Below are positions 1-64,000 of a stretch of DNA of 64,000 nucleotides, in pieces. This DNA is from Eledone cirrhosa (lineage: Eukaryota): positions 15,376,001 through 15,440,000 of the forward strand of contig OZ024745.1 in assembly GCA_964016885.1 (NCBI GenBank), written 5' to 3'. The position numbers and the translations under genes were made by a program. The notes beneath the pieces are model-generated. The model saw nothing but the letters and a program-made list of their open reading frames with translations. It ran no database searches and was not told the origin of the DNA. How positions within the stretch are numbered: position 1 is the stretch's first letter; the number at the start of each line of letters is the position of its first letter.

Positions 1-325
1 AGGCTGGGTCGTTTGAACATTGGATAAACTGCTTTGTGGTATTCGTTTCGGCTCTGTACTCACTGTGTTCAAATCCCGCCAAGGTCAATATTTCCTTTCA
101 TCCATTCGAAGTCGATGAGAACGTACCAGTCATGTACTGGTGTCGGTTCTTCCTCTATATATTTTTTCACTTCCAATCTCCCACTCTTTATTCTTCTCTG
201 GAAGAAATCTGGTGTGTTCAGATTTAGAGAGAAGATGGACTCCACCAGGGTTTTAAAGAAAGTCTTAGAAACGCCGTATGTCAATACAGCTTCCCTACAA
301 CTCTCGGGATTTACGGGGCCGTCCA

Positions 326-330
<5 letters not shown>
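1..330 (+). mobile_element. tRNA-derived SINE (family 1) with extended 3' tail
   Basis: B-box-like GTTCAAATCCCGCC plus the family core CCTTTCATCC...GTCGAT...GTACCAGT. The tail (GGAAGAAATCT...GAAACGCCGTATGTC) also occurs at 31935-32240 and partly at 25735-25950. Confidence 0.75.
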
Positions 331-407
<77 letters not shown>

Positions 408-416
408 TGTATATAT

Positions 417-523
<107 letters not shown>

Positions 524-632
524 TATATTCTTAGAAAATGTGAATTTTTTTAATTCCCTAGAAACGCCATAGGGCAATACACAGGCCCTACGACTGCTGC
601 GTATGTATACATGTATATAGACCATCCATCCA

Positions 633-758
<126 letters not shown>

Positions 759-785
759 AGAAAAACCACAAACCCTCCATCTCAA

Positions 786-829
786 TTCTACTTTTGAAAC
801 GCAAAAGAACTGCGAAACCGGTAAAGGAA
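786..829 (+). ncRNA. degenerate minimal type I hammerhead-like motif (U3-A8 core, position 9 = C)
   Basis: CTT-TTGAAAC-GCA aaagaac TGC-GAAAC-CG-GTA-AAG: stem I CTT/AAG, stem II GCA/TGC, palindromic stem III ACCGGT, GUA site. Lies between (TA)n tracts. Confidence 0.45.
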
Positions 830-1470
830 CCAAATAAATATATATATATTTAAAAAAGAAAAAACTCCAGTTGCATTTTCGATTTCATCTTTTTTCCTTA
901 TACTTTCACTCGTGTAGGACACCTCGTTTTTTTTTTCATTTTGTAAAAAAATCTCACTTTCTAATATATATATATATATTCTTAGAAAATTTAGGTTTAG
1001 AAAATAACGCCGTAGGTCAATACGGGGCTCTACGATTCCCTCAGGAGTTACCAGAACATACATGCAATCTTTATGTAACGTTTCTTCGGTGGTTTTAATC
1101 CCATATAGTAATTGTAAATTCCTATATTTCTTCGACTACATACATAATACTGCTGCCAGCCATTGCAACGTTGATCTGGCATATCTCCATAACCTAAATA
1201 CTCAGTTTATCAAAACTACAATTGCTAATTTGATAATTATCTGCTATATAATACTCTATTTATTTCAAACTTTTCTACGAATAAATAGAAACATGGAAAA
1301 ACATATACACATAATGTTTCTATTTGAGGCCAGTTATATTTTATTTACACAAGATTAATACCTATACTTACTATATTATATTTGGAGAAAACTAAATGTA
1401 TTTAATGTAGAGAAGCGCGAAGTGTTTATGCACGTGTGTATGTATATGTGCATATGTATGTGAAAATGTG

Positions 1471-1552
<82 letters not shown>

Positions 1553-1617
1553 CATATACAGATAGACATGTGCTTCTGTGTGTGCATGAGTGTGTGTGTG
1601 TATGTGTGTGTATGTAT

Positions 1618-1683
<66 letters not shown>

Positions 1684-1885
1684 ACGTTTGCCTTTCTATG
1701 ATAACTGTTTACAGGATTTTCGCAGTCGCTCCATGGTTTCCAATATATTGCAAGTAACGTTAATGAAGCTAAATTATTTTAACAAGGGAGATGTTTTTCG
1801 TTCCTAAATTAAGAGTAAATATACAAAAAAAAAGTAACTCTATTTAAGAGACAAAGAAAATTTAGATTCATATGAAGATTACCAA

Positions 1886-1930
<45 letters not shown>

Positions 1931-2239
1931 TGTGTGTGTATGTCCATTTATATGTATGGGTATATGTTTGTGTTGGCGAGAACGTACATATATATGTATG
2001 GTATGTACATTTTAAGAAATACGCTAACCAGTCGAAGTGTATAACTGTATATATGTATAGAGTTATATCTGTGTATATGTGTGTAGAATAGGTAGTTAAT
2101 TGATGTATATGTGAAGAAATGTGTTAAGCAGCCGAAGTGTAAGATATAATTATATCTGTATACACTACTGGAGCATTAATTATATGCACATTAGTACGTC
2201 TAATACTAATGTGAGCGAGAGTGTTGTTTGAATGGCAAA

Positions 2240-2441
2240 GAGCTCTTATATAAGGTCTATCTTAGTAAAGAACAGTTATATAAGATATAACTTCCCTGGT
2301 AAATAAATCTTATATGAGATGTGTGTTACTAAATAGCGGTTATATGAGACATGTCTTGGAATATAGCCCTTATATAACATTTGACTTATATATGTTTTGA
2401 TAAATAGCAGTTTTGAGAGCTATTTCTGCGTAAATAACAGT

Positions 2442-2481
<40 letters not shown>

Positions 2482-2790
2482 TTTATTTTTGGTAAACAGC
2501 ACTTCTATACGAGATTTGACTTTGTAAATACCAGTAATATAAGCAGTTATATAAGATATTACTTGGTAAATAGCAATTCTATAACACATGTTAAAGTAAA
2601 TAGATGTTATACAAGATATATATAACATGACCTGATAAATAGCAGTTATATAGGATATGTCTTGATATAACTAGCAATTACATGAGATATGTCTTTGTAA
2701 ATAGCAGTTATATATAAGATATGTATTGCTGAATACAGTTTCATAAGAGATATGTATTAGTAAATAGTGGTTGGTAGTTGTATAAGCTCT
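2240..2790. repeat. degenerate ~31-bp minisatellite
   Basis: Recurrent GTAAATAGCAGTTATATAAGATATGTCTTG-like units. Confidence 0.75.
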
Positions 2791-3851
2791 GTCTTTCTAT
2801 TGAACAATAATCACATATTTTTCAGTAAAACATTCTTGTTTTATTCACCACATAATAGAATCAGTTGGACTTCAATTTCCAATATTCAAACTGTTTAGAA
2901 TAACATTCAGACCATCCTCCGTTTATGTACATGGTTATAAAACATGTTTTTAGTTTTCATAAAACCTCAAAAAACAATCATAACATAATAAATGCTTTAA
3001 ATCGATAACTACAAATAGATTTACCGATAACAACAAATAGCTTGGAAGAGTTTTCTTTATGATAACCCATCTGCAATAAATGACGAGATTAGAATATTCT
3101 GAAAATAGTAAATAGTGTTATCCTACGGTCAGTGAACAAAACCTATATAGAGAGAAATGCTAGTATAAAAATTCTTCTTCTTTGTTCAGTAATATAGATA
3201 TGTATTATAAGAAACTTACTATAACAATAGGCTTGCTTGCATAATATTTTATAAGAAAGAAGCTATGTAAAGATACTAAATATGGATGCCATATAATAGA
3301 GCCTTTATTATAATACAATATTTACTGTGAGGGTCATCTAATGTAGTAAAGAAGTCAAATAATTCAAATATCAAATGTCATGAAATAAAGAGACATGTAA
3401 TAAAAGCATGTTGGCAAAGTCATCAGAACGTCAGGTAAAAGGATTTGCGGTATGCGTTCCGTCTCTCTTCGCTCTGTGCGAGTTCAACTATGATATTTAT
3501 TCCTTCTGGATCGATAAATATAGTATCAATCGCGTAGAGGAGTCGATTCTTCTGCTCGCTCACCTTTTCTCTGTCTTTGTCTTTCTATCTAGACGATATC
3601 GGTTGTATCCAGACATGAATAGAGATCGGCTCCTCCTGGTTTACAAAACTCAAGATACACTTTATCTCACGATGCTGCCCGTAATACTCCATCTATTAAG
3701 AGTGGAAGACCCAAAGGGGTAAGAGGTAACCTAGAGAGGAACATTAATGCAATAGTCTTCTTACCAGATATTCATCCAGTCAAATTAAACAATAACCAAC
3801 CAGATAAATGTAATGAATATGTAAGGCATACATTTGTTGTTCATTATGCTG

Positions 3852-4010
3852 ACGCCATGCTTTGCAGCAAAGAGTTACAGCCCTTTATGATCTGAGTTCA
3901 AATCCCGCCGCGGTTAACTTTGCCTTTCATCCTTACGGGGTCGATAACATAAAGTACCAGAAATGCACTGGGATAATTGCTGGCCTTGTGCCAAAAGTAG
4001 AAACAATTAT
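3852..4010 (+). mobile_element. SINE family 1
   Basis: GAGTTCAAATCCCGCC...TTTGCCTTTCATCCTTACGGGGTCGATAA...GTACCAG...GGCCTTGTGCCAAAAGTAGAAAC. Confidence 0.8.
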
Positions 4011-4392
4011 GCTGACAATAGAGTGGACATCAAGGCAGTGGAGAAGAACTAGAGGGCGACCAAAGGCATGAAAGAACGCGCGATGATCTGACCCGACAGT
4101 GTCACCCTACATTGCCCAGTGTGTACAGGAAGCAGTAACATGGCCCTGGGATTTGGATATTCACGTTGAATATATTAATATTTGATTCTTCGACAGCTTG
4201 CGTAAAATTCTTAATGATATCAGGCTTTTTATCTAAGTTGTTTACTTTAGACTGAAGTTAATTATCGAGAAATTCTGCATTATCGATTATATCGATTTTA
4301 TATATTTACCTTGGGAAATTTGCATTTAGTTTCGGGACGTGAAATTATTTTATAAGTTTAATCATAATTATACAATAAATATTTATGCACAA

Positions 4393-5096
4393 CACAGTGT
4401 GTATTAGAAGATTTAAGATAAATTTAATGTATATGTAACGCTGTGAAAAGATAACGGTGTAAACACATTTTCCACTATTTTCTCTCTAAACTGAAAACAC
4501 AGATTACACTGATTAACAACATTGTTGGTACATTGATACTGACACTTGATGTTACCTGATTTGAGTGTGTTGAATTCAAATATGAAGCTAGTTTTCCTCT
4601 GTTAGCTCCAATTTTTTTGCAATTAAGCTTTTTTTTATATTTGATGCAGTATGATGATGCAGTCCATCTGAACATTTTAAGGTTATACCATCTTCATAAT
4701 ACATTGAGGTTCTAGATCTATTCATACGAGTTAGTACACCACAATTCCAAAGTAGGCTTCATAAGCTTCATAAACAATGTTATATTCCACCTTTGACGAA
4801 TAAGTGGGAAGGAACCACAGAGGTAGCAGAAGCCATCAGGATTATTCACACATCGATGTTTGCTGGAAGAGTCCATGATTAGATGCAATGATTAGATCTG
4901 AAACATAAACACAATTGTCAATTTTAAGTCTGATATATCTCGAGAGGTCAAAAAAGTATAACTTAAAATGTCAAGAGAACCAGAACATTTAGAGCAAAAC
5001 TAATTCCAAATTTGAAATCAGCACAAAAAATGAAGCTAGAAGCAGCGACGAAATGTCATGCGCCAGTAAAAACGAAAAGATTTGTTGCCAACTGTG
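4393..5096 (-). mobile_element. internally deleted Chapaev/Chapaev3-like (CMC) DNA transposon remnant
   Basis: Minus strand from ATG at 4876 reads MDSSSKHRCVNNPDGFCYLCGSF..., then after a frameshift AYEAYFGI, matching the Cys-rich N-terminus of such transposases from memory. Termini CACAG...CTGTG are flanked by ACAA on both sides. Subterminal ATTTGAAATCAGCACAAAAAA recurs at ~5508-5528. Confidence 0.55.
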
Positions 5097-5216
5097 ACAA
5101 TCCTGCTTTTATACGAGTACCTAAGACTACACTGTTGAATGTGCTCGTTATTATTTTATAACGTGGCGAGAGGGAAATATTTGACTGCTATTTCTAGCAG
5201 GTTGGGGGGGGGGGTC

Positions 5217-5470
5217 TAAGTAGCCAGTAAGAGGCTATGTAGCTGGTAAAAGCTATGTAGCCGGTATGAGGTTGTGTAGCCGGTATGAGGTTGTGTAGCC
5301 GGTAAGAGGCTATGTAGCCGGTAAGTGTCTACGTAGCCACTAAGAGGCTATGTAGTGGGTAAGTGTCTACGTAGCCAGTAAGAATCTATGTAGCCGCTAA
5401 GTGGCTATGTAGCCGGTAAGAGGCTATGTAACCAGTAAGAGGTTATGTAGCCGGCATGAGAATACGTAGC
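5217..5470. repeat. 20-bp minisatellite
   Basis: Units like ATGTAGCCGGTAAGAGGCT, ~12 copies. Confidence 0.85.
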
Positions 5471-5594
5471 AAGGGGCAAGACAACGAGAGCATAAAGAGC
5501 ACAACTAATTTGAAATCAGCACAAAAAATTAAGCTACAAACATTGAAAAAATCTCTTGAACCAGAACAAAAGGAAAACATTGTTGCCCAGTGTT

Positions 5595-5838
5595 AGGCGC
5601 ATGGCTTAGTGGTTAGAGCATTGGGCTTGCAATCGAAGGTTGTCAGTTCAATTCTCGGACCGGGTGATGTATTGTTTCCTTGAGCAAGACACTTTATTTC
5701 ACGTTGCTCCAGTTTACTCAGCTGTAGAAACGAGATGATAGGACTGGGGTCCCTATCATTAAATCACCCAAGACACCTCCAACGAGATATACCTTGGAGG
5801 AGGCCAGCTAAACCTGCATAGATGTGAGCTGTCACACA
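5595..5838 (+). mobile_element. tRNA-derived SINE (family 2)
   Basis: A-box TGGCTTAGTGG, B-box GTTCAATTC, then CCTTGAGCAAGACACTTTATTTCACGTTGCTCCAG. Near-identical copy at 13141-13386. Confidence 0.8.
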
Positions 5839-5845
5839 TAGTGTT

Positions 5846-5888
5846 ATCTTTACGTGTTTCGTAGATTATTATAGCTTCATCAGAAGCT
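5846..5888 (-). ncRNA. possible degenerate minimal hammerhead
   Basis: Minus strand CTT-CTGATGA-agctataataatctac-GAAAC-AC-GTA-AAG. Cores are perfect but stem II is weak. Confidence 0.35.
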
Positions 5889-7200
5889 ATAACTCCTATG
5901 CCTCTATCTAAAGAGAACCCTATTTTGCATTGCTCTTTATGTCAAGTAGGGCATTTATTTAGAAACCTGATCAGAACACAGCTTATATTTGAATGCTTAA
6001 GATAAATCTTATGCAAAAACTACAGCTATTTTAAAAAAATATTCAAGCCTTGTCGCAAAAAGAACGAAGTGTAAACACACTTTTCTCTAGTATTATAATT
6101 TTTAATTTCTTTGTCATAATTTGCTGCTCTCCGAAACATTTACAATCAGCTCATTTTCATATTTTTTTTAAATTCAAGTTTTCTTAAATGTTATCCAGAG
6201 AAGCGAAAACAGATCTTTAGTTCCAATGTTGTTTTGTTTTGTTTTTTCTATTCTGGACAATATTAAAGAAAAGCAATATTTTTATTTAGTTTATTATAAT
6301 TAACCTTACAATAATTGACTTCCTAATTTTTCATTATTACTTCCTATATATTTTAATGAAATCCTTCCGTTTCATAGGTATTATATTAATTTCAATTAAC
6401 CCTCTCAAAGATTATGTACGGTATTTAAAACACCATTAACTGTCGGTGGATGTGAAAGTTGACAACTCACATATGGACATTGTGCTGCTGTTATTGTTGT
6501 TGTTGATGTTGTTGTTTTCTGGTTATTGTTGTTCTCGTTGCTGTTCTTGTTCCTGGTGTTTTTGTTTGTTTTTATGTTGTTGTTGTTGTTATTGTTGCTA
6601 TGGTTGTTTTATAAATTTTTCAGAAGGAAAGATCGTGCCGAGGTCTTCATACTCTGATGATTTTATTTCTAATTAAGACTTTCGAAGAATAATAATTGCT
6701 TTCTTTCAGCCTGGTAGCCAAGTACATTGCTTTGTTGTCGTTTGTTTGGCTATTGTTGTTAACTTGTCTGAGAAGGGGAAAACATTGCTTCGTGTTTCTT
6801 GTTTTTTTCTTTCTTTTTACGTTTTGTTTTGTTTGTCTGTTTTCTTCTTCTTCTTCTTCTTCTTCTGAGTGCGTTAATTTACTTGATACTATTAATTATC
6901 ATTCTGAATGTTCTGTTGAACACAATCAACACAGACAGAATATTTTTATTCAAGTATGTAGTAAATAAATGAAGAATATTCTGAACAAAACCACACTAAT
7001 AAAGCAATCAGTTTAGTTTAAGTGTTCTCAACGTCAAGTCACGTTCTCCAATTTCCCATTGGTCATTTGCGCCATCAATTAGTTGTAGCTGATGTGTTTG
7101 AAAGTTAAAACAATTAAGGAATTCTCGTTTCATCTGGAAAATGTAAGGAAAAAGTAAAGAAAAGAAAACTCATTTGACCACCTCAAAAATCTTTGGAAAT

Positions 7201-7280
<80 letters not shown>

Positions 7281-7865
7281 TGCGTGTGTGTGTGTGTGCC
7301 TGTATGTGTGTGTCTGTGTGTGTGCGCGTGTGTCTGTGTGTGTGTCTCTGTGTGTGTGTGTCTGTGTATGTGTGTGTCTGTGTATGTGTGTGTCTGTGTG
7401 TGTGCCTGTGTGTGTGTGTGTGTCTGTGTGTGTGTGTGTCTGTGTGTATGTGTGTGTGTCTGTGAGTGTGTGTGTGTGTCTGTCTGTGTGTTTGCAAAGT
7501 AATTCTTCATCTAGTCGACCTTGTGTAAAAATGAGATATTAAATAGACTGTGACTTTGTCACATCGCTAGTTATATAGAGAGACCATATCATTTTAGTGC
7601 ACTTTAAGGCAGTGGATTGGCAGAACCGGTAGAGCATCGGACAACATGCTTTTCCTTTTATCCTTCCGAGATCGATAAAGTAAAGTACAAGTGATGGACT
7701 TTCCCCTCCTCAAAAATTCTTCACCTCGTGCCTAACTCAGAAACCATTATTAATATCATCATCATCATCTCTCTATCAGCTAATACTGGGCAAGATAACG
7801 AATGCGCCACACACCACGTTAATTGTAGAATTGGCACTGGTCCATCAGTATATCTTTCAGAGTTA

Positions 7866-8040
7866 ATAATTGTTTCTACATTTGGCACAAGGCCAGCAAA
7901 TAAGCCAGTACATAACTGGTACTTTATTTTATCGACCCTGTAAGGATGAAAGGCAAAGTCAACCTCGGCGGGATTTGAACTCAGAATGGCAAGGGCCGTA
8001 ACTCTATGCGTCTACCGATACTGCCAATCCACCGCCCTTT
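7866..8040 (-). mobile_element. SINE family 1
   Basis: Reverse complement of the 58756-58946 consensus. Confidence 0.8.
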
Positions 8041-8257
8041 CAGAGTTAATAATATGAGTCGAATATCCCTTTTCACAGGAATACTGTGGCTGTTGTATCT
8101 TGCATACTCATTTGCACTTAAAGTGCAAGTAATACTCAAAAGACTCGTTTGATATTATGTGTCAGTATTTTGGAATAAAGATCTGAAGACATCATACAAA
8201 TACTTGTGTAGAAATGAAATAGTTAAAATACAAAACACGGCCATGACAGAGTTGGGT

Positions 8258-8478
8258 TAATATTGGCTTCTGATTTAGGTACAAAGCCAACAATTCGGGG
8301 GAGGGGAAAGTCGATGACATCCACCCAGTGCATGACTGGTACTTTATCTTATCGACGCCGTAAGGATGAAAGGCAAAGCTAACCTCGACGAGGTTTAAAC
8401 ACGGATCGTAAAGAGCCGTAACTCAATGCCATAAAGCATGCTGTCCGACGCTCTACCGATACTGCCAATCGACCACCA
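8258..8478 (-). mobile_element. SINE family 1
   Basis: ACTGGTACTTTAT...TCGAC...AGGATGAAAGGCAAAG...CTACCGATACTGCCAAT. Confidence 0.75.
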
Positions 8479-8539
8479 AACTAATGAGTTGGGTTAATAT
8501 TAAAAATGGAACTCAAAGCTATAAATGGACAACCAGCGA

Positions 8540-8865
8540 CAGTTTCAACGATGAGTCTTCCGGTTGTTGGATCAACGGAACAGAATGCTCGGAAAATTAA
8601 CATATAAGTGGCTGGGTATCTACAGGCACGTGCTCAAGTGAAATTCAGCGAGGCACAATGCATGACATGACTGGCTCTTTGAATTACTGGGCCAGTCCAT
8701 TTGACGGGATTTCAAACAGCTTCCGTCTAATTAATTTCACTCACAATATACGGGTTCCTTTGAGACTATGGTAAATGATACTTGCCCAAAATATCATGCA
8801 ATAGGATCGAACCCTGTATTTAACGATTGTCAAGTGAACTTCTTAACCATTCCACCATACTGCCT
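8540..8865 (-). mobile_element. tRNA-derived SINE (family 3), degenerate
   Basis: Reverse complement similar to 29868-30140 (TGGTTAAGAAG...GGGTTCGAT...GGCAAGTATC...GACGGAAGCTG). Confidence 0.6.
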
Positions 8866-10175
8866 CTACACGCTAGAAATACGATAGTAGGTAGAAACAC
8901 GTGAGCTATACCAGTTATAAACTACAACTTCAATTATAATACAGTAATGGACTCTATTATGAGGAGTACTATTGTGTTTATAGGTGGCGAATTGGCAGGG
9001 TCGTTGGAATGGAGAATCGAATGCTTTGTGGTTTTCATTCTGGCTCTCTGCTCTCTCAATTCAAATCCTAGCGAAGCCATCTTTGCCTTTCATCCATTCT
9101 GGTCGATAAAAAAGTACCAGTCTAGTACTGGGGTCCATTCTTCTTCTATATCTCTTTCTCACTTCCTTAACGCAATTTGGAGTTTGAAACACCGTGTCAA
9201 AATTGCGTCCAGAAAATCCACCCGAAGGGCTTCAACACAGTTTCCATCTTCCAAATTTCGCTCACAGGACTTAGCGTTGACCAGAAATTATAGTACAGAC
9301 ATTTTACCAAGATTCAATGCAATAGGATCGAATTCGGGATATCATGATTGAGAAGCGAACCTCTTAATCGCTCAGCTTTTCTTGTGCCCATATCAGTAAA
9401 ATAACCTAAAATCAGTAGATAATTCTTTTAAAAGCAGATGACTTTAAAATCAACAAGATAATATCTACTTTCTTTTTTTATAGTATTTTTCTAACCCTCC
9501 ATTTGTAATTTAGAAATATTGACTCGGTTATTTTGGTTTCGTTTCATACTTCCATCGTCCATTAACAATTATAGCTAAACATTATTCCGACAACCAATTT
9601 CCTTACTTAACACCAAAGAGACATAAATATATTATAACATTAGCATTTTTGCCAGAATAAATCTTATAATATTCCTTATTGTGCGTTGTTTTCCCTATTG
9701 CTCATTCTTTATTCATGTCCTATCATATTTTAACACCATTATTCTCGGTTCATACTTTACCCAGACGTGAAAAACACTAATTATTTATTATTTAGACCTA
9801 AATATAAGCAACGAAGTTCAGAACTTCCTGTCTCATAGTTGAACCAACTACTGTGAGATTCTCTCAATATGTAATCCAGGATTTACTCGCTAGCATATTC
9901 TATTTAGTGGAGCTCTTTTTCTATTAATTCATAACATGACTAATTATAGACATTGTGAGAGTGGCTTGTGACTGGATCGATAGGATGGAGAACGATATAA
10001 TAAGTGGTCGATAGTTCTATTCTTGGACTGACGCAGCAACGTTTCCACAACCAAGCAATATGATACTGAAACAGCTCAGGCATTTTAGTTCAAAGAATAT
10101 ACCTGGTGGTATGAAGGCTATATATCCACAATATCGCTGTATGTATATTCTCTGTATATATATATATAAATACAT

Positions 10176-10620
10176 AATCGGAGAAAGCTAAAAGCGATAC
10201 TCGGCCAAATTCCTACTCACTCAACAAACATTAGGAAATACCTGAGTATATTCCCAATTAGACGTTTGGGGTGCTAACTATATCGTATTGTGTGGATAAT
10301 TGGCTGTATTATTTCATATGAGATATATCAAATATATCATTTCCCAGACGACTCGTTTCATTATAAGATTTCTACAAGTTGGGAGAAATTTTACCAAGTT
10401 ATGTAGAAGCTTGTATAAGATTAACAGATACTTATTCAAGTGGGCACTTATAATTCCTCAGTGGGTGCCCAATAACATTAATATTGATAACCAAATCAAC
10501 ATCAATATTTAGCGATAATCACCATCAGTGCTTGAGGGGACTGCTAGGTTGTTAGTCCAGCAGTTCTAAAGAAAATCTCACACTGTCCCGAAAATGGGAG
10601 GAAGGAGGCTACCGCCAAAA
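10176..10620 (-). mobile_element. PLE-type pseudo-LTR / retrozyme family A, copy 1
   Basis: Diverged homologue of 11190-11640 (same strand) and ~42600-43040 (opposite strand). Carries an HHR, and its 3' end abuts (TA)n. Confidence 0.7.
10343..10470 (-). ncRNA. type I hammerhead with multibranched stem II (family A)
   Basis: Minus: GGGCA-CCCA-CTGAGGA-ATTATAAG[GTGCCC, two hairpins]CTTATAAT-GAAAC-GAGTC-GTC-TGGG. Confidence 0.8.
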
Positions 10621-10829
10621 ACAATACATGCGCAGGTCGTTGAACTCTGACAAGAATTCAAACCACGTGCTAAGAACTCAATTGGATATGAAAAAATAAC
10701 CATATGTGTGCATCGCTTTATGACACATATAGATATTTTCTCTGGCAAAAAAAAAAATATATATATATATATTTACACACACATACACACATACATACTT
10801 ATACACACACACAGGCGCACACACACACG

Positions 10830-10877
<48 letters not shown>

Positions 10878-10994
10878 ATTAAGTAATATACTCCAAATAT
10901 TTGTCGAGTGCTTTTATATCAGTTATAAATATTTACTAGTTGTAACCCAACAATTTTAAATATAACTTTACATGTATATATATATATATATATA

Positions 10995-11153
10995 TAGGAA
11001 CCAGTAAGACCCCGACAGCTGAGCTCAAGCCGTCGAAACGGCTTGAGCTCAGCTGTCGGGGTCTTACTGGTTCCTATTACCCACTCTACTACCTCAAGTA
11101 TTGAGTACTTTGGTGCGTTATGGTCCACCTGGTTCCTTACCACATTTCCTTCG

Positions 11154-11156
<3 letters not shown>
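10995..11156 (+). mobile_element. 5'-truncated, 5'-inverted pLTR fragment (family I) in (TA)n
   Basis: ~39-bp perfect fold-back around CGAA at 11034-11037. Contains the HHR 3' half GAAAC-GGCTTGAGCTCAGCT-GTC-GGGG and ends TTCCTTCGTTA(TA)n. Confidence 0.8.
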
Positions 11157-11189
<33 letters not shown>

Positions 11190-11194
<5 letters not shown>

Positions 11195-11640
11195 ACATAA
11201 ACAGAGAAAGCCTTAAGCGATACTCCGACCAACTCCATCTCACTCAACAAACATTAGGATATACTTAAGTATTATCCCAATTTAGTGTTTGGGGTGCTAA
11301 CTAATCAGTATTTCGTGGATAATTGGTTGTATTATTTTATATGAGAGATTATTAAATAAATATCTCATTTCTTCCAGACGGCCGTTTCGTTATAAGATTT
11401 CTACAATTTGGGATAAATAATTTACAGGTTATGTAGAAACTTGTATATAATCCATAGTTTTATACACAAGCGGGCTCTTATAAACTCATCAGTGGATGCC
11501 CAGTCAATAACGATATAAGAATTATATCGACATTAACAGAATGGTGATGGTCTCCCTCAGCGCTAAGAAGAGACTGGTAGATTAGAATCCAGCAGTTCTC
11601 TCAAAGAAAAATACACGCTGTATAAAGAGAGAGAAAGGTG
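11190..11640 (-). mobile_element. PLE-type pseudo-LTR / retrozyme family A, copy 2
   Basis: Homologous to 10176-10620; 3' end abuts (TA)n. Confidence 0.7.
11373..11501 (-). ncRNA. type I hammerhead with multibranched stem II (family A)
   Basis: Minus: GGGCA-TCCA-CTGATGA-GTTTATAAG[AGCCC, two hairpins]CTTATAAC-GAAAC-GGCC-GTC-TGGA. Compensatory changes versus copy 1; palindromic stem III. Confidence 0.85.
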
Positions 11641-12110
11641 CTGGTACGTCTTGTTTTGCTTCAGTGAAATTCTACTCACAGAGTGCACTGAGTAGAATTC
11701 CCTGAGAGGAAAAGTGTTTCATTCTTCGTAGACTGATTTTCATTTCTGCCGTACAGTATTCGGTAACAGACCTACCAAGTCATGTTATAGCAACAAATTT
11801 AGTTGTACCATGTCGTCTGCAAATCACAGTCGACTGGTCTTGTACTTACCGGTCTTGATATCACTTCCAGCCAGGTTGTAATTGTCAATCCTGTTCATGA
11901 GGATTGGGAACAGGAAATGTGAAAGTACGCATCTTCGTCCAGCACCCGACTTAGCACCATTACTCTAAACCTAAATACTATAGAACTAATATATGGTCTT
12001 CGATGCAACAATAACCTGCCCATCAATCTCATACTCCTGCACAGCTTTCCACAACACGTCTCGTACAACGTGGTCCACGAAACAAGCGTACACCTCTTAA
12101 TAATTTTAGT
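11640..12110 (-). pseudogene. RTE-like LINE reverse transcriptase fragment
   Basis: Minus translation pieces VYACFVD, RDVLWKAVQEYEIDG, CVLSHFLFPILMNRI, SRL*FADDMV (FADD catalytic motif). Confidence 0.75.
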
Positions 12111-12114
12111 TTTG

Positions 12115-12210
12115 TGTTGCGGATCAACTGGAAACGGTTACATCTGATATGGAAGACGTGTCCGCTCCCACGACTATACCAGCAAGAAGAAGAAGAAGAA
12201 GAAGAAGAAG
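12115..12210 (+). mobile_element. RTE-like LINE 3' end with (GAA)n tail
   Basis: Similar to the RTE 3' ends at 40640 and 41098, followed by (AGA)n. Confidence 0.5.
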
Positions 12211-12219
12211 CTTTGGTAG

Positions 12220-12600
12220 ATATAGCTATCTATTCTGGCTTTCTGTTGATTCGTTCTCCCTTTGCTGGAAGCAGGTAGTGGCCGACCGGTATAGCTATTT
12301 ACCAGAGCATTATTGTGGATTGAGGGTCTGTGCTAGGGTTTCATTTGATATAACTATCTACCCGGTCATTGTTGTAGTTACCTTTACTACTAGAACTTCG
12401 TAGATTCCGGTCGAACTAGCTATCTACCCGGTCATTTTTGTTGATCCTTCCTGTCTTTGCTGAACTGCAAGGACTGAGCAGCTTTCAGTAGACATAATTA
12501 TCAACCTAAGTATTTCTGTTCATACCTTCTATTTTTGCTAGAATTAGGTAGCTGCCAAGTTAGCTATCTATCCAGTCATTTCTATTGATTTATTTCGTCG
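12220..12600. repeat. degenerate 60-77 bp tandem repeat
   Basis: ~6 occurrences of a TAGCTATCTACCCGGTCATTTCTGTTGAT-like motif. Confidence 0.6.
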
Positions 12601-13140
12601 TTACTTAGAGTTGTCAGCCGAAGATAATGATTTCGTTCGTTTCTTTAACGGTTGCATAACCAACAGTTGAGCCTTGTTTGATTTTATATTTTCTAGTTTG
12701 TTTTTATTGGTTTGTTTGTTTTGTTTTTCTGGGCCGTGTATTGATTTTATATAACTAAAATCATACATCCGTTTCTGTTAAAGTGAAAAAATGTTCGATA
12801 ATTGTTCATTTTTTTCTTCCATATTGATTCACTTCCTCTTTTGTACGATATTGGTTCTGGTGAAAGTTTACTCGACAGTTTTTACTTCAGTCTTATTTGC
12901 TGTTTCAATTTCATTTTATTATGTTTAATGTCTATCAGGGTTATTTTAACTGGATTTCTTCTTATCAAAAGATTTTCCTTGGTATAATTATCTTTTTTTA
13001 TATATATGGTCAGGCTTCTGCCTGCTACTAGTATTATGTCACCCAGTACAAACTACTTCATGACTGAGTGGTCAGCGACTAAACCGGCTCCCCCACCTGA
13101 CACAGGTCTGGTGGGGAGAGTAAATGTGACCCCAGCAGTG

Positions 13141-13386
13141 AAGGCGCATAGCTTAGTGGTTAGAGCATTGGGCTTGCAATCGAAAGGTTGTGAGTTCAAT
13201 TCTCGGACCGGGTGATGTGTTGTTTCCTTGAGCAAGAGACTTTATTTCACGTTGCTCCAGTTTACTCAGCTGTAGAAATGAGATTATAGGACTGGGGTCC
13301 CTATCATTAAGTTACCCAAGAGACCGCCAACGAGATATACCTTGGAGGAGGCCAGCTAAACCTGCATAGGTGTGAGCTGTCACACA
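13141..13386 (+). mobile_element. tRNA-derived SINE (family 2)
   Basis: Near-identical to 5595-5838. Confidence 0.8.
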
Positions 13387-13799
13387 CAGCAGCACAAAAA
13401 AACAACAACAGAGGTTTCTCTTTTCCAAAAGTTTTCTGACCTTGTGGTTAAATTAGCAATCAATAGTACAGTTGTTATATGTACTCCACAAAAATTATAT
13501 TTCGGGTGAGGGATTGCTCACTCAAATAAAGATCTCAACACTTTACTTCAGTAGAATGAAAAATAATGCATCTTTGAATATCTACCATCTTTGAATATCT
13601 ACTAAAACTACGTTAACACAGGTACCATTTGTTATATTTAGATTCTTTCGAAACATTATCACAACTAATTTTGGTGGATTTTCCTATAAATATTTCGATA
13701 AGAAATGCTCTGACTGCTTGAAGAAAACTATTCTTAGTACAATGGGCCGTTTAGTAACGAATCTAGTTCGTTCCAGAAATTCTTTCATTACTTCACACC

Positions 13800-13996
13800 C
13801 GCGTCGATGGGGGGGGGGGGGGGCTGGAAAGTTCATAGATTCAAAAGTTCATTGGCTGACCAAGATACTCTCATGGAATGACGCCAAATGATGTTTATTT
13901 TTCAACATAGTCCCTGGAAAGAAACAATGCACTTAATAAAAACAAGATTTCACAGCCTTCATAGTCAGCTTATGAACATTTCAACCTACACTCGTA
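13800..13996. mobile_element. mariner-like MITE fragment
   Basis: GCTGAAAAGTTCATAGGCTGACCAAGATACTCTCATGGAATGAC-type motif, also at ~23260-23430, ~25632-25720 and ~36195-36380. Confidence 0.55.
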
Positions 13997-15409
13997 TATT
14001 CTTTATTCTCCTGTATGTTACATGTGACAACTAGCTGAGATGAAATCTGTAAATATATGTTTAAGAAATTGCTTGTTACATAATCTTACTTTAAGAATGA
14101 AAATGTCTTAATAACTCCAATTCTGACCACGTTATTCTATTATGTATGTCCTTTTATTGATCAGTCTTCTACACCACATAACACAATCCTTATAGAATTT
14201 AATCTCTTTTATTTGTCTTTCAAAATTTTATTTGATTCTTCGTCAAATGTTCTCAGCAATAACAAATAACATTAACAGCTTGCAAAACAACCTTTTAAAA
14301 CATTTCAATTATTGAAAACATTCTTAAAACTATCTAAATACATGTCAGAATGTATGTACAACATTTGTGAATCCAATAAAATTTGTTCGATCAATTTCCT
14401 TTATAAGAAAGAAAAGCAGCATTGAAGAGTAGACAAATATTTTGAGAAGTAGCAGAGCTCAGCTTTCATAATTGCTTTTCAATTTTCAATCAGTTCAAAA
14501 CAAATATAAGGAAAGCAAATAATTCTGTCGTTGCTCGTTTTGTTATTATTGTAAATCTATTTTATTATTAGGTCGATGTTTAAATTCAAATTGACACAAA
14601 ACTGGCAGTGATACAACATATTTCATTCATGTATATTAGGGTACGATTGTAACTCTTTAATTCAGCACAGTAAAGAATAGACACCAATAAAATGTAAAAA
14701 AAGGGTGTAAAAATATCCTATAATTCAACTATGTTGAATTGAATTGAATCGACAAAGAAAACCTATTTTTGGTAAAATTATTTGACAGTAATAAAATTTC
14801 TTCAAATGTTCTAATATAGAAAAACTCCCACAACGCAAAATCTATTTTGTATATTTAATGCAATTGTGGACCATTTATCTATTTGACTTAACATCGATAA
14901 CAAATTCAAATTTGAAAAAATTACATTTTAAAGCTATCTAAACACCACTCCAAACATATATACATGTATTTTCTCATTTCCTTTTAATTTTCTATTGATT
15001 TCTTCCCACATTGATCCAGGTCATATTTTATAAATTAATTTTACTGCAAATATTTCTTCTTGATGTTCTTTATATTTTCGTAAATATGTCTGTGTCTGTC
15101 ACAGATCATATTAATTCTCCTCGGTTGGACTATGATTTCAACAAACATTACTTTTGTTTCTCATAGAGTGTTTGTTATTCTAAATTCTATCACCTCAATA
15201 CAAACTATTTATTTGTTTATTTTTCTATCATTCTCTCATTTTTAAGTCAGAAAATCAATCCACACATTAACTACATTTCCTCATAGTAATCTACATATTA
15301 TCTTTAACACTAGGATTAATACCACTGTCTTACTCCTATAGTACTTTTATATTTGTCATGACCATTTATTTTCACTCTAGCTCTTCCTCTCCTCTCTTCT
15401 TTCTCAGCT

Positions 15410-15531
<122 letters not shown>

Positions 15532-15572
15532 CTCTCTCTCGCTCTCTCTCTCGCTCTCTCACACACACTAGA

Positions 15573-15619
<47 letters not shown>

Positions 15620-15668
15620 TATAGTGACGAAACATAAGTCAATTGCATGAACTCATAATCCTTTATTT

Positions 15669-15724
15669 ACTGCTATATATATTTCGATGATAGCCATTGA
15701 ATGGCTATGACCTCATCAGGCAGT
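15669..15724 (-). ncRNA. minimal type I hammerhead (family B, intact cores)
   Basis: ACTGC-CTGATGA-GGTCATAGCCAT tca ATGGCTATCATC-GAAA-TATATATA-GCAGT; palindromic AU stem III. Confidence 0.8.
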
Positions 15725-16473
15725 TAGTCACTTCTTAGATATGCCAGCTCTGTGTTTATAGTGTTGATGGTATCAGAGCCTTGGGACATATGAGCTTGTT
15801 AGGAATAATTTAATGTTGTCAGCAGGAATAGTCTTAATTCTCATTGGTCAGTTTGTAGATACTAGTAGGGTTGGTATTTGACCTCAAAGAGGCAGGTGGT
15901 GTTGTAAAGTTCAAACCGTCAGGCAAGATGACAATAGATCCACATGACTGATTTTCACAAAAAGCATTCCTGGTCAGATATATATTCAATTAAGGTTAAT
16001 AGTATGAAATAGATACTACAGGTCATTCTTAAATTGAGGAATTTATGTGGAGTGGTGCTACTGAAAATTATGGTTAGAGTAGAAAATTTACAAATAAAAA
16101 GACTTATGTGGTTGGCTTGCAGATACACTCACACCCACCTCCACAGATGCACACAAACATCCACACATACAAATTGAGGAATTAATGTGGGGTGGTAATA
16201 CTTAAAATAATGGTTAGAGTCAAATACTTAGATAGTTTAGAAAAAAATACTTATGTTGGTTGACTTGTACATACACTCACACCTACCCCCTCAGACACAC
16301 ACACATCTACACACACAAATCCATACAGGTGTGTATATATATATGTATACGCACAAGTGCATATATATATACAACAGAGGCCCCCAAATCCAATATATAT
16401 ATATTTATATCCCCCAAGGCTCTGATACCATCAACACTATAAACACAGAGCTGGCATATCTAAGAACTGACTA

Positions 16474-16529
16474 ACTGCCTGATGAGGTCATAGCCATTCA
16501 ATGGCTATCATCAAAATATATATAGCAGT
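16474..16529 (+). ncRNA. hammerhead family B, G12A-mutated copy
   Basis: Same as 15669-15724 but GAAA reads AAAA at 16513. Confidence 0.7.
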
Positions 16530-16874
16530 AAATAAAGGATTATGAGTTCATGCAACTGACTTATGTTTCGTCACTATTATAACTCCGGAACTTATATCTT
16601 CGTTGAGTGCTCCCTATCCGCATACTGAAGTACTGGATTTTACCAACACTTACTTTCTTGCTTATCTATATATATATATATATGTATTATATTATATTAT
16701 ATTATATTATATAGAAATGACTTCGACAGTACTAGAATTGTTTTATTCGTACATAATCACCAGCACATTCCTGATAATTTCATAAATAAAAAGTGTCTAT
16801 ACTCTACCAATGTATTGAGTAACCTTTTGACTGTGGTTAACCTCGACAAGACTCGCTAAACTCTCTCCCTCTCC

Positions 16875-16911
<37 letters not shown>

Positions 16912-17179
16912 AACGGGAAAAAACGAAACGATATTTCATTTCCCCCTCTTAGTACGGCTGTTACTTAAATATATGTATGTACACGTACATACATATATGT
17001 ATACAGACGTACAGTAGTATGTATATATATATACATACATGCACACATATATATATATGTACGTATGGATTCATCGAATATTTATTATAATGCTCGGTGT
17101 GTTTGTAAACAAACATCCCGTATTAAGCCGTAGTGTCTAGCAACCACCGCTGCTCGTTTGTTCAACACTGACAAAGGAA

Positions 17180-17220
17180 CGCTGTACTAGTTTCAAGCTT
17201 GTTAGCTATCGTCAGCAACG
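17180..17220 (-). ncRNA. minimal type I hammerhead (family C)
   Basis: CGTTG-CTGACGA-TAGCT aaca AGCTT-GAAAC-TA-GTA-CAGCG. Confidence 0.85.
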
Positions 17221-17617
17221 TATACCTTCCTGCCAGATTGTTGAAAGTATATACTTACCTTATGCATATTAACGGCTGAGTAGCCCAATATGCATATCGA
17301 GTGGGTTAATCGGCCGGGTGCACCGAAAACGATAAACGGAAAAAAACGGAACGATATTTCATTTCCCACTCTTAGTGCAGCTGTTACTTAAATATATGTA
17401 TGTACACGTACATACACATATGTATACAGACGTACAGTAGTATGTATGTATATTTACATACATGCACACATATATATATGCACGTATGGATTCACCGAAT
17501 ATTTATTACAATGCTCGGTGTGTTTGTAAACAAACATCCCGTATGCAAATTGGGCTACTCAGCCGTTAATATGCATAAGGTAAGTATATACTTTCAACAA
17601 TCTGGCAGGAAGGTATA

Positions 17618-17658
17618 CGTTGCTGACGTTAGCTAACAAGCTTGAAACTAGTACAGCG
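17618..17658 (+). ncRNA. hammerhead family C, A9U-mutated copy
   Basis: Core reads CTGACGT instead of CTGACGA. Confidence 0.75.
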
Positions 17659-18027
17659 TTCCTTTGTCAGTGTTGAACAAACGAGCAGCGGTGGTTGCTA
17701 GACACTACGGCTTAATACGGGATGTTATAATAAATATAATAATAAATATTCGGTGAATCCATACGTGCATATATATATGTGTGCATGTATGTATATATAC
17801 ATACATACTACTGTACGTCTGTATACATATGTGTATGTACGTGTACATGGATATATTTAAGTAACAGCCGTACTAAGAGTGGGAAATGAAATATCGTTTC
17901 GTTTTTTTCCGTTTATCGTTTTCGGTGCACCCGGCCGATTAACCCACTCGATATGCAAATTGGGCTACTCAGTCATTAATATGCATAAGGTAAGTATATA
18001 CTTTCAACAATCTGGCAGGAAGGTATA

Positions 18028-18068
18028 CGTTGCTGACGATAGCTAACAAGCTTGAAACTAGTACAGCG
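18028..18068 (+). ncRNA. minimal type I hammerhead (family C)
   Basis: CGTTG-CTGACGA-TAGCT aaca AGCTT-GAAAC-TA-GTA-CAGCG; palindromic stem III ACTAGT. Confidence 0.85.
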
Positions 18069-18448
18069 TTCCTTTGTCAGTGTTGAACAAACGAGCAACG
18101 GTGGTTGCTAGACACTACGGCTTAATACGGGATGTTTGTTTACAAACACACCGAGCATTATAATAAATATTCGGTGAATCCATACGTGCATATATATATG
18201 TGTGCATGTATGTATATATACATACATACTACTGTACGCCTGTATACATATGTGTATGTACGTGTACATACATATATTTAAGTAACAGCCGTACTAAGAG
18301 TGGGAAATGAAATATCGTTTCGTTTTTTTCCGTTTATCGTTTTCGGTGCACCCGGCCGATTAACCCACTCGATATGCAAATTGGGCTACTCAGCCGTTAA
18401 TATGCATAAGGTAAGTATATACTTTCAACAATCTGGCAGGAAGGTATA

Positions 18449-18489
18449 CGTTGCTGACGATAGCTAACAAGCTTGAAACTAGTACAGCG
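18449..18489 (+). ncRNA. minimal type I hammerhead (family C)
   Basis: Identical motif 421 nt downstream of the previous copy. Confidence 0.85.
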
Positions 18490-18804
18490 TTCCTTTGTCA
18501 GTGTTGAACAAACGAGCAACGGTGGTTGCTAGACACTACGGCTTAATACGGGATGTTTGTTTACAAACACACCGATCATCATAATAAATATTCGGTGAAT
18601 CCATACGTGCATATATATATGTGTGCATGTACGTATATATACATACATAGTACTGTACGTCTGTATACATATGTGTATGTACGTGTACATACATATATAT
18701 ATATAAACCTGTTTCTACATCATCCACTCTCATCCCAGGAACAGTTTTGATAGCGCTAGTTTGTGATTTAAATTCAGGAATTTTATATTCTTTGAATGAA
18801 AAGA

Positions 18805-18888
18805 ACCTTCTGACGAGAATCTTTCTTTGCAACGAAGGCCGTATGGTCTCCGTTTTATTTTTGGGATTCGAAACCGATCGGTAAAGGT
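18805..18888 (+). ncRNA. type I hammerhead (family D)
   Basis: ACCTT-CTGACGA-GAATCT[...]GGATTC-GAAAC-CGATCG-GTA-AAGGT; palindromic stem III ACCGATCGGT. Confidence 0.9.
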
Positions 18889-19287
18889 AACTATAGTAGG
18901 TAAAGTCAATTTTTTAAAATTTATTTTGAAACTTTTTCATTATTTGCTAAACCTTGTTTATATTTGTTCTGGCTCGTTGATTTATTAACCCGCCATTGAA
19001 CCACACTGGCATTTGGTTGGACAATACATGCGTACCTTGGCGCCTTGTGCGTGAAGGAACGTATATCCTATTACTACTACCTCCACTAATGTTGAGAACA
19101 AATTTGGTTGTTCTGACTGCTGCTAGCAATAGCTGTGGCTAGTTCGACCTACCTCCTTTTGCCTCTATCTTTGCTTCGGCCCTTGATAAACCTGTTTCTA
19201 CATCATCCACTCTCATCCCAGGAACAGTTTTGATAGCGCTAGTTTGTGATTTAAATTCAGGAATTTTATATTCTTTGAATGAAAAGA

Positions 19288-19371
19288 ACCTTCTGACGAG
19301 AATCTTTCTTTGCAACGAAGGCCGTATGGTCTCCGTTTTATTTTTGGGATTCGAAACCGATCGGTAAAGGT
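19288..19371 (+). ncRNA. type I hammerhead (family D), second copy
   Basis: Identical to 18805-18888. Confidence 0.9.
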
Positions 19372-19438
19372 AACTATAGTAGGTAAAGTCAATTTTTTAA
19401 AATTTATTTTGAAACTTTTTCATTATTTGCTAAACCTT

Positions 19439-19513
<75 letters not shown>

Positions 19514-19556
19514 GTTATAGGAATAACCAAAGAGTGCTTAGAAATACATTGTTTTA

Positions 19557-19608
19557 TTAGCTAACAGTGTTTCATCCATACACTATGGCAGGAATCCTCA
19601 GAGCCTAA
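19557..19608 (-). ncRNA. minimal type I hammerhead (family E)
   Basis: TTAGGCT-CTGAGGA-TTCCTGC catagt GTATGGAT-GAAAC-ACT-GTT-AGCTAA; ~50 nt upstream of a (TA)n tract. Confidence 0.7.
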
Positions 19609-20058
19609 ACATGAGTATATCAGTAGTTGCTCCATCGAACTGCGTCACCAGAATCAGGTTAAATGACCAGCAAGGGGGGTCCCCACACTGTCATACCAAG
19701 GACAATATATCTACATGTCTGGTCATATTGATATATTTGTCAACGAAATATATATATACATATGTATATATGCTCCCTTTGTCTCTCCCTTCTACTTTAC
19801 TTCTCTCTGTCACTCCTTAATTTATCGTAATGCTGTTTTAGTCTATCACGTCTTCCAAATGACACAAAACAAAACACTTTCTGCCATTTCATATTCGATA
19901 TCTTCCTCGATTTCTCTCTCCTACCTTCTCTCCTTCACTTGTCATTCCACTTCTCTTCCTAATATATTCGTCCTCTATTTTGATCATCATCATCACCATC
20001 ATCATACATATGTTCTGACATATATAAACATTCACACATACACACACATATATATGTA

Positions 20059-20953
20059 CGAGGTGTGTCGGAAACGTTCCAGGACTGATGTCACAAAATA
20101 TTTATTTCAAACCCAAACTTCACACTAAGAGTTTTCTCCTTCAAAGTAATCCCCCTGGAGTCTAGTGCACTTTTCCATCCTTTTCTGCCACGCTTGCATG
20201 CATTCCTGCTAGGATTCTTCCGGGATCTTCCTCAGTTCCGTCGTCACAGCCTTTTTGATGTCGTCCACGTCTTCAAAACGGGTCCCCTCCGGGTCGTACT
20301 TGAAGATCCATGACTCACCGGTGATGACTGTCCCTAGCAAGTCTGGTTCGGTTTCAAGATGCTCTAGGATGTCCTGGCACACTTGCATTCGTCAACCCTT
20401 CTGGTCACCGTTCAACAGTTTTGGCACCTTCTTCGCGCAGACTTACTGCATGTCCAAATCTTCAGTGAGAATCTTCCAGACGCTGTCTCGATTCATGCCC
20501 AGCTCATTTGCCATCAGTCGAACAGTCAGCCGACGGTCGCTACGCACCATCTACTTGACGCGCTCAACGTTGACCTCAGTCCTGGTTGTTGAGGGCCTTC
20601 CGCTCCTGGGGTCATCTTCCACGTCCTCGCGTCCTTCTTTAAACCTCTTGCACCACTCAAAAATACGTGAGCGTGACTTCGTCTCATCTTTATACACTTG
20701 CTGCAGCGGAGTTTTCCCCAACCGTACCTGAAACCTCAAGTTTGTTCGTTGCTCTGTGCTAATTGCTTGACAACCTGAAACAGAGGACATGTCTATAAAA
20801 TTATGGAGAAAAATGTTTGATCGCTGCAGAGAGCTAAGATTACAGTTACATACTCCAGGGGGATTACTTTGAAGGAGAAAACTGTTAGTGTTAATTTTGG
20901 GTGTGAAATAAATCTTTTGTGACATCAGTCCTGGAACTTTTCTGACACACCTC

Positions 20954-20954
<1 letters not shown>
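20059..20954 (-). mobile_element. internally deleted mariner (Tc1/mariner) transposon
   Basis: ~100-bp TIRs starting CGAGGTGTGTC with TA on both flanks. Minus translation EQRTNLRFQVRLGK...FEWCKRFKEGREDVEDDPRSGRPST (HTH), KVPKLL, C-terminal GDYFEG; contains stops and most of the catalytic domain is missing. Confidence 0.92.
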
Positions 20955-21005
<51 letters not shown>

Positions 21006-21030
21006 TTCTATATATATGCATATATAAATA

Positions 21031-21064
<34 letters not shown>

Positions 21065-21185
21065 CATTTCTAGATATATGCATATATAAATATATATATA
21101 CATGTATATATGCATATATAAATATATATATACATGTGTATGTATATGTATATGTGTGTGTGTATATATGTATATATGTGTATAC

Positions 21186-21977
<792 letters not shown>

Positions 21978-22473
21978 AGTAATTTAGGCTAAATTACTAC
22001 TATGGTTCATAGTATTATTTTGGCTACTGTCTTTTTAACACCCCACTCCTCACTGATTAACCTCGATGTCACGTGATTGATTCTTTTGAATTTGCCCCTG
22101 ACCAGGAAGGCAGTGAAATTTTCAGTGTCTTGGAATTTAGTCCGCGCTTGCTTTTTTCCATCCACTGAATTATTTTTGTATAAGTTCCCTGTGTCCGCGT
22201 ATTGCCAGGAATCTTAGCCGATAATGACTCCCTGATGAAGAAAGGATTCTCCATGGTCTCCATTTGAAGACTATGTATATCCCCTTTCAGAAACTAATTA
22301 GTTGGAGTGAAATTTAAGTAAGTAAGTTAATTACTATAATTTTCTTATTTTACGTCTTTTATATAATTGTTCTACACCTCTTTGTATTGAACCACAAAGT
22401 TACTAAGACAAAACCTATATATTTGCTAGCGTAAGTATACATCTGTATAAATATGTTGGTAGATATACTAATT

Positions 22474-22537
<64 letters not shown>

Positions 22538-22639
22538 CTTTTTTCGATCGACTTTCGTGAAATCGGACCGAGGTAACAATATTTCCGTCGGTCTTTCCAG
22601 TTGCTAATACTATCTATCGGTCGCAACTCCAGGTAGAAG

Positions 22640-22758
22640 GAGCAACGTGAAATAAAGTGTCTTGCTCAAGGACATAACGCATTGCCCGGTCCAGGAATCG
22701 AACTCACAACCTCAAGATCGTGAATCCAATTCTCTAACCACTCAGCCATACGCCTTCA
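22640..22758 (-). mobile_element. SINE family 2
   Basis: Reverse complement of GGCGTATGGCTGAGTGGTTAGAG...GAGTTCGATTCC...CCTTGAGCAAGACACTTTATTTCACGTTGCTCC. Confidence 0.75.
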
Positions 22759-24522
22759 CCTGTATATATATACATATATATACATATGTATATATATATA
22801 CATATATATATATACATATATATACATATGTATGCAGATATACACATACATACATATATACACGCTTGAGTGCTACTGGTAACATGTAACCCAGTACAAC
22901 CTGTCACATAGTCGGATCGTCGGCGACTAAACCGGCAACCCCACCAAGTTTACTTGGTGGGAAGGATAATTTTGGACACCCTGTAGGACAAAAAACAAAA
23001 CCTGACAATGGGCGGAAGAACTCATAAGAGTCAACGGCCATCCAAAAGTGTGTAAATATGTATATACACATGTACATATGTATGTATATGTGTATGTGAT
23101 ATACATGGGTGCATGTGTATGTATATGCGCGGGTGCATAGAAATAGACGGGCTGGATACCCGATCGCGCGGTTAAACCACTGGGAGTGAAGGACCCCTAG
23201 CCTTTGACAGGGCATTCTTCTAGGAGAAAGCAACTCAGGAAACTGGGATAACTCCGATCTATGTTGAAAAATAAACCCCATTCGGTCATTCCATGGGAGT
23301 ATCTTGGTCAGCCTTTAAACATTTTCAGCCTATAAAGGGGTGATGCTAGAGCTGTAAAACCATGCATTAATGTCTACTGTTCTTATTAATAACTGTATTG
23401 TATCTTGGTCAGCCTATGAACTTGTGTGGCTCAAATAGTTCTCTCCTTAAATAAAATTATATAATTCAAACTTGATTCTCATGAAATAGATTTACCATTC
23501 ATTCCCTCTTCAGCATTTTACACTGTTGATAAAAAATTACCCCTAACATTGAATACCTGTTAGGGGAACTTACACTTTGTTCCACAGGCCAGCGCTTCAA
23601 AGAAAATCTTATAAGAAAATATACAAATTAATTAAATGACGGTGAGGAGCCATTGAAAATAATTCTCCTTTCAAGCAACTAGAAGGAAGTTAACAAAAAG
23701 CGGCTATATAGAATGAGTTCTTAGTGACATGCATTAACATTTCATTCGTAAATGTCATCATCTAGTGTCGAAAAGTATTACGCAAGGGAATTACCGGCTT
23801 TGTAATTAGAGGCAGTTAATGAACTTTACTTAACATTTAAGAAACTTGCGCTGAGTGAATTTGAAATTGGTGGAAGGGAAAGCAGCAACATTTAAGATTG
23901 AAGCTGGATTTCCAGATATATGCCGTGGATTGGCAGTATCAGTAGAGCGTATGACCACATGCTTTGTGGCATTGAGTTACGTCCCTTTACGTCCTGATTT
24001 CAAATCCTGACGAGGTAGCTTTGCTTTTCATCGGAGTCGATAAAATAGTTGTCAATTATCACCTGTATATTTTTCACGTCGTTGCTAGTTACCATTAAAG
24101 AGATTGTTATTCCTACCACCGTAAGCTTCGTCTTTCATTCTTAAGGGGCCGATAAAATAAAGTACCACAAACGTACAGGGGGGGGGGTCAATTTAATTGA
24201 CTTCCCCCTCACCAAAATCGTTGTCTTCTGCCTAAATCATAACCCATATTTGTTAGAATATGCATCCACTGCTTACAGTATGCTACTAAGCAATACAGCG
24301 GTTAAAAGAGTATTTTTCATGTTTAACACAATAACACGATATAATTAGATGATGTTACAGAACAAAACAATGGTTGCTTTGAGTTTACCCCTTGACGAAG
24401 TACAACTCACGTAGCTACAAAAATATAAAGCAATAGTGACGTATTAAAATCTTAATCTTTAAATTGTTTTGACTTTTATATTAAATGATCAACTAAGTAA
24501 ATTAGAACCAACATGCAATCTT

Positions 24523-24587
<65 letters not shown>

Positions 24588-24672
24588 ATGCGTGTGTGTG
24601 TGTGTATATGCATACGTGTGTGTATATATGTATATATATATATACATGTATATATATATGTATATATATATG

Positions 24673-24703
<31 letters not shown>

Positions 24704-24749
24704 ATGTATATATATATATGTGTGTATATATATTCATATATATATATAT

Positions 24750-24808
<59 letters not shown>

Positions 24809-25294
24809 TTGGGGTGAGATGTAGAAAAAAATCTGAATATGAGAAAATTCTTTGTTTTCCAAAATCATTATCTCAAATGTTAAAATGTAGCAATTCGAAG
24901 AAATTATTTCTTTGAAAATCTATAATAAATGTAATTTTCTATGTGTTTGTTTGCGTGGTTTTCAGGGTTCACAAATATAAGTATTATAATCAAGTATTAA
25001 ATTAAACTGCAAGGTAAAATATGACGCTACCAGTTCGTATCGTTCTCCTGTTCCAAAAGGGAATCTTCTTTATTTATAATCGATTCTTAACAGTTAGCGC
25101 CCCTAGAACATAGACTATGGAGTATACGAGAGTTAATAAAAAAAGAATTTTATTCGAAAACAGATGCGGGTTCGAATCCTATCGAAGGATTTATGCTTGG
25201 TTGTCTTTGATATGCATCTGTGTAATCTGTGTATTATTAGTTCACATTCCAGCTTTGATTTATTAACTTGTGGAAGGCCATTATTTTGTAGATA

Positions 25295-25487
25295 AAGGGG
25301 CGGTGAATTGGTAGAATCGGTAGAGGGTTGGACGCCATGCTTTCTAGCATAGTTACGTCCCTTTATGGTCTGAGTTCAAATCCCATCGAGGTTAAATTTC
25401 CCTTTAATCCTTATCGGGTCGATAAAATAAAGTACCAGTAATGTACTGGGTAATTGCTGGCCCTGCGCCAAAAGTAGAAACAATTAT
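25295..25487 (+). mobile_element. SINE family 1
   Basis: Full-length match to 58756-58946. Confidence 0.8.
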
Positions 25488-26747
25488 TTTGTAGATAACA
25501 GATATCGCTGTATTAAATAAAGCGCATGACGAAATATATCGGTGCAACTTTGTATCATTTGCATGTTTTCCATTTCCAAACATTTGTACACATTAATAGA
25601 TGCATTACGAATCACACGCGTGCACCCACATATGAAAAGGTCGGCTGAAAAGTTGATAGGCTGAACAAGATACTCTCATGGAATGACCAAACATAGTCCT
25701 TGAAAAGAAATAATGCAGTTATCTGAATACAGCAGATTTCTTCCGGAGATGGATAGAGAGAAAGGAAGTGGGAAAGAGATATAGAAGAAGAATCGACCCC
25801 AGTACTGGACTGAAACTTTTTTTATCGACTTTGAATGGATAAAAGGCAAAGTTGACCCCAGAGGAATTTGAACTCAGAGAGCAGAGAGTCGGAACGAATA
25901 CAGCAAAGCATTCTATCCAAGGTTATAATGATTCTGCCAATTGACTGCTTTTATTGAATATGCATTCGTCTATAAATGTTGGGTATTGTCTTAATAAAAT
26001 ATTATATTTTTGAAACAAACATAAATAATCTTTAATTTGTTTCATCGTAGACCAACCAAATCGGAATCATCGATATAAAAGTATGTATTTAGTCAACACA
26101 AACGTCCAGATAAATTGACGCATTTAACTAACACATACGTAGAAGGATTGAACCATGAACTTGTAATATAAGGCTTGAAAATTCAATTAATCTTCAGGCA
26201 CATTTTTGTGACATCTTAGTAGATAATTAAATTTCAAATCAATTCTTTTTGAAGAAGTTTCTGATTTAGAAATTCTTCGTAAGCAGAATATTGCATCTCT
26301 GTTATGTTAAAATGTACTACCATATATTTCTCGTCACTAGATATATCCATAATCATAATTGTCTTACTAATTCTATGAACGTTTCACCAATGGTATAGCT
26401 TGATAATGTGAAGACTTCGTTAGGTGCTCAAAATTGATTTCTTAAGAGTTAATACTTGAAAGAGACACAACCAATTGAAATGTTTCACTAGTGTTTGTGT
26501 TATCGTCTGAGAAGAGATGAAAGTCAAAGTTTATCACAACTGGATTTAAATTTGAAGTTAAGACAGTAGAATGTAAAAACTGTAAAACTTTCACTTTGGT
26601 TCTCTATTGTCAGCTTTATATCAATTACCTTTGTAAAAGGCGACGAAATAGCAAACGTCGTTAGAACGTTGGATAGAATGCTCTGCAGTATTAGTTTCCG
26701 GTTCTGAGTTCAGATTATGACGAGATCATCTTTGCAGTCTTTTGAAG

Positions 26748-27548
26748 TTGATATAGAACCAGTCGAGTACTGGGATCGATTGATATAGAACCAGTAGAGT
26801 ACTGGGATCGATTGATATAGAACCAGTCGAGTACTGGGATCGATTGATATAGAACCAGTCGAGTACTGGGATCGATTGATATAGAACCAGTCGAGTACTG
26901 GGATCGATTGATATAGAACCAGTCGAGTACTGGGATCGATTGATATAGTACCAGTCGAGTACTGGGATCGATTGATATAGAACCAGTCGAGTACTGGGAT
27001 CGATTAATATAGTACCAATCGAGTACTGGGATCGATTGATATAGTACCAGTCGAGTACTGGGATCGATTGATATAGTACCAGTCGAGTACTGGGATCGAT
27101 TGATATAGTACCAGTCAAGTACTGGGATCGATTGATATAGAACCAGTCGAGTACTGGGATCGATTGATATAGTACCAGTCGAGTACTGGGATCGATTGAT
27201 ATAGAACCAGTCGAGTACTGGGATCGATTGATATAGAACCAGTCGAGTACTGGGATCGATTGATATAGTACCAGTCGAGTACTGGGATCGATTGATATAG
27301 AACCAGTCGAGTACTGGGATCGATTGATATAGAACCAGTCGAGTACTGGGATCGATTGATATAGAACCAGTCGAGTACTGGGATCGATTAATATAGTACC
27401 AGTCGAGTACTGGGATCGATTGATATAGAACCAGTCGAGTACTGGGATCGATTAATATAGTACCAATCGAGTACTGGGATCGATTGATATAGAACCAGTC
27501 GAGTACTGGGATCGATTAATATAGAACCAGTCGAGTACTGGGATCGAT
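26748..27548. repeat. 32-bp minisatellite (~25 copies) grown from a SINE 3' core
   Basis: Unit TCGATTGATATAGAACCAGTCGAGTACTGGGA, directly following a SINE head at 26636-26747. Confidence 0.95.
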
Positions 27549-27686
27549 TCTTTCCAATATCTCTTTCTAGCTTTTTTTGTCAAAAGTTGTGATCTGTAGA
27601 TATTGACAGCAATGGAAACATTGTTTCTTTGGTCTTATTTGACGAGGTTCTACACCATTCGATCAGTGAATGTAGTTTGCCGATCG

Positions 27687-27767
27687 ATAATAATAATAAT
27701 AATAATGATGAAGAAGAAGAAGAAGAAGAAGAAGAAGAAGAAGAAGAAGAAGAAGAAGAAGAAGAAG

Positions 27768-27825
<58 letters not shown>

Positions 27826-27840
27826 ACAACAACAACAATA
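27687..27840. repeat. compound (AAT)n(GAA)n(CAA)n microsatellite
   Basis: Direct reading. Confidence 0.95.
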
Positions 27841-28065
27841 AGTTATTCTTCTCTAATTACCTCACACTTTCACTGGAAGAAATCAGCTATGTTCAGACCT
27901 GAGGGAGGGGGGGGGGGGGTTCCGCCAGGTTTAAAATCCAAGACACGCAGTATGTCACGACAATATCATTACGACCCGGACCCCAGAAGTTAAAAGCCCG
28001 TGGGTGGGTGGATGGGTTGGTTTATCATTATTATAGCTTTATTTGATGTTGTTATCTTAACATCT

Positions 28066-28259
28066 AATAATTGTTTCTACTTTTGTCACAAGGCCAGCAA
28101 TTATCCAATGTATTACTGGTACTTTATTTTATCGACCCCGTAAGGATGAAAGGCAAAGTTAACCTTGGCAGGATTTGAACTCAGAATGGAAAGGGCCGTA
28201 ACTCTATACGTCAAAGCATGGTGTCCGACCCTCTACCGATACTGTCAATCCACCGCCTT
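28066..28259 (-). mobile_element. SINE family 1
   Basis: Reverse complement of the family consensus. Confidence 0.8.
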
Positions 28260-29010
28260 GAGTATTTGTTATTGTTGTTGTAATTATTTAGTTACTTATT
28301 TATCCCCACGTCAACCCTAAATCGAGAAGACATTTGACCATAGGCATTCCGGACATGACCATTCCATATTTTTGTGAATCTAAGACAACATTATGCTACA
28401 AGTGACTCATACAAGTCATTCAATGAATTATTCCCTTGTGGAACTCCCTATCACGATGTGTAGTCCAGTGAATCAAGTCTTAATTCCTTTTTGGAGATAT
28501 TTTATTTCGACAACATTCTTCTGGTAAATGGATGAACATCACGACATTATTTTATATATAACTTTAAATCTGGAATTTTCTGTGTTCAGATGTTGGAGGT
28601 AGGTTGTGATAGTATTGTCTTTTACTTAATCATCAGTGTAAAATATTATTGAAATAGTCAATATAAAGAATGATGTGCTCATGCGCGGAGATGTTATAAA
28701 ATAGAGTGAAGACTTTAAAGACGGAGAAAGATGTTAACACCGACCGCTATAAGGAATATAATCTCATATCTCCCATATTTCAGCTAGACTATCAGCGCAT
28801 GAGCACACGGCTCTTTATATTAACTTTTTCCTTTCAGCGCTTCGTAAAAATCAGAGATCGGCTACGTATACACAATGATTATGGAAATAAATTGAAACGT
28901 AGTTTTGAACTACCAAAATTACAGAGAAGCTACATCTTTTTCCGTCGTTGATTTTAATACCAAAATAACATACGCATTTATTTCTACTAACATTTAGTAA
29001 AGAAAAGAAT

Positions 29011-29748
29011 TACCAATACTACCAACTTTTGAACTGATAAGGTAGAAGGACGTAAATACGTCACAGTTTGACTTCTTGTCTTCATCAAATAATTTGTTCT
29101 TATTTCTCCATTATTTGGACTTATTTGCATTACCTTTTGTCAATGCAGTTTACCACCATTTCCTGCTGTTTTATTAATACTTTAATGTATTTAGTTAAGT
29201 AGATCCAATATTTTCTTTCATCCGTCATCTTTTTTCATTGAATATACGTCCTAATGGCAATACATCAGAACTTTAAAAAATAGAGATTACTCTGGCGGTA
29301 TTTCCTTTACTCGACATCAATAACTGATTAAGAGAAGCGCATTGGCTCCATGTGAGAAATAAAACCATTTAATCTGGCAGAGAAAATAATTCATGTTTTA
29401 AGACGTTCGACAAGAAGGAACCAATATTTTCGTGTTTACCATTTCCATGCCAAATGTCTTGAAGGCCACAAACGGCTTTAAAATCCATGAAAATACGCTG
29501 AAATTCATGTGGTGGAAATATTTGTAAATATGTTATTTATTTATATATGGTAGGTTTCCTCTTTATGTATATTACATTTGCACTAAGTTACAATCCCTGA
29601 AATAAACTATCATTAGAGTTGGAAATAATGTTAGGAATATTAACCTGTACGTAGATGCACTTAATATAAGGTTAATTGACCAATTGTTCCTGCTCAAAAC
29701 CATTGTAAACTCGTTGAACTCTGCTTTTGATGCTAACAAATATCATAA
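29011..29748 (+). repeat. 738-bp direct duplication, copy 1
   Basis: Near-identical to 34525-35262. Confidence 0.9.
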
Positions 29749-29867
29749 TTAATGTTTTCAATATATAAATCAGTGAGTGTTTGTGTGTATGTGTGTGTGT
29801 GGTTATGTTTGTGTGTCGTTATGTTTGTGTGTGGCTATGTTTGTGTGTGATAAACATGGATTACATA

Positions 29868-30140
29868 CGCAGCATAGCTAAATGGTTAAGAAGTTTACTT
29901 CGCGATTATTAGGTCCTGGGTTCGATTTCACAACCGTGGTATCTTAAGCAAGTGTCATTTAACATAGCTTCGGTTTGACCAATGTCTTGTGGGTGATATT
30001 GGGTTGACGGAAACTGTTTGGAATTCCGTTGTATGGACTGCTCGGTAATTCCAAGGACAAGCCTTGTCATAGTGTCACGCTGAACCTCCCTCGGAGGTAT
30101 GGTAAGTGTATACGTGTCTGTGGAATACTCAGCCACTTGT
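29868..30140 (+). mobile_element. tRNA-derived SINE (family 3)
   Basis: TAGCTAAATGGTTAAG (A box), GGGTTCGATTTC (B box), GCAAGTGTC...GACGGAAACTG. Confidence 0.65.
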
Positions 30141-30179
30141 AATTTAGTTTCCCAATTAGGTTGCTCTCCAATCTACCTC

Positions 30180-31240
30180 ATCAACCAGTCTTAGTCCACT
30201 TGAGAATCTCAGCACTTTACCGCATCACAGATACAGCCCAAATCTTTACAAAAACAATCAAGTTTCTCCTACAAAGTTTAGATTTAAGTATCAATAGCTC
30301 GTAAATTCTTCTTTTACATTATCCGTCTCTGGTCCATGAAATTCCTCATCATTCGAAACAGTTTCAAATCATCCATAAACAACACGTGATTTAATGTTCG
30401 GTGAGAAGCATTTCTCCCAAACTTACACCGCAACATTTGCCTTCCTCAGTACTAATGATATTGGGATATGAGCAATGACAAAGGGTTATGAAGAAAAAGT
30501 GTTGCCCTAGAAAATCTTCTATATGTTCACAGTGTATAGGAATCTAGTATATGGGTTCAAATTAATTCTCCAGCCCTTCATGCAAGATTATACCAAATTG
30601 CTTGATTATTTGCCATCCAAATCATCTCCATAGTTTAAAGAAGCCACAGATGAGGCGTACATATCGTAGACCTTTTTCAACACTATCCATTCTACATTCA
30701 GATTTGTCATTCTCTTTGATTGTTATGTTACCTAAGACAAGGTAGTCGGTCATTTGTTCACATTGACGAGTTCCTGCGACATTTTTCGATAATGAGAAAA
30801 CTGTTGTTTAATAGACCATTGTATGTTTTCTCAGACAGTATTCCAGCAAACAATTTCCGAAGCAGGCAATATATATATATAGTTTCCAACAACAGAAGTT
30901 TTAGTAGGGGCATTCATGATGACAATGATCCACCCTTCAACCATTCTTAATGAATGTGCAGGACATTGTGTCTTTAGATAAAAAGAGAAATGAGCTGGAT
31001 TATGGCTTCAATTGTGATTATAATCACATCAGCAACCGCTTACTCTTGTCTTAAATTTCCATGGTGAATTTGTATGTAGTACTTTATACATCGGGGTATT
31101 TTCACTGAAATACTGCTGCCACCATTCCGATTGTGAATTTGACGTAGAGCACTTCCAATGTACGTGAATCATCTCTTTTACGGTAAATGTAGCCCTTGTC
31201 AAAGATATTAGTGGAATCTTAAATCTTGTTTGACATCAGT
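30180..31240 (-). pseudogene. degraded Dong/R4-type LINE RT fragment
   Basis: Minus translation pieces LFAGILSEKTY, FVIAHIPISLVLRKAN, LNHVLFMDDLKLF. Confidence 0.7.
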
Positions 31241-31384
31241 GAATCACTACACATATTTTAGACTGTGGTAGGTGGGAATATTTCTATATATAATGTTTAT
31301 AGTGAATGACAAATATAAAACAATTCGTAAGTTTCCACAAACAGCTTTGTCAATGGTTAATTTAGCAATTTCACTCATCCTAAA

Positions 31385-31570
31385 AGGTTAGGCCGTGTGT
31401 ATCAGGTTTAGGCAGTGTATGTCCGGTTTAAGCAGTCTATATCCGGTTTAGGCAGTGTATATCTGGTTTAGGCAGTGTATATCAGGTTTAGGCAGTGTAT
31501 ATCTGGTTTAGGCAGTGTATATCCGGTTTAGGCAGTGTATATCCGGTTCAGGCAGTGTATATCCAGTTTA
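31385..31570. repeat. 20-bp minisatellite
   Basis: ATCCGGTTTAGGCAGTGTAT x ~9. Confidence 0.9.
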
Positions 31571-31934
31571 AAATGCAGTAAACCGTATCGTTGCATGTCG
31601 TACGATGTGTCTAAAATGGTTGGCCCCACGAAGGGCATGCGACCGTAAAACAACCCCTGATTGGTTTGAAGTTTGTCACTGAGGTCTTTTAGCAGGGAAG
31701 TTGACTTTAAAAGGCTTCTTGTTTGTAGTTACATGTTATGATATTTCTAATTCTTTCTACACAGACTAACATCCACAGTAGACACTCCTCTACAAATATT
31801 TTAACCTCCAACTAATCTGTGTAATTCAAGCTGAACTAAAGCTGCATTAACTTCATTACTCAGTTACGTCAGGCCTCTGTAAATTGGCTCCAGAAGGCTT
31901 TATACGTATTTCCTCAATGTAACCAGTCTAAAAG

Positions 31935-32240
31935 TCAGATGGAATGATTTGTAGTATTCGTTTCGACTCTCTCCTCTCTAAGTTCAAATCCCATCGAGGT
32001 CAACTTTTCTTTTCATCTATTTGAAGTCAATAATAAAAGTACCAGTCAAGTACCGGGCCGGGTCTTCCTCTATATCTCTTTCTGACTTCCATACTCTCTC
32101 ACTCTCTATCCTTTTCTGAAAGAAATCTCCTCTTATTCAGACCTGGAGAGCAGATGGGCTCCGTCAGATTTTAAAATGTCCTCGAAACGACGTATGTCTA
32201 TACAGCGCCTCTATCTCTCCCCTGTGAGTTACGGGACCAT
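31935..32240 (+). mobile_element. SINE family 1 with extended tail
   Basis: Colinear with 1-330. Confidence 0.7.
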
Positions 32241-32937
32241 GCATGTATGTATGCATGCAATTACTATTTTCTTAACTGAGAAACATGTTGAGAGTATGAT
32301 AGACAAAGTAAGAAAGATTTACTTTTCTTCATATATAGAAATATAAGTAAATCACCAATTTGAGAACAATCTTCCGCCTATTTAGCTAAGACAGCAGAAT
32401 TGGCACACATTTAATAAGCTATAAATCATCGTTCCTAAAATATTTCAATAACGACAACTTACTTCTGATCAATTTCATCTCTATGAAAATCTGGCATTAC
32501 TTTTAAGTTCGGACATCAATTACATTGATTATGAAAGAAGGTCGAAGAGTCTTAAAGGTTTGTATTGTGAGTATATTAATATCATTTTTCATCATACTGT
32601 TTTTGATAAATCAAGCTTTTATGGACACCTTAGTTTAAGTTGTCATATAAATAACAGTTCAGACTCACGAGAACAATATAAACACAAAAATAAAAACAAA
32701 ATCGATTATTGAGATGAGTGTTGATTACATTGTGTCCTTATCAGTTGTAGACATCAATAAAAAAAATATCAGAATCGATAATCAGTAGATAGCGCGTATC
32801 AGTGTACTTTTTTCAGAATTTTCCTTTCAGTTATTTTTAGATATATTTAATATATATCAAGCGAGTTCACAATTTTCATAACTGTCGATTACTGTTGGTG
32901 TCTGTGTGTCTGTATGTATATATACATATACATATAT

Positions 32938-34326
<1,389 letters not shown>

Positions 34327-34357
34327 TCATAACTTGTGTGTTACACCTCTATTCTTT

Positions 34358-34438
<81 letters not shown>

Positions 34439-34524
34439 GAGGGGGAGTAGTACAGTGAATTACTGGTGTTGTAAACGAAACTTCCTCGTTTTTTTCTATT
34501 ATATATATTTATATATAATAGAAA

Positions 34525-35262
34525 TACCAACACTACCAACTTTTGAACTGATAAGGTAGAAGGACGTGAATACATCACAGTTTGACTTCTTGTCTTCATC
34601 AAATAATTTGTTCTTATTTCTCCATTATTTGGACTTTTTTGCATTACCTTTTGTCAATGCAGTTTACCACCATTTCCTGCTGTTTTATTAATACTTTAAT
34701 GTATTTAGTTAAGTAGAGCCAATATTTTCTTTCATCCATCATCTTTTTTCATTGAATATACGTCATAATGGTAATACATCAGAACTTTAAAAAATAGGGA
34801 ATACTCTGGTGGTATTTCCTTTACTTGACATCAATAAATGATTAAGAGAAGCGCATTGGCTCCATGTGAGAAATAAAACCATTTAATATGGCAGAGAAAA
34901 TAATTCATGTTTTAAGACGTTCGACAAGAAGGAACTAATATTTTCGTGTTTACCATTTCCATGCCAAATGTCTTGAAGGCAACAAACGGCTTTAAAATCC
35001 GTGAAAATACGCTGAAATTCATGTGGTGAAAATATTGGTAAATATGTTATTTATTTATATATGGTAGGTTTCCTCTTTATGTATATTACATTTGCACTAA
35101 GTTACAATCCCTGAAATAAACTATCATTAGAGTTGGAAATAATGTTAGGAATATTAACCTGTACGTAGATGCACTTAATATAAGGTTAATTGACCAATTG
35201 TTCCTGCTGAAAACCATTGTAAACTCGTTGAACTCTGCTTTTGATGCTAACAAATATCATAA
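34525..35262 (+). repeat. 738-bp direct duplication, copy 2
   Basis: Near-identical to 29011-29748. Confidence 0.9.
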
Positions 35263-35621
35263 AGTTATCGTTTTAGGTAATCCAGTTAGAAGTTGTGACT
35301 ACTCTGTACTATGGATAGTTTTAACGTACGGCGTTGTTTGACTCAACAAGAGGTTTATTTGGTTAGGTAGCAAGTTTGTGAGAATTCCCATGTAGGTCAT
35401 TCTTGGAGTAATTAGTAGTTAAAGTGTGAAGAATAACATAGTCGGCTGTACAAAAGGGGTTTTATTTACAGCATTAACAATTGTTTCATTGATCAGGTGA
35501 GTCTAAAGGCCGCTAATCACTCGAAGTTGCGTCACTCGACCTTAAACACAGTGTGTGTCTCTGTTCAAATCATCGGAATACTGTATAGCCGACCATCTTA
35601 TTCTTCACTCTTTCACTACTA
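35263..35621 (-). mobile_element. pLTR-like element (family G) with short terminal inversion
   Basis: Homologous to 48005-48262; inverted segments at 35413-35451 and 35582-35621; abuts (TA)n. Confidence 0.65.
35467..35585 (-). ncRNA. type I hammerhead with branched stem II (family G)
   Basis: TACAGTATT-CCGATGA-TTTGAACAG[hairpins]CTGATCAAT-GAAAC-AATT-GTT-AATGCTGTA; U4C change in the core. Confidence 0.7.
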
Positions 35622-35628
35622 TATATAA

Positions 35629-35728
<100 letters not shown>

Positions 35729-37238
35729 TATGTATGTATGTTTATATGTATGTATATATGTGTATATATAAAACGTGTGAGATAAATGTTATGTGTGATA
35801 GTGGGAGAACGTCACAGGTATCCAATATGATTATCTACGACCTAGTTTTAAGTAACCACTTATCTCCCACAGTAGTAACAGCACACTGTTATATATATAC
35901 TATGAGTCCGATAGTCGTCAATTTACTGTTTAATACATGGTGCATTTATAGTTTGGATAATGTCACTTCTAGGTATATCTCCTCTGTATACATTACTGCA
36001 ATGTTGACTTCAATACTAAATGAAAACAGGCTATTGTTATTTGTAAAATTATCTGAATTCACAAATATATTCCAGTAATTCATTTATATTAAATTACAAA
36101 TTGAAGTTCGATAGTATTCTATGCTTTAAATTGTTTGGGAAATCACGAATGGTTTGTCAATAGATTAAATATTGAATAATAACTATGTTCCCATTACAAG
36201 TGTCGACTGAAACGTTCATAGGCTACCAATGAAGGGGTTATGCTAGGCTGTGAAATGCGTTAATTGCATGCATTAATTTAAACTCTTCTTATTAATAGAT
36301 GCATTGTTTCATTCCAGGGACTATGTTGAAAATATACCTCATTTGGTCATTCCATGAGAGTACCTTGGTCTGACTGTCGTAGATATAAAGTTTGAGATTT
36401 ATACTTCTCTGGCAAGTGACTTGATCGAAAATCGTGTATTGAAACGAGAACAATTACATCGTGAATGATCCATTCCGGTTATTCCAAAACAAACTGTATA
36501 ATTCACTTTAAATTTATCGTTCATTTCTTAGCATCAGCCTTTTCGTCACACTATTTGCAACCTGGAAACAATCTGACGAAGATTTTCACAACAAAACTAA
36601 ATGATCCATGCTAAGAGAATTTAATAGCTTTTTGTGTGTTTTCCGAATGGCTAGAATGGTTCTTTAACGTGTCAAATAGTTTTCTTCTATTCTTCAACAG
36701 AATTGGGTACCTTAAGATTGAATTACGGTAAGTATTACACGAAAACGAGCTCTTCAATAAGAATTATAAATAATAGTTTAACCTGTATAGAATTTACTAG
36801 AGTATAATTTTCGACTATATATGCCAACAATATTCCAGATAATTGCAGTTCAAGATGAAAGAAACATCTTTATCTTTTGATTGAAAACTATTCTTTTAAA
36901 ATTTCTCAAATTGTAAATAGAACATCCTTGCCCAATCCTCCAGAGATTAATTATTAAAATTTGATAATATACAACGAAATATAATGACTTGCGAATAACA
37001 AAATAGTCATCTGTATTCTATTCATCAATGATTCATTGTGAAAACCTTAACGATGATGAAAAGAAAAGCTAAGAAAAATTCTTCAGCTTTATAAGCGAAG
37101 TAATTTCAAATATTATAATGACCGTTGTTCACAAACCGAGGAAAACCAATTCTAAAATATGTCTTGATATTAAAGTTTTGGGGTTTGTATGGAGTTATAT
37201 TTGTTTGTGTATATGTACATATTTATATATTCATATAT

Positions 37239-37415
37239 AAACGGCTAATTCTGGACTAAATTCTGGACTAAATTTAGTCCAGAATTAGCCGTCGAAACGG
37301 CTTGAGCTCAGCCGTCGGGGTCCTACTCGTTCCTATAACCCACTCTACTACCCTAAGTATTGAGTACTTTGGTGCGTTATGGTCCACCTGGTTCCTTACC
37401 ACATTTCCTTCGTTA
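37239..37415 (+). mobile_element. family I pLTR fragment with 5' inversion
   Basis: Same 3' end TTCCTTCGTTA(TA)n; HHR 3' half GAAAC-GGCTTGAGCTCAGCC-GTC-GGGGT. Confidence 0.8.
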
Positions 37416-37523
37416 TATATATATATATATATGTATACATATATATATATATGTATATAGTGGTAGAACACTGGAAGGTAATATCCGTAGTGGTAGAGCA
37501 GTCAGTCCATGGGACGAGTTAGG

Positions 37524-37672
37524 TAGAAGTGGTTACACAACAGTTAGTTCACCATACCGAGAACAATTGTTTCACCTTAGCGGATCCTCAGCACGTAATG
37601 GACCCGCTGAGGATCCGCTAAGGTGAAACAATTGTTCTCGGTATGGTGAACTAACTGTTGTGTAACCACTTC

Positions 37673-37674
<2 letters not shown>
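37524..37674. mobile_element. fold-back pLTR (family H), 69-bp perfect inverted arms
   Basis: Arms 37524-37592 and 37606-37674 with a 13-bp spacer; the element lies between (TA)n tracts. Confidence 0.85.
37552..37601 (-). ncRNA. minimal type I hammerhead (family H)
   Basis: CCATTACGTG-CTGAGGA-TCC gctaa GGT-GAAAC-AATT-GTT-CTCGGTATGG. The mirror copy on plus lacks the 5' strand of stem I. Confidence 0.75.
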
Positions 37675-37703
<29 letters not shown>

Positions 37704-37735
37704 ATATACGTATATATATATATATATATACATAC

Positions 37736-37834
<99 letters not shown>

Positions 37835-40639
37835 TTGCACGCGTATGTGTATGTCTGTGTCTGTGTGTGTATGTGCGTCTGTGTATGTGTGTCTGAGTAA
37901 CAAAGTACATTCCACTATTTTCCAATCATTTGCTACCTATTCTCCTACCTTGATTAATTTTTTCTATTAGTGTTGTATCCATTCCAAATTCGATGAACGT
38001 TTAATTTTTTATTTAGTTTGATGGGTTGCTAACTTTGTAGGGAAATAGAATTGATTAGATTGATTTTGTTTTAATTGATTTCTTTATTAGATAGTTTATT
38101 TATTTGTTTCTTAATTATACTATTACATTAGATTCTAACCAAGATATCATTCTAGTATGTTTGTTTTGATTGTGTTCTTTTTAAAACTAGTTATTGATGT
38201 GAACATTAGTTTAAGTGTTTCTCATTAACTAATGTACAGCTATTTCAGCTACTATATAATAGTATCCAGCCAACAATTATGTGCACCACACCCTTGAACT
38301 TCTCATCAGGTTGATGTTTTGCTGTTTTTTCACCCATATAGAGATCACCATCGTAATATGATTTCATACCTGTAATGTGATGAGCAGCAAAGGAAAGATC
38401 AGTGAGATTGCTAGTCTCTCTAGTCAAGCATGGCATTATACACAGCGACAGCAAAGTTTGCACAACTATTAATGTTTTCCGAATTAACAAAACCTTGATA
38501 CACTTGATTACGCTAAAATCAGTCGAGCTGTAATCACAGTTGCTGTTGTTATCTCGAACGCCATCAATAGTCCAAAGTTACGTCAGTAATTAATGATGGT
38601 AAAACTATAATGACTTTATAAATGTGCTTATTCAAAAATACTAAACAGCAAATATTTCTGGCTTAATTACTTAATAGAAAAACTACATACTGTTTTTTTT
38701 ATGTATATTATTTTTATTTTTTAAATAAAAATGTGAAGTAGACTTACGTCTGTGTGGTTTTTGTAAATAATATTTTACCCCCTCTTAGATACTCTAATTA
38801 AACCACATTTTCTCTGTCAAGAAAAATGGAGGTCCATCTGAGTAGTTTCAGTGTCGTTGTTGTTGTTTGTTTGGGGGGGGAAGTTTCACCCGTTTTGGGC
38901 TATTAATTTGTCTCTGTAGTCAGAAAAAAATGAGTAACCGACTTCTGATAAAGCAGTAAAAAAAGATGAAGCTAATCAGATTGATCTCCATTTTCTGGCC
39001 AGAGAGAGAAAAGATGTTGAGCCACTGTATTTACTGTTCTCAGTAAAGTTAAAACTGCGTATTTACTACCAACAAAACCACAATCATAAATCTTTCTTAC
39101 ATTTCTATTTATTCTAAATTAATGTCTTTTAACAACTACATTGCCATTACGATTCGGAAAGGAAATCCCATTTACGCTTCACATATTAACAAACAATCAA
39201 ATTCTCTTCACGACAAATCTAACGAAATTATCCTTAATTCCGTATTAAATGTAAAATAAATTCAATATGCTAGTGTAAAATTATATTAAGCTATTCATTG
39301 CCTTAAAAGCTTTTAATTTTCACTTGTTTTCTATACTTGCAATGAAGTTGATTAAAGACTTCCCATTCTTCGTGTTTTCTCTTTCCTTCCGATCAAATTG
39401 TTAAATGTGTCGGTTAAGTCACAATCCCTCTCTGCTTCATAATTATTCCAACAGACGTACAGAAATTCTAAGTTATATCTAAAAGAAAGGGAAAGCGAAA
39501 AGACGAGAATAAAATGGACGTAATTTGAAAAGCAGTTTTACCAAAAAACACTCAATGACGAGAAAGTAGTTTTCTTTACTTTCTCATTGATTGTTTAATT
39601 TTTTAAATTTTCACTTTAAACTGAATATTTTCAATAAGGGACTTGAGAAACAAAATTTCTTGTAGATATTTCTCTTATTCGTTTTATGTTCAAACACTCA
39701 GTTAAAATGTTATGTGCCCATTTCATGGTCTCGAAAGAAAAAATAAATTAAACTAAAAGAAAGGTTTACATTAAGGTTTTACTCGTTGTCAGACATTTAT
39801 TGGTATTAAAGTGCATGAATTGATTTAGTCTGAAGTAATGTTTATAAATGTATAAATGTACAAATGTTTGTGATTTCAATAAAATGTCATGGCAAAGAGA
39901 GAAATTTTGTTTTCGACTTGTTATATACATTTGATGCTATTTTATATATATCAGCAAAAACCTTTCCGTTGTTTCAGCTACATCGTTGCAATATAAGATC
40001 AGTTAGTATTACATTTATGTATAAGTCTAAATATAAAACTAAACCAAGCACACTGAAAGTGATGCTCTTGCCGTTGAAATATGAAAGAACGTATACCATC
40101 AGTTTGTAGTTACTATACCAAAATATATCAATTATTAAAATGAAACAAAATATCGTCCCCTGAGATTGATACTGATTCGTTTGACTGACATCTAAGGCCT
40201 AACCAAATGTTTTATGAAAATATGAGCTAGAAAAATAATTATATGATAATTACAATAGCAGATGAATAAATACTATCCCTGGTAGGTTTGAAGATGCTGC
40301 CATTCTCAACTGTCAATATTTCATTACCTTATATCTAGCTGGAAATAGAAGTTTGCGTATCACAAACACACATGGTAAGAGCCTGAGGAGTTGTTAAAGA
40401 ACATAATTTGTAGCTATCACTTTCTTTAAGCCAAGATTATTTTCACTTGTGCATACGCTACACTATTAAGTTTGACATCTATCACTATTTGTTAATATTC
40501 TCATAAATATGCAAATATTATTTTTTGTAATCATTTGTTTTCTATGACAAAACGAAATATAGAGAATGGTGACTGTACTCAGGATGAACAAATTCAAACT
40601 TCTAACCTCAATTTCAATGAAGATTGCTGAATATATATT

Positions 40640-40710
40640 GGGGACGGTTCCTTCTGACAGGACTCACTGGGTGGAGTATTTGAGGACTCTGTCTCATGAC
40701 CCTCCCGGGA
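40640..40710 (+). mobile_element. RTE-like LINE 3' end
   Basis: Diverged inverted homologue of 41116-41188, followed by (GAA)n. Confidence 0.6.
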
Positions 40711-40840
40711 AGAAGAAGTAGAAGAAGAAGAAGAAGAAGAAGAAGAAGAAGAAGAAGAAGAAGAAGAAGAAGAAGAAGAAGAAGAAGAAGAAGAAGAAGG
40801 AATAGGAGGGGAGGGGGGAGGGGGGGGGTAATAATAATAA

Positions 40841-40871
<31 letters not shown>

Positions 40872-41067
40872 AAGAAGAAGAAGAAGAAGAAGAAGGAAGA
40901 GGAGGGGAGGGGATGGGAGGGGAGGGGAGGGGAGGGGTGGGGAAGAATAATAATAATAATAATAAGAAGAAGAAGAAGAAGAAGAAGAAGAATGAGGAGG
41001 AGGAGGGGAGGAGGAGGAGAAGAAGAAGAAGAAGAAGAAGAAGAAGAAGAAGAAGAAGAAGAAGAAG

Positions 41068-41097
<30 letters not shown>
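40710..41097. repeat. compound (GAA)n/(TAA)n/(GGA)n tract
   Basis: Direct reading. Confidence 0.95.
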
Positions 41098-41098
<1 letters not shown>

Positions 41099-41265
41099 TC
41101 TACTTTTCCCAGCTATTCCTGGGAAGGTCGTGGGGGAAGAGTCCTCAAACACTCCTTCCAGCGGGTCATGTCAGAAGCAACCATCTCCAAACGATCCGGT
41201 TGGATACCCAAGCGTGACCAGCTGAGCTCATGGACGTTATCCAGCCAGCAGGAGAGTCAGAGGTA
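41098..41265 (-). mobile_element. RTE-like LINE 3' end
   Basis: Minus translation WLDNVHELSWSRLGIQPDRLEMVASDMTRWKECLRTLPPRPSQE*, like the RTE/Rex3 C-terminus ending LPPRP. Confidence 0.75.
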
Positions 41266-42727
41266 TACCCCAAGCAGAATATATTTCAAACTAAAAACCA
41301 CAATAATCAAAGAAGAATAGCGAGAGAAGCTAAATTTCAATCTACCTAAGTAATATTGTATTTCTCGACTAAAATTAAAATCTGTTCATGCACACGGTCT
41401 TATCAGGCCAGAGCTAATCCCGCTAAGGGACTAAGTGTTCACCAATCACCAATCAGTGACAGCCTCCAGTTGTTGCTGGTGATACTCATTTTTCTACCGA
41501 GGGATCTATCCAAAGCAGCGAGGAATTAAATGCCTTGCTGAAATGTACAGTTCACCACCCAGTCCTGGAATCGACGTTACAGCCTTACTATCATGGCTCC
41601 AACAGCTTAACCAGTATATTAATGCGAAATACTTATCTCAATATTTAAGGCATATTGTCACCAGAATTGTTCATCAAGGGAAAGAAACATCGAATATTTC
41701 CAGATTGTAAATTCCTTCACTGAGATAAATTTACCAAATATATAAAGAACAAATAAATTATTTAGAATGCAAAAAACATTTTTTATGTAAAGCGGAATAC
41801 ACGGGAAATATTTATATTCTGTTCTCGTTGAGTAAATTCACTTCATTTTATATTCACATCATTCTTTTCTGGCTTAAAAGTTCATAACTACACGAAATAG
41901 CCGAGCAGTACTTGCATATATTAGACATTAAACCAGATATACGTCCACGGCTTCTTTGAGAAACACAATATTCTTACTATGTTGATTATAGTGTCTAAGA
42001 GAGTGTCATTGAGATATTTCTCAGACTTCTTTCTAATTCAAATGACAATACTGCGATTCTTTATTTATGTTTACAGAACAAACAAAACTGTGATAAAAGA
42101 CGTATGTTTTATAAAAGAAAATGTATCAATTTTTAGTAGGTTTTTGCTGCAATTTAACTGTCGTTCCAACCCAATCAATTAAGTATGCACAATATTTGCT
42201 CAGATTCTTCACATCCAGTTCTATCTTTTCAGGAAATAATAGCTTCTGGAGGAAAAAAAGTTGAGATATTATAAGACTACAAATGGTGGAGGGGTTAAGT
42301 AAACGTTTATAACACACACACACATACATACATATATATATATAAAGCATAACTTTCCGTATTTACTACGGTTACGAGATGCGGTTTCTTATTCAGGTAC
42401 AACCTCTGATTTTAGCCTAAGAAAATATCTATATGCGTGTGTAATTTATACACGCATATATTTATTTTTTTAAATTTCAATTGAGTTCTTAACACGTTGG
42501 ATTGATAATGTTTTCGAAAAAACTGATTAACCCGCGTGTATATTATTTTTTTTCCTCCTTTCGTGGATCGTAGTTGTCTCCCCTTCCCGCTTAGTGACGC
42601 TATAATACTTCCTCAGTCAAAAACTGCTGGAATTGCAAATTTGGCGGTCATTCGATCCGAGAAGGAGCAACTTAACAGACACGATTTTTAACTGCGGCAA
42701 GAATTTTTTCTTATATCAAAGTTTAAT

Positions 42728-42857
42728 GGGTTTCCACTGATGATTTATAAGCACCTACCTAAATATATTCTTACATGAATGTATATTAGGCTTCTACATA
42801 AACTGGAAATATTCTCCCATTTTGTAGAAAACTTATAATGAAACAATTGTTTGGAAA
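42728..42857 (+). ncRNA. type I hammerhead with multibranched stem II (family A, copy 3)
   Basis: TTTCCA-CTGATGA-TTTATAAG[two hairpins]CTTATAAT-GAAAC-AATT-GTT-TGGAAA. Downstream GTTAGCACCCCAAAC...AATTGGG is shared with copies 1 and 2; the element ends in (TA)n at ~43043. Confidence 0.85.
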
Positions 42858-43038
42858 GAGAGATGTATTTTAACTTTAATTATATCTCATAAAATAATAC
42901 AACTGGCTTTTCCACATAATACATATTGTTAGCACCCCAAACACTTAAATTGGGTTTATATTAAAATATAACCTAATGTTTGTTGAGTGTGATGGTTACC
43001 AGTCAGAGTTTAGCTTTAAACTATCTCTGTTATTGTAT

Positions 43039-43101
<63 letters not shown>

Positions 43102-44355
43102 TTAAGGATACTATTTATGGTTATGTATGTAATAAAGCCTTTTATGGTTATATATTTTTATACAAACCCTAAATAGTGAAAGATAGTCATTAATTACTAT
43201 CTTATTACCAGTAAGATAAATAGCTCAATGTAGTAACATCTGTTGTTTTACAGAGCAGTTATATAGAGATTACAATAATCAAAGTTTAGTTTAAATCATT
43301 TATTTGCTTACAATTGTTTCCTCCAAACCGAGGTTTGGATTCTTCGGAGCAACTATTAAGTGATCTATAAAATACTTGACCTCCTTTTCAACACAAGAGA
43401 CATATAAAAACATATGCACATATTGACCCACAGTGGGATGACATCCATCAAAATGATATAGCATGGCAATTTACATATAAAGGTTAAAGGATAAAAATAA
43501 AAATAAAAATAAAAATAAAAATAAAAATAAAGCATTGGCAGTTTATGAAGATAAAGCAAGAGGAAAGTTTAGAGTCAGTGTATGAAACAATCTCACGTGT
43601 AGCATGCACGCGTGTCTTATTTATACAGGATTAGAGTGCGGCAGATTGTTAGTTGCAGGATCAGGCAGTTGAAGCAGGCAATCGATATTATTATGTGGGC
43701 TGAATTATTAAATGATTTTTTCGCATACACCTGTATGATATACAATCCCGAATGTGGAGAAACACCAAAATATCAAAAATATCAAACATATTATAAAACA
43801 TATTATATCGTAGGCAAAACAGTATCACTGTCTTCGCGAACACCACCACTCACATAATCCATGAGACGCAATATATAGAACACGGGTTTATCGTATAATC
43901 CACGGTGGTTCAGCATATAACCAAGTTATAAACCATATCTTGTCGATTCTTAATTAATAGATCATGTTGTTTAGTTTTGTGTGATGATATTATATTCCGG
44001 AAGTGTGTGTGTGACCAAGGGGAGTTAATGCGTAAGGGGATGTAACTAGCTGTTTTTCTTAGTTAAATTTATTATCCTAAATTACATTAATGGTGTTTCA
44101 AAAAAGTACCTATCATATGATGTTATAACTAATTTCTAGATTATAAATTAAATTAGGTATCTTATCTACAAATTAGAGTGGAGTCTACTAATAAGTACTA
44201 AAGGAGTTCATATCATGATGGTTACAATCTAATATGGAGTGCCACACCCGGACAATCTATAAGAAGAATCGGACTTCAAAATTAATTATATGGGTCTTAT
44301 TACCAATAATGGTCTTATTATCATACAAGACTCCCGGTAAGTTTCGGGTCATTGT

Positions 44356-45246
44356 ATGACTGCATCACCAGACATAAAAAACAGAAATAGAAGAAGAAAT
44401 AATACATTTTTCAACCCTCCTTTCAATCTAAACGTCTCTACCAACCTACCTAGGGCTTTCTTTTCACTACTGTATAAACACTTCCCATCCGGCCACAGGT
44501 ACCATAGCCTTTTAAACAAAAACACTATTAAAATCTCATACTCCACTACGCCTAACTTAGCATACCACATAGCTAGTAGCCATAAAAGACAAATTAATTC
44601 TTACTTCCAACAAACTAAATCACAACAGACGATAAACCTTCAAAATAACATTCAAAATAACATTATAGCAACTAACCATAATATCAATAGATATAATAGT
44701 ATTAGTACTAGTTTAAACATTAACGCTGTGAACGACAACCCACATAACCATAACCCTATAGCTAACATCCAAACTTCTACGCAGCATAGTAACCGGCAGA
44801 CTAGCACCCAGAATAATTGTAACTGTAGATCAAATAGAACCTGCCCTTTAGATAAAAAATGCTTAACCAAGGATATCATATACTCATGTACAGTCACAAC
44901 TAACAACTCTTCTGAAACCTATATAGGCTCTACTTCTAACTGCTTCAAAACTAGATACAATTCGCACCTCCACTCTTTCAAAAAACACAGTCTAGCCAAC
45001 TCCACTTCACTATCTAGCTACATACACTATCTAAAAACTAAAAATAAAATATATACACTTAAATGGGAGGTGGTAGGTAGTGCAACATCGTACAAACCAC
45101 CTAATAAATTTTGTAACCTCTGTCTACTAGAGACCCATACTATCATCTTCTCTAACCATAATCTCCTTAATAAAAAATCAGAAGTGTTCGCATCTTGCCA
45201 GCACCGCTTCCGACACTCTTTCCAAAACTTTAAACCTTATATATAA
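44356..45246 (+). pseudogene. Penelope-like element C-terminal ORF (thumb end, Cys linker, GIY-YIG endonuclease), 5'-truncated
   Basis: FNPPF...KHFP..H...NKNTIKISYS; CNC....CPL...C; IIYSC...YIGST..FKTRY..H; CNLCLLE...LLNKKSE...CQH. Confidence 0.9.
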
Positions 45247-45399
45247 CAATGTCAGACTGGAACCGTCACCACCCCTAGCAAGTAGCATCAGTAGCACACC
45301 TTACACCTCATCTCCACACCCATTTATATACTCTAAAGGTAATAGTGGCAACATTATAGTAACATCTAACCTGGGGATACCCCCATGTACTTCTAATTC

Positions 45400-45830
45400 T
45401 GATACCTCGGCCGTGGATTACTTAAACCTCATTGCACAAATATAGGATCAATATAAACTGTGGACACGGTATTGGTTGTGCTAACATAATCCTGTGCATG
45501 GAGTGCCACCATGAGATAGATTGACGATTAAGCTCCAAGTGAGATTATAGGTTATATTGTTATCTTTGAGGTCCCAGATGTGGCCCGAAAGTGTAGTGGC
45601 GTGACGCCGGGCCGGGTTTCGGAAAGTATGTCTGTGTTGGTATAGCCGGGTCTTGAAGTCACAAGCAGTTAATCCTATATAAGCTTTGTTGGAGGTGTCA
45701 GTCTTCACGTTGCACTGGTAGATCACATTACGATCTCTGCATCTGTTGTCGAGGGGGCAAAGGGATCCATCAGGACAGTTACACCTCCTGGTTGGCTCTC
45801 CACTGCTATCTAGGTTATTTCTTCCATAGG
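45400..45830 (-). pseudogene. PLE GIY-YIG endonuclease fragment
   Basis: CNCPDGSLCPLDNRCRDRNVIYQC...YIGLTACDFKTRLYQH...TTLSGHIWDLK. Confidence 0.85.
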
Positions 45831-45859
45831 GGTTGAGTTTTTATACCATATATGGAATT

Positions 45860-45972
45860 ACCCCCTGAGAAGTTCGGCTATTCATTTACCAGGATGAAAA
45901 TTTTCATTTAGTCCAGAATTAGCCGTCGAAACGGCTTGAGCTCAAATCTATATGGAGCTCAGCCGTCGGGGT
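45860..45972 (+). ncRNA. most complete family I hammerhead (degenerate)
   Basis: ACCCC-CTGAGAA-GTTCGGCTATTC[...]GAATTAGCCGTC-GAAAC-GGC[...]GCC-GTC-GGGGT; C3.A8 mismatch and an insertion in loop III. Confidence 0.6.
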
Positions 45973-45982
45973 CCTACTTGTT

Positions 45983-46050
<68 letters not shown>

Positions 46051-46053
<3 letters not shown>

Positions 46054-46246
46054 CGAAGGAAATGTGGTAAGGAACCAGGGGGACCATAACGCACCAAAGT
46101 ACTCAATACTTAGGGTAGTAGAGTGGGTAACAGGAACAAGTAAGACCCCGACGGCTGAGCTCAAGCCGTTTCGACGGCTAATTCTGGACGCAGAATTAGC
46201 CGGCGAAACGGCTTGAGCTCAGCCGTCGGGGTCTTACTTGTTCCTA
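46051..46246 (-). mobile_element. family I pLTR fragment with 5' inversion
   Basis: (TA)n-AACGAAGGAAA...inverted arm...GTTCCTA-(TA)n. Confidence 0.8.
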
Positions 46247-46254
46247 TATATATG

Positions 46255-47870
<1,616 letters not shown>

Positions 47871-47934
47871 CGTTTCGTTCTAAGTGGCACTATGCAGTAT
47901 TATCGACTTCATGTATATATATATATATATATAT

Positions 47935-48000
<66 letters not shown>

Positions 48001-48004
48001 TAAC

Positions 48005-48262
48005 AACATATCGTTAAAGGTAATCCGATTAGAGGTTGTGAAAACTTCTTATCATGGATAGGATAGTTTAAGCGTACGGCGTTGTGTGACTCAACAAGAG
48101 GTTTACGTGGATGACAAGTTTATGACTTCACTTGTATTCCTGTGTAAGTAATAAAATTGTGGAGTAATAAAATTGAAAAAGTGAAGAATAACATGGTCAA
48201 CAGTACAAACAATTTCCTTGTTTGTACTGTTGACCATGTTATTCTTCACTTTTTCAATTTTA
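48005..48262 (-). mobile_element. family G pLTR 3' part with 45-bp perfect fold-back
   Basis: Shares CGTACGGCGTTGT.TGACTCAACAAGAGGTTTA and GTGAAGAATAACAT with 35263-35451; hairpin 48168-48262. Confidence 0.7.
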
Positions 48263-48493
48263 TATATATATATATATATATATCGTTTCTGAATTTGTTT
48301 AGCAAGATTCCTTATCTGAAATCGTGTGTTGAAACCGATATTATTATACTTTGGGAAGGTCATGTTGCCAATAAGAAAAACACGCACCAGTTGCTTTCAC
48401 TTCAATTTATTATAATAAATTTATAATAAATTTATAAATTTATAAATTTCTGGTTGGTTGGTTGGATCCACAACCAGATAGTTGTTTATATAT

Positions 48494-48538
48494 TGTCATA
48501 GTTCTTTCGTCACACACTCTGTGACCTCTTCAGTGACT
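48494..48538 (-). ncRNA. minimal hammerhead (family J)
   Basis: Mirror of 48649-48693. Confidence 0.75.
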
Positions 48539-48648
48539 GGGGATTCCTTTCTTTGTTTCTGTGCCTCTCCTTTGTTCTGTACTACGCAGAAACAAAATGG
48601 CGTAGGACAGAACAAAGGAGAGGCACAGAAACAAAGAAAGCAATCCCC

Positions 48649-48693
48649 AGTCACTGAAGAGGTCACAGAGTGTGTGACGAAAGAACTATGACT
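48649..48693 (+). ncRNA. minimal hammerhead (family J)
   Basis: AGTCA-CTGAAGA-G-GTCACA gag TGTGAC-type stem II-GAAAG-AA-CTA-TGACT. Confidence 0.8.
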
Positions 48694-48843
48694 ATATATA
48701 AACAACTATCTGGTTGTGGAACCAACCAACCAACCAGAAATTTATAAATTTATAAACTTATAAATTTATAAATATATAATAAATTGAAGTGAAAGCAACT
48801 GGTGCGTGTGTTTCTTATTGGCAACATGACCCTCCCAAAGTAT

Positions 48844-48879
<36 letters not shown>

Positions 48880-48901
48880 TAGATTGAGTTAGAAACTCAA
48901 T

Positions 48902-48938
48902 ATTTACAGATAATACTTCTTGATAATATCTCGCTCAC

Positions 48939-48976
<38 letters not shown>

Positions 48977-49013
48977 GTGAGCGAGATATTATCAAGAAGT
49001 ATTATCTGTAAAT
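48902..49013. repeat. ~40-bp perfect inverted repeat around a (TA)n loop
   Basis: ATTTACAGATAATACTTCTTGATAATATCTCGCTCACTATT and its reverse complement. Confidence 0.85.
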
Positions 49014-49910
49014 AAATGTGTTTAGTTGGGAAAAAAACATAAAATAGATCATCATTGTAACGAAGAAAGATAATGGAAACAAAATATAACATTGAACTAC
49101 GTTATAGTTAGTGTACTGATGATAGTTACTGTCTAACAGATAGCTTCCAAGTCGATCTAAGGAGAGATAAGATAAGAGTGAAGTACCGAAGCGGGTAAAG
49201 TTTGCTCAAACATTATTGTGTAAAATTAGATTGAGGAGTTTGCTGGTGCCAAAAGAAACAAATTTGCTGCCATTGAAGTTCTCCCATAAGGACGATCATT
49301 AGTGTATGTCGTACGACATCAGATTTGTTGCACATACAGTCAATGAGACTCCATGATAGAGAATATTAAGGTTTACAATATCTACATCACCAGTAAAACG
49401 GAGGGAATGATGTCAGTATACTTCGTCGGCGAGAGTTCTAGAAAATGTCGCTAAGAAAGTAGTGAATATGAAGATTTAGAAAAGTCTGTTGAAATCCAAA
49501 TCTAAGAGAAAATCCAGACTCTAATTCAGAAATGGGAATCTTTCAGTTCTTGCAAGATAAGACGTCATATCTTGTGTTCGTGGTCATCTTATTTGCAGTA
49601 TATCCTTAACTAATGGTTTCTGTTGTAACAGTGGAGGATTTCCAACTGATGTTGTCGGCTGTTTTGTTATTTGAGAAAATAGTGTGAAAGATGTAGAGTG
49701 ACAGCATAAAGATACGCACAATTACTTAAAAGGAAGTATGTTCACTGGTTTGGGTTCTTAACTTAGAAAGAATCTATGGATGGTCTGTATGTATTCTTAA
49801 AGTTCATATACCGTTAAGTTATTGCCCGATATTTCAATCAAGGGTGTTCTTACTCTTACTGTGGCTGTTTTATTGTTTATTTAAAACTACACTGAGTTGG
49901 GGCTTTGTTA

Positions 49911-50003
<93 letters not shown>

Positions 50004-50248
50004 AAAGCATACACACACACATAAAAGCATACACACACAATCATATAATATAAATATTATAGGAATTATTACTCTGTAAACCATAGGAACATCCGATTAC
50101 GCATGCGCAATTTTAAAGGAGATAATTACACTTCCTTTTCGCCTGACACTTTATATCAACCCATGCCAAAAAGGAAATGGAAGAGTGAATGTAAAATTAT
50201 GCAAATTATTATATATATACATACTCACACACAGACATGTGTATATAT

Positions 50249-50310
<62 letters not shown>

Positions 50311-50314
<4 letters not shown>

Positions 50315-50897
50315 AAATGGGGAGAAGAATACTGCAGGTTGCACATGGATAACATGTTATAAAATGAGTCCCATCAGTGATTTGCCAATGATCATAGATA
50401 TTTCATTGCATTAAAAATCATATACCTCACGTTGGTGCAATAATAACTAAATTAAGTTATTAGGACAATTAAAACGCGTAAAGCGAGTGAGACAAGTAAA
50501 CAACAAAGAGAAAAGCTAACCGTAGATAGGAAGAGGCACAAGCTACATAGTTATTCTGTCAGCTTAAGCTGGGTGAATATATGAGCGCGTAGAAAATAGA
50601 CCTTTCGAGATGAATCCAATGTAAGAAAGAAGGAAATTGTTTTCGTCGCGAACGGGGTGAAGTGAGAAGGGGAGAAACAGTGAGTGAGTGAGTGAGTGGA
50701 AGTGTGAGGAAGAGGTCAGTAGAGAGAAAGTGTTAACTGACATGACAGAGGGGCGAAAGAAAGTAAGAGAAACAGAGAGAACGAGGGAGCAGTAAGAGAG
50801 AGAGAGAGAAAAACAGAATCACAGTTTAGGTAAATATATGTGAAAAAATGGGGGGAAGAATACTGCAGGTTGCACATGGATAACATGTTATAAAATG
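50311..50897. mobile_element. partial-tandem element with 56-bp terminal direct repeats (531-nt period) in (TA)n
   Basis: GAAAAAATGGGG.GAAGAATACTGCAGGTTGCACATGGATAACATGTTATAAAATG at 50311 and 50842. Confidence 0.65.
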
Positions 50898-51032
50898 TAT
50901 ATATACATACATATACATATGTATCTATATTTATGTATACATAGATGCGTGAGTGTGTGACCGTGTGTTTGTTTACTATGGAGCGTTCATCTAGTCATTA
51001 TATACATACACACATATATATATATGTGTGTG

Positions 51033-51107
<75 letters not shown>

Positions 51108-51240
51108 TTGGGGAGGGTCATATTTGCGTAATATTGCCAGAATTAATAACAGAACACACTCACTGTTTGGTTGGTTTTCGCTTCTCGCTGTCTTTTATAT
51201 CTGCGATCTAACTTACTCGGTCCTCAATGTTGCTATGTAG

Positions 51241-52306
51241 CAGATAGCTAATTCCATACACCAGAGTATAACTGTAACTATCGACTTCCCTTCCAAACAC
51301 CCTAACAATAGACTACCTGTATTAGACACAGAACTCTGGATTAACACTATAGACGAGAGAGCCCAAATTCTCCACTCACACTATGCTAAACCCATGGCCT
51401 CCAAATACCTGATACTCAAAAACTCAGCAATGTCCAGTAGTGCTAAGTTTAATATTCTGATCGCAGATTTGGTACGAGTGATGAAGAATGTGTCCAGCAT
51501 GTGCGACCCAACAGAAATGGAAAGACACATCCAACACTTCATCAACCGCATGCAGTTCTCTGGCTACAACGAAAGAGACAGAGTCAGAGTATACGAAGGA
51601 GCCATGGAAAAGTATAAGACCCTCATAGAACTGGACATGAAAGGAATTTGCCCACTATACAGGAGCAAATTATGGAATAGCTTAGATAGGGCTAGACATA
51701 AGATAGGGAAGGCCACATCATGGTACGACAACCAGAGATATCAGAGTGTCATGTTTGTGGACGCCACCCCTGGAGGGAAATTAGCTAACCAGTGTAGAAA
51801 GGCCCTGAGAAAGAACCCACTTAAAAATAAAGGTGGTAGAAAAGCCAGGAACCACCATAAAATCCCTGATCAGCAAAACCTACCCTTTTAAGAAAACCCA
51901 CTGTACCAATAGGAAATGTATCATATGTAAGGTGAACCCCCGGATAAACTGTAAAACTAGAAACGTAGTCTATAGCATAAGATGTACAGAGGGTACTTGC
52001 AGAAACATGACAACAACATACATAGGTGAGACAGCTCGTAGCATAGGTGAAAGGATAGACCAACACTGGGGGGAACTAAAAGGACGAAAAAACGGGTCAG
52101 TACTATACGAACTTGCTAGACAACAACATGACGGTAACATAGACAACATAGAAATTAGAATAATATCTAAACATAGAAATGACCCAGCAGATAGGCAAAT
52201 CAGAGAGGCCAGTGAAATAGAAATTAGGAGACCAAAGCTAAACAGAAAGAATGAGTGGAACAACAACAACACCCAAACAAACAACATTGACCTAAGAGAA
52301 GTATAA
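51241..52306 (+). pseudogene. PLE RT C-terminus/thumb + Cys linker + GIY-YIG, one frameshift near 51820
   Basis: IANSIH...LPVLD...HYAKPMAS...SAM; FVDATPGG; KVVEKPG; C....C..C...C; VVYSIRC...YIGETARSIGERIDQH; RQIREA...LNRKNEW. Confidence 0.9.
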
Positions 52307-52582
52307 ATAAGTAAATAAAATTAAATAAAATAAGATAAATAAATACATACACAAGCACAATAACAACAAGCACATAAACACACACTAGTCACCCAGCAGA
52401 CACAACACTATACACACTAGTCACACAGCACACATAACACTATACACACACGCAAACGCATGCGCAAAGAAGACAAAATAAAATAAGATAAACAAACAAG
52501 CAAATAAATAAATAAATATATAGACAGACTGAATAAAAAATGGCGTAGACATACAACACAACAGGAGGAACAAAGAATATAA

Positions 52583-52625
52583 CACCACTGACGATGTTGC
52601 AGATGTGCAACGAAAGATTTATGTA
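52583..52625 (+). ncRNA. degenerate hammerhead in the PLE 3' pLTR (family J-related)
   Basis: CA-CTGACGA-T-GTTGCA gatg TGCAAC-GAAAG-AT-TTA-TG; stem I reduced to 2 bp. Confidence 0.5.
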
Positions 52626-52875
52626 AATTATGTAAACTATATATATGTGTTTGTGTCTATATTGTATCTGTATTATTTTTGACCGTCGGTCAGTCAATGG
52701 CAACATTGAGGACCGAGTAAGTTAGATCGCAGATATAAAAGACAGCGAGAAGCGAAAACCAACCAAACAGTGAGTGTGTTCTGTTATTAATTCTGGCAAT
52801 ATTATGCAAATATGACCCTCCCCAAGTATAACAATATCTGTTTCGACACACGATTTCATATAAAAAACCTCGCTA

Positions 52876-52920
<45 letters not shown>

Positions 52921-52927
52921 CATACAT

Positions 52928-52970
<43 letters not shown>

Positions 52971-52973
<3 letters not shown>

Positions 52974-53170
52974 CGAAGGAGATGTGGTAAGGAACCAGAT
53001 GGACCATAACGCACCAGAGTACTCAATACTTAGGGTAGTAGAGTGGGAAATAGGAAAAAGTATGACCCCGACGGCAGAGCTCAAGCCGTTTCAACGACTA
53101 TTTCTGGACAGTCCAGAAATAGCCATCGAAACGGCTTGATCTCTGCCGTCGGGGTCATACTCTTTCCTAT
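52971..53170 (-). mobile_element. family I pLTR fragment with 5' inversion
   Basis: (TA)n-AACGAAGGAG...inverted arm...TTCCTA-(TA)n. Confidence 0.8.
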
Positions 53171-53255
53171 ATATATATAATACATATTTATAGTGAGTTG
53201 GAAACTCAGAGTAGTCTCTTACAATTAAATAGCTCTAAGAAAAAAGCCTTTCCGA

Positions 53256-53295
<40 letters not shown>

Positions 53296-53297
<2 letters not shown>

Positions 53298-53490
53298 CGA
53301 AGGAATTGTGGTAAGGAACCAGATGGACCATAACGTACCAAAGTACTCAATACTTAGGGTAGTAGAGTGGGAAATAGGAACAAGTATGACCCCGGCGGCT
53401 ATTTCTGGAAATAGCCGTCAAAACGGCTATTTCCAGAAATAGCCGTCAAAACGGCTTGAGCTCTGCCGTCGGGGTCATACTTGTTCCTAT
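53296..53490 (-). mobile_element. family I pLTR fragment with 5' inversion and internal rearrangement
   Basis: Same ends as the other copies. Confidence 0.8.
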
Positions 53491-53834
53491 ATATATATAC
53501 ATTGCTAGAATAGGCAGCAGACGGCAGAATCTGGTAGTTAATACAAGACTGGTAGAGATACCTTAAAGAATGTGGAAAAGAAAGAAAAGGAGGAGGAAGT
53601 AAGATTGTTTAAAAATGTAAGAGAAAGATGTTTTTTAATGTATTAAATTAAAAGATGGAGGATGAAAGAAGGAAGGAAAGAATAAAGAATGTAAGAAAGA
53701 AAAAGAACGAGAAACGATCAGAATAGAATTAAGAACAAAAAAGGAAAGACAGTATGATAGAATGTCAGTTGTAATGAAGTACTAAAGAATGAGACGAGAG
53801 GAAAAGGAAGCAAAGCTAAATGAAATGGTGTCTA

Positions 53835-53941
<107 letters not shown>

Positions 53942-54003
53942 GGATCTCCGTCGGTTCTGACGACGAGCGTTCCAATCGTTTGACCAATGGAACAGCCTAC
54001 TCA

Positions 54004-54184
54004 TTGGCAATATCGGTAAAGCTTTGGACGCCATACTTTGTAGCATAGAGTTACGCCCCTTTATGATCTGAGTTCAAATCCCGCCGAGGTTAACTTTGCC
54101 TTTCATCCTTATGGGGTCGATAAAATACAGTACCAGTAATACACTGGGGTAACTGCTGGCCTTGTGCCAAAAGTAGAAACAATT
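54004..54184 (+). mobile_element. SINE family 1
   Basis: Matches the family consensus. Confidence 0.8.
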
Positions 54185-54683
54185 AATTTAACCTTCACCA
54201 CGTGTCTGAGCATTCCACAGGCACGTGTACACTTGACGTAGTTCTTATGGATATTTAGGGTAACACTGTGTAACATAACTGGCTCTTTAGATTACAGTTA
54301 AAACTCATTTTTATCCCCTAGAGCTGAGTGAACTGAAGCAACTGGAAATATAGTGTCTTGTTCAAGGACACAAGGCTCCGCCCAGCTCGGGATTCCGAAC
54401 ACCCTACCCTCTAAGTTACGCACCTTTCTAAGTTAATAGACATGTTAGAAATGAAGCAAGAAAGATAAATATCTTCCATCTTTTAATATAGACAAAGAAA
54501 TGAGAAGTGAAATAGAAAAAAACCCACAATACCTACATTAAGTCGGAATTTGGTAAGACAACAAAATAAATAGCATCACTGGCAAGATAAGGTGACAAGA
54601 ATACGTCGATGGTGTTGTTTATCTTATTATTACTAGAGAGGCAGGAAGTGAGTTTCTTTCTTATCAAGAATCCCCCCCCCCTT

Positions 54684-54722
<39 letters not shown>

Positions 54723-54957
54723 CGCTCTTTCTTTCTTATAGACTGTGATCCTCCTAACTTCATTATTTACGTCATTATTATTGTTATTGTTGTCGTTATT
54801 GTTGCTGTTTTTCGAACATCTTTTTCTGACTTTCACAACATATTCTTCTTCTTTTTCCAAAATCTAGAAACACAGTCACCCAGTCTCCCTGCTGGTTCCG
54901 TCTTTAAAATAACTCTTTTTATATATATAATTCTCTTGTATCTATTTTTTTCTATTG

Positions 54958-55009
54958 TACTACTACTACTACTACTACTACTACCACTACCACCACCACC
55001 ACCACCACC

Positions 55010-55059
<50 letters not shown>

Positions 55060-55087
55060 CACCACCACCACCACCACCACCACCACC

Positions 55088-55119
<32 letters not shown>

Positions 55120-55135
55120 CACCACCACCACCACC

Positions 55136-55224
<89 letters not shown>

Positions 55225-55282
55225 CACCACCACCACTACTACTACTACTACTACCACCACTACCACCACCACCACCACCACC

Positions 55283-55344
<62 letters not shown>

Positions 55345-55402
55345 CACCACCACCACTACTACTACTACTACTACCACCACTACCACCACCACCACCACCA
55401 CC

Positions 55403-55470
<68 letters not shown>

Positions 55471-55525
55471 CACCACCACCACTACTACTACTACTACCAC
55501 CACTACCACCACCACCACCACCACC

Positions 55526-55601
<76 letters not shown>
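54958..55601. repeat. compound (CTA)n/(CCA)n microsatellite with ~120-bp higher-order period
   Basis: 55201-55320 and 55321-55440 are identical. Confidence 0.95.
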
Positions 55602-58419
55602 GCAAAAACAAATTTACAAGCCAATAAGAGCGCTTCTACATGTTCGTTTGACTTGTTAGAAATAGTTGCCACTGTGTTGCAATTGAGATGTGATCTGCCG
55701 CCATCTATTCTCCAACAGCAACCTGGGAGAACCAGCGTTAGTATCTTAGATACGAATGACCATGGGAATTGCACCTAGAAAGTTCCCTTCCGAGGCACAA
55801 AGTCCGGGGGAAAAATGTTTTAGTGAAAGACCAACAGTCGGCCATGCATACCACACTCTGTCCACGCCACCAATGTTGTCCAAAAGAAAGGCAAAAGCAG
55901 ATACAGCTTGGCACCCTCTTGGTAACTCATTTCTACATCTAAGTGAGCTGGAGCAACGTTAAATAAAGTGTATTTCACAAGGACACAGCCTCACCCAGGA
56001 ATCGAACTCACTACCGTACGATTGTAAGCCCAACGCTCAAGCCTCTAACCTATGCACGTTCTCTGAGACAAGGAATATACAATACGTTATTATAAAGAGA
56101 ATAAAAGCAGTGCAAACGTTATGACTTTAGAATTAGCAACATATTCCATGTAAATGCCAGGAAAAATAGCCAAAATATAAACACCTCCAACTTTTGATGA
56201 AAGATATATTAGACTATCAGAATATTAACTTCTATAACACAATACTAATGTTTTACATGAATCGTTTTATGAAAGGCACAGGGTCTAATAGTTAGGATAC
56301 TTAATGTAGCATCGTAATGTTGACTGTTCGATTGTTGATCAGGTTGCTTTATTTCACGTTGCTACAGTACACTCAGCTGAGAGTGAGTAAGAGGAGTATA
56401 ACTGTCCAGTGAGAGTTTTGTATTCTCAGTTGCTTGACGCCAATGAAACCGGCTTGACGGGGTTCCGGACTTACGTAGAACAGTATGATGGATCAGATAA
56501 ATAATCAAATCATCGTGCTCGTACATTGGGTGAATAAACTTTCTACAGCATTGGCTTTCACTGAAAGCTTCATCCTAGAAATCAGTTATTAAATCTAGAT
56601 ATAGATTATCTATGAGGGTTGTGATAGCAATGCATTATTGCAAAACTTAAATTAAAAACTTAAAAATTTAATAGATATTAAATATTTGTGACATAGAGAC
56701 CAATCTGTAAAAGCAAAAAACTTTTTCTTTCCTATCATAAAAGAATAAATTATTTCTCCTATGCTACGATATATATTCTATATTCAGATTCTAAATGCTC
56801 CTAATTTTCCATATCCATTTTCATCCATTCCAAATTCCTCTAAATATGTGAACAAGAAACTTGTTAGAAATTGTTTGAGCTTTAAGTGATCTCTTTGAAT
56901 TTCAATACTTTGTGTTATATTTTCATTGTCATTACTGCCTTGTTAATCAAAGAGGTTAAATACTTATTGCAAATAGTTAGTGAAATTTAGAGAGAAGTTT
57001 ATTACCCCACCTCTTTTGGCTTAGCTTTCTGAAGCAATCAAATCTTGAAACATAGAAATACTCCCGGATTCAAGTAGGTACCAGAGATCGGCGATACAAA
57101 TTAGCTCAGTTCACAGAAAATTAGTACTAGCGACAACTGTAGGTTAGTCTTGCCAAGGACTAGTGCTTTGTACTCTCAGTCGCTCAGTACTCACGAAACC
57201 AAGATAAACTCCGGACTTCACCTAGTCCGTGAAAGTTTGAGAAAACGGACGTAAAATGACAACTCTAACTCTGCCATAAAATACCCACGAGACAAGCAAG
57301 TAACATCTCTCGGAACTTTGAAACAAATCTTTCAATAATTCCTTCAGTCGCTAGAGAGCTCCAATTACTTTGAGGAGGAAGTAAGTGATCACTCACGGTA
57401 TCTGAAACGACGTCTATTCTAATTTTAGTCTAAATTTTGGCCGGCTGATTGCATCGTTCTTTATAAAAATAAAACGGTGCTACATAGAGAAGCAGATTTT
57501 ATCCAATAGTTCTTCACGTCACCTTTGTAATCTGCATCATTTATTGACTATATCTAATGTTCTTGCCTTCTTGGCTACAATAAAACCAACAATAAAACTA
57601 AAACATATTAAACAAAATCATATCGTTCTCGATTGATTAGTTTTAGATTCAATTGAAAGCGTTCTCTACAGGAATCTGGTGCAGTCTTACAAGGTGTCTA
57701 CCATTTTTACAGATCTAATCATAATTCTGTTACTGCTGAAGAGATTATTGACATTTTTTCGCCACGTTAGCAACGCTATTTAAATAGCATGTCAGATTCT
57801 TTTATTTTGAGGTGACCATAACAAATATTTTTGGGATGCCGCTGTTGTTGTTGTTGTTGCCGTTGTTGTTGTCATTGGTTTTAGGGTTATTACGATTAAC
57901 ATTAGGACGATTGTTATTGGTACTGATTCTACTGTTGTTGTTGTTGTTGGTATTAGAGTTAATGTTTTCATTAGAGCTATTATCATTGGCGTTGGGGCTA
58001 TTGCTGTTGCTTTTATGGTTATTGTTGTTGTTCACAGCATAGTTAGATGTTGTTGTCATTGTTGTTGTTGTTGATATTGACTTTAGAGCTATTGATGATA
58101 TTCCCATTAGGACTTTTGTTATGGTATTAGATTTATTATTGTTGACATTAGCGGTATTGTTGTTGACATTAGGGCTGCGTTCTGAGTTCAAACGGCCCCG
58201 AAGTTAACATTACCTTTCATTCTTAAAGGGGCTCAATAAAGTAAAATACCAGTAATGTATTTGGGTCGATTTAATCGCCATTCCTCTCCCCCGAAACATT
58301 TTTCGTCTTGTGTCTAAATCAGAAACCATTAAAACTATTATTGTTCCCATGAGGGCTTTTGTTGGTGATGCGATCGTCGCCAACATTACAGCTAGTGTTG
58401 TTGGTAACAGGGTAAATGT

Positions 58420-58590
58420 TTTTGACATGAAGATTATTTTGTTGACATGAGGGCTATTTTCTTGACATGAGGGCTATTTTCTTGACATGAGGGCTATTTT
58501 CTTGACATGAGAACTATTTTGTTCACTTGAAAACTATTTTGTTAGCATGAGGACTATTTTATTGACATGAGGACTATTTTTGTTGAAATC
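58420..58590. repeat. 20-bp minisatellite
   Basis: TTGACATGAGGGCTATTTTC units; related degenerate units at 57840-58180. Confidence 0.8.
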
Positions 58591-58755
58591 ATGGTTGTTG
58601 TTGGTGACAGCGTTATTGCCTTCTCGCAGCTGGTTAGTATATGTTGTTGTTGCTTTTCTTGGAGAACTGAAGCAGTGCTTAAATATTACCCAGAGTTTCC
58701 ATAAATATATAATTTCCACTGTAAGGAAGTTACAACAAAATATACTATCTCTCTT

Positions 58756-58946
58756 AAAGGGCGGTGGATTGGCAGTATCGGTAGAGGGTCGGACGCCATG
58801 CTTTTCAGCATAGTTACGTCCCTTTACGATCTGAGTTCAAATCCCGCCGAGGTTGACTTTGCCTTTCATCCTTACGGGGTCGATAAAATAAAGTACCAGT
58901 AATGAACTGGGTAATTGCTGGCCTTGTGCCTAAAGTAGAAACAATT
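58756..58946 (+). mobile_element. SINE family 1, well-preserved copy
   Basis: A box TGGCAGTATCGG, B box GAGTTCAAATCC, core TTTGCCTTTCATCCTTACGGGGTCGATAAAATAAAGTACCAGT. Confidence 0.85.
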
Positions 58947-59219
58947 ATCTCTCTTATTGGTATGATTCCCTCTAAAACATTTTGAAGAAAAAAACAGAGA
59001 TTGGCTGCATTCTAAAATATATCCAGATTTATTCGTGTAATCCAGGCAGCTGGAATAAGTTATTAAGCAGAATCAAAAGCCTTAAAGTTGCTAAGAAATA
59101 TCGATTTTTATTAATGGTTTAAGGTGGTTACAGAGAGGAAGTTTCTATTGATTTTCGCATTGTATATATTTCAAATATTTCTTAACATAGATTTGTGTTT
59201 GTGTGCGTTTATCTACCTA

Positions 59220-59289
<70 letters not shown>

Positions 59290-59900
59290 ATATATATATA
59301 TATAATCACGGCTATGTGCGTGTATGTGTGTAAGTGTATATGTAGTCCGAGTATAAAGTGTGTACGTGTACATGTGTGTATGTGTGCGTGTGTGTGTGAA
59401 TGTATGTGAATTTGCCTGTGTATATAAAGTATTTATCTATCATATGACGAAAATGTGACGTATGAAGTGTTTCTTTGTTATTTATACGTACAATTTTTAT
59501 TCAAAGAAGAAAAAAAACGAAGTAATTCTTTCTCTGATTATGTCAGAGAAAATATTTTGTTTTTCTATGGGAATTGGTCATCAACGTTAGGTTTCTGTTA
59601 TTAACCTTAGATCTACAAAGGAAATAGTCAAATATTTTTCTTGACTATGTCTCTCTTTTGTTAACTATAGATTTACAACAAATAGTCTTTTTTTTTCCTC
59701 TCAAATATTTACGTCCATTACAAGAAACCTCGCTAACAGCAACAAAGTACAAACACTAGCAAGCCTTATACTATGTCACTATCCAATATCTACTGGCAGT
59801 TTTCATATTATGTTATGTTGTTTCTTATTTCTTATAGAATTTTTATAAATAGTTTTTTTTTCTCTTTATTGAGACAGTATCATATGAAAGTTAATATTAG

Positions 59901-59956
<56 letters not shown>

Positions 59957-60046
59957 TGTGTGTGTGTTAGTGTGTGTATGTATATATATATATATACACA
60001 TATACATACACACACACGTACTCAAACACATTCACACACAGATATA

Positions 60047-60138
<92 letters not shown>

Positions 60139-60373
60139 TTGATTTTTTATAGTGACTGTTTATTTCGAAATTTCGCGGACACTAGCTTCTCAAAGAAGTA
60201 TGTATAAAAATGTAATATACTAGTAAAATAAATAAATAATAAAAAGAATTATTTATAAAATGATGATAAAATAGTAAACATGAATTCGGGTTAATATATG
60301 TGTGTGGGGATTGTGTATATATGTATGTATATATGTATGTATATATGTATGTATATATGTATATATATATGTC

Positions 60374-60438
<65 letters not shown>

Positions 60439-60536
60439 GGGGGGTTGTATTTTGCTTGAAGCATTGTGCGAATTACATACCTTCTTATTTATATATATAT
60501 ATACATATATATGTGTGTGTATATTTAGAGCGAGAG

Positions 60537-60540
<4 letters not shown>

Positions 60541-60606
<66 letters not shown>
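60541..60606. repeat. (GATA)n microsatellite
   Basis: Direct reading. Confidence 0.95.
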
Positions 60607-60942
60607 ACTATATATAAGTTTGCGAAAATATATGTGTAGAGATATTTTAATGTAAAGATGCTTATATATGTATATCTAAATATATAATCAAAAAAGTCTC
60701 ATCCTTTCACCACCTATGACGTCATCCTCCCAACTACACGTCCTACAATAACTACTTCACTAACTAAGTGTGTCTAAGACAGAGCGGTGGCTAGATGTGT
60801 TTTCTACCATATGAGTGTATTTTGAGGGGGTGGGGGGACTGCCTACTGTATCACTGCCAAGTAAGTTAACGTAAATATAGGTCAGCTGTTCATCAAGGGT
60901 TTTTTTTCTATCTGGTTTCTTGACCTGCTGGAAATAACAGTC

Positions 60943-61131
60943 AAATAATGGTTTCTGATTTAGGCACAAGGCCACCAATTTTGGGAGGAGGGGATAAATC
61001 GATTAAATCGCCTCCAGTGTATTACTGGTACTTCATTTTATCGACCCCGTAAGGATGAAAGGCAAAGCTAACCTCGGCGGGATTTGAACGCAGAATGTAA
61101 AGGGCCGTTACTCTCTGCTACAAAGCATGTT
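60943..61131 (-). mobile_element. SINE family 1
   Basis: Reverse complement of the family consensus. Confidence 0.8.
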
Positions 61132-61520
61132 GTATATTGAAGGGTTTAATAATATGTGCGAAAAAGAATTTATTAAAATGTATTATTAAAATAAAATATA
61201 TCAAGGAGATAAGATAATTAAGGTAAGGTTAAATGAATTATGAACTTAGAGGAATTAGTTAGGGACCAAGTTTGTTTCTATGTATTGTAATAGGAAAAAG
61301 TAAATAATATGTTTAATACGAGCACGGAAGGAGAGAAGAAAGTAGAAATTCAAGGAAGAAAAAAATATATAACGTAAAAAAAAAATATGTTTACAAAATT
61401 TACTAATGGTAATATTAGTATATATTAAAAATAAAAATTTGTATGGCCGAGAATATAAGGAAAATGCTATAGTGAGTTATAATATGAATTAAGAAGTAAT
61501 TGAAAAGTAAAAGTCGCAGA

Positions 61521-62978
61521 TTAAAGATTAGAAATTAAAAAAGAAAAACAGGATAAAAAAGAAGAAAAATAGGGGACCGCTAACGACATAGTATGAGTAA
61601 ATTGTATAATATAATGAAATAAGGTAGAAGGATGGGTATATTTGTAAAAGATATAAAAGTGTTTGAGAAAAGAAGATTTTAAACTAATTAGGTAGATATT
61701 AGCTGTACACTTTATTGAAAGTTCATGGGATTTATGCAAGCAGAGCGAAAATAAATCCGTACGGCTATTTATTATAGAATTAAAATTAGAGATAATGGTA
61801 AATTTCTCCGCTAGGCAGAGATTACATGTTCTGGATAGGAAAGAATTCAGGTAAGGAGAGGCGTTGCAAACCTTCCTCCAAGAAATGTTGTAGTTAATAT
61901 TTTTGTCTTTTAAGGACCATATGAGTTCTGAGAGTGCCGGGTTAGTTCTTTTAAGTTGGTATTTAAAAGAAGAATTGTGATTATAAAATCTTGCTTTAAA
62001 GGAAGTGGAGGTGGAACCAAAATAGGTAAAAGAATTAGTACCAGTTATAACCTTACATTCATACACTAAATTTTTATCAAGACATTGGTTACTAAGAGGA
62101 CATTTAGTTCTAACAGGGCAATTGCAATTACGATTAGAGAAATTACCAGGGTTATTAACAAGTGACCTAGTATTATTTATAGAACGAATTGGATTGGAGA
62201 AGTTATTTACGATAGGTGCTAAAGTTTCCTGATTTAGATTGGTGTTATGAACATTCGACAAAGTTACGTTTGACGTCGTATTTAAATTTACGGAATCTAG
62301 CCTAGAGTTAACATTGACGTCGGGTTTACTATTGCTATTATTATGACGCTCAGTGTTGGATGGATATAATTTATTACTTAATATTTTATTATTATGTTTA
62401 GAGATAATGTTAGAGATGTTGGAAGTGGTGGAATAAGAGAATTTAATTGTATGTTTATTAAATATCTTACTATAAATATGCGAGGGAGAGGAGTATTTAT
62501 TTAAGGCCCTAAAAAATAATTTAGGAATATTACTAATAATAGATAGAGAAAAAGGAGCGTTGTACCAAATCATATTTTTATATCTAGGTCTTTTCTTTAT
62601 GTTATTGGAATGCTTATAACTAACTATATTACTATAAGTCCCTCGATGATTGGTTTCTTTACTGTATTTAACTTTGTCAGGATAACCGGCTCTGGAAAGC
62701 GCATTATTGTAATAATTGGCTTTAGCGTCAAAGATAACTTTATTAGAAGATAGATTTGAGATTCTTTTTTCAACATTACTGACTATAGCATTTTTAACGT
62801 TAATAGGGCGGTTAGATTTAAAATTAACATAATTTAGATTCTCATTGTCTTTATGGTAAGGGTAATATAAGCCGGTGTCAAGATTAAGGGATATATCCAG
62901 GAAGTTAGCTATTTTGACGTTGTTTTCAAATTCAATTTTTAGGTTAAGGTGCTTAAATAGATCAAGTATATTATTCAT
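61521..62978 (-). pseudogene. 5'-truncated PLE ORF (RT C-terminus/thumb, Asn-rich linker, GIY-YIG)
   Basis: ANFLDISLNL...YPYHK...YVN..SN.P; RISNLSS...YNNALSRAGY; WYNAPFS; CNC....CPL...C; LVYEC...YFGSTSTSFKARFYNH; CNLCLAEK. The 5' end is cut at (TA)n, and the last ~65 codons look like read-through. Confidence 0.9.
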
Positions 62979-63044
62979 ATATATATATATAGTATATTAT
63001 TCATATATATATATATATATATATATACAGACACAGACACAGAT

Positions 63045-63088
<44 letters not shown>

Positions 63089-63095
<7 letters not shown>

Positions 63096-63212
63096 AGAAA
63101 AAAAGATAATCAGTGTTGGGACGCATGGAATTTATTGGACATATTACAAACGATTGTAATATGTCCAATAAATTCCATTCGTCGCAACACTGAATCTCTT
63201 TTTTCTGTGATA
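63089..63212. repeat. ~58-bp-arm fold-back inside a short element between (TA)n tracts
   Basis: ATCACAGAAAAAA...GGACATATTACAA acga TTGTAATATGTCC...TTTTCTGTGAT. Confidence 0.85.
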
Positions 63213-63294
63213 TCATACTCTGCTCTATGAGAGCATCGAGTGCTCAAATGGCCTACCGCGTACGGACGCTTTAAGCATCCAACACCAATTATAT

Positions 63295-63354
<60 letters not shown>

Positions 63355-63361
63355 ATGTATG

Positions 63362-63446
<85 letters not shown>

Positions 63447-63451
<5 letters not shown>

Positions 63452-64000
63452 CAGGTAGATATTTAAATTATTTTTTAATTTATTTAAAGGATTTTTTAAT
63501 GTTTGTTTGTTCTGCTCATCAATTTTTATAGTTCTGGTATCTCTAATTAGTACCATGGAACAACAATTATATTATAGACACCCTATATATCTCAATGTGT
63601 ACTTAGTACTCACTGAGATATTTACCTCATTTTTATACATTCTCCAATCTATGTAGAGAAAAAAATTCGTTGTTGCTTACTGCTATTTTTTTAGCAGCCA
63701 AACCATCAACAAGTCTGTAATATTCCCGCTTGCTCTAGTGACCAGGTCACGTATGGGTCACTTTAACGGCTATAACTCATACGAGCTGGTAGTTAGCATT
63801 ATATTTGCGGACCATGGGACATATGTCCTATAAAAAGGAAAGAGCTATCTGATGAAATCTACTTTCCGTTGGAAATTCTCTGAATTTCCAATCTTTTGTG
63901 GATGGAAACCGCCGGTAACAGCATTATGAACAGGTAGATATTTAAATTATTTTTTAATTTATTTAAAGGATTGTTTAATGTTTGTTTGTTCTGCTCATCA
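63447..64000 (+). mobile_element. tandem retrozyme-like element (family K, 479-nt period), runs off the window
   Basis: ATGAACAGGTAGATATTTAAATT... at 63447 and 63926, with an HHR immediately before the second unit. Confidence 0.8.
63844..63922 (+). ncRNA. type I hammerhead (family K)
   Basis: GCTAT-CTGATGA-AATCTAC[TTGGAAATTC tct GAATTTCCAA]GTGGATG-GAAAC-CGCCG-GTA-ACAGC. Confidence 0.75.

Follow-up and report, generated by a model that had tools for sequence, protein, structure and literature searches.

The sequence between positions 16909 and 18701 of the window (the whole 64,000-nucleotide stretch of DNA analysed here) is most likely a single non-LTR retrozyme insertion. A Penelope-like (PLE) reverse transcriptase/GIY-YIG enzyme acting in trans would have written it, the probable template being a circular RNA monomer. 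The family to which it belongs shows a PLE-type tail at one end, an end geometry shared with the autonomous PLEs of its own genome, and copies that cross the ribozyme cut. A structural motif scan of the window detected four type I hammerhead ribozymes of one type in an array of 421-bp units. With the unit numbered from the base directly 3′ of the predicted ribozyme cut (position 1), the array and its flanks comprise the following features.

16890..16908, no strand: (TA)n target, left flank, as read in the sequence
16909..17544, minus strand: inverted 5′-truncated arm of 636 nt (1.5 units), unit 62-421 then 1-274, the outer end being the long end (274)
16909..16965, minus strand: 57-nt PLE-type tail, unit 218-274, at the left end only, between the two inferred reverse-transcription starts
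17179..17221, minus strand: type I hammerhead, intact core (C3/H17 = 17215/17185), predicted cut after 17185
17542..17544, no strand: inversion junction with a 3-nt TAT microhomology, joining two 5′-truncated arms at unit 62 and 310
17542..18701, plus strand: direct arm of 2.8 units (unit 310-421, a 410-nt unit, a 421-nt unit, unit 1-217), ending at the short end (217)
17617..17659, plus strand: type I hammerhead (C3/H17 = 17623/17653) with an A9U core change at 17629 (CUGACGU)
18027..18069, plus strand: type I hammerhead, intact core (C3/H17 = 18033/18063), predicted cut after 18063
18064..18484, plus strand: the sole full 421-nt monomer flanked by two intact same-strand cores
18448..18490, plus strand: type I hammerhead, intact core (C3/H17 = 18454/18484), predicted cut after 18484
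18703..19446, plus strand: 1.5 copies of the 483-bp unit of a separate, younger hammerhead repeat family, adjoining the short end, with cores at 18810 and 19293

The organization described in an initial annotation of this DNA, tandem units with one hammerhead each, an ACUAGU palindrome and a GUA site, was recovered by the motif scan for all four copies. TRF reported a period of 421 and 2.8 copies for the direct arm (17542-18698), where the cut-to-cut distances are 410 and 421, in agreement with the annotated spacing of 421 nt for the last two copies and 410 nt for another unit. The 410-nt unit had been described as deleted; its length is correct, but 23 nt are missing and 12 nt are duplicated, so that it is no plain deletion. 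Also borne out were the inversion of the first 1.5 units, which corresponds to the arm at 16909-17544 and is 96-97% identical to the direct units, and the A9U change in one copy. No ORF of at least 150 aa was found in 16911-18704, and the RT and GIY-YIG ORF of an autonomous PLE is absent. A read-through transcript entering from the left would be expected to pair both arms as a duplex of about 500 bp.

All four hammerheads contain GAAA-CUAG-UA, that is, the palindromic ACUAGU with the GUA site. A 6-bp helix I leads through a bulge into a long distal extension, the 4-bp helix II has a U-U in place of G10.1-C11.1 at its base, and helix III has 1-2 bp with a palindromic loop. From hammerhead chemistry, the A9U copy is presumably impaired. 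The motif matches the canonical metazoan type I layout as defined in PMC4209133, according to which canonical motifs cleave as dimers, and in which the minimal form (min-HHR) is described with helix III and loop 3 absent, a short helix I (4-5 bp), a long helix II and G10.1-C11.1. The label "minimal" used in the initial annotation was consequently dropped: the predicted hammerhead of the 421-bp unit is canonical type I, because of its 6-bp extended helix I, its 4-bp helix II, the presence of loop 3 and the U-U. A search of Rfam at the gathering threshold missed the motif.

In 22 distinct natural copies, drawn from subfamilies with identities as low as about 80%, the predicted pairing was kept in 97.5% of cells, as compared to 28-43% in slid controls. 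One helix I pair alternates between U-G, G-U and A-U in these 22 copies, and two pairs change on both sides, among related copies, so that covariation gives modest support. Core positions vary by 1.6% against 1.3% at non-CpG positions elsewhere; the core is therefore not visibly more conserved among genomic copies. Predicted circular folds of two natural units gave z = -3.8 and -7.0 (50 shuffles each) with 69% of the bases paired, and the monomer 18064-18484, folded as a circle, gave z = -3.8 with helices I and II predicted to form over the junction. Rough energies likewise predict that a double hammerhead (-20.4 for two) would be favoured over a single one (-1.7). The GTAAGT at 18408-18413 was considered as a PLE 5′-UTR splice donor and rejected: the site reads GTAAG in young subfamilies and GAAAG in older ones, including most older copies, and no GT..AG joint was seen.

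The unit is not unique to this locus. Over the 3.0-Gb assembly, the 39-nt core has 1,766 exact matches and 0 for its reversed control, so that its occurrence is not due to chance, and a degenerate core including subfamily variants has 23,912 matches, again with 0 for the reversed control. Matches of 98-100% identity to the unit lie on many contigs. Subfamily unit length ranges from about 420 to 540 bp, and the hammerhead and the long helix I are retained in subfamilies that are only about 80% identical. The copies are dispersed and high in number, extend from monomers to multimers and, judged from the ends as read, are without LTR/PBS/PPT or poly(A). The sequence features of non-LTR retrozymes are all present (tandem non-coding units, one type I hammerhead each, low GC), and we are almost certain that this is a mobile family of the retrozyme type. 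Variants related to 18230-18600 were present in X1 and X6, among four runs of unrecorded library type, and are uninformative on transcription, ends and circles.

The initial annotation had spoken of a young retrozyme insertion. The retrozyme kind is upheld by the dispersed, non-coding, high-copy family, but not the youth: the units of the locus diverge mutually by 3.3-3.5%, against 0-0.4% within the youngest insertions (L081, L085, L099), and by 4.9% from other loci. By this divergence the locus would be middle-aged, outside the youngest set. One core is mutated (A9U) and one unit rearranged (410 nt), and the locus is probably a passive copy rather than a source; on its own, it is ordinary. 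DNA-level expansion of long old arrays occurs as well, since the long arrays L061 and L063/64 are as divergent internally as between loci.

Insertion ends were surveyed in 54 insertion groups from 45 regions, consisting of the window and 44 contig-1 regions from the beginning of the list of core matches. Selecting loci for an intact core that spans the cut introduces a bias, of which the genome-wide junction counts given below are free. Among 83 scored 3′ ends, 40 are at unit 274, 31 at unit 217 and 12 elsewhere, some of these last being artefacts of BLAST-piece splitting, as are four 5′ ends assigned to position 1 (two in L061, one each in L062 and L064). The family has two fixed insertion ends located 57 nt apart, and the ribozyme cut is not an end. 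Regular ends adjoin (TA)n in 66 of 71 cases (39/40 long ends, 27/31 short ends), and inner and 5′ ends are scattered along the unit. Thirty-one of the 54 groups are inverted. When both ends of an inverted group could be scored, 24 of 29 groups showed one long and one short end, none showed two alike, and five had an irregular end; counted among the 24 are the window and three groups that come from a single region, two of them duplicates. Older subfamilies (420-540-bp units) display the same long and short pattern in 9/9 inverted pairs examined by eye. Partial tandems, an inverted 5′-truncated copy, a one-end tail and a microsatellite bias are listed as PLE features in PMC8557442. The PLE tail is described in PMC11167929 as the stretch between two internal RT start sites, with AT-rich DNA cut and extended on both strands. 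To judge from their geometry, the ends and the inversion of the 421-bp family are a Penelope-like insertion signature, overlooked in the initial annotation, that points to the mobilising machinery, and the family is very probably mobilised by PLEs.

Elements with RT and GIY-YIG are numerous in this genome, with 10,596 candidates returned by a Pfam GIY-YIG search of the assembly, and autonomous PLEs are among them. Their ORFs reach 938-1096 aa with about 97% identity between copies and contain, by eye, a Cys-rich linker as in Neptune/Nematis. In their inverted copies L136 and L146, too, a long end is paired with a short one, both lying in (TA)n, and the tails measure about 65 and 55 nt. A second PLE clade terminates in (ATT)n rather than (TA)n. 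Hammerhead-like cores with U3/A8 for C3/G8 were seen at autonomous PLE 3′ ends (L131:2300-2600, L136, L140, L121, L124, L125), a variant previously noted in Schistosoma PLEs (PMC4209133). Within the window, PLE reverse transcriptase ORFs with a relationship to the L080 clade survive as remnants at 44404-44991, 46952-47621 and 61962-62861.

The post-cut motif is present in 8,950 copies genome-wide, of which 13 start exactly at the cut and 11 at an upstream control site; 4 of 10 inspected cut-site junctions are small deletions or duplications. A cleaved linear monomer was rejected as template, the pile-up of 5′ ends expected at the cut being absent. This absence indicates a template continuous over the cut, either a circle or an uncleaved multimer, so that the initial proposal of a circular or multimeric template stands as far as continuity is concerned. 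Units of the same locus resemble each other: in 24 of 26 cases the opposite arms of a locus diverge less from each other than from other loci (0.023 vs 0.044), and the same holds for same-strand units in 35 of 39. Six shared non-CpG variants, followed in 52 of 58 loci (six regions with long satellite arrays or duplicated/double insertions were left out), are fixed within loci in 40 cases and mixed in 8, where permutation leads one to expect 94. In L099, each covering piece of both arms has 97G and 343T. Repeated copying of one monomer as a circle has been proposed in PMC7229834 and PMC4209133, and variants shared by both arms fit a circular template without proving it. We regard a circular or nicked-circular template as moderately probable; a young homogeneous source array would give a similar uniformity within loci, an effect for which the permutation does not correct. 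In L097:3927-6823, a variant at unit 283 is found in 6/7 direct-arm units and 0/2 inverted-arm units, which may point to two template molecules or to expansion at a later stage.

We tentatively suggest that the arrays may be genomic records of rolling-circle target-primed reverse transcription, in which a circular ribozyme RNA would be copied by a paired PLE enzyme with one fixed site per nicked strand, possibly from two RNAs joined by the palindromic helix III, the RNA being recognised by its fold and not by shared sequence. In the favoured reading given at the outset, an array would be transcribed, paired hammerheads would cleave the transcript via the palindromic ACUAGU, and the long helix I would keep the monomer ends together for ligation. 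The PLE enzyme would then nick both (TA)n strands, one DNA end priming at unit 217 and the other at unit 274. Each cDNA would make a variable number of rounds on the template, and the two 5′-truncated cDNAs would finally meet head to head at a short microhomology.

The same PLE machinery could instead have used an uncleaved linear multimer transcribed from a young homogeneous array, with the hammerhead as a passenger or acting late, and no circle. We consider this unlikely, even if it accounts equally well for the continuity over the cut and agrees with the in vitro insertion of an Anolis PLE, which as described in PMC11167929 used unprocessed RNA and was unaffected by hammerhead mutants. Xenopus retrozyme dimers are reported as uncleaved in 8/9 cases (10.64898/2026.07.22.740005). 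In the window, variant 35G occurs in one inverted and one direct unit and is absent from the remaining two; a mosaic template would produce such a pattern, chance sharing being also plausible. An uncleaved multimer would nevertheless need a monomer bottleneck to explain the variants fixed in all units of both arms of L099. It also has to face the rarity with which shared polymorphisms are mixed in a locus (8 vs 40) and the preservation of the hammerhead and long helix I in the subfamilies of about 80% identity.

A different origin is proposed by the unequal-crossover satellite model put forward in 10.64898/2026.07.22.740005: the units would originate from an autonomous PLE as stray pseudo-LTR ends, which entered as short pieces and later expanded locally at the DNA level. 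The existence of long divergent arrays (L061, L063/64) speaks for it, and the PLE families have been sampled in part, 150 of the 10,596 candidates being scored and 50 loci read, together with 15 loci of the second PLE clade. No pLTR resembling the 421-bp unit was found among these 65 loci, which are a fraction of the 10,596 candidates. Unit-like pieces close to PLE ORFs (L125, L141, L142) proved to be separate nested insertions; L200 also contains a unit piece. We nonetheless hold this origin to be improbable: in about 80 regions no unit runs into a same-strand PLE ORF as its 3′ UTR, and near-zero-divergence multimers on both arms with precise long and short ends (L081, L099) would demand two independent expansions per locus. 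L1 elements are known to produce 5′ inversions, and when these arise by twin priming, the inverted arm has an outer end that follows the direct-arm truncation point. Mobilisation by a LINE (non-PLE) or as a DNA rolling circle, with inversion via L1-type twin priming or hairpin repair, is very remote and, despite LINE-like RT ORFs in the genome (L093 ORF, by eye), is largely refuted by the strict pairing of long with short ends (24/29, 0 alike). In addition, the unit itself carries neither a poly(A) nor a simple-repeat tail, and the outer end is fixed at 217 or 274 with random inner ends, unlike L1 twin priming.

Other elements lie close to the array. The 483-bp family that adjoins its short end has a palindromic helix III, and its helix II region spans 53 nt; like the 421-bp family it has a long and a short end, with a tail of about 110 nt. 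Identical copies lie on many contigs, many of the 1,439 search candidates are 100% identical, and the copy next to the array is followed by (TA)36 at 19442-19513. A third hammerhead family forms an opposite-strand pair at 15617-15791 (minus) and 16407-16670 (plus), whose ends, one of each kind, are set in (TA)n; the GAAA box of the plus copy is altered. A fourth forms an inverted pair at 48283-48850, with cores at 48533 (minus) and 48654 (plus) and a tail of about 57 nt at one end. The window also contains an element with 142-bp terminal inverted repeats at 20020-20993, by eye probably a decayed Tc1/mariner-type DNA transposon (no Pfam match), a tRNA-like head at 13149-13206 that probably belongs to a SINE, and a palindromic insertion (about 540 bp) flanked by TA runs at 21348-21883, with a partial copy at 21912-21976.

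The retrozyme kind is already known and the link to PLEs has already been proposed in print; what is added here is evidence from end geometry and exact predictions of start sites. The mobilising enzyme of animal retrozymes and the circle as template have so far been argued from co-occurrence and homology (PMC7229834; 10.64898/2026.07.22.740005). For the existing in vitro PLE assay, the predictions are RT starts at unit 217 and 274 on a (TA)n target. These elements are a real part of the genome, given roughly 24,000 hammerhead copies and the presence of three or more further families of this kind in the window. If true, the rolling-circle reading with a paired PLE enzyme would settle which enzyme moves animal retrozymes and would provide a 421-nt substrate for reconstitution.

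The family resembles the metazoan non-LTR retrozymes of coral, mussel and axolotl (Cervera & de la Pena 2020, PMC7229834) in several respects: the tandem units are non-coding and each contain a single canonical type I hammerhead, the GC content is below 50%, copies number in the thousands, and PLEs co-exist. As in those retrozymes, the predicted circle is highly self-paired with hammerhead helices I and II formed, and the U-U at the base of helix II is shared with axolotl HHR_Amex2. It differs by a unit of 421-540 bp instead of about 170-400, and in being known here from DNA alone. PLEs are named in that paper as candidate mobilisers only; in its main text the word "inverted" occurs 0 times, and no fixed tail ends or 5′ inversions are described there. 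A literature search on hammerheads in octopus and cephalopods and on retrozymes with Penelope-type tails found no description of the family or of retrozyme tail ends; supplements may hold end alignments.

Dependence of retrozymes on PLEs, as non-autonomous derivatives, was also concluded by Li, Clavereau and Pollet (2026, 10.64898/2026.07.22.740005), on the basis of co-occurrence and pLTR homology, mainly in vertebrates, with local unequal crossover being suggested. In contrast, the present argument is based on end geometry, with no pLTR homologue in 65 loci and with multimers apparently made at insertion. As compared to endonuclease-bearing PLEs (Penelope/Poseidon, Neptune, Nematis; PMC8557442, PMC11167929, PMC4209133), the family has no ORF, no conserved splice donor, a canonical instead of a minimal hammerhead, and a tail of 57 nt where 30-40 nt are reported. 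It shares with them partial tandems, an inverted 5′-truncated copy, a tail at one end, AT-rich or microsatellite targets, and a hammerhead located upstream of both RT starts.
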